A stretch of 61,437 bases of DNA, filler included. It is 4 parts of 4 records of this genome, joined end to end, with 100 filler letters (N's around TTAATTAATTAA, not from the genome) between each part and the next. Parts side by side here need not be neighbours in the genome. Positions count along the whole stretch, not along the records: positions 1 to 22,201 come from SRR20825010_1415; 3 more parts are not named here. One strand, 5' to 3'. The notes beneath the pieces are model-generated. The model did not search any database, was not told the DNA's origin, and worked only from the letters and a program-made list of their open reading frames with translations. The position numbers were made by a program, and so were the translations under genes. This document shows positions 1-61,437 of this stretch, one piece after another. How positions within the stretch are numbered: the first letter of the stretch is position 1; each line of letters begins with the position of its first letter.

Positions 1-30
1 TATTCATTATTCATTATTCATTATTCATTA
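1..30. repeat. Heptamer tandem repeat (TATTCAT)x4+TA overlapping the uvrC stop; cut by the window edge
   Basis: Read directly. The last uvrC codons (AAT GAA TAA) lie inside the repeat. Confidence 0.9.
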
Positions 31-1814
31 CTATAATATGTAATCAATTTCTTTGCTCTATTGTTACCCACAACTTCTGAAAGTTCTTCAAAAGTTGCTG
101 AGGCAATTCGTTTTGTACTTTTAAAATGTTTTAAAAGCTCAACAACTGTTTTTTCACCAATTCCTGGAATTGTTTCCAACTCTGTATTTAACGCTTGTTT
201 GCTTCGTTTACTTCTGTGAAAGGTAATTCCAAAGCGGTGCGCTTCGTTACGCAATTGCTGAATTATTTTTAAAGTTTCACTCTTTTTGTCTAAATAAAGT
301 GGAATAGGATCGTTCGGATAGAATAATTCTTCAAGACGTTTTGCAATTCCAACAATAGCAATTTTTCCACGCAATTCTAATTTATCTAAACTTTTTAAAG
401 CCGAAGAAAGCTGCCCCTTTCCTCCATCTATGATGATGAGTTGCGGCAATGGTTGCTCTTCTTCCAGCAATCTTTTATAGCGACGGTAAACCACTTCTTC
501 CATAGACGCATAATCATCTGGTCCTTCCACTGTTTTAATATTAAACTTACGGTATTCTTTCTTGCTTGGTTTTCCGTTTCTAAAAACTACACAGGCCGCC
601 ACAGGGTTGGTTCCTTGAATATTACTATTATCGAAACACTCTATATGCTTTGGCTCTTCTGAAAGGCGAAGGTCTTTTTTCATCTGTGCCATAATTCGTT
701 TTTCATGGCGTTCTGGATCTACAATTTTAGCTTGTTTAAATTTTTCCATTCTAAAATATTTCGCATTCCTTTCAGAAAGATCTAAAATTGCTTTTTTATC
801 ACCTAGCTTCGGAATATGTACTTTTACTTCCTCGCCCATTTCCACTTCAAAAGGAACATAAATTTCATTCGAAAGTGAATTAAACCGCTGTCGAAGTTCC
901 ACAATTGCTAGTTGCAGTAATTCTTCATTCGTTTCATCGAGTTTTTTCTTTATTTCTAGGGTATGCGAACGAATAATGGCGCCATGTGAAAGTTGTAAAA
1001 AATTGATATACGCATAACTTTCATCTGAAATTATTGAAAAAACATCTACATTATTAATCTTCGGATTTACCACAGTAGATTTAGACTGATAATTCTCTAA
1101 AACAGTAATTTTTTCCTTTACCCGCTGTGCTTCTTCAAATTTTAAGTCTGCAGCAAACGCCTTCATTTGGTTTTTAAATTTGTACAGCGAATCTTTAAAA
1201 TTTCCCTTTACAATATTTCGAATTGCTTCAATGTTTTCGTGATATTCCTTTTCAGAATAAAAGCCTTCACACGGGCCAGCACAATTTCCCAAATGGTATT
1301 CTAAACACACTTTATATTTATCTGCCCTAATTTTTTCTTCGGAAAGATCATAATTACAAGTACGCAGTTGATACAAGCCTTTAATCAAATCGAGTAAGGT
1401 ATGCACCGTTTTCATGCTTGTGTAAGGTCCAAAATATTCGGAACCGTCTTTAATCATTCTACGTGTAGGAAAAACTCTTGGAAACCGTTCGTTTTTTATA
1501 CAAATCCACGGGTAGCTTTTATCGTCTTTAAGCAATACATTATATCGTGGCTGGTAATTTTTTATCAAATTATTTTCCAGCAATAACGCGTCCGTTTCTG
1601 TTTTGACGACGATATGCTTTATGGTATCAATTTTTTTTACAAGTATTCGGGTTTTACCATTATCTTGCGTTTTATTAAAGTAAGACGAAACTCTTTTTTT
1701 TAAATTTTTCGCCTTTCCCACATACAGCAGCTTCCCGTCTTTATCGTAATATTGATAAACGCCAGGTGAATCGGGAAGTGTAGAAATTTGGAGTGTTACC
1801 GAAGCATTAGCCAT
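21..1814 (-). CDS. uvrC: Excinuclease ABC subunit C
   Basis: GIY-YIG N-terminus (PGVYQY...YVGKAKNLKKRV), RNase H-like ECFDNS and DGGKGQ motifs, C-terminal HhH IPGIGEK. Confidence 0.98.
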   Translation of the reverse strand: MANASVTLQISTLPDSPGVYQYYDKDGKLLYVGKAKNLKKRVSSYFNKTQDNGKTRILVKKIDTIKHIVVKTETDALLLENNLIKNYQPRYNVLLKDDKSYPWICIKNERFPRVFPTRRMIKDGSEYFGPYTSMKTVHTLLDLIKGLYQLRTCNYDLSEEKIRADKYKVCLEYHLGNCAGPCEGFYSEKEYHENIEAIRNIVKGNFKDSLYKFKNQMKAFAADLKFEEAQRVKEKITVLENYQSKSTVVNPKINNVDVFSIISDESYAYINFLQLSHGAIIRSHTLEIKKKLDETNEELLQLAIVELRQRFNSLSNEIYVPFEVEMGEEVKVHIPKLGDKKAILDLSERNAKYFRMEKFKQAKIVDPERHEKRIMAQMKKDLRLSEEPKHIECFDNSNIQGTNPVAACVVFRNGKPSKKEYRKFNIKTVEGPDDYASMEEVVYRRYKRLLEEEQPLPQLIIIDGGKGQLSSALKSLDKLELRGKIAIVGIAKRLEELFYPNDPIPLYLDKKSETLKIIQQLRNEAHRFGITFHRSKRSKQALNTELETIPGIGEKTVVELLKHFKSTKRIASATFEELSEVVGNNRAKKLITYYSNE

Positions 1815-1950
1815 AGGCTCAAAGATACTTGATGTTTTGTTTTATACGGAATTTTTATTGCATCAAAATAGTTAATAAAGGGTTAAATACAGATTTTTAA
1901 AAAACCTTTCTACCCAACTTTACGTAGGTATAGAAACCAACTAAATATAA

Positions 1951-2361
1951 ATGTCCAAAAGCCATTTTTATTTTAAAAAGCATTTCGTGCTTTTTCTATC
2001 AGCGATATACCTGCTCAATCCATTGCAGGAATACCTCGTTGAATCGATGCATACTTTGTCTCATTTACTGATCTATTCCGAAAATTCACATCACGAAAAA
2101 GACCATCACATGGGCCATGAGTATACTCATGAACACAAGGTGGTTTCGTTTTTTTCAAAAATATTTTCTTCCAATGAAAAGACTAGTGATCATGATAGCA
2201 CACATTTTAATTACACCTTCGACACCCATTTTGCGCAAGCCTATCCAAAACTTGATTTCCACTTAAAAACTCCTATAAAACATATTTTTTCATACACCTT
2301 CCACTACTATACAAGTGTAAAAATTATCCCCACACCGCCTCCCGAAGTATTCTTTTCTTAA
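1951..2361 (+). CDS. His-rich membrane-anchored small protein with C-terminal PTPPP; candidate regulatory leader ORF for the downstream TonB receptor
   Basis: 136 aa, 17 His, N-terminal hydrophobic stretch, IIPTPPPEVFFS end, 161 bp upstream of the TBDR. Function is inferred. Confidence 0.7.
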   Translation: MSKSHFYFKKHFVLFLSAIYLLNPLQEYLVESMHTLSHLLIYSENSHHEKDHHMGHEYTHEHKVVSFFSKIFSSNEKTSDHDSTHFNYTFDTHFAQAYPKLDFHLKTPIKHIFSYTFHYYTSVKIIPTPPPEVFFS

Positions 2362-2522
2362 GCAAGCCGAAGTTTATTAAGAATTAATTTTGTTATAGCA
2401 TTTTGTGTTTTAGAAACTAACTGCCTTTAAAAACGGGGGGTTCTGAAGAATTTCTATAGGTGCGCATTTCAATTTTTAGATAAACTCACATCCTAGAATC
2501 AATAATTTTTAATCAATACCCT

Positions 2523-4745
2523 ATGAAAAGAATATTATTAGGGGTCTTGCTGCTATGCTTTAGTTTTGCGACATCGCAATCACTAAAAGGAAAAGTAGTT
2601 GGCCCAAACAACATACCCTTAGAAAATGTAGCTGTTTTTGACCAATCTTCTGGTAACCATACCCATACCGATGCAACAGGAAATTTTTCGCTTGAAAACA
2701 CTTCGGAAAACGACCAAATACGTTTTTCAATTTTAGGTTTTACAACAACTGAATACAAAGTATCCATAGCTAGTTTTAACGCACCTATTACCATAACTTT
2801 AAATGAAGCGGCAGTTTCTTTAGCACAAGTTACCATCACTCCTGAAGTTAATACGCTAAGTCAAATTTTAGCGGTCGACTTAAAAACCGCACCTGTTAAA
2901 TCCTCTCAAGAAATACTACGAAAAGTTCCTGGGCTTCTTATTGGGCAACACGCAGGTGGAGGAAAAGCAGAGCAATTGTTTTTGCGTGGTTTTGACATTG
3001 ACCACGGAACAGACATCAATCTTTCTGTTGATGGTATGCCAGTAAATATGGTATCACATGCGCATGGGCAAGGCTATAGTGATTTACATTTTTTAATTCC
3101 AGAAACTATTGAAGCAATTTCATTTGGTAAAGGCCCATACAATGCAGTTTATGGCGATTTTGCAACTGCAGGTTTTGTGAATTTTAAAACCCTAAACAAG
3201 CTTAAAAAAAGCTCTGTATCTATTGAATATGGTGAATTTGATTCGTTTAGAACTGTTGGTCTTTTTAACATCCTAGATTCTCCTACTAATAATGCATATG
3301 TTGCAGCATCCTTAAATACTTTTAATGGTCCGTTTGAATCGCCTCAAAATTTTAATCGGTTCAATATAATGGCAAAATACAATTTGAATCTTCCAAACCA
3401 ACAAAAACTTAGTTTAACAGCATCGCATTTTCAAAGCAAATGGGACGCTTCAGGACAAGTGCCTCAGCGCGCTATAGACTCTGGAACAATTACCCGATTT
3501 GGCGCCATAGACGCTACTGAAGGCGGAAACACAAGCCGCACGAATTTGCTTATTAATCATTCGAAAATGCTTTCAGACAATGAAAAACTAGAGACCCGTG
3601 CTTACATAACAAAGTATGATTTTGAGCTATTTTCAAACTTTACTTTTTATTTAGATGATGCAATTAATGGTGACCAAATTGCCCAACAAGAGGACCGTAC
3701 AATTTTAGGTTTTCAAACAGCATACACAAACAAAAACAGCGATAGCAAACAAGGTATTGAATACACTGCCGGATTGGGAATGCGTTATGACGATGTTAAT
3801 GAAATAGCACTTTCCCATACTAAAAACAGGTATGAACTTTTAGACCGATTGGCATATGGAAATGTAGATCAGATAAACACTTATGCTTTTTTAAATACCT
3901 CATTTAAGTTGGGCGATTTAAAAATTAACCCAGCACTTCGGCTTGATTATTTTAAGTTTGATTATGAAAATAAATTATCCGCGATTTATGATAATAAAAG
4001 TGAGGCAAAGGTTTTTGCAAGCCCAAAATTAAATTTTATTTATAGTCCAAATCGTGATTTTCAGCTCTTTCTTAAAACTGGAATTGGTTTTCATTCAAAC
4101 GACACCCGCGTCGTAGTTGCTAATAATGGCAAAACAATTTTACCTGCTGCTTATGGTGCAGATTTAGGTGGAATTTATAAATTAACCGACAACCTTATTG
4201 TAAACACTGCTTTTTGGGCATTATTCTTAGAACAAGAATTTGTGTATGTTGGCGACGCTGGAATTGTAGAGCCAAGTGGCAAAACAAAAAGGCTAGGTGT
4301 AGATTTTGGCTTTCGATATGAAGCTATGCCTTGGTTGTATTTTTATGGAGATCTAAACTATACCTATGCGCGAAGTACAGAAGAAGTTAGTGGAATGGAT
4401 TACATTCCTCTTGCACCAGATTTAACAACTACAGGAGGAATTGCAGTAGAAAATATTGGTAATTTTTCTGGAGGATTAAATTACCGTTATCTAAATGATA
4501 GAGCGGCAAATGAAGACAATAGTATTATTGCTAAAGGTTATTTTGTAACCGATTTCAATATAAACTATACGTATAGAAATTTTGTTTTTGGAATAATTAT
4601 TGAAAATATACTAGATACCGAGTGGAATGAAACCCAATTTGCTACGGAAAGTAGACTGTTTAATGAAGTTGATGCTGTTGAAGAAATACATTTTACACCT
4701 GGAACTCCATTTTTCCTTAGAGGAAAGGTAACCGTAAATTTTTAA
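2523..4745 (+). CDS. TonB-dependent receptor, probably for metal uptake
   Basis: Signal peptide, carboxypeptidase-regulatory-like N-domain, plug with LRGFD and NMVSHAHGQGY, C-terminal Phe (KVTVNF). Confidence 0.9.
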   Translation: MKRILLGVLLLCFSFATSQSLKGKVVGPNNIPLENVAVFDQSSGNHTHTDATGNFSLENTSENDQIRFSILGFTTTEYKVSIASFNAPITITLNEAAVSLAQVTITPEVNTLSQILAVDLKTAPVKSSQEILRKVPGLLIGQHAGGGKAEQLFLRGFDIDHGTDINLSVDGMPVNMVSHAHGQGYSDLHFLIPETIEAISFGKGPYNAVYGDFATAGFVNFKTLNKLKKSSVSIEYGEFDSFRTVGLFNILDSPTNNAYVAASLNTFNGPFESPQNFNRFNIMAKYNLNLPNQQKLSLTASHFQSKWDASGQVPQRAIDSGTITRFGAIDATEGGNTSRTNLLINHSKMLSDNEKLETRAYITKYDFELFSNFTFYLDDAINGDQIAQQEDRTILGFQTAYTNKNSDSKQGIEYTAGLGMRYDDVNEIALSHTKNRYELLDRLAYGNVDQINTYAFLNTSFKLGDLKINPALRLDYFKFDYENKLSAIYDNKSEAKVFASPKLNFIYSPNRDFQLFLKTGIGFHSNDTRVVVANNGKTILPAAYGADLGGIYKLTDNLIVNTAFWALFLEQEFVYVGDAGIVEPSGKTKRLGVDFGFRYEAMPWLYFYGDLNYTYARSTEEVSGMDYIPLAPDLTTTGGIAVENIGNFSGGLNYRYLNDRAANEDNSIIAKGYFVTDFNINYTYRNFVFGIIIENILDTEWNETQFATESRLFNEVDAVEEIHFTPGTPFFLRGKVTVNF

Positions 4746-4802
4746 CTAATGGCTTTATAGGCAATGTTCTTTTTGGTTAAATTGCACTACCAATAACCAA
4801 CT

Positions 4803-5678
4803 ATGAACATTGCCATTTTATCGCGTGGAGAAACATTGTATTCCACTAAAAGTCTTTTAAATGCTGGTGAAGCTCGAAACCACAACATGGAAGTTTTAGA
4901 CCCTTCCCTTTGCTCGCTTGCCATTGAAAACGGAAAAGCTGTTTTGTATTTTCAAGATGAATTGGTTGATGATCTAGACGCAATTATTCCACGTATTGGT
5001 GCTTCCAACACCTATTTTGGAACCACGGTTGTTCGTCATTTTGAAGCTATGGGAGTTTTTTCAGTAGTTTCTTCGGAAGGGATAACTAACAGCCGCGATA
5101 AATGGACTTGTTTTCAAATACTTTCCAAACATCATATTCCCGTTCCAAGGACGCTTTATGCTTCTTTTTATGAATTTGAAGAACAATTAAAAACATTTAA
5201 AGACAAACCCATAATCATAAAACTTTTGGAAGGCACGCATGGCGAAGGTGTTATTCTTACTGAAAATCCTCAAAATGCTTTAGCAACCATTGAAACCTTA
5301 AACGCTGCTGGCGTAAAATTTTTATTGCAAGAATTTATTGAAGAAGCCAAAGGCGCAGACATTCGTGCTATTGTGGTTGATGGCGTTGTTGTTGCAGCTA
5401 TGAAAAGAAAATCTAAAGCGGGTGAATTTAGAAGTAATCTGCATCGTGGTGGTACTTCTGAATTAATTGAACTTACTGCAACCGAAGAAAAAATTGCGCT
5501 AAAAGCTGCAAAAGCAATGGGTCTTGGTTTTTGTGGAATTGATATGCTTCAATCAAAAAATGGACCCTTGGTTTTAGAAATTAACAGCACTCCAGGACTC
5601 GAAGGTATTGAAAATACTTCTGGAAGAAATGTTTCAAAAAGTGTAATTGGGTATATTGAAAGGAATCGTAAAAAGTAG
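4803..5678 (+). CDS. rimK: RimK-family ATP-grasp alpha-L-glutamate ligase, paralog 1
   Basis: [43 protein letters not shown]. Confidence 0.88.
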   Translation: MNIAILSRGETLYSTKSLLNAGEARNHNMEVLDPSLCSLAIENGKAVLYFQDELVDDLDAIIPRIGASNTYFGTTVVRHFEAMGVFSVVSSEGITNSRDKWTCFQILSKHHIPVPRTLYASFYEFEEQLKTFKDKPIIIKLLEGTHGEGVILTENPQNALATIETLNAAGVKFLLQEFIEEAKGADIRAIVVDGVVVAAMKRKSKAGEFRSNLHRGGTSELIELTATEEKIALKAAKAMGLGFCGIDMLQSKNGPLVLEINSTPGLEGIENTSGRNVSKSVIGYIERNRKK

Positions 5679-5818
5679 TAGTTTTTATTGTAGCTGGCGA
5701 TAATTTTTTGCATTAGCCCATTATTCATTGCATACGCCAATTAATAATTTGAAATATCTAATTTGTAATTTCGATTTTAATTTCGATTTCATACCTTGCG
5801 TTTACAAATCCTTAAACA

Positions 5819-6244
5819 TTGAAAAGAAACATCGGCAGAATAGACAAAGCAGATTTCCCCTTGCTAAATTTATTCGACATTGAAGTGAAAGTTGATACTG
5901 GAGCGTATACGTCATCCATACATTGCAAAAATATGACCGTTGAGGATAATTATTTGAAATGTATTTTTCTGGACGAAGAGCATCCCAATTATCACGAAAA
6001 GGAAATTATTTTTGACGAATATGATGTGAAGGTTGTGAAAAGCAGCAACGGACAATCTGAAGCGCGTTATAGAATAAAAACCGAGATTTTACTTTTCGGT
6101 GAAACACAAGAAATATATTTAACATTGAGCGATCGCGAAGAAATGCGTTTTCCAGTGCTTTTGGGAAGAAGCTTTTTAAGCAAAAAATATATTGTAGATA
6201 TAAACAAAACAAACCTTTCCTTTAAATTAAAAACTAAAAAATGA
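5819..6244 (+). CDS. RimK-associated retropepsin-like peptidase (the 'ATP-dependent zinc protease'/RimB-like family)
   Basis: [12 protein letters not shown] and [15 protein letters not shown] motifs; TTG start; overlaps the next rimK start. Confidence 0.88.
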
Positions 6245-7113
6245 ATATCAAGATCTTATCGGCGAACGCAAATTTATATTCTACAAAACGCCTTATAGAA
6301 GCTGCAAAGAGCAGAAAGCACAATGTGGAGGTTATAAACCACGCAAAGTGTGATATTGTAATTGAAAAGAAAAATCCGGTAATTTATTATAAAGGTCATA
6401 AGTTAGACCATACCGATGCCGTAATACCACGTATTGGAGCTTCCGTTACCTTTTATGGAACTGCCGTAGTTCGCCAGTTTGAAATGATGCGTGTTTTTAC
6501 CACCACAGAATCTCAAGCCTTGGTTCGCTCACGCGATAAGTTGCGAAGCTTACAGGTACTTTCACGAGCGGGATTGGGGTTGCCAAAAACTGTTTTTACC
6601 AATTATTCAAAAAACGTAAAAGAAATTGTAGACCAAGCTGGTGGAGCCCCAGTAATCATTAAACTTTTGGAAGGAACACAAGGTATTGGCGTTATTTTGG
6701 CAGAAACACGAAAAGCTGCAGAATCTGTAATTGAAGCTTTCAATAATTTGCAAGCACGTGTAATTGTTCAAGAGTTTATTAAGGAAGCTGGCGGAGCAGA
6801 TATTCGTGCTTTTATTGTTGATGGGCAAGTAATTGGTGCAATGAAGCGACAAGGAAAGGAAGGCGAGTTTAGAAGTAATTTACACCGCGGCGGTACTGCT
6901 ACCGTTATAAAACTCACCGATGAAGAAGAAACTGCAGCCCTAAAAGCTGCAAAAGCAATGGGCTTAGGTATTGCTGGAGTAGATATGCTACAATCTGCAC
7001 GTGGCCCGCTAATTCTGGAAGTAAATTCGTCTCCTGGTTTGGAGGGAATTGAACAAGCCACAGGTAAAGACATTGCAAACTCCATCATAAAATACATTGA
7101 ACGCAACATATAA
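6241..7113 (+). CDS. rimK: RimK-family alpha-L-glutamate ligase, paralog 2 (closer to canonical RimK)
   Basis: [53 protein letters not shown]. Confidence 0.95.
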
Positions 7114-7115
7114 CT

Positions 7116-8117
7116 ATGGCCAAAAAAGAAGAACGCGATATTATAATTTTAAATGAGCGCATTGCGCTGGGTGAAAGCAAAACGATAGATTTTAGCATTG
7201 CGAAGCTATATACATCTACAAATGTTGAAATTCCAATTATAATTGAACGTGCTTCAATACCAGGACCAACTATTTTAATTACCGCTGCTATTCATGGAGA
7301 TGAAATAAACGGCGTGGAAATAGTTAGACAGCTTATAGCCAGAAAGTTAAACAAACCCAAGCGTGGAACCATCATTTGTATCCCCATTCTAAATGTTTTT
7401 GGTTTTCTAAACGGAGATCGATCTTTCCCAGACGGAAGGGATTTAAACAGAGTTTTTCCAGGAACCAAAACGGGCTCATTAGCGAGTAGGGTTGCGTATT
7501 ATTTCAGTAAAAAAATATTGCCACACGCAGATTATTGCCTCGATTTTCATACGGGTGGCGCAAGCAGATTCAATGCCGCGCAGATTAGAATAAAACCCGG
7601 TGATGAAAAATTACTTGAACTCGCAAAAGTGTTTAATGCCCCTTTTACGGTTTATTCAAATACCATTGAAAAATCCTACCGAAAAACATGTCAAAAAATG
7701 GGGATTCCCATTCTTCTTTTTGAAGGTGGAAAAAGCCGTGAAAGCAACAAACATATAGTAAAAGAAGGTGTTGATGGAATCCTTCGCGTGTTAAAACATT
7801 TAGATATGCTAGGCATAAAACATAGTGCCCCAGAACCGCAATCTAAAACAGTTATTATTGAAAAAAGCAAATGGATACGCGCTTTCAAAAGTGGATTACT
7901 TCACGTAAAAATTGAGTGCAACAAACATGTTGAAAGAGGAGAGTTTCTTGCTACAATTACTGACCCTTATGGCAAAATGAGATTTAAAGTTACAGCTCCA
8001 AATGAAGGCTATATTATTAATGTAAATCAATCTCCAATTGTAAATCAGGGGGATGCTATTTTTCATATTTCAACCATAAATACAACGAATGTTGAAGATG
8101 AAGAAAGAGAAGACTAA
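7116..8117 (+). CDS. Succinylglutamate desuccinylase/aspartoacylase family (M14) metallohydrolase
   Basis: HGDEING, DLNRVFPG, DFHTG, EGG motifs; acidic tail VEDEERED. Confidence 0.92.
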   Translation: MAKKEERDIIILNERIALGESKTIDFSIAKLYTSTNVEIPIIIERASIPGPTILITAAIHGDEINGVEIVRQLIARKLNKPKRGTIICIPILNVFGFLNGDRSFPDGRDLNRVFPGTKTGSLASRVAYYFSKKILPHADYCLDFHTGGASRFNAAQIRIKPGDEKLLELAKVFNAPFTVYSNTIEKSYRKTCQKMGIPILLFEGGKSRESNKHIVKEGVDGILRVLKHLDMLGIKHSAPEPQSKTVIIEKSKWIRAFKSGLLHVKIECNKHVERGEFLATITDPYGKMRFKVTAPNEGYIINVNQSPIVNQGDAIFHISTINTTNVEDEERED

Positions 8118-8156
8118 AAGGATTTTTAATTAACGATTGCTGATTTTTGAAGTAAT

Positions 8157-8720
8157 ATGGCTGAAAAGCAGACCCTACGAATAAAATATAAAAAACTACG
8201 CGAAAATCTTTCTGAGGAAGCTATTGAAGAAATGAGCCTTCAGATTGCAAACCAAGCTCTAAAACTTCCAATTTGGGAAAAAACCTATTATCATATTTTT
8301 CTACCTATTTCAGATAAAAAAGAAGTAAATACAGACTATCTGATGCATATTTTACAAGGAAAAGATAAGAGCATTGTGGTTTCAAAAGCAGATTTTACTT
8401 CGGGGGAAATGATTCATTTTTTATTACAAGAAAACACTTTTTTAAAAACTTCAGAATATGGAATACCTGAACCCGTTTCAGGAATTGAAATTGCTCCAGA
8501 AATAATAGATGTGGTTTTTGTACCTCTTTTAGCATATAGTAAAAATGGTCACCGTGTGGGTTACGGAAAAGGGTTTTACGATCGCTTTTTAGAAAAATGC
8601 AACCCAAATAGCTTATTTATAGGACTTTCATTTTTTGAACCAGAGCCAGAAATTGAGAATCAGCAAACGGATATTCCTTTAAATTTTTGTATCACTCCAA
8701 AAAAAATAATGGCTTTTTAA
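8157..8720 (+). CDS. 5-formyltetrahydrofolate cyclo-ligase
   Basis: YGIPEP, DVVFVPLLA, RVGYGKGFYDRFL. Confidence 0.95.
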   Translation: MAEKQTLRIKYKKLRENLSEEAIEEMSLQIANQALKLPIWEKTYYHIFLPISDKKEVNTDYLMHILQGKDKSIVVSKADFTSGEMIHFLLQENTFLKTSEYGIPEPVSGIEIAPEIIDVVFVPLLAYSKNGHRVGYGKGFYDRFLEKCNPNSLFIGLSFFEPEPEIENQQTDIPLNFCITPKKIMAF

Positions 8721-8774
8721 AATATCCCCTTATCTTTATAAAATCTAAAACAGTATTAACCAATCAAATAAAAA

Positions 8775-9065
8775 ATGGAAACAACTAACAATCAACCAAT
8801 GGGAACTCCGCCAGACAATAATTTGGTTTGGGCAATTCTTTGTACAGTTTTATGCTGTCTACCTTTAGGAATCGTATCTATAATTAAAGCAACTAAAGTA
8901 AAAGAACTTTGGGCTCTTGGCGATACTGTAGGCGCTCAAAAAGCAGCCGATGATGCTAAAAAATGGGCACTTTGGGGTGCTGGAATTTCAGTAATTGGAA
9001 TAATACTTTATATAATATTAGTTGTAGTTATTGGGTTAGGTGGTGCTTTCGCAGGAAACTATTAA
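8775..9065 (+). CDS. CD225/dispanin family membrane protein
   Basis: PPDNNLVWAILCTVLCCLPLGIVSI...A..AKKW plus a second TM helix. Confidence 0.9.
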   Translation: METTNNQPMGTPPDNNLVWAILCTVLCCLPLGIVSIIKATKVKELWALGDTVGAQKAADDAKKWALWGAGISVIGIILYIILVVVIGLGGAFAGNY

Positions 9066-9462
9066 ATTATTAAAAATAGCCCTCATAGCAGCTATGCTTG
9101 GGGGTTTTGTTTTTATTTATTACTGGTACAATCCTTCCACTACATTATTTATTCCATGCCCGTTTCATTATCTAACTGGATTTCACTGCCCAGGTTGCGG
9201 TTCACAACGCGCAATACATTTGTTGTTACACGGAGATATTCTTGGAGCTTTTCGGTTTAACCCACTGATGGTACTCACTTTACCCATATTAATTTATGGA
9301 TTGGTAATTACCGTTGCCAATTGGATATTTGGCACCAGCTATAGGCTTATGCTTTTTTATAGCAAAGTCTTTATTTTCGGGTATTTCGGGTTGGCAATTT
9401 TGTATTGGATACTTCGGAATATACCGCTATACCCTTTTAATTTACTTGCGCCTACGGGTTGA
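9040..9462 (+). CDS. DUF2752 membrane protein (start uncertain)
   Basis: CPFHYLTGFHCPGCGSQRA, FNPL and C-terminal ILRN motifs. Confidence 0.88.
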   Translation: MVLSQETIKLLKIALIAAMLGGFVFIYYWYNPSTTLFIPCPFHYLTGFHCPGCGSQRAIHLLLHGDILGAFRFNPLMVLTLPILIYGLVITVANWIFGTSYRLMLFYSKVFIFGYFGLAILYWILRNIPLYPFNLLAPTG

Positions 9463-10077
9463 TTATTCGGTAACTTCTTCTTTCTTCGGAAAAGCTTTTT
9501 TATTAAAAATAAGCAGCAAAATAACCCCAATGCTAATGGAAGAATCAGCAATATTGAAAACAGGGTCGAAAAAGGTAAAATGTTCTCCTCCCCAAAAAGG
9601 AATCCAATCAGGTAATATTCCATCAAACAGAGGGAAATATAACATATCTACAACTTTACCATGAAACAGAGTTCCATAACCACCTGAATCTGGAAAAAAT
9701 GTGGCTACTTGGTGGTGGCTATCATTAAAAATTACTCCATAAAATACAGAATCTATAATATTCCCTAGAGCACCCGCAAAAATTAAAGCAACACAAAGGA
9801 TTAAAATACGTGGTGAATTTTTTCTAATCGAATCCCAAAGCCAATATCCAATACCGCCAATTGCTACAATTCTAAAAAGAGTTAAAAAAAGTTTTCCGTA
9901 AGTTCCAGGAATTTTTGCACCCCAAGCCATACCTTCGTTTTCAACAAAAAGTATTTTAAACCAATCAAAAACTGGAATATCTTCGCCTAAAACAAAGTGT
10001 GTTTTAATGTAATATTTTGAAATCTGATCTATCAATAAGACCAATATAATAATAAGTGTAGCTTTTTTTAGGCTCAT
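9463..10077 (-). CDS. lspA: Lipoprotein signal peptidase II
   Basis: DQISK, ENEGMAWG, GALGNIID, VVDM, FNIADSSI. Confidence 0.96.
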   Translation of the reverse strand: MSLKKATLIIILVLLIDQISKYYIKTHFVLGEDIPVFDWFKILFVENEGMAWGAKIPGTYGKLFLTLFRIVAIGGIGYWLWDSIRKNSPRILILCVALIFAGALGNIIDSVFYGVIFNDSHHQVATFFPDSGGYGTLFHGKVVDMLYFPLFDGILPDWIPFWGGEHFTFFDPVFNIADSSISIGVILLLIFNKKAFPKKEEVTE

Positions 10078-10154
10078 AATTTTTCCTACAGAGACCGAGA
10101 CCTCATTAATTCATTAAACAAAAGGCTTTGTAGAGCGTCGCAAAAATAGCAATA

Positions 10155-10784
10155 TTATTTGGTTTGCAGTAGCCAAATATTTCCATTGATGCTTTCGGCT
10201 TCAATAGTATATTCTCCGTTTCTTAAAAGTAAATTTTCAACCGTTCCATTTTCTGAAATTGCACTACCAGAAACAGTTTTCTGAGCATAAACAGTTATAT
10301 TTCCGTTTATAGTTTTAATGTGCGTATTTCCGCTATAATCTGTTAACAAACAGCTTCCATCTTGTAAAAAAACTGCAAGATTTTTTATAGTTCCTTTGGT
10401 TTCTAAAGATGCAAGTTTCGATTTTAGCACTACTGAAATAGTTTCCGGAACAACTAATTTTACTTCAATAGCCATTACTTTATGAGCTGCGAGCTTATCG
10501 TTTTCTAAAGTAAAAAAAGGCATTAAACCTGTGTTTAGTGCTATGGTTCCATCAGAAATTTTTTCTTCAACAACTATGCTTTCGGAATGTTCTCCCGAAA
10601 TATAAACGGCAAGTAACACCGTTTTTCGCGCTGTAGCTTCAATGTTAATGGAATAAATGGCATCATCTTTTATTGAAATAGTATGTATTTCTTCTAAAGA
10701 AAATTCTTTTTGAATCACCTTCTGGGCGACACAAAAGGAACTTCCAAAAATGAGAAATACGATTGTATAAAAAGTTTTAGCCAT
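10155..10784 (-). CDS. Secreted beta-repeat hypothetical protein (DUF4097/adhesin-like)
   Basis: Signal peptide; repeated T/S-x-N-G-N-I motifs near the C-terminus. Confidence 0.6.
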   Translation of the reverse strand: MAKTFYTIVFLIFGSSFCVAQKVIQKEFSLEEIHTISIKDDAIYSINIEATARKTVLLAVYISGEHSESIVVEEKISDGTIALNTGLMPFFTLENDKLAAHKVMAIEVKLVVPETISVVLKSKLASLETKGTIKNLAVFLQDGSCLLTDYSGNTHIKTINGNITVYAQKTVSGSAISENGTVENLLLRNGEYTIEAESINGNIWLLQTK

Positions 10785-10813
10785 AAAAAAAGCTCCAATC
10801 TATGAAAGGAGCT
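10785..10813 (-). terminator. Probable intrinsic terminator after ileS and the DksA-like gene
   Basis: AGCTCC...GGAGCT stem followed by a T-run on the minus strand. Confidence 0.6.
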
Positions 10814-10849
10814 GTGTTTTATTTTCCCTTCTGGGAAGTAATCAAAATA

Positions 10850-11233
10850 TTACTTTTGTAAATTTTTCGCTTCAATACTCAAGGTAGCGTGCGGAACGAG
10901 CTTTAAACGCTCTTTATTAATTAGTTTCCCGGTAACTCGACACACACCATAGGTTTTGTTTTCAATACGAACCAAGGCATTTTTAAGGTCGCGAATAAAT
11001 TTTTCCTGACGAATTGCAAGCTGCGAATTTGCCTCTTTGCTCATTACTTCGCTTCCTTCATCAAAAGCTTTGAATGTAGGTGAAGTATCGTCTGTCCCGT
11101 TATTACTATCATTTTTATAAGAACTTTGGATAAGCTCCAATTGTTCTTGCGCCTTTTTTATTTTATCATTTAAAAGTGTTCTAAATTCTTCCAGCTCGGC
11201 ATCTGAATATCTGGTTCTGTCTGTATCTGTCAT
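10850..11233 (-). CDS. TraR/DksA family transcription factor, single-Cys type
   Basis: Coiled coil plus ALVRIENKTYGVCRVTGKLINKERLKLVPHATLS; only 1 of 4 Zn-finger Cys retained. Confidence 0.9.
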   Translation of the reverse strand: MTDTDRTRYSDAELEEFRTLLNDKIKKAQEQLELIQSSYKNDSNNGTDDTSPTFKAFDEGSEVMSKEANSQLAIRQEKFIRDLKNALVRIENKTYGVCRVTGKLINKERLKLVPHATLSIEAKNLQK

Positions 11234-11235
11234 AT

Positions 11236-14200
11236 TTAATGTTTTTTTATACTTATTTGTGTTTCAATATCATCAAATGCAATTTCCGTTCCTGTTTCTA
11301 TTTTGGCTTGAAATTGCAAAACCTCTGTTAATGTTTCTTCCTTAATATACGCTAAATTTTGATTAACCGCATCAATTAATTTTTCATTTTCTTGAATTGT
11401 AACCTCAACCTTGTCTGTTACTTCAAAACCACTGTCTTTTCGAAGGTTTTGTATTCTGTTTACCAATTCTCTGGCAATTCCTTCGTTTTTTAAATCGGGT
11501 GTAATCGTAACGTCCAGAGCAACAGTAACTCCGCTGGAATTTGCAACCAACCATCCTTCAATATCCTGAGAACTTATAATTACATCAGCGAGTGCCAAAT
11601 TAGTATTTTTTTCATTAATAGAAACAGTTATTTCCCCTTCTTTTTCAAGTGTAGCAATTTGCTTCTGATCAAAGTTTGAAATTGCCGCTGCTACTGCTTT
11701 CATATCTTTTCCGAAACGTGGGCCAAGGGCCTTAAAATCTGGCTTTATTTGTTTTACCAACATTCCAGAACCTTCGTCAATCAGTTCTATTTCTTTTACG
11801 TTTACTTCGCTTTTAATTAAATCTGAAACTGCTAAAATTTCTTCTTTTTCAGATTCTTCCAATACTGGAATCATTATTTTTTGAAGTGGCTGACGTACTT
11901 TTATTTTTTCACGCTGACGTAACGATAACACCAAAGATGATATTGTTTGCGCCTTTTGCATTTTATGCTCCAATTTTTTATCAATGAACGAAGTATCTGC
12001 TTTTGGAAAATCGGTTAAATGTACCGAAGCTTTACTTTCTTTTGTTGTTCCTTGAGTTAAATCTATGTAAAGTCTATCCATGAAAAATGGTGCTACTGGT
12101 GCGCCCAATTTTGCAATGGTTTCTAAACATGTATAAAGCGTTTGGTATGCTGAAATTTTATCGTCGTTATAACTTCCTTTCCAATATCTTCTTCTACTTA
12201 AACGAACAAACCAGTTGCTTAAATTTTCTTGCACAAATTCTGAAATGGCTCGTGTTGCCTTTGTAGGCTCATAATCTGCATAATAAGCATCCACTTTTTG
12301 AATAAGGGTATGTAATTCTGAAAGAATCCAACGGTCTATTTCTGGGCGTTTTTCTAGTGGAAGGTCTTCTTCAAGATATTGAAAGTTATCCAGATTCGCA
12401 TACAAACTAAAGAAACTATAGGTATTGTAAAGCGTTCCGAAGAATTTATTACGCACTTCTGAAATTCCGTCTTGATCAAACTTTAAGTTGTCCCATGGGT
12501 TGGCATTACTAATCATATACCAACGTGTGGCATCTGGTCCGAAAACATCTAGGGTTTCAAATGGGTCAACGGCATTGCCAAGACGTTTGCTCATTTTCTG
12601 CCCGTTTTTATCTAAAACAAGACCGTTTGAAACTACATTTTTATAGGCAACATCATCAAAAATCATGGTTGCTATTGCGTGCAATGTATAAAACCATCCA
12701 CGTGTTTGGTCTACACCTTCGGCTATAAAATCTGCTTTTCGCCACGTATTTTCAACTTTTTCCTTGTTTTCGAAAGGATAATGCCATTGTGCATACGGCA
12801 TGCTTCCGCTGTCAAACCAAACATCAATCAAATCTGCTTCACGCTTCATTGGTTTTCCACTTGGTGAAACAAGTGTAATTTGGTCTACAATGTTTTTATG
12901 AAGATCTACTTTTGAATAGTTTTCTTCTGAAAAATCTCCAGGCTTGAAATCTTCAAAAATGACATTTTCCATTACTCCAGCGGCAACAGATTTGTGCATT
13001 TCAGTCATTAATTCTTCTACTGAACCAATGATTATTTCTTCTTTTCCATCATCCGTTCTCCAGATTGGCAACGGAATTCCCCAATAGCGGGAACGTGAAA
13101 GATTCCAGTCGTTTGCATTTGCAAGCCAGTTACCAAAACGGCCTTCGCCTGTGGCTTTTGGTTTCCAATTTACTTCTTTGTTCAAATCGAACATTCTATC
13201 ACGGAAATCGGTCACTTTAATAAACCAAGAATCTAACGGATAATATAAAATTGGTTTGTCGGTTCGCCAGCAATTTGGATAGCTGTGAACGTATTTTTCA
13301 ACTTTAAAAGCTTTGTTTTCAGTTTTTAATCTAATGGCAATTTCTACATCCACTGATTTCTCAGGAACATCGGCATCGTCATAATATTCATTTTTTACAT
13401 ATTTACCAGCAAGATCCTTCATTTCTGGGCGGAATTTCCCTTGAAGATCTACCAAAGGAACTAAGTTTCCGTTTTCATCTTTTACAAGCATTGGCGGTAC
13501 TTCTGGAACCGCTTCTTTTGCAACCTTTGCATCGTCAGCACCAAATGTTGGCGCGGTATGAACAATTCCTGTTCCGTCTTCAGTAGTTACAAAATCTCCA
13601 GAAATTATTCTAAATGCATTCTCAGGATTTTCAAATGGAAGTGTATAATCTAGTAATTGTTCATAACGAATACCTAGTAAATCTGCACCTTTAAATTCTT
13701 TTGAAACATAATATGGAATCAATTTATCGCCTTGAGTAAAGGCTTCTAATGATTCTTCATTTGGTTTTTCTTCGTATTTATTTGCGAATTGACTAGCAAC
13801 TAAGTTTTTCGCCAAAATCACATTGATGGGTTGAAACGTGTATTGGTTAAAGGTTTTTACCAACACATAATCAATTTTCGCACCTACAGTTAGTGCTGTA
13901 TTGCTGGGTAAAGTCCAAGGGGTTGTTGTCCAAGCAAGAAACCAAATATTGTTTGATTCTACTGCAAGGAAATCTGGCAACGTTTCTGCCATTGCTTTAA
14001 ACTGAGCTACCACTGTTGTGTCTGTAGCATCTTGGTAAGTTCCTGGCTGGTTAAGCTCGTGTGAGCTTAGCCCTGTTCCCGCTTTTGGAGAATAGGGTTG
14101 AATTGTATAGCCTTTATAAATTAAGTTTTTATTGTAAATTTCTTTTAGCAACCACCAAACAGTTTCCATGTATTTTGACTCGTAGGTAACATAAGGATCT

Positions 14201-14640
14201 TCCATATCTACCCAATATCCATAGCTTTCGGTTACTTTGTTCCAAACGTCTGTGTAACGCATTACAGCTTTTTTACAAGCAGCGTTATATTCTTCAACAG
14301 AGATTTTTTTACCGATATCTTCTTTGGTAATGCCGAGTTCTTTTTCCACGCCTAATTCAATAGGCAAACCGTGCGTATCCCAACCTGCTTTTCTATCTAC
14401 TTTAAATCCTTTTTGGGTTTTATAGCGACAAAAAATATCTTTTATAGCGCGCGCCATAACGTGATGAATTCCCGGAAGTCCATTAGCAGATGGAGGTCCT
14501 TCAAAAAATACAAATGGAGCTGCCTCTTTACGAATGGAAATACTCTGCTCAAAGATGTTTTCATCTTTCCAGAAATTGAGTACTTCTTCCGCCATTTTAG
14601 GGAGGTCTAGCCCTTTGTATTCTTTAAATTTTGTGCTCAT
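11236..14640 (-). CDS. ileS: Isoleucine--tRNA ligase, type 2
   Basis: EGPPSANGLPGIHH, GWDTHGLP, WTTTPWTLPSN, GTGIVH, KMSKR; long IleRS2-type C-terminus. Confidence 0.98.
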   Translation of the reverse strand: MSTKFKEYKGLDLPKMAEEVLNFWKDENIFEQSISIRKEAAPFVFFEGPPSANGLPGIHHVMARAIKDIFCRYKTQKGFKVDRKAGWDTHGLPIELGVEKELGITKEDIGKKISVEEYNAACKKAVMRYTDVWNKVTESYGYWVDMEDPYVTYESKYMETVWWLLKEIYNKNLIYKGYTIQPYSPKAGTGLSSHELNQPGTYQDATDTTVVAQFKAMAETLPDFLAVESNNIWFLAWTTTPWTLPSNTALTVGAKIDYVLVKTFNQYTFQPINVILAKNLVASQFANKYEEKPNEESLEAFTQGDKLIPYYVSKEFKGADLLGIRYEQLLDYTLPFENPENAFRIISGDFVTTEDGTGIVHTAPTFGADDAKVAKEAVPEVPPMLVKDENGNLVPLVDLQGKFRPEMKDLAGKYVKNEYYDDADVPEKSVDVEIAIRLKTENKAFKVEKYVHSYPNCWRTDKPILYYPLDSWFIKVTDFRDRMFDLNKEVNWKPKATGEGRFGNWLANANDWNLSRSRYWGIPLPIWRTDDGKEEIIIGSVEELMTEMHKSVAAGVMENVIFEDFKPGDFSEENYSKVDLHKNIVDQITLVSPSGKPMKREADLIDVWFDSGSMPYAQWHYPFENKEKVENTWRKADFIAEGVDQTRGWFYTLHAIATMIFDDVAYKNVVSNGLVLDKNGQKMSKRLGNAVDPFETLDVFGPDATRWYMISNANPWDNLKFDQDGISEVRNKFFGTLYNTYSFFSLYANLDNFQYLEEDLPLEKRPEIDRWILSELHTLIQKVDAYYADYEPTKATRAISEFVQENLSNWFVRLSRRRYWKGSYNDDKISAYQTLYTCLETIAKLGAPVAPFFMDRLYIDLTQGTTKESKASVHLTDFPKADTSFIDKKLEHKMQKAQTISSLVLSLRQREKIKVRQPLQKIMIPVLEESEKEEILAVSDLIKSEVNVKEIELIDEGSGMLVKQIKPDFKALGPRFGKDMKAVAAAISNFDQKQIATLEKEGEITVSINEKNTNLALADVIISSQDIEGWLVANSSGVTVALDVTITPDLKNEGIARELVNRIQNLRKDSGFEVTDKVEVTIQENEKLIDAVNQNLAYIKEETLTEVLQFQAKIETGTEIAFDDIETQISIKKH

Positions 14641-14745
14641 AATATATCAGTTGCAATAAAGTGTGCAAAAGTAAGGTTTTTTGAAGAAAAAGTAGCTCGC
14701 TCTTTTGTTTGAGTTTGCGAAGAAAATTACAGTTGCTTATAAAAT

Positions 14746-14775
14746 AAAAAAGCCACCTTTATTGAAGGTAGCTTT
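14746..14775 (-). terminator. Intrinsic terminator downstream of the lipoprotein gene
   Basis: Minus strand reads AAAGCTACCTT-CAATA-AAGGTGGCTTT-TTT. Confidence 0.75.
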
Positions 14776-14797
14776 AATGTATTGATTAGAACCTATT

Positions 14798-15313
14798 TTA
14801 CTCTTTTGTAAATCTAAGTTCCTCTGTATAAACAGTATTATCGCCATTCGGCTCAGTAATAGTTTCAGAAAGGTTTAGCTGGAAACCAGTAGGGCTAAAA
14901 TTACTCACTTGATAGGTATCACCATCTAGAGTTAATTCAGAAGTAGCAGAATTCACCACATAACCACCAGATTCATTATTTATAACAACGATATATGTGT
15001 CAGATGACGTCTGATTTCCTTGTGTTACTGTTTCAGATATTCTATACGTTCCATTAACTGTAAATGTATTGTTTGATGCAAAAACAACTGTAAAATCAAA
15101 TGTATCACCAATAGAAGTAGTTGTAGTAACAACATCAAAACCACTAACGTCTACAGTTTCTACTTCTTTAGTTTGGAAAGAAACAAGTGCATAAGTACCC
15201 GTAAGGTTGTCTTTGTTATACTCATATGGAGCTGGCCCACCATCATCGTCACTACTACAGCTAAATGCTACAACAGAAATAGCAAAAAGGAAAATCAATT
15301 TTGTTAGTTTCAT
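14798..15313 (-). CDS. Lipoprotein with a lipocalin-like beta-barrel
   Basis: Start moved to MKLTK (ATG at 15313); lipobox AFSC followed by acidic SSDDD; LTGTY motif. Confidence 0.75.
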   Translation of the reverse strand: MKLTKLIFLFAISVVAFSCSSDDDGGPAPYEYNKDNLTGTYALVSFQTKEVETVDVSGFDVVTTTTSIGDTFDFTVVFASNNTFTVNGTYRISETVTQGNQTSSDTYIVVINNESGGYVVNSATSELTLDGDTYQVSNFSPTGFQLNLSETITEPNGDNTVYTEELRFTKE

Positions 15314-15630
15314 AATCAAAAGTTTTAAAATTTTCGGCGAATATAATACCATTTTAACTACAAAACCCAAAACAAAACTATTTATTCTGTTTTCATTTCA
15401 TATAATACAGCGATTGACACTCACCTTATTAGAATGTAAAAATATGGATTAAATGGCTTAAACAGCAATTTTCTATTTTGTTTCTATTAGATAACCATTG
15501 TGTATATCTATATTTGTTAGGGTTTTTTTAAATTTTTTTCTTTAAAAACACATGATAATTTTGAATACTGCAATTTTTCCCTCAAATTTGATGTCCTTTA
15601 ATTAAGACTTCTATAAAATTATTTTCACTA

Positions 15631-17700
15631 ATGAAAAAATTATTACTATCCCTACTTCTAGCATTAATTTCATTTACAGCCCTTCAATCTCAAATACTTG
15701 ACCCCGTAAAATGGTCTACAAGCATTAAAAAAATATCGGAGACTGAATACGATTTAATTTCAAAAGCAACGATTGAGGATAACTGGCATTTATATTCGCA
15801 AGTTGTTCCTGAAAATGGACCCTTACCTACTGTTTTTACTTTTGAAGAAAACGACGCCTACCAATCTGTAGGAAAAATAAAAGAAAGTAAAGGAACTACT
15901 GAACTCGATCCTGTGTTCGATATGGTAATTACCTTCTTCTCAAACACAGCAACATTCACTAAAAGAGTAAAGCTAACTGGGGCTAAAGGAACCACTATAA
16001 AAGGTGAAGTTGAGTTTATGGTTTGTGATGACACCCGCTGTCTGCCACCTAATTACGTAGATTTAGTCTTTAAAATTCCTGCACCAGAACAAATTACTGA
16101 AACAGTAGTAATTCCAGATGATGCTACTAATTCTGAGATTGGTATTACTGAAGTAAGTGAAGACACAACAGCCCTTGAAACCACACAAACAGAAGTTGTA
16201 AACGATACAATTCAAACTGACACAAAAGATGATTCCCTTACTGCGGTTGAACAAAACAAAAAAGAAGAAAATAAAGGACTTTGGACCATCTTTTTCATTG
16301 CTTTTTTATCAGGTTTCGCTGCTTTACTAACGCCATGTGTATTCCCGATGATACCCATGACGGTTAGTTTTTTTACCAAACAGAGTAAAACACGTGCTGC
16401 AGGTATTAAAAACGCAATAATTTACGGCATTGCAATCATTCTTATATACATTTTCCTAGGCGCAATAGTTACATGGTTGTTTGGAGCAGATGCTCTTAAT
16501 GCCCTGTCTACAAACGTTTGGTTTAATGTTATCTTCTTTTTATTATTGGTTGTTTTTGCATTCTCATTCTTAGGTGCTTTTGAAATTATGCTACCAAATT
16601 CTTGGGCAAATAAAGTAGATAAACAAGCAGATCGTGGTGGATTAATTGGAATTTTCTTTATGGCATTAGCATTGGCTATCGTTTCCTTTTCTTGTACAGG
16701 TCCAATTGTAGGAACTTTGCTAGTTGAAGCAGCGTCAAAAGGAGGTATTGCGCCATTTGTTGGTATGTTTGGGTTCTCATTAGCTTTAGCATTGCCTTTT
16801 GCACTTTTTGCAGCTTTCCCAGGCTGGATGAACTCGCTTCCTAAATCAGGTGGTTGGTTAAATACAGTAAAAGTATTTTTAGGCTTTTTAGAACTTGCTT
16901 TAGCATTCAAATTTTTATCGAATGCAGATTTAGTGCTTCAGCTTCATTGGCTGGAAAGAGAAGTATTCTTAGCTATTTGGATTGCTATATTTGGAATTTT
17001 GGCACTGTATTTATTCGGAAAAATAAAATTACCACATGACTCTCCTTTATCACACATTTCTGTAGGAAGATTGAGTCTTGGTTTATTGGTTTTAGCCTTT
17101 ACTATTTATATGATTCCTGGACTATGGGGCGCACCATTAAAATTAATTAGTGGTTTCCCACCAGCTATGAATTATAGCGAATCTCCGTATGGTGTTGGTT
17201 ATACAAAATTAGGCAGTGGTGGTACTTCAAGTCTTGAAGAATTTCCAGAAGGCGCACATTTAGGGCCACACGATATTATTTCATTCCACGATTACGAAAC
17301 CGGTTTGGCATACGCCAAAAAAGTTGGAAAGCCTGTTTTGATTGACTTCACGGGGCATGCATGTGTAAATTGCCGTAAAATGGAAGAACGCGTTTGGAGT
17401 GAACCAAAAATATTAAAGCCACTTAAGGAAGATATTGTACTTATTTCACTTTATGTGGACGATAAACGTCCGCTACCTGATGGCCAAGAAATTGTTTCAG
17501 AAATATCTGGGAAAAAACTACGCTATATTGGTCAAAAATGGAGTGAATTTCAAATTCTTAAGTATAAAGCAAACGCCCAACCTTTCTATGTTTTAATGGA
17601 TCACAACGAAGAAAACCTTATAGACCCTGTTGGTTATACACCAGATATTGAGGAATACAATACTTGGTTGCGAAACGGAATTGACGCTTTTGAAAAATAA
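15631..17700 (+). CDS. dsbD: Thiol:disulfide interchange protein DsbD
   Basis: N-domain CDDTRC; TM domain LTPCVFPMIP and SCTGP; thioredoxin domain CVNC. Confidence 0.93.
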   Translation: MKKLLLSLLLALISFTALQSQILDPVKWSTSIKKISETEYDLISKATIEDNWHLYSQVVPENGPLPTVFTFEENDAYQSVGKIKESKGTTELDPVFDMVITFFSNTATFTKRVKLTGAKGTTIKGEVEFMVCDDTRCLPPNYVDLVFKIPAPEQITETVVIPDDATNSEIGITEVSEDTTALETTQTEVVNDTIQTDTKDDSLTAVEQNKKEENKGLWTIFFIAFLSGFAALLTPCVFPMIPMTVSFFTKQSKTRAAGIKNAIIYGIAIILIYIFLGAIVTWLFGADALNALSTNVWFNVIFFLLLVVFAFSFLGAFEIMLPNSWANKVDKQADRGGLIGIFFMALALAIVSFSCTGPIVGTLLVEAASKGGIAPFVGMFGFSLALALPFALFAAFPGWMNSLPKSGGWLNTVKVFLGFLELALAFKFLSNADLVLQLHWLEREVFLAIWIAIFGILALYLFGKIKLPHDSPLSHISVGRLSLGLLVLAFTIYMIPGLWGAPLKLISGFPPAMNYSESPYGVGYTKLGSGGTSSLEEFPEGAHLGPHDIISFHDYETGLAYAKKVGKPVLIDFTGHACVNCRKMEERVWSEPKILKPLKEDIVLISLYVDDKRPLPDGQEIVSEISGKKLRYIGQKWSEFQILKYKANAQPFYVLMDHNEENLIDPVGYTPDIEEYNTWLRNGIDAFEK

Positions 17701-17711
17701 AAAATTGTAAT

Positions 17712-18620
17712 TTGAAAAAAATCATATTCTTACTTTTATTCATTCCGTGGATAACTTTTTCACAAGAGTATGTAGATATTTTTCGCCTTGGTTATGGACA
17801 AACCTTCAATAATAATTTTGAAGGTGTACACAGCAGTACCTATGTAAAATCTTTTGAAGCGGGACTTACTTTTCCTATTGTTTTGAACGAAAAGCATGCA
17901 TTAATAACAGGTGCAGATTTCAGTAGAAATAACCTTCAGCTTTTTCCAGATACCGAATTTGTTAGTCTTTACAGCACAAACATAAAACTAGGAATGGCTT
18001 CAACTTGGTCTGAAAAGTGGAGCACAACTATTGTTTTATTACCCAAAATTGCATCCGATTATAACAACATTTCAAGTGATGATTTTTATTTGGGTGGTTT
18101 TGCGGTTTTAAAACTGAAAAAAAGTGAAAATCTTAAATACCGCTTTGGTATTTACGCATCTCAAGAAGCATTCGGACTTTTTACAACACCCATTTTAGGC
18201 TGGTATTATATGAGTCCTAATAAAAAGTTTGAAATGGATATGAGCTTGCCTATTTCTGCAGATGTAAGCTATAAATTGGGCATTACAACAATTGGGATAG
18301 ATTATTTTGGAATTGGGCGTAGCTATACTGTTCAGTATAAAAACAGCCCGAAACTATACGCAGACCTCAGCTCTTTAGAGTTTGCCAGCTATGTACAGTT
18401 TAATGCCTTGGAAGAAAGTGTTTTATTACGAGCAAAATTAGGGTATTCCAGCAATAATTATGAAATGTATGCCGCAGGCGATAAACAGGATTTGGGAGTT
18501 TCAGCCTTTAGTTTTGGAGACAATCGCACTCAATTGAACCCAGCACTTAATGGGGGTGTATTTTTAAAATTTGAAGCTATTTATAGGTTTCATATAAAAG
18601 AAGCTGAAAAAGATAACTAG
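17712..18620 (+). CDS. Outer-membrane beta-barrel hypothetical protein (DUF6268-like)
   Basis: Signal peptide and alternating aromatic beta-strands; TTG start. Confidence 0.6.
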   Translation: MKKIIFLLLFIPWITFSQEYVDIFRLGYGQTFNNNFEGVHSSTYVKSFEAGLTFPIVLNEKHALITGADFSRNNLQLFPDTEFVSLYSTNIKLGMASTWSEKWSTTIVLLPKIASDYNNISSDDFYLGGFAVLKLKKSENLKYRFGIYASQEAFGLFTTPILGWYYMSPNKKFEMDMSLPISADVSYKLGITTIGIDYFGIGRSYTVQYKNSPKLYADLSSLEFASYVQFNALEESVLLRAKLGYSSNNYEMYAAGDKQDLGVSAFSFGDNRTQLNPALNGGVFLKFEAIYRFHIKEAEKDN

Positions 18621-18680
18621 CAATACTACTGCTTCTTTTTTGCACTTTATCCTTTCGGAAAAAAATTCTATCTTTAAAAT

Positions 18681-19034
18681 ATGGAAAGAACTTGTCCGGA
18701 ATGTGGCGATAAATTAATTGGGCGAATTGACAAAAAATTCTGTAGTGATGCATGTCGAAACGCACATAATAATTCGTTGAACAAGGACAACAAAAATCTG
18801 GTTCGAAATATTAATAATAGGCTTCGAAAAAACTATCGCATACTTGAAACTTTAAATCCCGAAGACAAAACCAAAACCACCAAAGATAAACTGCTACGAA
18901 TGGGTTTTAATTTTGATTTTTTTACTGGGATTTACACCACAAAATCTGGCGCAACATACTTTTATTTATACGATCAAGGTTACTTACCGCTGGATAATGA
19001 TTTCTATCTGTTGGTGAAAAAAGACCTAAAATAA
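18681..19034 (+). CDS. Conserved Bacteroidota Zn-ribbon hypothetical protein (DUF2116-like)
   Basis: CPECG...GRIDKKFCSDACR followed by a basic helical region. Confidence 0.8.
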   Translation: MERTCPECGDKLIGRIDKKFCSDACRNAHNNSLNKDNKNLVRNINNRLRKNYRILETLNPEDKTKTTKDKLLRMGFNFDFFTGIYTTKSGATYFYLYDQGYLPLDNDFYLLVKKDLK

Positions 19035-19159
19035 TTCTCATTTCGTTTTTATTTATTTACTGCTATATAAAACATTTTACACCTTGATTAATGGACTATT
19101 TAAGTTTTTAGACGGAGATAGTTTTAATTAATACCTTTGAAAAAATTTGAAGTGCTTTT

Positions 19160-20248
19160 ATGACTATAGAGAAAAACCTTAAAGAACGCATTAAAGAACT
19201 TACCTGTCTATACGAAGTTTCTTCTATAATAGTAAATAACGATTATAAAGAAGTAGATAAAACGCTTTACTCCATCGCACTTAGTTTACGCAAGTCTTTT
19301 CAGTATAGTAAAAACACTATAGTAGAAATCAAGGCTGAGAAATTTCATCTTATTACTTCAGCTTTACCACATAAAAGTGTGTTTATTGAAAGTAAGATTA
19401 CTATTTTCAATGAGCCAAAAGGATATATAAAAGTTCACTATTCCACAGATAAATTTGAGAAAAAAGATTTTTTAAAAGAGGAAAAAAAATTGCTAAAAAA
19501 CGTTGCCATCAATGTAGGCGATTTATTAGAACGTGTTGCCATTAGAGAAAACGAGGCCGTTATAAAACGAAAAATGGAACACGCAGACCGCTTAAGTATT
19601 TTGGGGGAAATTACTGCAGGAATAGCACACGAACTCAACACACCTCTTGCAAATATTTTAGGCTTTGCAGAACTCCTTAAAGGCAAAGAGCCAAACAGCA
19701 TTCAAGCTAATAAAGATCTCGATAAAATTATAAACAGTGCTATTTTTTCGCGTGAAGTAGTAAAAAAACTAATGTTCTTTGCTTGTGAAATGCCGCAAAA
19801 TTTCATAAAAACCGACATTGTTCCCGTAATAAAAGATGCCATAAATCTTCTAGATGCAACTTTCAAAAAAAATGAATTAAATTATAAAACTAAATTCCCA
19901 AAAGGAGAAGTTTTACTAAAAGCTGACACCATTCAGCTTACCCAAGTAATCTTTAATTTGGTGCTAAACGCCATTTATTTTTCACCTAAAAATGGCTTGA
20001 TTGAAATAACTTTGGAAGAAACTTCAAAAAAAATAATTCTTAAAATTTCTGATGAAGGGTCTGGCATTGAACCAGAAAATGTTCAGAAAATATTTCAGCC
20101 ATTTTTTACAACAAAAACCGTGGGTGATGGCTCTGGTTTAGGGTTAAGCGTGGTTCATGGAATTATAAAAAGCCATCAAGGCACCATAGATTATCAAGCT
20201 AATAACCCAACAGGTGCATTATTTATTATTACTTTTCCGAAACAATAA
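19160..20248 (+). CDS. Soluble NtrB-like sensor histidine kinase
   Basis: H-box IAHELNTPL, N-box NLVLNA, G-boxes DEGSGI and GSGLGL; no TM segment. Confidence 0.93.
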   Translation: MTIEKNLKERIKELTCLYEVSSIIVNNDYKEVDKTLYSIALSLRKSFQYSKNTIVEIKAEKFHLITSALPHKSVFIESKITIFNEPKGYIKVHYSTDKFEKKDFLKEEKKLLKNVAINVGDLLERVAIRENEAVIKRKMEHADRLSILGEITAGIAHELNTPLANILGFAELLKGKEPNSIQANKDLDKIINSAIFSREVVKKLMFFACEMPQNFIKTDIVPVIKDAINLLDATFKKNELNYKTKFPKGEVLLKADTIQLTQVIFNLVLNAIYFSPKNGLIEITLEETSKKIILKISDEGSGIEPENVQKIFQPFFTTKTVGDGSGLGLSVVHGIIKSHQGTIDYQANNPTGALFIITFPKQ

Positions 20249-20253
20249 CAACA

Positions 20254-21570
20254 ATGCTGCAAAAGGAAAACATATTAATTGTAGATGACGACATCAATAT
20301 TCTGGAGCTTATCCAGCGTCATTTGCAATCATTAAATTACCATACATACAAAGCCGTTTCAGTAAAAGAAGCCATCGTCATTCTGCGTGATACTGACATC
20401 GATTTGCTTATTACAGACCTAAAAATGCCTGAAGTTGATGGTTTTCAACTTATAAAATTTGCCGCAGAACATTATCCTACTTTACCAAAACTTGTGGTTA
20501 CGGGTTACCCGTCTATACAGGATGAACTATCTGTAATTAAATTTGGCGCTGTAGATTATTTGGTAAAACCTTTTACAAAAGAAGAATTAAAAAAAAGTGT
20601 GCTAAAATCGCTTCCGCCAGAAAAGAATAAAAAAACTTCTTCTGAAAGCAAGCAGACTAAAAAATACAACGAAATAATTGGTGAAAGTGAAGCTATAAAA
20701 AATGTAACCCAAATTATTGATCGTGTAAAAGATAACAAAGCAACAATTTATATAAGTGGTGAAAGCGGTACCGGTAAAGAGCTCGTTGCACGCTCCATTC
20801 ATTATAACGGAAAGTTTTCTCGCGCGCCATTCATAGCAGTTAATTGTGGTGGAATTCCAGAAAACCTGTTAGAATCTGAACTATTTGGGTATATAAAAGG
20901 TGCTTTTACAGGAGCAAACGACAATCGTGAAGGGTTTTTTCAAGCCGCTGAAGGTGGTACAATTTTTCTTGATGAAATAGGCAACGCTTCACTTGCAGTA
21001 CAATCTAGACTTTTAAGAGTTTTACAAGAAAAAGAAATTGTAAAAGTAGGTGCTCGTACTAGTGAAAAAATAGACGCACGTGTTATCGCGGCTACCAATA
21101 GCAATTTAAAAGAAATGATTGCAAAGGAAACCTTTCGTGAAGATCTTTTTTACCGATTAACGGTTGTTGAAATTAATGTTCCACCACTTCGCGAACGCAA
21201 GGAAGATATTCCATTATTGGCGGATAAATTTCTTCTAAAATACGGAAACGAATACAAAGATCGCTATATAACAATTGATTCGGAAGCAAAAACGCTGATG
21301 CAACGGTATAATTGGCCTGGAAATATTCGTGAGTTAGAAAATGTAATTCAGCGTGCCGTAATTATGTGTGATAGAACTATTGGCATCAAAGATTTGCCTG
21401 AAAGTTTAAAATATCAAATAGATTTTCCAGAGGACGATATGCTTTCTTTAAAGGAAATTGAAAAAAAGTATATTGAAAAAGTATTGGCTGCAACAGATAA
21501 CAATCAAACAAAAGCTGCAGAAATTCTAAAAATTGACCGCAAAACACTTCGCAGTAAATTCAAAAAGTAG
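20254..21570 (+). CDS. Sigma-54-dependent response regulator (REC-AAA+-Fis HTH)
   Basis: IVDDD...TDLKMP receiver; GESGTGKE, GAFTGA, FLDEIG, WPGNIRELEN; C-terminal HTH. Confidence 0.96.
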   Translation: MLQKENILIVDDDINILELIQRHLQSLNYHTYKAVSVKEAIVILRDTDIDLLITDLKMPEVDGFQLIKFAAEHYPTLPKLVVTGYPSIQDELSVIKFGAVDYLVKPFTKEELKKSVLKSLPPEKNKKTSSESKQTKKYNEIIGESEAIKNVTQIIDRVKDNKATIYISGESGTGKELVARSIHYNGKFSRAPFIAVNCGGIPENLLESELFGYIKGAFTGANDNREGFFQAAEGGTIFLDEIGNASLAVQSRLLRVLQEKEIVKVGARTSEKIDARVIAATNSNLKEMIAKETFREDLFYRLTVVEINVPPLRERKEDIPLLADKFLLKYGNEYKDRYITIDSEAKTLMQRYNWPGNIRELENVIQRAVIMCDRTIGIKDLPESLKYQIDFPEDDMLSLKEIEKKYIEKVLAATDNNQTKAAEILKIDRKTLRSKFKK

Positions 21571-21623
21571 TTTTTATATTTCTATAAATTATATTCTAAA
21601 TTAAATAGTTTAGAATAGCGTTA

Positions 21624-21662
21624 TTGGGGAATTTTACCCCAACGCGGTGCGAATTTCCCCAC
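21624..21662 (+). promoter_or_regulatory. Tandem palindromic upstream activator sites for the sigma-54 activator
   Basis: TTGGGG-AATTTTA-CCCCAA (21624-21642) and related GTGCGAATTTCCCCAC (21647-21662), about 90-125 bp upstream of the -24 box. Confidence 0.7.
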
Positions 21663-21750
21663 ATAAACTATGTCTTAAAAATCCCCTAAAAACACTTAAA
21701 TCTCTTTATTTCAGTTGCTTAATTAATAGTTTAAACTAGAAAAGCGCTAA

Positions 21751-21765
21751 TGGCACACAGCTTGC
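21751..21765 (+). promoter_or_regulatory. Sigma-54 -24/-12 promoter
   Basis: TGGCAC-ACAGC-TTGC is an exact match to TGGCAC-N5-TTGC and lies next to a GAFTGA activator gene. Confidence 0.9.
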
Positions 21766-21793
21766 CAATAGGAATAGCAAACAAAAAGTATCT

Positions 21794-21967
21794 ATGAATG
21801 CTAATTCTTTAAACCTTTGTCCTAAATGTGCGTACGAATCTTTTTGTGTGTTAACGCACAATAAAAGCTTGGTATTTTCATGTAGTGAATTTGATGAATC
21901 ACAGTACCAAGCACCAAAACCTATTGTGAAAATCAAAAAAAGCGAGCCAGAATTGGTTACAATTTAA
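21794..21967 (+). CDS. Unlisted 57-aa four-Cys microprotein, first gene of the sigma-54 operon
   Basis: Hand translation: MNANSLNLCPKCAYESFCVLTHNKSLVFSCSEFDESQYQAPKPIVKIKKSEPELVTI*. Fills the gap between promoter and gdh, ending 12 nt before the gdh ATG. Confidence 0.72.
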   Translation: MNANSLNLCPKCAYESFCVLTHNKSLVFSCSEFDESQYQAPKPIVKIKKSEPELVTI

Positions 21968-21979
21968 AAAAATATTAAA

Positions 21980-22201
21980 ATGACAAATGAACAAACAGTG
22001 GAAAAACCAATAACTGTAAAAAAAGGAATGTTGGAAAATGTGTTGGAACAGTTTAATACAGCTGCCGACCAAATAAAGCTAAACCCAAACGTTCGCAAAA
22101 TTCTAAGTATTACTAATACAGAGATAATCATCAATTTTCCGGTTCGTATGGACAATGGTGATGTACAAATATTTACTGGATATAGAGTACAACACAACAA
22201 T
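21980..22201 (+). CDS. gdhA: Glu/Leu/Phe/Val dehydrogenase, probably glutamate dehydrogenase; N-terminal fragment truncated by the contig end
   Basis: EIIINFPVRMDNG...FTGYRVQHNN. Confidence 0.85.
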
Positions 22202-22301
22202 NNNNNNNNNNNNNNNNNNNNNNNNNNNNNNNNNNNNNNNNNNNNTTAATTAATTAANNNNNNNNNNNNNNNNNNNNNNNNNNNNNNNNNNNNNNNNNNN
22301 N
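22202..22301. other. Artificial contig linker
   Basis: N44-TTAATTAATTAA-N44, giving stops in all six frames. Confidence 0.98.
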
Positions 22302-24108
22302 CTCCAGCCTTATACTGTGAGCGCATGTGTGTCTCATAACCTCCAAACCCTTCTTTGCCACTATAATTATCACAGCGAAGAACATCTCCTCGCTCATTTA
22401 CGCTAAGAATTGAAAGTCCTTTGTTTGTCCCTAATATTATATTTCCATAATCGTCGGAAACCATTGTATAGAAAAGATTAGAAGGGATTTCGGGGATAAA
22501 AACGGCTTTGTGCCGACCATCTTTATACATCACGTGAAGCCCTTTTTCCATCGTAAACCAAATGTTTCCATAGGAGTCCACGCATGAGTTTCCGACATAA
22601 GAACCCTGAACATTAGGAGAAATAACTTGGGTTATTTTTTCGGAAGCGCAATCAATGTGAAAAATCCCATCATTTGATCCAATGTAAACAAAGCGCCCAT
22701 TAGCAGAAGCTTGCATAGTGTATACATTTGAAGGGATTCCGGTATTTTTGAAGTACTCTTTTTGAGTGTTAGTCTTTAGATTCAGTCTGACGATTCCTTT
22801 TCCAGAAATGCCCATCCACAACTCTCCTTTGTGCATAAAAAGAGACGAAATACGCTCAGTGGCAAATGCGAACGAAGTAATATCCCCTGAACCCTCTGGG
22901 TCGTATGTTTTTAAGCCATTGTTAGTTCCTAAATAATACAGCTTGTCTTCATCGTGTGCAATAGAATAAGTCTGAAAATCATATTCTTTAAATGGAGCGG
23001 CTTCATAAATAGAACCCAAATAAGTTTTCCCGTTATATCTACTAATGATCACTTTTTGATCATCAGTTTTATATGGAAATGAAATATCGTCCACCTCATA
23101 GATTGGATCCATTCGGAGTTTAGTAAATGGCTCAATTGAAATTTTAAAGAGACCAGATCGACTTGAGGAAATCCAAAAGTCACCGTTCATGTCAACAACA
23201 ATGTGGTTGTGTCCTGTGATCACTTCCTCTTCAGGATAATTGCGAAAAATGGACTTTAATGTTCTGCCTTCAACGCGATAAATATTCGATTTGTTTGTGA
23301 TTAGTGCTTTTGCTTTTGAGGTGCTATTATAATCGGCAGAAACAATCGTTTCGCCCTTTTCAAACAAGAATGCTTCGTCAAATTCGTTTAGGGAAAACGG
23401 CTCGCCATTTCTGTTAAGTTTGATTTCTAGCCACCTGTCTGCAGTTTCATTAAATAACGTGAGCTCGTCAGATTCAAGGAATCCAAATTGAAATTCTGCG
23501 ATATTGTGAACGGGTGTTTTTAGCCAAGTACTTAAAGGGAGAATAGTACCGTTCTCAATAATGAATGGTTTGTTTTTATCAAAAATTAAAAAACCATTTT
23601 GAAGCTCAATTATATGATCAATTTGGTAAGCTTCTTTTTTCCTGTTCGAGAGCACAACTTCTTTACCATTTTTCAAATAGCTTACTTGAAACTCCCCTAT
23701 GAGATAAGTGAACCCGTTCTTTTTTAGCGCGAATAAAGTGTGTCCGGTGGTGTCTGTTCCATATTTCAGAGTCGTTAATTTTTTCGAGCGTCTGTTGTAG
23801 GAATAAAATCCTTTGTACTGCGAAGCGAATAAAACTTCATCCTCTGAAAAATAGATGTTATTGAAATGGTGATCCGTTAACGCACTAGGAAACGAAATTT
23901 CCGTGAACTTATCGCCGTCAAAACTGATTAAATCAGAACCGTCTGTACCTATCCAAATAAAACCGTCAGGGGATTGGGCAACACTTAAAATGCCAGACAT
24001 GTGAAGTCCGTCTTTGTGGCCAAAATTCTGAAATGTACGCAACTGGGCACGCAGCTGTAAGGTACAAAGCGAAATTAATATTGTACAAAAGAGTAGTAAG
24101 ATTTTCAA
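22302..24108 (-). CDS. Two-component-regulator beta-propeller (ligand-binding sensor) protein, C-terminally truncated
   Basis: Signal peptide; repeated D-x-x-G-x-x-W-I-G-T-x-x-G-L blades; runs into the linker. Confidence 0.8.
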
Positions 24109-24156
24109 ACGTAGTGTAGTTCGTTAACAGGTAATAACTAAAGATAGCAATTTATT

Positions 24157-25308
24157 TTAATCCTGTTTAGAGATCACTTTCATTGAATTCTTAACAATGT
24201 GTGCGATTCGTTTTGCTTCACTTAACACATCACTAGTAACGGTAACGTGCCCCATTTTTCGATTGCTCTTAGTGTTTTCCTTACCATACAAATGAATGTG
24301 TACTCCCGGGTACATAAGCGCATCCTCGAAGCCAATGTAATTCGCTGGGCCTTCGTACCCGAGTTCACCGATTAAGTTTACCATCGCACCGTATTGAATC
24401 ATTTTTGTTGAGCCCAACGGTAAATTCAAAATGGCACGTAAATGTTGTTCAAATTGACTGCAAATATTGCTCTCAATCGTATGATGCCCACTATTATGAG
24501 GTCTTGGCGCAACCTCATTGACCAATAATGATCCGTCTTTTGTTAAGAACATTTCTACCGCTAGAATCCCAACCATGTCGAGTTTTGTAATGACTTCTAC
24601 GGCGAGCTTTTCGGCGGTTTGTTCTATTGTAGTTGGAATATCTGCAGGGGAGAAAAGGAAAGCAACCAAGTTTGCGTCGTTAAATTCGCATTCAACGGAA
24701 GGGTAAACAGCAGTTTGTCCTGATTCATTTCTCGCCACAATAATCGAGATTTCTTTCTCGAAAGGAATCAACTCTTCTAAAATAGATGATTCAGAAAAAA
24801 TCGCGTCTAGCTTATCCGAGGTCGAGATGACTTGAACGCCTTTGCCATCGTAACCACCTGTTCTCAGTTTTTGAACGAAAGGAATTTTATTTTTTAAATA
24901 CTCTAATGATGGATTTTCAGGAAGAAGTTCAAACGGTGCTGTTGGGATATTGTTACTCGCATAGAATGTTTTTTGAAGTCCTTTATCCTTTATGATTTCT
25001 AATACGTGCGGTTGTGGAAATACTTTGACACCATTTTTTTCTAATTCCTTAAGCGCTTCAATGTTCACGTTCTCAATTTCAACGGTGATCACATCCATAG
25101 TTGAACCAAAAGCAATGACGTCATCATAGTTCTTGATATCCCCCTGAGTGTATGATGTTGCGCAAGAAGAACTTGGAGCTTCACTCGAATTTTCCATAAT
25201 ATGGACGTCGATATCAAAACTAATTGCCGACTGGATGAACATACGTCCGAGTTGTCCACCACCCAAAATTCCCAATCGATGGGTTCTACCAATAAGTGTT
25301 TTTGCCAT
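24157..25308 (-). CDS. purK: N5-carboxyaminoimidazole ribonucleotide synthase
   Basis: GILGGGQLGRM, GGYDGKG, NEVAPRPHNSGH, RKMGH. Confidence 0.97.
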   Translation of the reverse strand: MAKTLIGRTHRLGILGGGQLGRMFIQSAISFDIDVHIMENSSEAPSSSCATSYTQGDIKNYDDVIAFGSTMDVITVEIENVNIEALKELEKNGVKVFPQPHVLEIIKDKGLQKTFYASNNIPTAPFELLPENPSLEYLKNKIPFVQKLRTGGYDGKGVQVISTSDKLDAIFSESSILEELIPFEKEISIIVARNESGQTAVYPSVECEFNDANLVAFLFSPADIPTTIEQTAEKLAVEVITKLDMVGILAVEMFLTKDGSLLVNEVAPRPHNSGHHTIESNICSQFEQHLRAILNLPLGSTKMIQYGAMVNLIGELGYEGPANYIGFEDALMYPGVHIHLYGKENTKSNRKMGHVTVTSDVLSEAKRIAHIVKNSMKVISKQD

Positions 25309-25408
25309 TTGACAAAGATAGTTGCAAATAGAAAATGTGGCAAGGAAGTAGAGGAATGACTTTCAATTTGTGATAAAATAGTACTTTTGCACTTCAAAAG
25401 AGAGAACA

Positions 25409-26527
25409 TTGATTCAAATTTTAGACAAATCATTTGAGCTTTTTATCAAAGCCGAAGAAATTCAACAAGAGGTAAAAGCTCTTGCCGAAAAAATTAATAC
25501 TGATTATCAAGGTAAAGAGGTCGTTTTTTTATCGGTTTTGAATGGTGCGTTTATGTTTGCATCAGACTTGGTTAAGCACATTACCATAGATTGCGAGATC
25601 ACATTTGTTAAAATGAGCTCATACAGCGGCGTCGAGTCGCGAGGACGTGTGGATGAGTTGATTGGTTTAGCAAGCGATCTGCGTGATAAGCATGTGATCA
25701 TTGTTGAAGACATCGTTGATACAGGGATTACTATCGATAAAATTGTATCGTTATTGGAAACCGAATATCCAGCCTCTTTTTCTGTATGTACTTTATTGTA
25801 CAAGCCTGATGCCTTCAAAGGGAAGAAAAAACCCGATTATGTAGGATATTCTATTCCAAATGCCTTTGTTGTAGGATATGGATTGGATTATGAGGAAAAA
25901 GGAAGAAATTTAGATGCGATTTATCAAGTTCGCACCTCAACAAACGAAAATAAAGAGATGCTAAATATTGTATTATTTGGTCCTCCTGGTGCAGGAAAAG
26001 GAACCCAATCTGAGCGATTGAAAGAGAAATACGGATTAGTACACATTTCTACGGGAGATGTTTTTAGAGCACTAGATCCTGAATCTGACTTGGCAAAGCT
26101 CGCAAAAAGCTATTCCGACAAAGGAAACCTTGTTCCAGATGATGTAACAATCAAAATTTTGGAATCAGAAGTTTCTAAACACCCGAATGCAAAAGGAGTT
26201 ATTTACGACGGATTTCCGCGTACAACGGCGCAAGCACAAGCGTTGGATAAGTTTTTAGCTGGAAAAAATACTTCTGTAAAGCTAATGGTTTCATTAGTCG
26301 TTCCCGAAGATGAATTAAAGACACGATTGATCGCTCGCGCTGAGATTTCAGGGAGACCTGATGACGCAGATCCAGAGATCATTCAAAATAGAATTAATAC
26401 TTATAAGAATTCTACCGCTCCTGTTGCTGATTTTTATCAAGCACAAGGTAAGTTGGTGGAAATAAACGGTGTAGGTTCAATCGACCAAATTACACAGCGT
26501 TTGTTTGATGCTATAGATCAGCATTAA
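25409..26527 (+). CDS. hpt-adk: Fused hypoxanthine phosphoribosyltransferase and adenylate kinase
   Basis: aa 1-175 HPRT (VEDIVDTG, FVVGYGLDY); aa 184-372 ADK (GPPGAGKGTQ, HISTGD, DGFPRT); no stop between the domains. Confidence 0.93.
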   Translation: MIQILDKSFELFIKAEEIQQEVKALAEKINTDYQGKEVVFLSVLNGAFMFASDLVKHITIDCEITFVKMSSYSGVESRGRVDELIGLASDLRDKHVIIVEDIVDTGITIDKIVSLLETEYPASFSVCTLLYKPDAFKGKKKPDYVGYSIPNAFVVGYGLDYEEKGRNLDAIYQVRTSTNENKEMLNIVLFGPPGAGKGTQSERLKEKYGLVHISTGDVFRALDPESDLAKLAKSYSDKGNLVPDDVTIKILESEVSKHPNAKGVIYDGFPRTTAQAQALDKFLAGKNTSVKLMVSLVVPEDELKTRLIARAEISGRPDDADPEIIQNRINTYKNSTAPVADFYQAQGKLVEINGVGSIDQITQRLFDAIDQH

Positions 26528-26553
26528 TCGTCTGCACGAAATAAAAACAAATA

Positions 26554-27549
26554 ATGGCCTCTGATAACTTCGTAGATTATGTAAAAATCCACTGTACATC
26601 TGGAAACGGAGGTGGAGGCTCAACCCACTATCGTCGTGAGAAGTATATCCCAAAGGGTGGTCCTGACGGTGGAGATGGTGGTCGTGGTGGACACGTGATT
26701 CTTCGTGGTAATGTTCAAATGTGGACACTTTTACCATTGAAATACCGAAAGCACGTAAAAGCGGGACATGGTGTTCATGGTTCTGGTGGTTTAAAAACAG
26801 GTGCTCAAGGTGTGGATCAGTACATTGATGTTCCATTGGGTACGATTGTACGCGATGCTGAAACTGGTGAGGCGCTGTGCGAAATAACCGAAGAGGGGGA
26901 GGAATTTATCGTTCAGCCTGGAGGTCGTGGAGGATTAGGGAATCATCACTTTAAAACTGCTGTACATCAAACTCCTCGTTATTCTCAGCCTGGTGAACCT
27001 GGACAAGAAGGTTGGAAAGTACTTGAGCTTAAACTTCTGGCAGATGTCGGATTGGTTGGTTTTCCAAATGCAGGAAAAAGTACATTACTTTCGGCTGTTT
27101 CGGCGGCAAAACCTGAAATCGCAGATTATCCATTTACAACTCTTCGCCCGAATTTAGGGATCGTGAAGTACCGTGATCATCGATCGTTTGTAATGGCCGA
27201 TATCCCAGGGATCATTGAAGATGCACACAAAGGAAAAGGTCTTGGATTAAGATTCTTACGCCATATCGAACGAAATTCATTACTGTTGTTCTTAGTCCCT
27301 GCGGATAGCGATGACATTAAAAAGGAATACGATGTACTGGTGAATGAACTCAAGCAGTACAACCCAGAAATGATGCATAAAGATCGCATTTTGGCGATTT
27401 CGAAATCGGATATGCTCGACGACGAACTTAAACAGGAAATTAAAAAAGAGCTTCCTAAAAAAGTTCAAACGATTTTTATATCTTCCATCAGTCAAGAAGG
27501 AATTACTACTTTGAAAGACATGATTTGGAAGACACTCAATGATGATTGA
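26554..27549 (+). CDS. obgE: GTPase ObgE
   Basis: Gly-rich Obg fold [29 protein letters not shown]. Confidence 0.98.
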
Positions 27550-28132
27550 ATCCTTAGAAGAAATTGATCGTGCCATTGTCCTTACCATCAACGGGTGGAA
27601 TACACCTTTTTGGGATGAGGTCATGTGGATCATTTCAGGTAAGTTAACGTGGATTCCGTTTTATCTTTTTATCGTTTTTTTAAGTTGGAAAAGCTTCGGC
27701 TGGAAGTCAACCTTGCTGTTTTTACTTTGTGCAGGAATAGTCGTAGCCATTACTGATCAGTCTTCAACGCACTTGTTTAAAAATGTATTCGAGCGATACA
27801 GGCCGTCTCATCACGCATTACTGACAGATAAGCTGCATTTTTATCAATTAGGGGATGATTATTACAAGGGAGGAATGTATGGATTTGTCTCAGCACATGC
27901 CGCCAATTTTTTTGGAATTTGCATTTTCGCTTTACTTCACCTTCGTAAAAAATACCGCAGTATTGTTCCCGTTTTACTGTCCGTAGCTGTGATTGTTTCC
28001 TTCAGTAGAATTTATCTTGGCGTACATTACCTCAGCGACGTTCTGGTAGGAGGATTACTTGGAACGGTGAGTGCTTGGCTCGTTTATCGATTCATTTTCA
28101 CTACTATTGCGAAGAGATTTACAAAGAAGTAA
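27539..28132 (+). CDS. PAP2-family membrane phosphatase
   Basis: [24 protein letters not shown]. Confidence 0.92.
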
Positions 28133-28494
28133 TGCTGTATTTATACATTTTTATTGGTGGTGGATTAGGAAGCGTAGCCCGTTTTGCTATTGGGAAATTA
28201 ACCCACAAATTGGTCGACACTGAATTTCCCATGGGAACATTGATCGCTAATTTACTAGCGTGTATTGTACTCGCGCTCATTGTAACAGGATTTGCACAAC
28301 AGTTAGAAAAAAACACATGGATTCAACCGCTAATACTCATAGGTTTTTGCGGTGGATTTAGCACATTTAGCACATTTGGAAACGAAACATTCGACTTACT
28401 CTCAAATGGCAATTATACTTATGCCGTATTAAATATACTGATCTCAATCTCTGCCGCCATCGGACTCATTTGGATGATTAAAAGTCGTGGCTAA
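28132..28494 (+). CDS. crcB: Fluoride efflux channel FluC/CrcB
   Basis: GGGLGSVAR, GTLIAN, GFCGGFSTFSTF; start set at the TAATG overlap with the PAP2 stop. Confidence 0.94.
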   Translation: MLYLYIFIGGGLGSVARFAIGKLTHKLVDTEFPMGTLIANLLACIVLALIVTGFAQQLEKNTWIQPLILIGFCGGFSTFSTFGNETFDLLSNGNYTYAVLNILISISAAIGLIWMIKSRG

Positions 28495-28516
28495 AAGAGA
28501 TTTTTGGTTTCGTTCT

Positions 28517-29845
28517 TTAGTGAAATTCGCTTGGAATAACCTTCTGCAACTGTGTCACTAAATCTTCTCGTTTCTTAATAAGTTTAGTAAGATCCGCTTT
28601 CTGAATTACTCCTTTCTTCTTGAATTCTTTCAGGTAATGAACCCACATATATGCGCTTAATCCGAGGATGGCAATCAAAATGTAATATGCAAATGCCAGC
28701 CAAACACTAGGATAAACGAAATAGTAGAAAAGGAAAATAGCTGGAATATTGAAAAGTCCGATGGCTATTTTTCCAACAACCATTTTAACTGAACTCCAGA
28801 ACACTTTTCGTTTGAATTTTTTCTCCGCAAAACGCTTAACCAAAAGGTAAGGGAGGGCACAATGCAAAACTCCTAAAATCATGCTAGGAAAAAGGGCGAT
28901 TAGCAGTAAAAGCTCTTTAGTTCTGCTTGGGCGAGAAGAACTCGACTTCCAAACTAATAGATGTTCATCAATTTTAAACTTCTTGAGAAGCGCGAAGTAA
29001 TCTTCTAATGATTTCTTTAACTTGGTTAGGGATTCATCCTCACTAACATTTTGAGTATTCAACCATTTTGCAAGTGAACGGGAATAATTCCATCTTTTTT
29101 TCAACGGAATAGATCTATCGAAATCAATAGCGTTCATCCCTTTTCGAGTTATCCGCATGATGTTTTCGTGGAATGGAGCTTCCTCTTTTTTCTCCACGTG
29201 CGTAATCTGATCTTGCATTAATTGCTGAATCAACTTTGTCAAATCGGCAATCACTTTGTTTGGATTCTCTTCGTAGGCCTCACGGTAATCGTTCAAGCAA
29301 ATTTTGTCAGAATACGAGATCAATATATCACTTCGCATCTTGTTTGGGTAAGAATAGTTGCATCCAACGGCGGCAATGTAGATCTTCTTTTTCCAATTGA
29401 GCGATTCCAGTGCTAGGAAGCCAATCCGAACGGCTCCTTTTTTCACAGGTTTTAATCGTCTAATGAAGACATCATCCGTGAAACCTTCTCCATAAATCAA
29501 GAGATTTCTGCCGCGTGAAAGAATTCTTGTACACGTTTTAAAAACAGCTTCGTTTTTTCCTTTCGTATCATCTCCATCCAGTTGTCGATAGATGGGGAGC
29601 ATCTGAACGGACCATAGAAACCATCGCGTAAACGGCGTGAAAACATCAGAACGCGTCATAAAAAACACAATCGGTCTCCGCAAAGCAGCAACAACCAAAG
29701 GATCCATAAATGAGGCGGCATGATTACTCACGTAAATTGTACTTCCCAAGAATTCTTTTGGCGAATTGTTGGAGTCATTACGCGGATAAAAAATCCGAAT
29801 GGCGTAATTAAGCGTAAAATCCAGTAAGAAATATATGGGTCTCAT
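28517..29845 (-). CDS. PlsC-like phospholipid/glycerol acyltransferase with C-terminal TM helices
   Basis: NHAASFMD (HX4D), PIYR, YGEG. Confidence 0.88.
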   Translation of the reverse strand: MRPIYFLLDFTLNYAIRIFYPRNDSNNSPKEFLGSTIYVSNHAASFMDPLVVAALRRPIVFFMTRSDVFTPFTRWFLWSVQMLPIYRQLDGDDTKGKNEAVFKTCTRILSRGRNLLIYGEGFTDDVFIRRLKPVKKGAVRIGFLALESLNWKKKIYIAAVGCNYSYPNKMRSDILISYSDKICLNDYREAYEENPNKVIADLTKLIQQLMQDQITHVEKKEEAPFHENIMRITRKGMNAIDFDRSIPLKKRWNYSRSLAKWLNTQNVSEDESLTKLKKSLEDYFALLKKFKIDEHLLVWKSSSSRPSRTKELLLLIALFPSMILGVLHCALPYLLVKRFAEKKFKRKVFWSSVKMVVGKIAIGLFNIPAIFLFYYFVYPSVWLAFAYYILIAILGLSAYMWVHYLKEFKKKGVIQKADLTKLIKKREDLVTQLQKVIPSEFH

Positions 29846-30025
29846 GTGTCGAATTTGTGGAGCAAAATTAATTATTTGATTGGAAAACCAGCGAAACGAT
29901 CAATTCGCATGAAATTATGAGGCAATTGAGTGGTTGATTTAACAGTTGAAATGATGAAAACTTTTTTTGTGGGTTCATTAGTTCTCAACGCTAGATTGTA
30001 CTTTTGATTTGTTAAAACATAGACC

Positions 30026-30994
30026 ATGAAGAATATTGGAATTATCTGCGGTGGGTTTTCGTCTGAATTTGATATTTCAGTGAAAAGTGCAACAACCATT
30101 TTAAATCACTTTCCGAGTGGTTATCGTCCTTTTCTAGTGGTGCTCTCCAGCGCTGGATTTAGTGTGCGCATTGGAGAGGAAGAACTTGATTTAAACCGAG
30201 TAGATTTTAGTTTTCAATACAACGGGAAGCTGGAAAAAATGGATGCTGCAATTATTTACATTCATGGTGATCCAGGTGAGAATGGAAAAATTCAAGCATA
30301 CTTAGAAATGATCGATATCCCTTATGTCAACTCTGGACCGCTCGCATCCCAATTGTCCTTTGATAAATGGTATTGCAATCAATTCCTTCGAGCTTTTGAT
30401 ATTCCTGTTGCGAAATCAATTCATTTGACAAATAGTTCCGCGAAATTGGACGGAGATCAAATGATTCAGGATTTAGGATTGCCTGTTTTTGTGAAACCAT
30501 GTGATTCTGGATCGAGCTACGGCATCGCGAAAATTTCAAGTGCGGATCAATTGATCCCTGGGATAGAAAATGCATTTAAGGAAGGTAGATCTGTAGTGGT
30601 TGAAGCCTTCTTGGACGGTACTGAGGTAACTTGCGGTGTGTATAGAACCGCTGACGGTTTAAACGCACTTCCAATCACTGAAATCGTTTCGGACAATGAT
30701 TTTTTCGATTATGAAGCAAAATACTTGGGAAAATCTCAGGAAATTACTCCCGCTAGAGTGAGCGATGAAATTACATTACTCGTTCAAGAACAAGCGAAAA
30801 AAATCTATGAATTACTTCAATTGAGATCAATCGCACGAGTTGATTTCATGTTGGTAAACAATATTCCGCACGTGATTGAGGTAAATACAACTCCAGGATT
30901 TTCTAGCGAGAGCCTTGTTCCAAAAATGCTCGGTGTCGCAGGGATTTCAATAACCGATTTTTGGACATCGATTCTGAAAGAAGAATTGAAGTAA
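30026..30994 (+). CDS. ddl: D-alanine--D-alanine ligase
   Basis: GGFSSE, HGDPGENG, GSSYG, FFDYEAKY, EVNTTPG. Confidence 0.96.
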   Translation: MKNIGIICGGFSSEFDISVKSATTILNHFPSGYRPFLVVLSSAGFSVRIGEEELDLNRVDFSFQYNGKLEKMDAAIIYIHGDPGENGKIQAYLEMIDIPYVNSGPLASQLSFDKWYCNQFLRAFDIPVAKSIHLTNSSAKLDGDQMIQDLGLPVFVKPCDSGSSYGIAKISSADQLIPGIENAFKEGRSVVVEAFLDGTEVTCGVYRTADGLNALPITEIVSDNDFFDYEAKYLGKSQEITPARVSDEITLLVQEQAKKIYELLQLRSIARVDFMLVNNIPHVIEVNTTPGFSSESLVPKMLGVAGISITDFWTSILKEELK

Positions 30995-31102
30995 ACTAGT
31001 TCTATTTGGGATTTTACTCATCAAAGCAAATATGTAAATTCCACCACTTCATAATTTGGTGTCTTAGAATTGATCATCAAATGATTTATGGGAGAACTAC
31101 TT

Positions 31103-31669
31103 TTAGTAATCCATTTTGGTTAATGTCCCATCTAGTTGGTAATAAAAATTAAATGAAGTCCCTCCATTTTCTGGAGTTAGCTGAACATGATATTCTGCAT
31201 TAGAAACATCTCCATTTTTTGGGAATTTTATATTGGCGATACTTAAGGCTGGATTTTTAATTTTCTTTTCTGCCTTCAGTTTTGCGATGGATTGTTCGAC
31301 TAATTCGCCGAGTTTTGCGACACTAAATTGATCGTCTAGTTGAAACATAAAGTCTGACGCTTTGCTTCCTTCAGGGATTTCTAGTGTTATATCGGAGTTT
31401 TGTTTCCAGTTGTTTTGGGATAAATTCCATTCGCCCATTTGCAAAGATTCGGGATTGTCTGTTACCGTCGTAGCAATCCAAATTCCAATGTGCTCATCGT
31501 AGCCTACGTTTAAATCTGTATAATACGCTTTATCGCCAAATTTGTCTTTGAGTTCTTTTTCCAAAGCTCCAAAACCTTCACTGTTTAATGGTTGTGTACT
31601 TGTGTTATCACCGCACGAAACCAAAATTGCAGTAATCATTGTTAGGAGCGCGTATTTAATTGTTTTCAT
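31103..31669 (-). CDS. Hypothetical lipoprotein
   Basis: Start moved to MKTIK (ATG at 31669); lipobox LVSC. Confidence 0.75.
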   Translation of the reverse strand: MKTIKYALLTMITAILVSCGDNTSTQPLNSEGFGALEKELKDKFGDKAYYTDLNVGYDEHIGIWIATTVTDNPESLQMGEWNLSQNNWKQNSDITLEIPEGSKASDFMFQLDDQFSVAKLGELVEQSIAKLKAEKKIKNPALSIANIKFPKNGDVSNAEYHVQLTPENGGTSFNFYYQLDGTLTKMDY

Positions 31670-31703
31670 AAGTTGTGTTTTGATAATGGTAGAGCTCGAG
31701 CGA

Positions 31704-31919
31704 CTATTCTTCTTCGTCATTTCCTTTGAATAAAAAGAACAAGACTCCACCAACGAGGATTAAAGCCCCCCTGATAATCCAACCCATCGTGTTGCCCCAA
31801 AGATCTACCCATGCGAGTAAGCGAACGTTGTAATTAAAAATAGAGAGTGCAATAGAGATGATTCCAAGTGCTGCGATTAGAAGTCCTACTTGACCTACTT
31901 TTGATTTTAAATTTTCCAT
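31704..31919 (-). CDS. Small two-TM membrane protein
   Basis: 71 aa; two hydrophobic helices around LLAWVDLWG; acidic tail. Confidence 0.75.
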   Translation of the reverse strand: MENLKSKVGQVGLLIAALGIISIALSIFNYNVRLLAWVDLWGNTMGWIIRGALILVGGVLFFLFKGNDEEE

Positions 31920-32070
31920 GTGACTTTATAGTTGATTTGATGTGAAAGTAAAGTCAACAGGAATAATAAAAAATAGTCATTCTATTTCCGAGCGGGTAAA
32001 ATCAATATGCGTAATAGTTGATCTATTAATCGTGAATGAAAAAAAACGGAATTGGATACTAATGGCTTAT

Positions 32071-32808
32071 TCAGTTAGTGTTGCGATTTAAGAAGGTCGC
32101 TAAAAAAGCTTCCTTTTTGCGAAAGGATACAGGAATCTTACTCCCATTCTTCAGATAAATAAGCCCCGATTTGTCATATTTATCAATGAATTTCAGATTG
32201 ACCATAAAGGATTGATGCGGACGGGAAAAATTTGATTTTGTAAGTCGATCTTCAAACTCTTTTAACGTTTTAGAAACGAGGTGTCTTTTACCGTCGCTGG
32301 TAAAGAAGGTCGTATATCCCTTATCCGATTCGCAGTACATTAACTCGTTGAGATCAATGACTTGAAAGCTATCTTGAAGTGATAAAATCAAGGAATTGTC
32401 TCCCTCGTTCCAAACCTCTTTGACGGTTTTTATTTGCTTCTGTTGATCGGCAATAGAGAGTTTCTCTACTTTGTTTAACGCCGATTGCAGTTCTTCCAAT
32501 TCAACAGGCTTCAATAGATAGTCTACAGCGCCAAGTTTTAGTGCTTTTAACGCAAATTCTTCGTAAGCAGTAATAAAAATAATTTTAAATGTTAGGTTCT
32601 CTGTTTGATCTAAAAAATCGAAAGCAGTACCATCCAAAAGGTTAATATCCAGAAAGATTAGCTCTGGTTTGCACGCATTAGCAACTACTAAAGCATCTTT
32701 TACAGATTCACATTCACCAATGACTTTTACAGGCGTATCTGTCAATTCCAATAAATTAACCAACGCTTTGCGGATATATTCTTTGTCTTCAACTATTATT
32801 GCATTCAT
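32071..32808 (-). CDS. LytTR-family response regulator
   Basis: Receiver IVED...FLDI...DYLLKP; LytTR RPHQSFMVN. Confidence 0.94.
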   Translation of the reverse strand: MNAIIVEDKEYIRKALVNLLELTDTPVKVIGECESVKDALVVANACKPELIFLDINLLDGTAFDFLDQTENLTFKIIFITAYEEFALKALKLGAVDYLLKPVELEELQSALNKVEKLSIADQQKQIKTVKEVWNEGDNSLILSLQDSFQVIDLNELMYCESDKGYTTFFTSDGKRHLVSKTLKEFEDRLTKSNFSRPHQSFMVNLKFIDKYDKSGLIYLKNGSKIPVSFRKKEAFLATFLNRNTN

Positions 32809-32810
32809 GG

Positions 32811-35006
32811 TTATGATCTAATTTTATAGGGAATTACAATCGTTACAATCGTCCCGTTTTCTTTAAATTTCTTTCGGTCCTCAATAGTGACTGTACCTGT
32901 TACTTTTAAATCTTTGGAAAGTATTTTTAAGCGCTCGTTCGTTATGGCCGTGGATAATGAGGTTTTTTGTTGCTCTCTTTTTTTCACGCTAGAATCGATA
33001 CCAATGCCATTATCTGTTATGGTGCAAATTAGATTATTTTTCATATAAGTGATGTGAACATTAATCTTTTTAGTGTCGGTCACATTCACAAATGCATGCT
33101 CAATCGCATTTTCCACAAAAGGCTGAATCAGCATTGGTGGGATGATAAATTGTGTAACGTCAACAGTTTCATCTACCGATACCGAATATCTATATGATTC
33201 ATTTTCTAAATTTTGAAGCGCTAGATAGTTTTCCACAGCGGCTAATTCATGTTCTAAAGAGACCGTTTTATCCCTTGAGTTTTCAAGAATAATGCGGAGT
33301 AATCTTGAAAATTTTGATAAATAATTAACCGATTTTTTTTCTTCCTTATTTAAGATCATCCCTTGAAGAACGGAGAGCGAGTTAAAGATGAAGTGCGGTG
33401 TCATTTGTGAACGTAATAATCTTTGTTCGATGATAATATTCTGGTTTTTTGATTTGATATTTCTGAATCTTAAATAAAAAATAATCCCACCCAATAGCAT
33501 CGTTACCAACAGAGATATGATAATTGTCCACAAATAATTTTGTTTAGATTTTTCCAAATCTTTATTCGTAGTCTTTACTTTTTTGGTCAATTTTAATTCC
33601 CTGTAATTCGCAGAGGCCAATTCATTTTGATATTTATATTCGTATTCTAGTTGTGTGATTTTCTCTATATTTTCTTTATTAAATAGGCTGTCATTGAACA
33701 GTTTGAATTGTTCGTAGCTCAATAACGCGTTTTTATAATCTCCGGTGCTTTCGTATATTTCCGAGAGTAGTTCGTTGACATCTTTTTGCTGTTCTAAAAG
33801 GTTTAGTTTTTTAGAAATTCCATGCGCTTTTAACGCAGTATTTAACGCTTCGGGGTATTTTTTTTGTTGGGTATACACTTTCGTAATTCCTACATAAGAA
33901 ATACATAAATCAAATTGGTTATTAATATCAAGATTAATATTTCTTGCTCTGTCAAAATAATTATAGGCTTCCGAATACTTTTTCAGACTGAAGTATACGT
34001 CTCCCAGATTGTTTAGGCACTGCGTAGCGAGATCTTGATGATTTATTTCAGTACTTATTTTTAAAGCATCGTTTAAATAAGGAATCGCCTTTTGATATTC
34101 TCGTTTATGAATGTAAACACTGGCAATGTTGTTTTTTGCTACGGCAATTTCAGCCTTGTTTTTTTTGTGCTCATATATTTTATATGAACGCTCATAAAAC
34201 GCTAAAGCTCGGTCGAATTGTTCTTGATGCTTGTAAATAAGACCAATGTTATTTAATGATTTCGCGATACCGAGTGAGTCATTGGTTTTTTCTGCAAGGC
34301 TTAATGACTTACTGTGGAATTCCAACGATAAAGGATAGTTTCCCTGGTTTTGATAAAGAATGGCTATTGTATTTAAGCAGTTCGCCATTCCAAGTTTGTT
34401 ATCGCTCTTTTTATACATTCTAAGAGCTTTCTTAAAATTTAGCAATGCTCTCGGATAGTTATCTGTCTTGAAATAATTAATACCAATGTTGTAAACTTGG
34501 TGAGGTATATTTTCTTCTAATCCTATTTCTTCATCAATTTTTACCGATTTTTCATAGTATAGGGTCGACTTTTCATAGTTACCTTGGTTAGAATAAACGA
34601 TTCCTATGCCATTATAGCAATTCGAAATACCTCTCTTAAAATCAAGCGCAGTATACAACTGTGCCGATTTTTCAAAATATTGAATGGCTTCATTGTAAAT
34701 TGATAAGGACATTTTTGCAATTCCTTTTACGTAGATCGCTCTTGCCTTTCCTTTTTTAAAATCTACAGCATCCGCTAGCTTCATTGACTCTTCTATATAT
34801 TGGAGAGTTTTAGCAGGATCTTCCCGATAATAGGAAAAAGCTAGGTCGTTTAAAATATTTACGCGTGTTGTGTCATTCTTAGGGTGGATTTTTAACTGAT
34901 ATTTCAAACTATCAATGGTCTCGTTCTGCGAAAAAGCAACAGGAATAAAAAACAAGAAATTCAGCAAGAGAATAGAATAAAAACAGATCGTCTTTTTTGA
35001 ACACAT
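32811..35006 (-). CDS. TPR-repeat LytS-type sensor histidine kinase
   Basis: Periplasmic TPR array, one TM, SQMTPHFIFNSL, QPFVENAIEH, DNGIG. Confidence 0.93.
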   Translation of the reverse strand: MCSKKTICFYSILLLNFLFFIPVAFSQNETIDSLKYQLKIHPKNDTTRVNILNDLAFSYYREDPAKTLQYIEESMKLADAVDFKKGKARAIYVKGIAKMSLSIYNEAIQYFEKSAQLYTALDFKRGISNCYNGIGIVYSNQGNYEKSTLYYEKSVKIDEEIGLEENIPHQVYNIGINYFKTDNYPRALLNFKKALRMYKKSDNKLGMANCLNTIAILYQNQGNYPLSLEFHSKSLSLAEKTNDSLGIAKSLNNIGLIYKHQEQFDRALAFYERSYKIYEHKKNKAEIAVAKNNIASVYIHKREYQKAIPYLNDALKISTEINHQDLATQCLNNLGDVYFSLKKYSEAYNYFDRARNINLDINNQFDLCISYVGITKVYTQQKKYPEALNTALKAHGISKKLNLLEQQKDVNELLSEIYESTGDYKNALLSYEQFKLFNDSLFNKENIEKITQLEYEYKYQNELASANYRELKLTKKVKTTNKDLEKSKQNYLWTIIISLLVTMLLGGIIFYLRFRNIKSKNQNIIIEQRLLRSQMTPHFIFNSLSVLQGMILNKEEKKSVNYLSKFSRLLRIILENSRDKTVSLEHELAAVENYLALQNLENESYRYSVSVDETVDVTQFIIPPMLIQPFVENAIEHAFVNVTDTKKINVHITYMKNNLICTITDNGIGIDSSVKKREQQKTSLSTAITNERLKILSKDLKVTGTVTIEDRKKFKENGTIVTIVIPYKIRS

Positions 35007-35153
35007 TGTAATTTGAATTTCTTTTTTCTTGATTACGTCATCGTAAATCTACTATTTTAGAAATAAAGGTTACTCCCTATTCAAGAGGTCATAGAGTTTT
35101 GATATGTTTGATAGTGTCAATTTGAATTCCGAACAGACAAATTATTGTACCAA

Positions 35154-36617
35154 TCAAAGCACACTAATCGCATTAAACACTACCTCCATTTTATCGACAA
35201 GCGCACTCGAAGAACACGTTGCATTATTTACAATCAATGCAAACGCATACTTTTTCCCCGTGGAAGAATTCACATATCCGGCATAGCTTTTAATCCGCGT
35301 CATTGATCCACTTTTTGCGGCAATTCTGCCATCTCCAGCCTGACCTTTACAAATATTCCGCATCGTTCCTGATTTTCCTGCAACTGGTAACGAAGCATAA
35401 AATCGATCTCCATTTTTTCCTTTTTTGATCGCACTAAGTAGTCCTGTGAAATGAGCGGCTGAAATAGCATTTGAACGAGAAAGACCGCTTCCGTCATTTA
35501 CATGCATCGCCGTAGTTGTGAATTTTGACGTCCAATACTGCTCTAAAGCACGAAGTCCAGAAGTCGTACTACCATCGCCTGTTTTTTCATAACCAACGAG
35601 GTTCACTATGTGTTCTGCGAATAGATTTACACTCCGTTCATTCGTTTTGTCGACGATTTGTCCAATGGAAACACCATAGTGAGAAAGGATTAATGTTCGC
35701 GCCGTATAATCCTTCGATGTACTAAAAACGTCCATTTCTCTCGCTGTTTTAAGGTCTCCAGCAACAGAAATACCTTTTTGAGAAAGAATTCGCTCAAATT
35801 CAAAGGCAAATTGTCGCTCCGGGTCAGGGAGGCTTCCTTTTACAATAAACGAGCTTTGACCAACAGGTAATGTTCCATTAGCGAAGCGATCACGATCGAA
35901 TGGACCGCCATAGATGTAGACATTGTCGCCACTTTTACTCGAGGATTTCACATAGTTATGGAAGATGAGCCAAGGAATTTCGGGTGACATGGAAGCCAAT
36001 TTAGCATCGCGCCCAACGGAAGAAGGTGTAGAGAAAGAATACTCAATCATATTATCGAAAATTGTCAAGCCACTCGGACCTGCACCATAGTAATTTCCCA
36101 TATCAGACCAGCTCCAGCCGTCAGGAACACCTTCGTATCCAAACTCAGATGCATCTGCAATAATATTCCCCTCTATGGTTTTTATCCCTGCTTTTGCAAG
36201 AGAATCTGCCCAATTTTCCAAAAAAGCCGTTCTATTTGATTTGTCGAAATAATAATGACTCCCAAGTGATGGGTCGCCACCGCCTCTAATCCATATATTT
36301 CCTTTCAAAACACCTGATGGATCAACAATTCCATCGTGGTACACACGCGTTAGAGGTCGATAGTTTTCTCCAAGGATCTCCAATGCTGTAGCAGTAGAAA
36401 AGAGTTTTGCCGTTGAAGCAGTTGCTAAGGTTCTATTAGGATCGTACGATGCAACCACTTCCCCAGAGGAAAGGTCAACCACTTGAAAACTCACAGAGGC
36501 GTATTGAAGTGCATTGTCAGCAACAAAATTGTTAATGGCCTTTTGTGCGCCATTCTGTGAATAGACTGAATTCGCAGAAAGGATCAAAAGAAATAGAATA
36601 GAACTTAGTATCTTCAT
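35154..36617 (-). CDS. dacB: D-Ala-D-Ala carboxypeptidase/endopeptidase (PBP4, peptidase S13)
   Basis: ASTAK (SxxK), SVN (SxN), KSG, GGGDPSLGS, DGSGLSRSN. Confidence 0.94.
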   Translation of the reverse strand: MKILSSILFLLILSANSVYSQNGAQKAINNFVADNALQYASVSFQVVDLSSGEVVASYDPNRTLATASTAKLFSTATALEILGENYRPLTRVYHDGIVDPSGVLKGNIWIRGGGDPSLGSHYYFDKSNRTAFLENWADSLAKAGIKTIEGNIIADASEFGYEGVPDGWSWSDMGNYYGAGPSGLTIFDNMIEYSFSTPSSVGRDAKLASMSPEIPWLIFHNYVKSSSKSGDNVYIYGGPFDRDRFANGTLPVGQSSFIVKGSLPDPERQFAFEFERILSQKGISVAGDLKTAREMDVFSTSKDYTARTLILSHYGVSIGQIVDKTNERSVNLFAEHIVNLVGYEKTGDGSTTSGLRALEQYWTSKFTTTAMHVNDGSGLSRSNAISAAHFTGLLSAIKKGKNGDRFYASLPVAGKSGTMRNICKGQAGDGRIAAKSGSMTRIKSYAGYVNSSTGKKYAFALIVNNATCSSSALVDKMEVVFNAISVL

Positions 36618-36651
36618 GCCGGAGTTTTAATGTAAATGTCACTAACAAAAC

Positions 36652-36666
36652 TCAATGAATGTGCCA
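36652..36666 (-). promoter_or_regulatory. Candidate sigma-54 promoter for dacB
   Basis: Minus strand TGGCAC-ATTCA-TTGA, 34 nt upstream of the ATG; one mismatch in the -12 box. Confidence 0.55.
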
Positions 36667-36727
36667 AACCACTACAAACTTTTAAACAGCTGGTTCTCGA
36701 AAGGGGATCAAAAAAGGATTTTGAAGG

Positions 36728-37906
36728 GTGGAAAAAATTAAGGTATTAAGAATAATCAATCGATTTAATATCGGTGGTCCGACCTATAACGCTACATTTT
36801 TAAGTGCTTTCCTGAGTGAAGAATTTGAAACTTTGTTAGTCGGCGGACTTCCTGAGAAAGGCGAGTCGGATTCGCTTTATATTCTAGAAAAATATAACGT
36901 GAAACCTTTTCTGATCGAAGAACTTGTGCGAACTCCGAACTTTAAGAGCGATCGAAAAGCTTATAAACGGTTGAAAGAAATTATTAAGGAATTCAAACCT
37001 GATATCGTTCATACACACGCTTCAAAAGCAGGGGCATTAGGGCGAAAGGCGGCCTTCGCATGTAAGGTTCCAATTGTGTTACATACGTTTCATGGACATG
37101 TGTTTCATTCCTATTTTGGGAAGATGAAAACGGGTTTATTCAAAACCATTGAGCGCAGTTTGGCAAAACGATCTACAGGAATTGTTGCCATTTCTGAACG
37201 TCAAAAGGAGGAATTGTCGAAAATTCATCGCATTTGTCCCGCAGAGAAAATTAAGGTCATTCCACTCGGGTTTGACTTACGTCCTTTTCATGAGAAGCGA
37301 CTTTCACATCGCGCATTAACGAGAGAGAAATATAGTTTGAATGATGACGAAATTGCAATCGGAATTATCGGCAGACTTGCACCTATAAAAAACCATAATC
37401 TGTTTTTGGACGTAATTATAGAAGTGCTGAATGAAACAACAAAGAAAATTAAAGTGTTCATTGTGGGCGATGGATCAGAAAGAGAACAAATTGAACTCCG
37501 TGTGAATGAAATTAATGCGCAATTCGATAATCAAGTAACGATGACCTCATGGATTAAGGATATTGGTGAATTTAATGCAGGAATGGATATTGTTTGCTTG
37601 ACGTCCAACAATGAAGGGACGCCCGTGAGTATGATTGAAGCTCAGGCAGGTGGGATTCCAGTGATTTCCACAGATGTGGGTGGAGTGAGAGATGTAGTTA
37701 AGGACGGTGAAACAGGTTTTATTGTGGAACCAAATAATGTGAATGCGTACAGTGAAAAATTACTGGAATTGTGTGAAAATGAAAAAATCCGTGATAAAAT
37801 GTCACAAAATGGCTGGAAGTTCGTAGAAGAAAGATTCCATTACACCACGTTAGTGACAAATATGGAAAAGTACTACAAACAATTAATGAAGGAGAATATC
37901 AAATGA
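36728..37906 (+). CDS. Glycosyltransferase family 4
   Basis: HTHASKAG, GRLAPIKNH, EGTPVSMIEA, TDVGG. Confidence 0.93.
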   Translation: MEKIKVLRIINRFNIGGPTYNATFLSAFLSEEFETLLVGGLPEKGESDSLYILEKYNVKPFLIEELVRTPNFKSDRKAYKRLKEIIKEFKPDIVHTHASKAGALGRKAAFACKVPIVLHTFHGHVFHSYFGKMKTGLFKTIERSLAKRSTGIVAISERQKEELSKIHRICPAEKIKVIPLGFDLRPFHEKRLSHRALTREKYSLNDDEIAIGIIGRLAPIKNHNLFLDVIIEVLNETTKKIKVFIVGDGSEREQIELRVNEINAQFDNQVTMTSWIKDIGEFNAGMDIVCLTSNNEGTPVSMIEAQAGGIPVISTDVGGVRDVVKDGETGFIVEPNNVNAYSEKLLELCENEKIRDKMSQNGWKFVEERFHYTTLVTNMEKYYKQLMKENIK

Positions 37907-38667
37907 GAAGCATTTTTTGTATTGGAATTCTAGCGCTTAGTGCCTTGTTTTTTGGCAGTTGCGGTGTGAATAGTAATGTGATGTTCAAAGAGGCAAAGAA
38001 TGCTCCAATTAATGATTCTATTCCTCTCAAACCGATTGATGATTATCGCATTTCAGCGGATGACAAAATTGCTTTCACACTTACTACGAATGATGGAAAA
38101 CGAATCGTAGAGGAACTTACGGGCATTTCAGAGGAATCTAGAAAACTACCGTTGGAAACCGAATATTTGGTGCGAAGCGACGGAAATACAAAGTTACCAA
38201 TCATTGGAATGGTGAAATTAGACGGTCTTACGCTCAGTCAATGTGAGGATACATTAGCGAAACTATATTCTGTTCAATATAAAGATCCATTTGTTCAGGT
38301 AAGAATAACGAATCAACGAGTGATTGTGTTTCCTGGAAATGGATCTGATGCACGTGTAATTCCACTGCTAAATACCAATACAACTTTAATGGAAGCACTT
38401 GCTCAAGCTGGAGGAATTACCGATCGTGGAAAAGCGAGCACCATAAAACTTATGCGTAAAGTGGACGGACAACGAGTCATTTACAGAATTGATTTGGCAA
38501 CAATAGAAGGACTAAAGTTTGTCGATATGATTGTACAAGCCAATGATTACATCTATGTTGAACCAACGCCAGATCTATCGAGAGAAATTTCTGAAGATGT
38601 TGTGCCAATAGTTTCACTATTATCCAGTGCAATTGTTATATTTTCGGCAATTAGTTTGATCAAATAA
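37903..38667 (+). CDS. wza: Polysaccharide export outer-membrane lipoprotein
   Basis: Lipobox FGSC, DGNTKLPIIG, SLBB motif EALAQAGG. Confidence 0.9.
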   Translation: MRSIFCIGILALSALFFGSCGVNSNVMFKEAKNAPINDSIPLKPIDDYRISADDKIAFTLTTNDGKRIVEELTGISEESRKLPLETEYLVRSDGNTKLPIIGMVKLDGLTLSQCEDTLAKLYSVQYKDPFVQVRITNQRVIVFPGNGSDARVIPLLNTNTTLMEALAQAGGITDRGKASTIKLMRKVDGQRVIYRIDLATIEGLKFVDMIVQANDYIYVEPTPDLSREISEDVVPIVSLLSSAIVIFSAISLIK

Positions 38668-38680
38668 AACCAGGGATTTA

Positions 38681-41095
38681 GTGAATACGACGAAGAGCTT
38701 CATAATTAATAAAAAGTACGATGCACTAATTGTGAGAACCGTCGTGCAGCGCTATTGGTGGTGGCCAGTTTCGTTTATCTTACTTTTTGCTTTTGTCGCT
38801 TTCATTTACTTGCGGTATACAAAGCCTTCCTACGAGTCTTCTCTTATTATGCAATTAGGCAACAGAGATAACGCTAAGGATGTATTGGATATTGAAAATA
38901 TCAACTCTCGCGATAATGAGCTTTCTGGTGTGGTTGAATTACTTAAATCTGAACTCCTCTTCGATTATGCATTAAAAAGATTGAGTCTGAATGTGAGTAT
39001 TTTCTCGCGCGGACAAATTCTAACAGAAGAACGTTATCAATCAGGAAGCTTTAATGTGCAACCATATAGCCTAAAAGATTCTACGCTTATCAATCAAGAA
39101 ATTTCTGTTTCCATTGAAGGCGATCAACTCGTATTAGGTTACTTTAAAAAAGGGAAACGAAAATTCATAAAAGGAAACTTTAATGATCATTTCGAAAATG
39201 AAGATTTCGACGTCGTTCTGAAAGTAGCGAACCCCGAAGAATTTAGGTTAGCCGAAAAAGAAAATGACCTCTATTTTGTCTTCAATGACTATTCAATTTT
39301 GGCGGAACGAATGATCCATGGCCTCGAAGTAAGAGGGCTTGATGCCGACGCGAAAACGATAAGCGTCTCATTTAGAGCGCACAATGCTCAATTAAGTCAT
39401 GATGTCGCAGATGCAGTTGCGAAAGCATTTATTAAGTTCGATGAGGATCAAAAAAGGCAAAGCTCTGAAAACGTAATCAACTTTATTGATGCTCAGTTGG
39501 ATTCTCTGTCTCGTGAACTGAAATCGTCTAAAGACAGCTTAATGGTGTTTCAACGGAGGTCAAACCTCTCCGACCCGGAAACATTCGGAACATCCATCAC
39601 TGATCAAATTGCACGATTGGAAGATGAGCTTTTCATGATCGAAGAAGAATTGAATTCGCTGTTGACAGTAGAGCGAAAACTAAGCTCAAACCCGAACAGA
39701 TTGGATGTCTATCGAATTCTGCCAGAAATGCTAGGGAAGAGCTATGAAGATGCTTTAATTAGACATATTCAGGAGTTACATAGTCTCATGGAAAGGAAAG
39801 ATGATTTGCTTTTTGAGGTAACAAATGACAACTCTGAAGTAAAACTCATCAACCAAAAAATACAATCTAAAACCTCCATGATTCAAAGGAGTGTTTCGGC
39901 GATTGATGCTCGATTGACGCGGAATGCGCAAACGATGAAAGAGAAAATAAGAGGACTAGAAGGGCAAGTATTCGAATTTCCAGAGAAGAGATTAGAATTC
40001 AGCAGATTGAAGAATATTCAAGATTTGAATGAAAAATACTTCACCTTACTTACGGAGAAAAAAGTACTCTACGAAATTTCAGATGCGGGTTACTCGTCTT
40101 CAAATAGAATTCTGAAACAAGCGAAAGTGGATTATGTTCCAGTTGCTCCAAATCAACGATTGATTTATGTTTCGTTCACGATGTTTGGACTCATTCTTGG
40201 TTTTGGCGTGCTTTTATTGAAGTATGTTCGCTTTAATGAAATCAATATGATGGAGGACTTGCAAAGCATTCTTCCTGAACAGGCTTCGATTCTTGGTGGA
40301 GTTCCAATGTTTAAATACTCAATGGAATATTCGCAACTTATCGTGAATGAAGCTCCAAAGTCTATCATGGCGGAAGCAATGAGGAAAATTCGTACGAACT
40401 TAAGCTATATCAAACCAGATTACCAAACAATTGCGATTTCTTCATCAATTTCTGGAGAAGGGAAAACGTTTGTAGCGCTTAATCTCGGAGGAATCATCGC
40501 TATGTCGGGTAAAACAACGGTGTTGCTCGATCTTGATCTTCGTAAACCAAAAGTACACTTAGGATTGGATTCTGAGAACGGACTTGGGATGAGTTCACTC
40601 ATCGTTGGGCAGGCGAGTGTTGACGAATGTATCAAGCATTCAAAAATCAAAGGACTCGATTTCATTACTGCAGGTCCAATTCCTCCAAATCCATCTGAAT
40701 TATTACTAAGTGATCGATTTAAGGAAATAGTAGCAGAATTGAAAGAACGCTACGATGTAGTGATTATCGATAATCCACCTATTGGGCTTGTATCGGACGG
40801 AATTCGAAATTTAACCGATGCGGATATTCCAATTTATGTGTTTAAATCACATTATTCAAAACGAAATTTCGCGCAGCGCGTGCGTGAACTCTTTGAAATG
40901 CAACAGTTGAAATCGCTGAATGTTATTCTAAACGGAATTAGCACCTCACGGAGATCAGGTTATGGCTACGGTTATGGCTATGGTTACGGCTATGGTTACG
41001 GTTCTGGAGAAGGATATGTGGATGATGAGCTAGTGAAATTCAAAGAGGTGGCGAAGAGTAAAAAATGGTATAATAGAATTTTTAGAAAGAAATGA
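38681..41095 (+). CDS. wzc: Polysaccharide co-polymerase / BY-kinase
   Basis: Two TMs, periplasmic coiled coil, Walker A SGEGKT, DLDLRKP, IIDNPP, C-terminal (GY)7 Tyr cluster. Confidence 0.94.
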   Translation: MNTTKSFIINKKYDALIVRTVVQRYWWWPVSFILLFAFVAFIYLRYTKPSYESSLIMQLGNRDNAKDVLDIENINSRDNELSGVVELLKSELLFDYALKRLSLNVSIFSRGQILTEERYQSGSFNVQPYSLKDSTLINQEISVSIEGDQLVLGYFKKGKRKFIKGNFNDHFENEDFDVVLKVANPEEFRLAEKENDLYFVFNDYSILAERMIHGLEVRGLDADAKTISVSFRAHNAQLSHDVADAVAKAFIKFDEDQKRQSSENVINFIDAQLDSLSRELKSSKDSLMVFQRRSNLSDPETFGTSITDQIARLEDELFMIEEELNSLLTVERKLSSNPNRLDVYRILPEMLGKSYEDALIRHIQELHSLMERKDDLLFEVTNDNSEVKLINQKIQSKTSMIQRSVSAIDARLTRNAQTMKEKIRGLEGQVFEFPEKRLEFSRLKNIQDLNEKYFTLLTEKKVLYEISDAGYSSSNRILKQAKVDYVPVAPNQRLIYVSFTMFGLILGFGVLLLKYVRFNEINMMEDLQSILPEQASILGGVPMFKYSMEYSQLIVNEAPKSIMAEAMRKIRTNLSYIKPDYQTIAISSSISGEGKTFVALNLGGIIAMSGKTTVLLDLDLRKPKVHLGLDSENGLGMSSLIVGQASVDECIKHSKIKGLDFITAGPIPPNPSELLLSDRFKEIVAELKERYDVVIIDNPPIGLVSDGIRNLTDADIPIYVFKSHYSKRNFAQRVRELFEMQQLKSLNVILNGISTSRRSGYGYGYGYGYGYGYGSGEGYVDDELVKFKEVAKSKKWYNRIFRKK
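40958..40999 (+). repeat. (GGY-TAY)x7 coding repeat that encodes the Wzc tyrosine cluster
   Basis: ggt tat ggc tac ggt tat ggc tat ggt tac ggc tat ggt tac. Confidence 0.9.
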
Positions 41096-41637
41096 AGTGT
41101 GAATTGACTGAATTAGAAGGAGTACTCATCTTGGAACCAAGAGTTTTTGGTGACGAACGAGGATCTTTTTTTGAGAGTTTTAATCAAGAACAGTTTGATA
41201 AATTGGTAGGAGGGACAACAACTTTTGTTCAGGACAATCAATCGATTTCTCAAAAAGGAGTGTTGCGAGGACTTCATTTTCAGAACCCTCCATTTGCTCA
41301 AGGTAAATTAGTACGTGTGGTAAAAGGTGCCGTGATTGATGTTGCGGTAGACATCCGAAAGGAATCGCCAACATACGGAAAACACGTGGCAGTTGAGCTT
41401 AGTGAGAATAATTTTAGACAGTTATGGATTCCTGCAGGATTTGCTCACGGATTCGTAGCATTGGAAGACGACACGATCTTTGCGTATAAATGCACAAATA
41501 ATTACGCTCCGCAAAGCGAAGGGTGCATCAAGTGGGATGATAAGACATTGAATATTAAATGGGGAATTGACGCTCCTATTGTTTCAGAAAAGGATCAAGA
41601 GGGAAATGATTTTCATACATTTGCATCAGCCTTTTAA
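41092..41637 (+). CDS. rfbC: dTDP-4-dehydrorhamnose 3,5-epimerase
   Basis: DERGSFFE, GVLRGLHFQ, GFAHGF. Confidence 0.96.
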   Translation: MKCELTELEGVLILEPRVFGDERGSFFESFNQEQFDKLVGGTTTFVQDNQSISQKGVLRGLHFQNPPFAQGKLVRVVKGAVIDVAVDIRKESPTYGKHVAVELSENNFRQLWIPAGFAHGFVALEDDTIFAYKCTNNYAPQSEGCIKWDDKTLNIKWGIDAPIVSEKDQEGNDFHTFASAF

Positions 41638-41646
41638 ACTTTTTAA

Positions 41647-42717
41647 GTGTCACTGAAACTTTTACAACTTTTATGTTTTGGACTCGGAGGAGTACTTGTG
41701 GCTATTGTCACGAATGTACTGCTGTTGCATTTTGCACGTTCTCTGGGAATCCGAAACAAAAATGATATTGTCGTTCGCTGGAGTAGTGAATCAAAACCAT
41801 CTTTAGGAGGTGTAAGTTTCTTTGTGGTGTTTATTTTCGCTTCTATTGCCTATTCTATCGTGTTTGATGAGGTGAATATTTTTCAAAATAAGAAATACGT
41901 AGGATTACTTTTGGCAGGTTCTATTTCATTCGTAATGGGATTAGCCGATGATGCCTACAACACTAAGCCATTGATGAAATTGTTTATTCAAATAGCCTGT
42001 GGCGTGCTATTCGTGTGGACGGGTTCGTATATTCAGGTCTTTGATAGCTTTGCGCTGAACGCAATCTTAACGGTCATGTGGGTTGTAATTGTAATGAATT
42101 CCTTGAATATGCTCGATAATATGGATGGAATTACGGGAACAACCGTATTTTTTATTCTAGCATCTTGCCTCTTTGCAGGCTGGATTATTTTTGATTTGAA
42201 TACGAATATTTGGACCCTGTTACTTATCTCCGTTATTGGAGCAATTCTCGGGTTTTTAACGATGAATGTTCACCCCTCGAAATTATTCATGGGAGACGCA
42301 GGATCTCAATTTATTGGTTGTTTTGTCGGTTATTTTGGAATTGAGTATTTGTGGAATTCAGGCGTACACATGAAGCAATCTCCTTGGCTCGGTGTATTCG
42401 TTGCCTTAGTGGCATTCACCCCAGCGGCAGTAGATACACTCACGGTTGTCATAAACAGGCTTCGAAGAGGTCAATCTCCAATGGTTGGAGGTAAAGATCA
42501 TACAACACACCATCTTGTATATGCAGGTCTCACAGACCGAAAAGTATGGTATGTATTTGTGATAATTGGGTTGTTTGCAACAATCTTGTCCGTTTTCATG
42601 ATAAATCTAATGAAGCTAAATGTAGTTGCGCCTATTGCCTTTTTTATACTTTATACCGCCTTTGTATTCGTACTTCTGTACAGAAATACACTAAAGTATC
42701 CAGCTCCTAGAAAGTAG
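41647..42717 (+). CDS. MraY/WecA-family polyprenyl-phosphate HexNAc-1-P transferase
   Basis: GLADD, NSLNMLDNMDG, FMGDAGS, DHTTHHL; multi-TM. Confidence 0.9.
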   Translation: MSLKLLQLLCFGLGGVLVAIVTNVLLLHFARSLGIRNKNDIVVRWSSESKPSLGGVSFFVVFIFASIAYSIVFDEVNIFQNKKYVGLLLAGSISFVMGLADDAYNTKPLMKLFIQIACGVLFVWTGSYIQVFDSFALNAILTVMWVVIVMNSLNMLDNMDGITGTTVFFILASCLFAGWIIFDLNTNIWTLLLISVIGAILGFLTMNVHPSKLFMGDAGSQFIGCFVGYFGIEYLWNSGVHMKQSPWLGVFVALVAFTPAAVDTLTVVINRLRRGQSPMVGGKDHTTHHLVYAGLTDRKVWYVFVIIGLFATILSVFMINLMKLNVVAPIAFFILYTAFVFVLLYRNTLKYPAPRK

Positions 42718-42747
42718 AAGTTCATAAGAGTTTCTTAACTTCGTGTA

Positions 42748-43653
42748 ATGATCAAAATCTTCTCAAAAAGCATTCTTCTCGCTGTGTTGATTTTTAGCTC
42801 TGTTGCTTGCAATTCCCCAAGTAATCAGGCTGATAAGAAAGTGGAATCAAGTACCCCAGTTTTAGGTAATACAGGACATGTCATTCCTCCAATTCCAGAG
42901 AAAATGGCGTATTGTGGAATGGAAATTCCGCTAGATAACTTCGACATTCGGGAGCGACTTGATCGTGAATTGATAATTAACGCTCACTTTCATAGCTCAA
43001 CGATTCAAATTCTTAAAAAAGCAGGGAGATTCTTCCCAGAAATTGAACGAATTCTAAAAGAAGAAAATGTTCCAGATGATCTTAAATATCTCTGCGTAAT
43101 CGAGAGTGCATTGGCACAAGCAACCAGTCCAACAGGCGCAAAGGGATTTTGGCAATTCATGCCGCAAACAGGAAAGGAATTTGGATTGGAAATTACAAAT
43201 GAGGTTGATGAACGATTGGACGTCGAAAAAAGTACTAGAGCAGCGTGCAATTACCTAAAACGATCCCAAGGCAATTTCAATAATTGGATTTTAACTTCGG
43301 CTTCGTATAATTGCGGTGTAGGCGGGCTCTCTTCGGTAATGGAACAGCAAGGTCAATCTGATTTCTTTAGTTTATACCTTAATAGTGAAACATCGCGCTA
43401 CATTTTTAGAATTCTCGCACTGAAAATTATAATGGAAAATCCAGCGTCGGTTGGCTTTGATTTAAGCAGCGAAGAAGTGTATCAACCAGTGCCAGTTAAA
43501 GAATTAAAAGTAACAGAATCGATTAAGAGCCTTTCTGCTTGGGCAAATGAAAACGGATCGAATCTTCAAATGCTAAAAGTGTTGAATCCCTGGTTAGTCG
43601 GGAATTCACTCACGATAAAGAACAAAACATTCACACTAAAAATACCTCAATAA
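42748..43653 (+). CDS. Lytic transglycosylase (SLT/MltD-like) lipoprotein
   Basis: IES catalytic Glu, GAKGFWQFM, ASYNCG, ETSRY. Confidence 0.92.
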   Translation: MIKIFSKSILLAVLIFSSVACNSPSNQADKKVESSTPVLGNTGHVIPPIPEKMAYCGMEIPLDNFDIRERLDRELIINAHFHSSTIQILKKAGRFFPEIERILKEENVPDDLKYLCVIESALAQATSPTGAKGFWQFMPQTGKEFGLEITNEVDERLDVEKSTRAACNYLKRSQGNFNNWILTSASYNCGVGGLSSVMEQQGQSDFFSLYLNSETSRYIFRILALKIIMENPASVGFDLSSEEVYQPVPVKELKVTESIKSLSAWANENGSNLQMLKVLNPWLVGNSLTIKNKTFTLKIPQ

Positions 43654-43654
43654 A

Positions 43655-46459
43655 TTGGCGAAAGAATTAGATCAAATTGAAGTTTACGGTGCACGCGAGC
43701 ACAATCTGAAGAATGTTGACTTAATTATTCCTCGAAATAAACTGGTTGTATTCACTGGATTGAGTGGATCAGGGAAGTCCTCACTCGCTTTTGACACGAT
43801 TTTCGCCGAAGGACAACGAAGGTATATTGAAACGTTTTCTTCCTATGCTCGACAGTTTTTGGGTGGATTGGAACGACCAGATGTAGATAAAATAGAAGGA
43901 TTAAGTCCCGTAATTTCGATTGAACAAAAAACCGTTTCAAGATCGCCACGTTCTACCGTTGGAACAATTACGGAAATCTATGATTTTCTTCGACTTCTTT
44001 TTGCGCGAGCAGGAACGGCGTACTCGTACGAAACAGGGGAGGAAATGGTCAAATATTCGGATGAGCAGATCGTTGACCTCATTCTTGAAAAATATAAGGA
44101 CAAAAAAGTAATCGTTCTCGCGCCAAAAATTAAAGGACGAAAAGGTCATTACCGCGAATTATTTGAGCAAATCCAGAAAATGGGTTTTACGAAAGTTCGA
44201 GTAGACGGTGAACTCCAAGACATTGTTAAAGGAATGAAGCTGGATCGCTATAAAATTCACGACATTGATATGGTGATCGACCGTTTGGTGGTGAGCGAAA
44301 AAGATAGACAGCGCATTTACGACTCGGTGACAACCGGAATGAAACATGGAGGGAAAACCATTATGATTATGGATTTCGACTCCGGTGAAGTCCGTCATTT
44401 TAGCCGATTATTGATGTGCCCAACGTCAGGAATCAGTTATCCAGAACCAGAGCCAAGTTTGTTTTCATTTAACTCTCCGTACGGTGCGTGTAAAACATGC
44501 AGCGGATTAGGAGAAGTTTCCGAAGTGGACTTGGATAAAATAATTCCAGATCCATCAAAATCAATTAAGAAAGGTGGATTAGCGCCGCTTGGAGATTACA
44601 AGCGAACGTGGATTTTTGAGAGATTGGAATCGTTACTCACGCAGGAAGGTTATAAAATCGACACACCGATTCAAGATATCGACGAAGAAGTAATGAATGT
44701 TGTTCTTCACGGAAATGAAGGAATGGAACGTTCGAGAAAAAGCAATGCCATCGTTTTTGAAGGTGTGATTAGTTTCATTTCCCGCCATTCGGAAGAAAGT
44801 TCTGCGGCAATTCAGCGATGGGCGCAAAGCTTTATGAATAAAGACGTTTGTCCAACGTGTGAAGGCACTCGAATCAAGAAAGAAGCTCATTTCTTTAAAA
44901 TTGGCGGAAAAAATATTGGTGAATTATCCCAAATGGATATTTCTGATGTAAGCGAATGGTTTAAGACGGTGAATGATCACTTGTCGAAGAACAATAAGAT
45001 GATCGCAGAAGAAATTCTGAAGGAGATCAACGCGCGATTGGGATTTATCGTTGAAGTTGGGTTGACATATCTAACTCTACATCGCTCCGCAAAAACACTT
45101 TCGGGAGGAGAAGCACAACGGATTCGTTTAGCAACCCAGATCGGAAGTGAACTCATGAACGTTCTCTATGTATTGGATGAACCTTCTATTGGTTTGCATC
45201 AACGAGATAATTCTCGATTAATTCGATCTCTTCAACGATTGCGCGATACAGGAAATTCGGTGATTGTTGTAGAGCACGACAAAGAAATGATCGAAGCGGC
45301 TGATTTTGTCGTAGATATCGGTCCTGGCGCAGGGGTAAATGGAGGAAGAATTGTGAATGCTGGTCCTATTGACCAACTTAATCAAAATGAATCACTCACG
45401 ACCCAGTATTTGCAAGGCTTGCGGAAAATTGAAATTCCAGAGAAACGCAGAAAAGGAAACGGAAAGAAACTAGTTTTAAAAGGCGCGACAGGAAGAAATT
45501 TACAGAATGTTGATCTAGAGATTCCGCTAGGAACGATGGTTTGCATTACGGGAGTTTCAGGAAGTGGAAAGTCATCGCTGATAAATCAAACGCTCTATCC
45601 GATTTTATTGAGGGAAATTTACCGTGGAGTGAAGAAACCGCTTCCGTATAAATCAATCAAGGGAATTGAACATTTGGATAAAGTGATTGAAATCGATCAA
45701 AGTCCAATCGGAAGGACTCCGCGATCAAATCCTGCAACGTATACAAAGCTCTTTGATGAAATTCGGTCGCTTTTTGCAAGTTTACCCGAAGCTCAAATTC
45801 GTGGTTACAAAGCGGGAAGATTCTCTTTCAACGTAACTGGCGGTCGCTGTGAAACCTGCAAGGGCGGTGGAATGAAGGTCATTGAGATGAACTTTTTACC
45901 CGATGTTCTCGTGGAATGCGAAACGTGTAACGGTAAACGCTACAATAGAGAAACACTGGAGGTTCGTTTCAAAGGAAAATCAATTAGTGATGTGCTAGAA
46001 ATGACGATTTCGAACGCGACTGGCTTCTTTCAGAGTATTCCGAAAATCAGTAGAATTTTATCGACATTGGAATCGGTTGGGTTGGGATATGTGACGCTTG
46101 GTCAACCTTCAACAACGCTGTCTGGTGGTGAAGCACAGCGGATTAAATTATCGTCTGAACTAGCCAAGAAAAGCACTGGAAGCACGATGTACATTTTGGA
46201 CGAACCATCTACTGGACTTCATTTTGAGGACATTAAAATGCTTCTTGCGGTCTTACAGCGATTAGTGGACGAAGGAAATACCGTTTTGGTGATCGAACAC
46301 AATTTGGACATCGTCAAAGTGGCGGATCACATTGTGGACATCGGTCCTGAAGGAGGAAAAGGAGGTGGATTTATCATTGCTGAAGGAACACCTGAACAAG
46401 TGGTAAAGAAGGCGTTGAAAACGTCTCATACGGCACATTATTTAGCGATGGAATTATAG
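43655..46459 (+). CDS. uvrA: Excinuclease ABC subunit A
   Basis: Two ABC domains ([27 protein letters not shown] twice) and Zn-finger CxxC pairs. Confidence 0.98.
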
Positions 46460-46460
46460 G

Positions 46461-46542
46461 GTATTATTCTTCCAAACCTTCAAGTGCACCTCTAATCGAT
46501 TCATTGAAGAAAAAGAAGTGCTCTTGAAGTATGGAGGGTTAC
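46461..46542. repeat. Long imperfect inverted repeat between convergent genes
   Basis: CTTCAAGTGCACCTCT pairs with AGAAGTGCTCTTGAAG (2 mismatches), with weaker outward extension. Confidence 0.6.
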
Positions 46543-46559
46543 TAATTCATTGAACTGTC

Positions 46560-46886
46560 CTAATTTCGTTGAGGTGGTTTTTGTCCACCAGGACCACCTT
46601 TTGGCTTAGGAGCATTTTTAAATTCTTCTCGCGTGATAAAACCATCACTGTTCGTATCTATTTTATCAAAATCATTCAGAAGCGGTCCTGAAACTTCTGA
46701 TTTAGATAATTTTCCATCATTGTTGGTGTCCATTTTAAATACTTCATCAATACTTGGCGGTCCACCAGGTCCTTGTTCGACTTGCGCATTGTTTTTCTCA
46801 AAATCAGACTCTACTTTAGAGCTTGCACAAGCAGTTAGAAGTATAAAAGCACTGAATGCTAACGTTATTTTTTTCATGTCCTTCAA
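46560..46886 (-). CDS. Small EF-hand lipoprotein (start may be MKKIT at 46877)
   Basis: Lipobox LTAC; EF loops DTNNDGKLSKSE and DTNSDGFITREE; Gly/Pro-rich flanks. Confidence 0.85.
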   Translation of the reverse strand: MKDMKKITLAFSAFILLTACASSKVESDFEKNNAQVEQGPGGPPSIDEVFKMDTNNDGKLSKSEVSGPLLNDFDKIDTNSDGFITREEFKNAPKPKGGPGGQKPPQRN

Positions 46887-46967
46887 TTTAAAGCTACAAT
46901 TTTATTAGACTTTAAATTCATCGAAAACCTTCGCGGAAACTCTAAATAATGACAGTTTCGCAGATAA

Positions 46968-48167
46968 TCAATGCTTGAAATCCTTTTTTCGAATAATGTA
47001 TTTGCGGTACATGGCTTTTTCACGAATCTTGAAGAAGAGTATTTTCTTGGCAACATCATTCGTTTTACATTTTCCAAATGCCTCTCTTTTTTCCAAGCTC
47101 AGATTTGCATTTACAAAAGGCATTCGCAGCGTATCACCAGAGTTATTGAGTGCTACCGCAGAAATCAATGGCTCCGAGCAAGGACAAGAGAGTCTGAAAA
47201 CTGCCTTATGTTTGGTTACTTTATATGGGAGGTAAACGCCAGCAGGTTTGTCAAAGGAGATTTTCGCATTAACTAAATCAACGCCTTTTGCTTTGATTTT
47301 AACTTTAGGAGGTTTAATAGGCTTTACGTCGAAATTAATTTTTCCGCTTTTGCAGACTTCGGTTTCGTAATATTTTCTTCCGCCAAGCTCAACAATTTTT
47401 AATTCTGAGGTTTTAATTTCATCCCATCTTCCATCGGGTGTTACTCCCCATACGCTGTAGTTCAATATTTCACCACACGTTTCTCTAACTGGAATTCGAA
47501 CTTTTGCGCATACTCCAGAGCACAAGTTAATGTCAAACATTCCACCAGAAATAAGTGGTTGATTATTTGACGTCATAGTTGTTAGGTTAGACGCGCGAAT
47601 TGCAGAACCCTCGTTGTATTCGGACAATGAAAAGCAATCTTCATTCTTGAGATAATCACAAACATTCATAGTTATGTGGGTTCCTTGCGGAAAAATGAGC
47701 GTGGTATCATAAGAACAATCCTGTATAACACTCTTTTCTACGTCTGGCCGAGGTTCAATTTCGGGTTCCTTTTTTACAGAGAGAACAATATCAACACGAC
47801 GATTGTTTTGCTTTCCTGATATACTCGTGTTAACATCAGCAGGTTGATCTTCTCCGTAAAATTTCGCGGATACTTTTTTTGTGGTAACGTTCAACCCAGA
47901 AAGTTGTTCTTTCACGGTTTCTACTCTCCGTTTGGATAAATCTAAGTTATATTCAGAACTCGCATCGCTATCTGTGTGACCACTTAATTCGATTGACTCT
48001 ATGACTCCGTCTCCAATTTTGGAAATGAAGGCATCTAGCTTTTTTTGTTCCGCTGGACTAATCACATGCTTGTCTGTATCGAAAAAGACAGTATGCGTAG
48101 CTGCGGTTTGAGCATTGGAATTTGAATAAAGGAGGAGAAAAAAGAAAAGTCTAGTGATCGTTTTCAT
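46968..48167 (-). CDS. OmpA-family peptidoglycan-binding protein with an unknown Cys-rich C-terminal region
   Basis: GHTDSD...YNLDLSKRR...NRRVDI located at the N-terminus. Confidence 0.85.
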   Translation of the reverse strand: MKTITRLFFFLLLYSNSNAQTAATHTVFFDTDKHVISPAEQKKLDAFISKIGDGVIESIELSGHTDSDASSEYNLDLSKRRVETVKEQLSGLNVTTKKVSAKFYGEDQPADVNTSISGKQNNRRVDIVLSVKKEPEIEPRPDVEKSVIQDCSYDTTLIFPQGTHITMNVCDYLKNEDCFSLSEYNEGSAIRASNLTTMTSNNQPLISGGMFDINLCSGVCAKVRIPVRETCGEILNYSVWGVTPDGRWDEIKTSELKIVELGGRKYYETEVCKSGKINFDVKPIKPPKVKIKAKGVDLVNAKISFDKPAGVYLPYKVTKHKAVFRLSCPCSEPLISAVALNNSGDTLRMPFVNANLSLEKREAFGKCKTNDVAKKILFFKIREKAMYRKYIIRKKDFKH

Positions 48168-48338
48168 TAAATAGTTTTAGAGTAGTAAAACGGCTCGCCG
48201 CGAAAGATATTGGAAATTAGCTGAATGAATGAAAATTCAGGCGTTTTTCGGTAGAATTTAAAGGTTTTGAAGGGAAATTGAATCAAATTGAACGTTTTTG
48301 AACTTGTTCTGTACCTAAGCGTATAAAAATTGATCCAC

Positions 48339-49848
48339 ATGAAAACAATTATCACTTCTATGCTCTTCGTAATACTTGCTCAGCAGGTTTCTGCGAAGAA
48401 TTTTTACGACCAGTTATGCGAATTCAACCCAAATTGGTCGAAGTATGAAACGCGAATTCAACAGAAAGACGCAAAACAATTTACTTCCGAGACGGAGTAC
48501 ATTCAAGCGCATTTAACCTCAGTACTGTCCGTTCTAAGAACAAATCCAACAGATCATTTAAGTGCGTATCAACTCGATTCACGTGCGCATTTAATCGGAG
48601 TACTTGACGGCTATCGACAAGATGGAAGATTTCCAATCAACTACTATCGAAATGAGCGAATTCCTGTATTTATCGACGAGCATAATACTCATTGCGCCGT
48701 TGGTTTTTTAATGCAAGAAACAGGTTTCGACTTTCTCGCAAACGAGATTTCGCAAAACGACAATTATGTATGGGTGAAAGACATTAACGATGCGAGAGTC
48801 CTTGAGTGGCAAGACGCTTCTGGATTTACACTTGAAGAATTAAAAATTATCCAAGGAGCGTATGATTTTTACTACCCTGATGCATTTATTGCTCCAAACA
48901 AGTATGAGATTCCACAGAAACCAGCGTGTACTATCGTGTATTTTGAAGATCAACAAACAGGAAAAGAATTAGCTCATACAGCAGAGAATGTTTGGTTTTA
49001 TGGCGAAGGAAAAAGCGGTGTGTTGAATGGTCGATGGGAACAAAACTACGGTGTTGGAATTCCATGGATCGTTGGTTATTACAAAAATGGTAAGCGCACC
49101 GGACAATGGAAAGAATACTATCAAGGAACCGACAAATTATGTCGAACTGAGAACTGGAGAGACGATAAACTCAACGGAGTTCGAATCCGCTTCGATATGT
49201 CGGGAGAGATTGTAGAAGAAATCATGTTCAAAGATGGAGAAGCAGTAACGAAAACAAATTATGATCGTGCACAAGGAATTAAAGCCGTGAGAACGCCATT
49301 GGATTCTGTGATGTTATACAACGAAACTTACACCTTGGAAGGAAGACTTTTAGCGACTGGTGTTGAGCGGGTTCATAATCCTGGAAATTTGTTGTGGTTT
49401 CAAAACATCGAACTAACCGCGCTTAATTCTGTCGCAATCACAGCGCGATCAGCAATTCAGGAAGTTGAAACTCCCTTCGACGGTGGAATGAGTAGCGGAA
49501 TGGGCGGTAGATCCCATCGTTCATTGAGCAGAAACCTGTTCCAAACTCCAGCACTTGTTGAATACAAAAAGGAAGGAAAATGGATGTTTTACGGTGACTC
49601 TGATCAATCGTTAGCAGCTGAAGGAAGTCGTGCGTTGTCGCTTTCGAATCGAATTCAAACAGATTTTCAGCATTTTGGAGTTGAATTAAGTAGATCTGCG
49701 TCTATAATGAATGAGCTCAGCGTTAAAAGTAAATTTGATTCTGTGGTTGTTCATTACGAGAATAATACCGTGTATGATTTCTTAGGATACGGGCAGAATG
49801 AATTTAAGCACTTGCACTTTGCATACCATGATAGCAGCCCTATAACTC
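48339..49848 (+). CDS. Secreted hypothetical protein: unknown Cys-motif N-domain plus MORN-variant repeats; truncated
   Basis: Signal peptide MKTII...VSA; GRFPIN...PVFIDEHNTHCAVGFLM; repeats such as GYYKNGKRTGQWKEYY. Confidence 0.8.
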
Positions 49849-49948
49849 NNNNNNNNNNNNNNNNNNNNNNNNNNNNNNNNNNNNNNNNNNNNTTAATTAA
49901 TTAANNNNNNNNNNNNNNNNNNNNNNNNNNNNNNNNNNNNNNNNNNNN
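49849..49948. other. Artificial contig linker
   Basis: N44-TTAATTAATTAA-N44. Confidence 0.98.
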
Positions 49949-51158
49949 CAATTGCTGCTCCGATATTCTGAATTCCTTTTTTTGATAATTTTTGAAACGT
50001 CATACTTTTTAGGAAACTATCTAAATTTACACCGCTATATTGTTTCGCATAACCGTTAGTTGGCAATGTATGATTGGTTCCCGAAGCATAGTCACCTGCG
50101 CTTTCTGGCGTGTAATCGCCAATAAATACCGACCCTGCGTTATGTATGTTTTCAAGGAAAAAATCTTCTTCTTTTGAAATAATTATAAAGTGTTCAGGGC
50201 CGTATTCATTAATAAGATTAATTGCTTCTGAATTATTTTCAACCAAAATTAGCTTTGTATTTTCAATAGCTTTAATGGCAATATCTTTACGTGTTAATAA
50301 TTCAAGCTGTTTAAGCACTTCTTTTTCAACAGAATTCAGCACTTTTTCAGAAGTAGTAACTAAAATCACTTGGCTATCTGCTCCATGCTCAGCTTGCGAT
50401 AACAAATCGGATGCTACAAATGAAGTATTTGCAGTTTCATCAGCAAAAACCAATAATTCTGAAGGTCCAGCAGGCATATCAATAGCCACATTATATTTTG
50501 TAGCCATTTGTTTAGCAACAGTTACATACTGATTACCTGGGCCAAAAATTTTATAAACAGAAGGAATTTTTTTAGTACCAAAAGTCAATGCGCCAATTGC
50601 TTGAATTCCTCCAACTTTATAGATATTTGAAATACCACAAAGTTTTGCTGTATATAGTATTGTAGGGTTTATTTTTCCGCTTTTATCGGGTGGTGTACAC
50701 AAAACAATTTCTTTACACCCAGCAATTGCCGCTGGTATGGCAAGCATTAAAACTGTTGAAAATAAAGGCGCTGAGCCTCCAGGAATGTATAGCCCAACTT
50801 TTTGAATGGGTCTTTTTTCCTGCCAACAGCATACACCTTCTGTAGTTTCAACAGTAATTCTTTTCGTTATTTGAGCTCGGTGAAATTTCTCAATGTTTGA
50901 TTTAGCAATATTAATAGCTTTCTTCAACACATTAGAAACAACTTTTTCTGCTTCTAGAATTTCCTTTTCAGAAACTATTGATTCTTCAATCGCTACTTCG
51001 TCAAAAAGCAGTGTGTATTTTTTTATTGCTTCGTCTCCATTTAATTTTATTTCTAAAAAAACTTCATCTACAAGTGACGCTACATCAGCTATAGACTGGG
51101 TTGGACGTTTTAATAAAGTAGTCCAAGTTTCAGGTTTTGGATATATAATTTTTTCCAT
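49949..51158 (-). CDS. hisD: Histidinol dehydrogenase, 3' end truncated
   Basis: GLYIPGG, GPGNQYV, DMPAGPSE, SQAEHG, PEH, GDYASGTNHTLPT. Confidence 0.97.
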
Positions 51159-51162
51159 TTTC

Positions 51163-52029
51163 TTATAAAATCATTTTTTCAATTGGGCAAACAACTATTC
51201 CTTCTGCTCCCGCATCTTTGAGTTCTTCTATCACTTCCCAGAATTTATCACGGTTTACCACTGAATGTACACTACTCCAGCCTTCTTCTGCCAAAGGAAG
51301 TAAGGTTGGACTTTTCATTCCTGGAAGAATTTTTATAATAGCCTTAATTTTATCATTAGGCGCATTTAGCAATACATAACGTGAATCTCGACCTTGCAAT
51401 ACAGATTGAATTCTAAAGCGAAGTTTGTCAAGAATTTTATTAGTATTTGTTGTAATATTTGGTGAAACCGCGAGTACAGCTTCACTATTAAGAATTACTT
51501 CAACTTCCTTTAAATTATTTTTAAAAAGTGTGCTTCCGCTGCTTACTATATCACAAATGGCGTCTGCTAAACCTATGTTTGGAGCTATTTCAACACTTCC
51601 ATTAATAATGTGTAACTCAGCTTCAATACCTTTTGCTTTTAAGAAATTTTTTGTTGTTTCAGGATAGCTTGTAGCTATTCTTTTTCCGTTTAAATCTTGA
51701 ATGGAATCATATTCAAATATTTTTGAAACTGCCAGTGAAACTCTACATTTTGAAAAACCTAACCGCCTTACAATATTAATTCCTTCCCCTTTTTCAACTA
51801 AAAGATTTTCACCAATAATGGCACAATCAACTACACCGTCATTAAGATATTGAGGAATATCGCCATTTCTTAAGTAATAAATTTCTAATGGAAAGTTAGT
51901 TGCAGCGGCTTTTAATTGATCCCGACCATTGTCAATATAGATTCCACAATCCTTTAAAAGCGCTAATGACTCATCGTGAAGACGCCCTGATTTTTGTACA
52001 GCAATTTTTAATTTTTTCATTGATTCCAT
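51163..52029 (-). CDS. hisG: ATP phosphoribosyltransferase, long form (start at 52029 or 52020)
   Basis: IAVQKSGRL, RIATSYP, GSVEIAP, DIVSSGSTL; C-terminal regulatory domain. Confidence 0.97.
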   Translation of the reverse strand: MESMKKLKIAVQKSGRLHDESLALLKDCGIYIDNGRDQLKAAATNFPLEIYYLRNGDIPQYLNDGVVDCAIIGENLLVEKGEGINIVRRLGFSKCRVSLAVSKIFEYDSIQDLNGKRIATSYPETTKNFLKAKGIEAELHIINGSVEIAPNIGLADAICDIVSSGSTLFKNNLKEVEVILNSEAVLAVSPNITTNTNKILDKLRFRIQSVLQGRDSRYVLLNAPNDKIKAIIKILPGMKSPTLLPLAEEGWSSVHSVVNRDKFWEVIEELKDAGAEGIVVCPIEKMIL

Positions 52030-52053
52030 TTGTTTTACTTGAGTTATAGGTAT

Positions 52054-52086
52054 AAAAAAACCCGTTTGATTGCTCAAACGGGTTTT
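52054..52086 (-). terminator. his operon attenuator terminator
   Basis: Minus strand AAAACCCGTTTGA-GCAA-TCAAACGGG-T7. Confidence 0.92.
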
Positions 52087-52116
52087 GAATATTGTTGAAT
52101 TTACAGCACAACCATA

Positions 52117-52173
52117 TCACCTCGCATGAGCAAAGAAATTAATATGGTGATGATGTAAACTTGTTCTGTTCAT
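52117..52173 (-). CDS. hisL: his operon leader peptide, MNRTSLHHHHINFFAHAR*
   Basis: Hand translation; four tandem His codons directly upstream of the terminator and hisG. Confidence 0.9.
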   Translation of the reverse strand: MNRTSLHHHHINFFAHAR

Positions 52174-52184
52174 AATTGTGTGGA

Positions 52185-52192
52185 CAAATCTA
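52185..52192 (-). promoter_or_regulatory. Bacteroidota -7 promoter element (TAnnTTTG) for the his leader
   Basis: TAGATTTG on the minus strand, 11 nt before the leader ATG. Confidence 0.7.
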
Positions 52193-52308
52193 AACAAAAA
52201 GATTGTTTAAAAAACTGTGAATATTAAATTTAACGATTAATTAATTTATTAATCTATTTCTTTACTTTAACAGCTATAAAGTAAACCATAGTAAAACCAA
52301 CACTTCTT

Positions 52309-54036
52309 ATGCATTTAGCCACACTTGACTGGGTTCTTATAATTTCATTTTTTATTGTTTTTATTGTTATTGGATTAGTTGTAGCAAAAAAGTCTGGTAA
52401 AGATTCAAAATCCTTTTTTCTATCTGATAGAAATATGCCGTGGTGGTTACTTGGCGTAAGTATGGTAGCTACAACATTTGCTGCAGATACACCCAATTTT
52501 GTGGCAGGCGTTATTCGTGAAGACGGTGTATTTGGCAATTGGATTTGGTGGAGTTTTCTTTTAACAGGAATGCTAACCGTATTTTTTTACGCTAAACTTT
52601 GGCGAAAAAGTGGCATTACTACAGATTTAGAATTTTATGAATTACGATATAGCGGAAAAAGCGCCGCCTTTTTAAGAGGTTTTCGAGCCATATATCTTGG
52701 CGTTTTCTTTAACATTGTTATTATGGCGAATGTATGCCTAGCTGCAATAAAAATTGGCCACGTAATGTTCGGTTTATCTTCTTATGAAGTTTTATTAATT
52801 GCTTCTCCCGTAGTAGTAATTTATTCAGCTTTTGGTGGGTTGAAAGGTGTTTTATTGACAGATTTTGTGCAATTTATAATTGCTATGATAGGAAGCATTT
52901 GGGCAACTATCTATATAGTAAATATGCCTGAAATTGGTGGTATAGAAAAACTTCTCTCCACTCCTGCCGTTGCTGCCAAGACCGCAATGCTACCTGATTT
53001 TTCAAAACCAGAACTTTTAATTCCGCTACTTATTATTCCACTTGCGGTGCAATGGTGGAGTGTTTGGTATCCTGGTGCAGAACCAGGCGGAGGTGGTTAT
53101 ATTGCGCAAAGAATGCTTGCTGCAAAAGATGAAAAGCACGCAACTTGGGCTACCTTATTTTTTAATATTGCGCATTATGCACTTCGCCCTTGGCCTTGGA
53201 TTATCATTGGTTTGGCTTCCATAATTATTTTTCCAAACCTTGAAAGTTTACAAGCTGCATTTCCAAATTTGGATCCATCATTTGTGAAAAATGATTTATC
53301 ATATCCTGCAATGCTTACATTTTTACCAGCAGGTTTATTGGGTATCGTAATTACATCGTTAATTGCTGCATTTATGAGCACCATTTCTACACATTTAAAC
53401 TGGGGAAGTTCATATGTTGTAAATGATTTTTATGTTAGATTTATTCGAAAAGAGGCTTCAGGAAAAGAGCAAGTTGCAGTTGGTAGAATCTCTACTGTTG
53501 TAATGATGGTACTTGCTGGATTATTAGCACTTGTACTTGAAGAAGCTCGTGATGGGTTCAATTTACTACTATCCATTGGAGCTGGAACTGGATTACTCTT
53601 TATTTTACGATGGTTTTGGAGTAGAATAAACCCGTATAGTGAAATTGCTGCAATGCTAATTTCATTTGTTATTGCTGCTTTTTTCTTTATAAATGAAAAA
53701 ATGGAAACTCCCATGGTTGAAATAGCTGGGCATTGGCAACTGGTTCTTGGTGTAGTAATTACAACTATAGGTTGGGTGCTTGTAACATTTTTAACAAAAC
53801 CTTCAGACGCAAATACATTAAACAGTTTCAATAGCTTAATTTTTGGTAATGAATCTAAATTTAAAGGCTTCGGAATGAAAATTCTTGGGTTTTTTGCAGG
53901 TGTGGTTGGCGTGTATTGTACCTTGTTTGCTATCGGAAACTTTATTTACAGCAATACCCTGCTAGCCTTCGGATTAACTACTGTGGCTATAGTTTGTGGT
54001 TTGGTAATTATAAAATCATTTCAAAAGACTAACTAA
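52309..54036 (+). CDS. Sodium:solute symporter (SSS) family protein
   Basis: Multi-TM; SMVATTFAADTP, GGLKGVLLTD, AQRMLAAKDE, AAFMSTIS. Confidence 0.92.
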   Translation: MHLATLDWVLIISFFIVFIVIGLVVAKKSGKDSKSFFLSDRNMPWWLLGVSMVATTFAADTPNFVAGVIREDGVFGNWIWWSFLLTGMLTVFFYAKLWRKSGITTDLEFYELRYSGKSAAFLRGFRAIYLGVFFNIVIMANVCLAAIKIGHVMFGLSSYEVLLIASPVVVIYSAFGGLKGVLLTDFVQFIIAMIGSIWATIYIVNMPEIGGIEKLLSTPAVAAKTAMLPDFSKPELLIPLLIIPLAVQWWSVWYPGAEPGGGGYIAQRMLAAKDEKHATWATLFFNIAHYALRPWPWIIIGLASIIIFPNLESLQAAFPNLDPSFVKNDLSYPAMLTFLPAGLLGIVITSLIAAFMSTISTHLNWGSSYVVNDFYVRFIRKEASGKEQVAVGRISTVVMMVLAGLLALVLEEARDGFNLLLSIGAGTGLLFILRWFWSRINPYSEIAAMLISFVIAAFFFINEKMETPMVEIAGHWQLVLGVVITTIGWVLVTFLTKPSDANTLNSFNSLIFGNESKFKGFGMKILGFFAGVVGVYCTLFAIGNFIYSNTLLAFGLTTVAIVCGLVIIKSFQKTN

Positions 54037-54072
54037 AAAAAGCCTTCCACGAAGGAAGGCTTTTATTTTTTT
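54035..54072. terminator. Bidirectional intrinsic terminator
   Basis: A7-GCCTTCC-ACGAA-GGAAGGC-TTTT between convergent genes. Confidence 0.88.
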
Positions 54073-54088
54073 AAATATTGTTGCTTAT

Positions 54089-54904
54089 TTAGTTATCCCC
54101 TAAAATTAAAGGCAAACCACTTTCGCCAGAACCAACAACAACTACTTTCGCATTTGGTGATTTTGCAAGCTCTAAGGTTGCATCAATACCTTTATCTTGA
54201 AGAATTTTATCTGTCAATGATGCACTTAATATCTTGTTAGCATCTGCTTTACCTTGTGCTTCAATACGAACTTTTTGAGCTTCTTTCGTAGCTTTTTCAA
54301 GACGGAATTCATATTCTAATGATTCTTGTTCCTGACGTAGTTTTCTTTCAATTGCATCTTTAATAGCAGCTGGAAGCGTAACATCACGCACCAAAACTTC
54401 ATTTAATTGAATGTATTGCTTATCTAAAATCTTCTTTGTTTCTTCAAAAATTTCTTCTTGAATTGCATCACGCTTGCTAGAGTATAGCTGCTCCGGGGTA
54501 TAACGCCCCACAACACTTCTTGCCGCACTTCTAATTGCTGGCTGAATTACACGCTGTAAATAATTTTCTCCTTTTTCTTGGTGTAATTTTGCGATATCTG
54601 AAGGAACTGGCTGATACCATGCGGAAGCGTCCAATTTAATTTCAAGTCCATTTGAAGAAAGTACCTGCATTTTTTCACTTAATTCCTGCTGACGAACTTC
54701 ATAAATAAAAACTTTATTCCATGGAGCAATGATGTGAAACCCTTCTCCTAACGGTGGTTCATCTGTAACAACTCCATTCGAAAATGTTTGATAAAGCACT
54801 CCAGCATGTCCTGCTTTAATAGTAACTGAAGATTTTGACACTAAGATAATAAGTAATACAATTCCTACGATTACAGGTATTGTGAGTTTGGGTAATTTTT
54901 CCAT
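54089..54904 (-). CDS. Prohibitin/SPFH (band 7) family protein
   Basis: N-terminal TM, GEGFHIIAPW, RSVVGRYT, AIERKL, EAQGKA. Confidence 0.92.
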   Translation of the reverse strand: MEKLPKLTIPVIVGIVLLIILVSKSSVTIKAGHAGVLYQTFSNGVVTDEPPLGEGFHIIAPWNKVFIYEVRQQELSEKMQVLSSNGLEIKLDASAWYQPVPSDIAKLHQEKGENYLQRVIQPAIRSAARSVVGRYTPEQLYSSKRDAIQEEIFEETKKILDKQYIQLNEVLVRDVTLPAAIKDAIERKLRQEQESLEYEFRLEKATKEAQKVRIEAQGKADANKILSASLTDKILQDKGIDATLELAKSPNAKVVVVGSGESGLPLILGDN

Positions 54905-54930
54905 TATTTATATTGATTTTGATTATTTTA

Positions 54931-55485
54931 CTAGATGAGCCCGTTATACTTTCTGATAAACCATTCTGCAGCGAGGGCAAAAATGATAAGTGCGAGAAGA
55001 TATTTCCAATCTATCAAAGGTACCACTTTTTGTTCGCTTCGTTCTATGTTTTGGAAATTAGGATTGTCAATCAACGATTTTAGTAACAAATCACTTTGCG
55101 TAACAAAATAACTTTCTCCATTAGTATTTGCTGAAATTCGCTGCAACTTTGAAACAGCAGCATTTAGAAATTGTTGCTCTACATTAAAATCTAAAATCGT
55201 AAAATTTCCGCTACTGGAAACCCCTTCATTTGCAACAGAAATGGTAAAACCATATTCACCCGCAGGAAGACTATTCAAGTCTACTTCATAATAATTATTT
55301 CGCAAAAGCATCGGAAAAACTGTTAGTTTCTCCGTTTCTTGATTTTTTACAGTAATATTAAGTGCTGCGCGATTATCAAAAACATAATTTTTGTCAAAAT
55401 ATTGGGCCGAAATCTTTATCGGATTGTTATTGTAATAAAATGTTTCAGAAGAAACCTCTAACCTACTTCTACGTTTATTTGAAGC
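54931..55485 (-). CDS. C-terminal fragment of a conserved Flavobacteriaceae membrane protein (often annotated VWA-domain)
   Basis: Frame is open to the contig edge (ASNKRRSRLEV...); ends in a TM helix plus EWFIRKYNGLI. Confidence 0.7.
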   Translation of the reverse strand, partial: ASNKRRSRLEVSSETFYYNNNPIKISAQYFDKNYVFDNRAALNITVKNQETEKLTVFPMLLRNNYYEVDLNSLPAGEYGFTISVANEGVSSSGNFTILDFNVEQQFLNAAVSKLQRISANTNGESYFVTQSDLLLKSLIDNPNFQNIERSEQKVVPLIDWKYLLALIIFALAAEWFIRKYNGLI

Positions 55486-55585
55486 NNNNNNNNNNNNNNN
55501 NNNNNNNNNNNNNNNNNNNNNNNNNNNNNTTAATTAATTAANNNNNNNNNNNNNNNNNNNNNNNNNNNNNNNNNNNNNNNNNNNN
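55486..55585. other. Artificial contig linker
   Basis: N44-TTAATTAATTAA-N44. Confidence 0.98.
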
Positions 55586-55709
55586 AGTTAAAGCGTTCGG
55601 TGCAGCTATCGAAGAAGGTCTTTCAGAGCGTAAGAAAGACAAAGAAGAAGCTAAACTTTCTGAAGAGGAAGAAGCTAAGAAAGCTGTGGACGCTGAAACA
55701 AAAGAATAA
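55586..55709 (+). CDS. rpsB: 30S ribosomal protein S2, C-terminal fragment
   Basis: VKAFGAAIEEGLSERKKDKEE...ETKE*, directly upstream of tsf. Confidence 0.85.
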
Positions 55710-55734
55710 TCCACAACTTGATTTGAAATAAATT

Positions 55735-55776
55735 AAAAATTGAACATCAAGTTTCGGCTTATGTTCAATTTTTTTT
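55735..55776 (+). terminator. rpsB-tsf intergenic terminator/attenuator hairpin
   Basis: AAAAATTGAACAT-c-AAGT-TTCG-GCTT-ATGTTCAATTTTT-TTTT. Confidence 0.8.
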
Positions 55777-55910
55777 GTTTTATCCTATTCTTCAAGGTGC
55801 CAGTCGCCAAGAAGCAACTATAATCACTCCTCGAGTACAGACCTTCTTTAGTGTTCTGACCTCAAGGTTCCAAAAGAATTTATCCCGTTTTATTTTAAAC
55901 TGATAACACA

Positions 55911-56741
55911 ATGGCAATTACTGCACAAGAAGTAAACAAATTGAGACAAATGACCGGTGCCGGTATGATGGATTGCAAGAAAGCACTTACCGAATCAGAA
56001 GGTGATTTCGAGAAAGCTGTAGACATCCTCAGAAAGAAAGGTCAAAAAGTATCTGCTTCAAGAGCTGACCGTGAGACTAAAGAAGGTGTAGCTGTAACTA
56101 AAGTGTCTGAAAATGGCGCTAAAGGTGTTTTGCTTACGTTGACTTGCGAAACTGACTTCGTTGCTAAAAATGATGGCTTCGTAACTTTTGCTAATGAATT
56201 GCTTGACCTTGCTGTAGAAAAAAGTGCTACTTCTGTTGAAGAACTATATGCACTTCCTTTCCAAGGCTTAACTGTTTCAGAGAAAATCATTGAGATGACT
56301 GGCAAAATCGGTGAGAAAATCGAAGTGTCTCATTTCGAAATCATCGAAGCTGAAACTGTAGTTCCTTACATCCACTCTAATGGTAAATTAGGTGTATTGG
56401 TAGGATTGACTAACACAAGCGGAGCTGACGTAGAAGAAGCTGGAAAAGACGTAGCAATGCAAATTGCAGCGATGAACCCTGTTGCTTTGGACAAAGACGG
56501 AGTTGATTCTTCTGTAGTAGAGAGAGAAATCGAAGTTGGAAAAGAGCAAGCAAGAGCTGAAGGTAAGCCTGAAGAAATGCTTGAGAAAATCGCTCTTGGT
56601 AAACTGAACAAGTTCTACAAAGAGAATACGCTTCTTAGCCAGTCTTTTGTGAAAGACAACAACAAAACTATTGCTCAATACCTTGACAGTGTAAGCAAGG
56701 GAATGACTGTATCTGCATTCAAAAGAGTATCTATCGGTTAA
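55911..56741 (+). CDS. tsf: Elongation factor Ts
   Basis: LRQMTGAGMMDCKKAL, CETDFVAKN, AMQIAAMNP. Confidence 0.98.
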   Translation: MAITAQEVNKLRQMTGAGMMDCKKALTESEGDFEKAVDILRKKGQKVSASRADRETKEGVAVTKVSENGAKGVLLTLTCETDFVAKNDGFVTFANELLDLAVEKSATSVEELYALPFQGLTVSEKIIEMTGKIGEKIEVSHFEIIEAETVVPYIHSNGKLGVLVGLTNTSGADVEEAGKDVAMQIAAMNPVALDKDGVDSSVVEREIEVGKEQARAEGKPEEMLEKIALGKLNKFYKENTLLSQSFVKDNNKTIAQYLDSVSKGMTVSAFKRVSIG

Positions 56742-56799
56742 TCCGAAAAGATTCTTAGTCCTAAAAAAACCTCTTCAATTAATTTTGAAGAGGTTTTTT
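56742..56799 (+). repeat. Direct repeat copy 1, including the tsf terminator
   Basis: TCCGAAAAGATTCTTAGTCCTAAAAAAACCTCTTCAATTAATTTTGAAGAGGTTTTTT. Confidence 0.88.
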
Positions 56800-57067
56800 T
56801 TTGATTTATGCTGCTCTGATAGATCCCGAAACTTCAAACTGTCAAAAACAGGAAGTAAACACCTTTTGATTTGATATTTGTATTTGGTAGAATTCGAACA
56901 TTTGATTTGGAAAAATAAATTTCAAAGTTGACTATTCTGAGGATCACCGAATGAATATCCATACTTTTAGGATTGCTTGCGAGATCCCTGATCTTACATG
57001 AAAACAATACTAAATCACTATTAAAATTAGTCCCTGCTCCTCAAATCCAGAACCTTATTTTACTATA

Positions 57068-58645
57068 ATGAAAAATATTCTTTGTACTACGATTCTATTA
57101 ATTGCTTCGATTTCTTTGGCCATCGGCCAAAATTGGGATTGGGGAGGCCCCATTGATCCTCTTCAGGAAAAGTTTGAGATAAAGCATTACAGGTTGGAAT
57201 TAGAGCTTTATCCCACTACTCAATCGATCAAAGGCAAAAGCACAGTTACTTTTTCTACCATAGAAAAGCTAGATATTCTTCGACTCGACCTTATCGATGA
57301 ATATAAAGTGACAAGTGTACAAATGAATGGAGCTGAAGTTGAATTCTCACATGAAAATGATCTCCTAGATATTCGAGTGGAAAATTCTACTTACGATGCA
57401 GTGGATATTTTCTATGAAGGAAAAACCCCAATTGCTCTTAATCCGCCTTGGGATGGTGGATTTACTTGGAAAAAAGATAAACTGGGAAATGATTGGATGG
57501 GCTTTTCATCCCAAGGTGAAGGGGGAAAGGTATTTATGCCTGCGCTGGATCACCCGTCTTCAGAAGCTTTAGAAGGCGTGGATTTGTTGATTACCGTTCC
57601 AAAACCATACTACGTTGCAGGTAACGGACGACTTGATCAAATCCAACAAGAAGGCGAAAAGCTGACTTATTATTGGAGAACAGATTATCCGATTAACAAT
57701 TATGGAATCAACTTTACCATGGGAATTTTCCACGAGGAAAAGATAAACTTCTCCTCTATTTCGGGAGATCAAATCCCTATGCATGTATGGGTATTGCAGG
57801 AAAACAAAGCCAAGGCAAAGGACATTTTGGAGGTGCTTAAGGTTTCCACCGAAACACAGGAAAAATACTTTGGAGCATATCCATGGCCTAAAGATAAGAT
57901 TGCGATAGTCGAAACTCCCTACCTCGGCATGGAGCATCAGACCATCAATGCATATGGGAATAACTATCGATTTGTAAAGATGGGCTCAGTCAATTATGAC
58001 AATTTATTACACCATGAATTAGGACATGAGTGGTTCGGAAATAAAGTATCAGTGGGAGATTGGGCAGATTTCTGGATTCAAGAGGGAATTACCTCCTTCG
58101 GAGACTGGATGTTTTATTGGGAGCACGGTGGAGAAGAAGCTTATTTCAAAAAAGCAAAAAGTACCTTAAAACAAATTTCACATTCGAAGCCAGTGGTCAG
58201 TGCTGTAAACAGTACAGAAGAGGAAGCCTATCATCCAGAAATTTATACTAAAGGCGCTTATGTGATGCATTCCTTGCGCTGGGTTTTGGGTGATGACGTT
58301 TTCTTTCCTATGCTGAAAGCTTTCTCTAGTGACCCGCGATTTACCTATGAAAATCAAGTCAATACCCGTGATTTTATCGATTTTGTTCAATCCTATTCAA
58401 GGAAAGACTTGGAAGGTTTCTTTCAGTTATATCTCTATACGACTGACATTCCAGAAGTGAAAATCTCAAAAAAAGGAGAGAAAGGTTACGAAGTTTCGTT
58501 GCTCGGAATTGATTTCCAATTGCCTGTTGAGGTGGAAACAGAAAAGGGAATAGAAACAGTGACACTAGGCAAACAACCACTTTTGATAAATAGTAAAAGC
58601 CTTCCAATCGTCGATCCACGGGGTTGGTTAATGCTGAAAAAATAA
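57068..58645 (+). CDS. Secreted M1-family Zn aminopeptidase
   Basis: Signal peptide; GMEHQ, HELGHEW-x-E (WIQEG), YTKGA. Confidence 0.93.
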   Translation: MKNILCTTILLIASISLAIGQNWDWGGPIDPLQEKFEIKHYRLELELYPTTQSIKGKSTVTFSTIEKLDILRLDLIDEYKVTSVQMNGAEVEFSHENDLLDIRVENSTYDAVDIFYEGKTPIALNPPWDGGFTWKKDKLGNDWMGFSSQGEGGKVFMPALDHPSSEALEGVDLLITVPKPYYVAGNGRLDQIQQEGEKLTYYWRTDYPINNYGINFTMGIFHEEKINFSSISGDQIPMHVWVLQENKAKAKDILEVLKVSTETQEKYFGAYPWPKDKIAIVETPYLGMEHQTINAYGNNYRFVKMGSVNYDNLLHHELGHEWFGNKVSVGDWADFWIQEGITSFGDWMFYWEHGGEEAYFKKAKSTLKQISHSKPVVSAVNSTEEEAYHPEIYTKGAYVMHSLRWVLGDDVFFPMLKAFSSDPRFTYENQVNTRDFIDFVQSYSRKDLEGFFQLYLYTTDIPEVKISKKGEKGYEVSLLGIDFQLPVEVETEKGIETVTLGKQPLLINSKSLPIVDPRGWLMLKK

Positions 58646-58671
58646 GTCTTTAAATTTTAGGATCTCTATAT

Positions 58672-58728
58672 TCCGAAAAGATCCTTAACCATAAAAAACC
58701 TCTTCAATTGAATTTGAAGAGGTTTTTT
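58672..58728 (+). repeat. Direct repeat copy 2, including a bidirectional terminator
   Basis: TCCGAAAAGATCCTTAACCATAAAAAACCTCTTCAATTGAATTTGAAGAGGTTTTTT. Confidence 0.88.
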
Positions 58729-58910
58729 GGTTTCCAAGTATATGCTATTTTTAAATCTTTTAATCCGAAACTGAACCAGTATAAGACAAAAGCTTCTTAA
58801 TGTTTGGTAAACACTCGCACTAAAGTAACTTCGGTCACCGGTCATCGATCTTCCCACCCGATAAGCAAAGAAGTTTAGGTGCCTTTTAGAGTTGAGGATA
58901 GAAATATTAC

Positions 58911-59939
58911 CTAGAAATGTTTCCAGCCTTGAGCTTTAATCTGCACTGCGGTTCCACTTTTTGTAACCAAGAATTTACCTTCTTCAGCCTTCGTGATATG
59001 ACCGATAAAGTGGATATCCGGATGCTTTTCTAGTTTCTCAAAGTCTTTCTGATCAATCGTAAATAGCAACTCGTAATCTTCTCCACCATTCATCACACAG
59101 GTAATCGGATCTAGATTCAACTCTACAGCAGTATCGAAAGTCTGCTTATCAATTGGCAACTTATCTTCATAAATAGTCGCTCCAACTCCTGAAGCTTTGC
59201 AGATATGGAAAATCTCAGAAGCCAATCCGTCAGAAATATCCATCATACTTGTAGGAACTACTTCCATTTCCCGAAGTTCATGAATGATATCCACACGAGC
59301 ATCTGGCTTCAATTGACGAGCAGTTACCAAGGTATATTTCCCCAGATCTGGCTTCATGTCAGGATTGGCTAGGAAGACTTCCTTCTCACGCTCCAAGATT
59401 TGCAATCCAACCAAAGCTGCTCCTAGATCACCCGTCACACAAAGAATGTCATTTTCTTTAGCTCCAGATCTATAAGAGATTTGCTCAGGTTTTGCTTCGC
59501 CGATCGCAGTCACAGAGATCACCAAACCACTTCTGGAAGCCGTAGTATCACCGCCAATCAAATCCACACCATAATGCTCACATGCTGCATGAATTCCTTC
59601 ATAGAGCGCATCAATTGCCTCCACAGAGAACCTGTTGGAAAGCGCGATGCTTACCGTGATCTGCTTTGGAATAGCATTCATAGCTGCTACGTCAGATACA
59701 TTTACCGCCACAGCTTTGAAACCCAAATGAGGCAATGGTGCATAGGATAGGTCAAAATGAACGCCTTCCACCAATAGATCAGTGGTCACGACTTTGACCA
59801 TGTCTCCAGCTTCAATCACAGCAGCATCGTCACCAATGCCCTTCAAGGTGCTGGAGTTTTTAATAATTACTTTCTCATTTAGATGATCGATCAAGCCGAA
59901 CTCACCCAAATCGCTTATTTCTGTTCTCTTTTCTGACAT
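58911..59939 (-). CDS. thiL: Thiamine-monophosphate kinase
   Basis: GEFGLI, GIGDDAAV, NVSDVAAM, GGDT, DISDGL, GGEDYEL. Confidence 0.96.
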   Translation of the reverse strand: MSEKRTEISDLGEFGLIDHLNEKVIIKNSSTLKGIGDDAAVIEAGDMVKVVTTDLLVEGVHFDLSYAPLPHLGFKAVAVNVSDVAAMNAIPKQITVSIALSNRFSVEAIDALYEGIHAACEHYGVDLIGGDTTASRSGLVISVTAIGEAKPEQISYRSGAKENDILCVTGDLGAALVGLQILEREKEVFLANPDMKPDLGKYTLVTARQLKPDARVDIIHELREMEVVPTSMMDISDGLASEIFHICKASGVGATIYEDKLPIDKQTFDTAVELNLDPITCVMNGGEDYELLFTIDQKDFEKLEKHPDIHFIGHITKAEEGKFLVTKSGTAVQIKAQGWKHF

Positions 59940-59990
59940 ACTTTTTATAACCTCCCGCGAAGGCGCTAATTATATTTTTATACTAAATGT

Positions 59991-60175
59991 TATTTGTGAG
60001 TATTTGTGATTTACGAAGTACGAGATACGAGTCGCACAGTAGAGTTAGGGATTCTTTACAAACTTTACCACCCTTCTACTTTACCACACAATGTTCAGGA
60101 CCGAATTTTTCAATGTTCAAATCTTTCAATTTTTTAATCAAAAATATCGAATGATGAATTTTGAATAATAAAGTA
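59991..60175. repeat. Stack of different short-period (7-10 nt) degenerate tandem repeats
   Basis: TATTTGTGA x2; TACGAAG/TACGAGA/TACGAGT; ACTTTACC/ACCCTTCT/ACTTTACC; TTCAA-based units; CGAATGA/TGAATTT/TGAATAA. Confidence 0.65.
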
Positions 60176-60176
60176 T

Positions 60177-60575
60177 CTAAATCTCCTGACACAACTCAAT
60201 CAAAACACCATTCGTGCTTCGAGGATGTAAAAATACCACTAATTTATTATCTGCTCCCAGTTTTGGGATTTCATTCAGGATCTCGAAGCCTTCTCCTTTA
60301 AGCCTTTCTACTTCAGCCGTAATATCCTCCACGTCAAAAGCGATATGATGAACACCTTCTGATTTTCGCTCCAGGTATTTAGCAATAGGACTACTTTCAT
60401 CTGTTGCTTGGAGTAGCTCAACTTTCGTCTCTCCAACCTGGAAAAAGGAGGTTGCTACTTTCTCTCCATCTACTTTCTCCGTTTTGAAGTGTTCTTTTCC
60501 AAGTAGCTTCGCAAAAAGTGAATTAGACTTTTCTAGATCGCTTACAGCTATTCCAATATGCTCGATTTTCCTCAT
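60177..60575 (-). CDS. mce: Methylmalonyl-CoA epimerase
   Basis: IEHIGIAV, EGVHHIAF, FLHPRSTNGVLIELCQ (VOC fold). Confidence 0.93.
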   Translation of the reverse strand: MRKIEHIGIAVSDLEKSNSLFAKLLGKEHFKTEKVDGEKVATSFFQVGETKVELLQATDESSPIAKYLERKSEGVHHIAFDVEDITAEVERLKGEGFEILNEIPKLGADNKLVVFLHPRSTNGVLIELCQEI

Positions 60576-60665
60576 TTTTAAATTTGCTATATTTGCAGTG
60601 AATCATTTTGGGAGCAAGCCTGTTTTCCCAATACTTCAACTTAAGACAAAGTAATATATAAAAAT

Positions 60666-60992
60666 ATGATAATCGTTTCTGACAAAGCCAAAGAGCGTAT
60701 CCTAGAGCTCAAAAAAGAGGAAGGACGCGCAGAAAATGAAAATATACGTGTTTCGGTGAAGGGTGGCGGCTGCTCAGGTCTAATGTACGACTTAGGCTTC
60801 GATGGCGCTCAAGTAGATACTGACCATGTATTTGAAGATAAAGGAGTGAAAATCCTAGTGGACAGAAAAAGCTTGCTTTACCTAGCTGGAACTACCCTAG
60901 AATTCACCGACGGACTGAATGGAAAAGGTTTCCAATTCGTCAATCCAAATGCTAGCAGAACCTGCGGATGTGGTGAAAGCTTCTCCGTGTAA
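60666..60992 (+). CDS. iscA: HesB/IscA-family A-type Fe-S carrier
   Basis: GGGCSG, NPNA, CGCGESF. Confidence 0.93.
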   Translation: MIIVSDKAKERILELKKEEGRAENENIRVSVKGGGCSGLMYDLGFDGAQVDTDHVFEDKGVKILVDRKSLLYLAGTTLEFTDGLNGKGFQFVNPNASRTCGCGESFSV

Positions 60993-61014
60993 ACTAGAAT
61001 AGCACACAAATAAT

Positions 61015-61044
61015 AGAAGGCAACCCGATCAGGTTGCCTTTTTT
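61015..61044 (+). terminator. Intrinsic terminator after iscA
   Basis: AAGGCAACC-CGATCA-GGTTGCCTT-TTTT. Confidence 0.85.
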
Positions 61045-61099
61045 AGTGCATTTTTCGCCTCAATCCTTACCTTTGCCCACTAGAAAATTAACCCAGATT

Positions 61100-61437
61100 A
61101 TGGAAGAGCAAATCAAAAAAATCCAACTCAATGACTTGCACGTTGCCCTTGGCGGTAAAATGGTGCCTTTTGCAGGATATAACATGCCTGTACGTTACAG
61201 TTCTGATAATGAAGAGCACCTTTGCGTGAGAAATGGCGTGGGAGTTTTTGATGTGTCCCATATGGGCGAATTCATGGTGGAAGGCCCGGAAGCTCTCAAC
61301 CTCATCCAAAAAGTAACTTCAAATGACGCTTCCAAAATCGTCATTGGACAAGCACAGTATTCTTGTTTCCCAAACGAAACTGGTGGAATCGTAGATGATC
61401 TGATCGTTTACAAATTCGAAGACGAGAAATACATGCT
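61100..61437 (+). CDS. gcvT: Glycine cleavage system aminomethyltransferase T, 5' part (absent from the ORF track, runs off the window)
   Basis: Hand translation: MEEQIKK...[16 protein letters not shown]...[20 protein letters not shown]. Confidence 0.95.

Follow-up and report, generated by a model that had tools for sequence, protein, structure and literature searches.

A histidine-rich candidate leader peptide ending in PPP, with a coding tail complementary to the start of a TonB-dependent receptor gene in a marine flavobacterium

The stretch of DNA analysed here (the window, 61,437 nt, from a marine flavobacterium, with positions 1 to 22,201 coming from SRR20825010_1415) carries a 136-aa ORF at 1951-2361 on the + strand, immediately ahead of a gene for a TonB-dependent receptor. 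By analogy with CutF and CruR, we give about an even chance to the reading that this ORF is a translated, cis-acting leader controlling the translation of the receptor, that is, a metal-sensing counterpart of those proteins which would use histidine ligands and mask the receptor start codon. What is new here is that the leader codons following its PPP motif pair with the start region of the receptor gene.

To our knowledge, the only metal-sensing arrest leaders dissected so far are CruR and CutF, both of them responding to copper through cysteines and both from Proteobacteria. The leader family described below makes it possible to test that logic where the ligand chemistry is different. If the proposed reading is true, sensing by arrest peptides would no longer be confined to copper and cysteine: it would take in Ni, Zn, Co or a metallophore, as well as a phylum that initiates translation differently. 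A small-protein family without Pfam or NCBIfam annotation would also gain a function, and the linked receptor family, whose plug bears the invariant SHAHGQGY motif, would become a candidate metal or metallophore transporter of marine Flavobacteriia.

The leader, its family and the linked receptor

An earlier note on this DNA had described an ORF with a hydrophobic N-terminal segment, a histidine cluster in a protein free of cysteine, a PPP motif five residues before the stop, and a co-oriented receptor 161 bp downstream with SHAHGQGY in its plug; all of these features were recovered as described. The protein contains 17 His and no Cys, and begins with MSKSHFYFKKHFVLFLSAIYLLNP. Its Lys-rich start is followed by the hydrophobic segment HFVLFLSAIYLLN (codons 12-24, 1984-2022), a candidate export signal or signal anchor. 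The best Kyte-Doolittle 13-mer begins at residue 13, averages 1.93 and has three Lys/Arg but no Asp/Glu ahead of it, in line with 73 sequences of the family, where the median is 2.15 and 2-4 Lys/Arg lie ahead of the segment. AlphaFold predicts residues 3-21 to be helical, and the leader N-terminus shows no obvious AxA cleavage site.

The histidine cluster (codons 34-62, 2050-2136), which reads HTLSH...SHHEKDHHMGHEYTHEH, comprises the presumed metal ligands: an HxxxH motif (H34, H38), HH (47-48), DH (51-52), and HxH (60, 62). Further along, DTH at codons 91-93 (2221-2229) is the counterpart of a DKH motif of the family and lies 37 residues ahead of P130. The PPP motif (residues 129-131, 2335-2343), encoded by CCG CCT CCC, is a candidate site of ribosome pausing or arrest located five sense codons from the stop, and is followed by EVFFS and TAA. 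The AlphaFold model of the protein has a pTM of 0.28, with residues 96-136 as coil, so that a compact fold is not predicted.

No Pfam or NCBIfam family matches the leader protein; its translation, its homologues and two alignments (A1 and A2) define an unannotated family of Bacteroidota. A search of 1.84 billion proteins returned 32 cluster representatives at E<=1e-3. In addition, genomes of Aequorivita hold 12 full-length copies with 55-89% identity, all of them with PPPE near the end, and 27 leader-bearing metagenome loci likewise keep the frame open, with its protein sequence conserved. This conservation as a protein across relatives indicates that the ORF is more than a chance occurrence. 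In the genome searches the leader was rare, being found in 4 of 401 genomes of the class and in 1 of 301 genomes of the order of G374.

HxxxH, HxH, DKH and the C-terminal PP(P) are fixed in relatives down to 23-36% identity. In A2, an alignment of 31 sequences of the family with 23-60% identity, H34, H38, H60, P130 and P131 are invariant, and H47, H48, H62, D91, K92 and H93 are nearly so; 22 of the 31 members lack cysteine altogether and no cysteine column is conserved. A PP run near the C-terminus is present in 51 of 51 non-redundant leaders, either as [TSLA]PPP or as PP preceded by E, R, Q or L, with the window protein having TPPP plus five residues. The tail after PP has a median of five residues, and in 28 of the 31 members the distance from PP to the stop is 2-6 residues. 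The spacing is strict: H93 and P130 are 37 residues apart in 28 of 31 members (39, 40 and 40 in the other three), and H62 and P130 are 66-68 residues apart in 27 of 31, across a linker whose positions mostly hold less than 1 bit of information. The alignment of homologues that the earlier note had proposed as a check found the histidine motifs, the terminal PP(P) and their spacing conserved. Aromatic residues are semi-conserved at positions -18, -16, -11 and -8 before PP. The strict spacer length invites force-profile experiments.

The receptor gene (2523-4745, + strand) encodes 740 aa with a CarbopepD_reg-like N-terminal domain, a plug and a barrel, as well as an aromatic C-terminal end (...VTVNF), as found in TonB-dependent receptors. 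Pfam recognizes the plug (2.6e-15, residues 113-217) and CarbopepD_reg_2 (1.2e-14), and NCBIfam the TonB-hemin subfamily over residues 115-523 and the PqqU type over residues 128-687, with none of the curated equivalog cut-offs of NCBIfam being reached. The receptor carries VNMVSHAHGQGYSDLHF, and its SHAHGQGY motif is invariant in four aligned orthologues of 48-57% identity (alignment A4). Its PDB matches are at plug level only.

The order uvrC(-)/leader/receptor/rimK-like is kept in Aequorivita, and the leader is always co-oriented with, and adjoining, a member of this receptor family. A metagenome scan performed with the receptor alignment A4, and hence unbiased for leader presence, found the leader upstream of the receptor in 27 of 71 evaluable loci, so it does not accompany every member of the receptor family. 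At one locus (L015) the leader is truncated and the downstream receptor is missing, and at another (L014) both leader and receptor are broken. One relative of the leader lies inside a urease/urea-transporter cluster, and those of five lineages lie behind NRPS genes.

Pairing between the leader tail and the receptor start

The anti-start strand of the stem (2346-2357, + strand, core TATTCTTTTC at 2348-2357) consists of the leader codons for V-F-F-S, and the start-side strand (2525-2536, + strand, core GAAAAGAATA at 2525-2534) extends from the last base of the ATG to codon 5 of the receptor. TTTTCAT in the leader tail is the complement of ATGAAAA in the receptor. The 12 pairs of the duplex amount to -12.5 kcal/mol, a value equalled by 0 of 200 shuffles and by no other ORF window, and the stem belongs to the MFE fold as well as to the centroid.

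A stem formed by the locus's own tail and start is present in 8 of 24 non-redundant lineages, with energies of -9.3 to -14.6 kcal/mol and differing sequences. In these eight lineages at most 3 of 200 shuffles (0 in seven of the eight) and at most 2% of the other leader-ORF windows (none in seven of the eight) are as good, and the stem is retained across spacers of 53 to 217 nt. By partition-function calculation, the start region in these lineages finds its partners 2-19 nt past the last Pro codon. For six short-spacer loci, the sole consensus structure given by RNAalifold is the tail-start stem, with 11 pairs, three of which are changed on both sides. Paired cells make up 90.9% of the stem alignment, against 82.4% after shuffling (reached in 0 of 500) and at most 51.5% when the partners are slid, and own tails and starts pair better than permuted partners in 5000 of 5000 permutations. 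The receptor start codon is thereby shown in silico to be masked unless a ribosome sits on the end of the leader. The arrangement computed here is the one that characterizes CutF-like leaders, namely a stem which shields the downstream initiation region and which a ribosome at PPP can reach, in this case supported by covariation.

The direct tail-start stem is missing in 16 of the 24 lineages, and therefore start masking cannot be the mechanism of the whole family. The eight stem-bearing lineages may also belong to one clade, in which case they would represent fewer independent events than lineages. Since the fold energy of the whole region 2335-2545 is no better than that of shuffles (z 0.07), the support comes from the specific stem and its covariation. 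Shine-Dalgarno initiation is largely absent in Bacteroidota, and a start codon masked by the coding tail of a leader would suit bacteria of this kind.

The spacer between both genes (2362-2522, + strand, 161 nt) is of variable length among relatives, from 53 to 510 nt with a median of 138. Rfam gave 0 matches at E<=1 in 1700-2700, which led us to reject a known riboswitch, and there were 0 intrinsic-terminator-like sites in 1750-2650. Two sigma-70-like sites were also discarded, since they showed no excess over shuffles and their consensus is irrelevant to Bacteroidota. Of 24 loci, 6 have the -7 promoter consensus of this phylum, TAnnTTTG, upstream of the leader and only one, the window itself, has it inside the spacer, where the -7-like TAATTTTG lies at 2385-2392; the closest relative (L001) lacks it. 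If this element were a promoter, it would yield a transcript without the anti-start strand.

Proposed mechanism and competing explanations

In the proposed mechanism, PPP would act as a programmed pause, during which the ribosome would hold the second or third Pro codon in its P site. With a tail that is usually of five codons after PP, a ribosome at PPP would have the anti-start strand within its footprint; going by general ribosome footprint geometry, it would occlude about 7 of the 12 leader nucleotides of the stem and leave the receptor start accessible, so the length of the pause would set the amount of receptor made. The nascent chain would be the sensor, and coordination of a metal by its histidines would change the duration of the pause. 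With the ribosome at PPP, DKH, 37 residues back, would be about at the tunnel exit, and HxxxH, HH and HxH would already be outside; the N-terminal hydrophobic segment suggests possible export of the sensing part, on the pattern of CutF. Without metal, a long pause would allow the receptor to be made, following the logic of CruR and as expected for an uptake receptor. Upon binding of the metal, the pause would be relieved, the stem would re-form, and the receptor would not be made. Ni, Zn, Co and a metallophore complex are all possible ligands. Stalling on PPP alone is normally relieved by EF-P, according to 10.1101/2025.02.05.636593, and the Pro motif of CutF is described in PMC9973294 as not being a strong staller by itself. 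The full version of the model is put forward more tentatively: this would be the first nascent-chain metal sensor based on histidine only, with a ruler of 36-37 residues placing DKH at the tunnel exit, metal-dependent folding of the histidine motifs tuning the pause, and the last codons of the leader masking or unmasking the receptor AUG.

The main alternative, unlikely in our estimation, is that the ORF encodes a stable, small, His-rich metal-binding protein, exported or membrane-anchored, which acts in trans with the receptor, for instance by receiving or buffering the imported metal. The stem would then only couple the synthesis of both proteins and PPP would be structural. By the inferred geometry, the stem would likewise be opened by a ribosome that just terminates at the leader stop, and coupling could then do without arrest; this explanation, however, accounts neither for the invariance of PP(P) nor for its closeness to the stop, at 2-6 residues in 28 of 31 members. 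Residues are conserved over the full length in Aequorivita, and conservation of the entire leader as a protein, with the helix that follows HxH (FFSKIFSS), would be equally consistent with a protein working after its release; the amphipathic helices with histidine motifs are conserved and the N-terminus is signal-like, whereas the exact 37-residue distance between DKH and PP over a poorly conserved linker is again left unexplained. The aromatic positions before PP could form a beta-strand, and the His-rich composition gives a weak, sub-threshold similarity to the zinc-uptake protein ZrgA (E 0.23). Against a stable protein stand the low pTM, with no compact fold predicted, and the conservation of the C-terminal F-S, which is better explained at the RNA level by the TTTTCAT/ATGAAAA complementarity and its compensatory changes.

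We consider it improbable that the output is transcription attenuation of the CruR type, in which the pause at PPP would mainly shield the RNA from Rho or control a terminator in the spacer, with read-through, rather than access to the start, being regulated. The spacers are long in the family, as in cruR operons (according to PMC9426467), although the terminator search found no candidate. The leader RNA is rich in C and poor in G (in the window 23.8% versus 11.4%; on average C exceeds G by 6.4 points), an excess that is largely the product of His (CAY) and Pro codons. In the 16 lineages without the start-masking stem another output must exist, and canonical RAPP-type DUF2946 leaders do occur in Bacteroidota, several of them ahead of receptor-like genes; in the lineage of the window, however, the covarying stem points to translational control. 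Finally, an untranslated chance frame in a non-coding spacer, with the receptor under its own promoter only, can hardly be entertained, since its one favourable observation, the -7-like motif of the spacer, is set against a frame conserved as protein in the Aequorivita copies and the metagenome loci, matched by the cluster representatives, and with motifs that are invariant even in its most distant relatives.

Comparison with known metal-sensing and arrest leaders

The earlier note had proposed the analogy with CruR and CutF, and its architectural side holds, with PP(P) in every leader, the 37-residue ruler in most of A2 and a covarying start stem; membership in DUF2946, in turn, was undetected, and the leader precedes only a fraction of the receptors. 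Judging by titles and the beginnings of abstracts, a literature search found no description of a His-based leader ahead of a TonB receptor in Bacteroidetes. The novelty claimed for Bacteroidota has to be narrowed, since Ozturk et al. had already catalogued CutF-like proteins in Bacteroidota in 2023, with many members and two histidine-only clusters, on bioinformatic grounds only (PMC9973294). These His-only clusters, 14 and 17, adjoin HupE/UreJ genes and not TonB receptors (PMC9973294).

The mechanisms of CruR and CutF are established (PMC9426467, PMC9973294 and 10.1101/2025.02.05.636593). CruR (Bp2923, DUF2946/PF11162), from the cruR-bfrG(crtA)-bp2921 operon of Bordetella pertussis, resembles the leader in being a first gene of about 140 aa with an export-type N-terminal signal (a candidate here), an internal metal motif (a presumed one here) and Pro-Pro near the stop, and in the distance to the TonB-dependent transporter (162 bp, versus 161 nt here). 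It combines CXXC and RAPP, with 45 intervening residues, to sense copper through Rho-dependent termination, and this spacing is conserved and matters for its regulation (PMC9426467). The leader family likewise has a fixed spacing between metal and proline motifs, even though its value differs (37 versus 45 intervening). Partial presence is also common to both, CruR being found in more than 40% of crtA operons (PMC12914433) and the leader in 27 of 71 loci. Unlike CruR, the leader has no Cys, but HxxxH/HxH/DKH and (T/S)PPP with a spacer of 36-37 residues, its tail pairs with the receptor start codon, and its receptor, matched in the PDB at plug level only, is not a close relative of CrtA.

PF11162 gave no match at E<=1 for the window protein nor at E<=10 for 31 members of its family, and a six-frame search for DUF2946 gave none at E<=0.01 in five of five leader-bearing genomes. 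The model does work in the phylum, as it matched 7 of 301 Bacteroidota genomes, and the true DUF2946 proteins found there end in RAPP or RGPP, sharing the PP core with the leader family. The copper-binding CXXC typical of DUF2946 and its RAPP, placed some three residues from the C-terminus, are absent from the leader, and hhalign of A2 against six Bacteroidota DUF2946 proteins gave a probability of 47.7% over 40 N-terminal columns only.

SecM makes contacts with the tunnel through aromatic residues, with which the aromatics found 8-18 positions before the candidate arrest point in the leader family can be compared. SecM, VemP and MifM also have a C-terminal arrest element and an export signal (both candidates here), and in them a stalled ribosome unmasks downstream initiation (10.1101/2025.02.05.636593). 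However, these peptides monitor the secretion machinery and not a metal, and they have no sequence similarity to the leader.

By language-model features, CzcI-like PF28244 is the second-ranked cluster for the leader (0.95; 143 of 256 shared), a feature score that comes without alignment or E-value, and hmmscan found no match to this family for the leader or its family members. PMC9973294 includes CzcI, a metal-sensing regulator encoded ahead of czcCBA, in the CutF-like group, and describes it as lacking the C-terminal proline motif.

CutF, encoded in cutFOG of Rhodobacter capsulatus, shares with the leader a C-terminal PPP, an export-type signal (a candidate here) and a metal motif (a presumed one here) whose ligands are spaced i, i+4, as CxxxC in CutF and HxxxH in the leader. 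The leader also passes three of the four filters used by Ozturk et al. in 2023: it is shorter than 150 aa, has PP among its last 15 residues, and is followed on the same strand by a gene less than 1000 nt away. For the fourth, an N-terminal signal peptide, it offers the candidate hydrophobic segment. Copper switches CutF on, and what CutF controls is a detoxifying oxidase, whereas the leader precedes an uptake receptor. In both, PPP, the stall site of CutF, is placed so that a ribosome there would melt the stem blocking initiation of the next gene; in CutF this stem hides a Shine-Dalgarno sequence inside the spacer, whereas here it is the start codon itself that is masked, by a strand inside the coding tail of the leader.

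The leader family and its fixed spacing

The DNA of the window comes from Aequorivita (Flavobacteriaceae), and all the features described in the earlier note are present: a histidine-rich ORF of 136 aa on the plus strand (1951..2361; 17 His, no Cys) with a PPP motif near its stop and, after a spacer of 161 nt (2362-2522), a co-oriented TonB-dependent receptor (TBDR) of 740 aa (2523..4745), whose N-domain is CarbopepD_reg-like and whose Plug domain carries SHAHGQGY. The leader protein starts with MSKSHFYFKKHFVLFLSAIYLLNP, and its hydrophobic 13-mer (Kyte-Doolittle mean 1.93) is preceded by three Lys/Arg and no acidic residues. Its C-terminus reads IPTPPPEVFFS before the stop, with the PPP codons at 2335-2343 (plus strand).

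The leader ORF is a real, conserved and unannotated protein family: the window leader has no match in Pfam or NCBIfam, and none of the 31 family members has a convincing Pfam match. Relatives at 53-89% identity are encoded in fifteen genome loci, mostly of Aequorivita, the nearest being L001 (Aequorivita sp. Q41; leader identity 89%). The order uvrC (minus strand), leader, TBDR and rimK-like gene is kept in the 11 loci having both genes intact; in locus L015 the leader is truncated and the downstream receptor absent, and in L014 both are broken. A search of 1.84 billion cluster representatives gave 32 proteins at E<=1e-3, whose alignment (23-60% identity to the window leader) shows H34, H38, H60, P130 and P131 as invariant, and Y20, H47, H48, H62 and D91-K92-H93 as nearly invariant. 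Members of the family are rare: of 401 genomes sampled in the class, 4 had one. Tandem paralogous members, about 590 nt apart, precede a single receptor in locus L079 (1440-1838 and 2430-2828).

The distance from the DKH histidine to P130, counted in ungapped sequences, is exactly 37 in 28 of the 31 members (39, 40 and 40 in the others), and that from HxH to P130 is 66-68 in 27 of 31. PP is followed by a median of 5 residues. When 51 non-redundant leaders (60% identity or less) are anchored on the last Pro, DKH falls at -40..-38 and the linker positions mostly hold less than 1 bit, except for semi-conserved aromatics at -18, -16, -11 and -8, and a Lys at -21/-22. AlphaFold, supplied with the family alignment, predicts no compact fold (pLDDT 72, pTM 0.28): residues 3-21, 23-45 and 62-73 are helical, and everything from residue 96 onwards is coil.

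The uvrC-leader intergenic region (1815-1950) shows an unusually high mean column identity of 87% among 11 Aequorivita loci, with invariant blocks including CTCAAAGATACTT and TTGCGTA.CTAT, a pattern that, by sequence, would fit shared divergent promoter/operator sites. Downstream of the receptor (4803-8117) lie a RimK-like ATP-grasp gene (4803-5678), a small ORF (5819-6244), a second RimK-like gene (6241-7113) and an ORF of 333 aa (7116-8117). The counterpart of the small ORF in locus L028 matches Pfam Zn_protease, a putative ATP-dependent zinc protease family. In every Aequorivita locus the receptor is followed by this RimK-like cluster, for which no link to the leader was found.

Predicted pairing between the leader tail and the receptor start

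When the leader end is folded along with the spacer and the receptor's first 20 nt, the last codons of the leader are repeatedly paired with the receptor start. In the window, 2346-2357 pairs with 2525-2536 (12 pairs, -12.5 kcal/mol; core TATTCTTTTC against GAAAAGAATA) in both the MFE and the centroid structures, and none of 200 shuffles pairs equally well, nor does any other 27-nt segment of the leader ORF. This anti-start stem is found in 8 of 24 non-redundant leader/receptor pairs (the window, L002, L022, L023, L028, L029, L032 and L045), a marginal stem in L024 being left out of the count. Own leader/receptor pairs surpassed permuted partners in 5000 of 5000 permutations, and in the partition function of the eight stem lineages the partners of the start region lie 2-19 nt past the last Pro codon.

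The stem sequences vary from lineage to lineage. The third base of receptor codon 3 takes part in an A-U pair in the window, C-G in L028 and U-A in L032; in L023, TTTTCATCG pairs with CGATGAAAA, and in L022 the paired stretch is the one immediately 5' of the ATG. For six loci with short spacers (53-68 nt), RNAalifold predicts the anti-start stem as the sole structure, with 3 of its 11 pairs changed on both sides. In this alignment 90.9% of the cells are paired, a level attained by none of 500 column shuffles (82.4%), and sliding the partners by 1-3 columns leaves at most 51.5%. The stem is kept despite a spacer range of 53-217 nt across the stem lineages. The stem also accounts for the conserved terminal Phe-Ser of the leader, TTT TCA TAA being the complement of TTATGAAA. 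The fold energy of the whole region around the stem is no better than that of shuffles (z 0.07), and 16 of the 24 lineages have no direct tail-start stem, many of them having shorter tails (PPPQHS, EPPKFS or RPPKV before the stop).

Some Aequorivita spacers hold an extra 90-150 nt (L002 6415-6631, L003 6418-6572, L004 6418-6629, L006 6406-6620 and L008 6418-6597), and those of L005, L007 and L009-L011 span only 65-67 nt. The extra DNA folds into long and nearly perfect hairpins of high GC content, which resemble REP/MITE-type insertions; the tail-start pairing is maintained around them.

Proposed gating of the receptor and its alternatives

In these in silico foldings the receptor AUG is sequestered unless a ribosome occupies the last six or so leader codons. 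The ribosomal mRNA channel extends about 12-15 nt beyond the P-site codon. From this geometry, a pause that leaves Pro130 or Pro131 in the P site would melt some 7 of the 12 stem pairs. The five left over are mostly A-U, so the AUG would become accessible while the ribosome stays paused. The usual five-codon tail would set the anti-start strand within reach of such a ribosome. Shine-Dalgarno pairing is largely absent from Bacteroidota, so masking of the start codon would be the natural equivalent of masking a ribosome-binding site. With the ribosome at PPP, DKH would lie roughly at the tunnel exit and the rest of the His motifs outside, where metal-dependent compaction could shorten the pause (as proposed for CruR) or lengthen it (CutF logic). 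For an uptake receptor we would favour the former, metal relieving the pause so that the stem re-forms and the receptor is switched off. Export of the sensing part, as in CutF, may follow from the hydrophobic N-terminus.

We regard it as probable that translation of the leader gates that of the receptor by way of the stem; for the full metal-sensing arrest model, we consider the chances to be even. A serious rival is that a genuine small metal-binding protein is simply coupled in translation to the receptor, because the stem would equally be opened by a ribosome that terminates. Where the stem is absent (16 of 24 lineages), another output is needed, perhaps Rho-dependent attenuation as in CruR: the spacers are long (median 138 nt) and the leader RNAs C-rich and G-poor, but this C-richness is largely due to the His and Pro codons. 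Neither Rfam elements in the leader region nor terminator-like sites in the leader/spacer region were found. Finally, the spacer holds a single -7-like TAATTTTG (2385-2392), the sole match to the Bacteroidota -7 promoter consensus TAnnTTTG in 24 spacers. We treat it as chance because it is missing from the closest relative, L001, though it may mark a promoter.

Distribution, substrate and known leaders

The genomic context gives only hints on the substrate, and similarity of the receptor to solved structures is limited to the plug. In L023 (418-5992), a distantly related leader/receptor pair comes right after ureE, ureF, ureG, ureD and a urea transporter, which suggests nickel; an unannotated membrane protein of 233 aa and a Porin_O_P protein are also encoded there. 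In five lineages (L044 130-2412, L051 85-2382, L053 181-2148, L066 119-2386 and L075 44-2401), an NRPS-type gene with AMP-binding and PP-binding domains, plus Condensation in L075, lies directly 5' of the leader, suggesting that the receptor may import an NRPS-made metallophore.

A metagenome scan with the receptor alignment gave 80 loci (receptors at 49-82% identity), 71 of them evaluable and 9 ending without upstream DNA, and showed the leader to be optional: 27 of the 71 have it before the receptor, in 16 a TPR protein of roughly 430-470 aa takes its place, and 28 have neither, including L074, where a divergent PPP-ended, His-bearing ORF was missed by the model. The TPR loci are L057, L059, L060, L062, L064, L076, L077, L081, L082, L084, L087, L091, L093, L099, L101 and L102. 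The TPR-repeat protein ends in ...YELGP... and its gene abuts or overlaps the receptor start; in L024 (TPR gene 4563-5927), TPR gene, leader and receptor stand in a row.

The earlier note had read the ORF as a histidine analogue of the DUF2946 copper leaders. This reading is partly supported, and it is made more precise by a ruler of 37 residues and an anti-start stem with covariation, both new relative to that note. The DUF2946 model did not match the leader, even in a six-frame search of five leader-bearing genomes. In 7 of 301 Bacteroidota genomes that model does pick out canonical proteins with Cys and a RAPP/RGPP end, several of them encoded 5' of CarbopepD_reg/TonB-receptor-like genes, so the copper-type leader also occurs in the phylum; loci L105 and L107-L111 have Cys motifs and RAPP or RGPP 2-4 residues before the stop. 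Compared profile to profile with these proteins, the leader family reaches 47.7% probability, restricted to the 40 columns at the N-terminus, and a language-model atlas ranks a CzcI-like cluster second (0.95), a lead. By sequence comparison, then, the leader is not demonstrably a DUF2946 member.

Three of the four operational features of 'CutF-like' proteins (Ozturk et al. 2023) are present in the leader; for the fourth, a signal peptide, its hydrophobic N-terminus is a candidate. That survey (PMC9973294) reports 5,334 such proteins, 19% from Bacteroidota, and two clusters with histidine-only motifs adjoining HupE/UreJ genes. A literature search, judged by titles and the start of abstracts, gave no relevant account of a histidine-based leader preceding a TonB receptor in Bacteroidetes. 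Like CruR, described with a fixed-length, weakly conserved, unstructured spacer between its conserved ligand motif and the terminal Pro-Pro (PMC9426467), the leader family has a fixed-length, weakly conserved linker that is predicted to be unstructured; and like cruR, reported to head more than 40% of crtA operons (PMC12914433), it precedes only part of its receptor family. In CutF, stalling at PPP is reported to melt a stem hiding the cutO ribosome-binding site (PMC9973294; 10.1101/2025.02.05.636593), and the leader is predicted to share this CutF/SecM design, in which a stalled ribosome opens a stem over the initiation region of the next gene.
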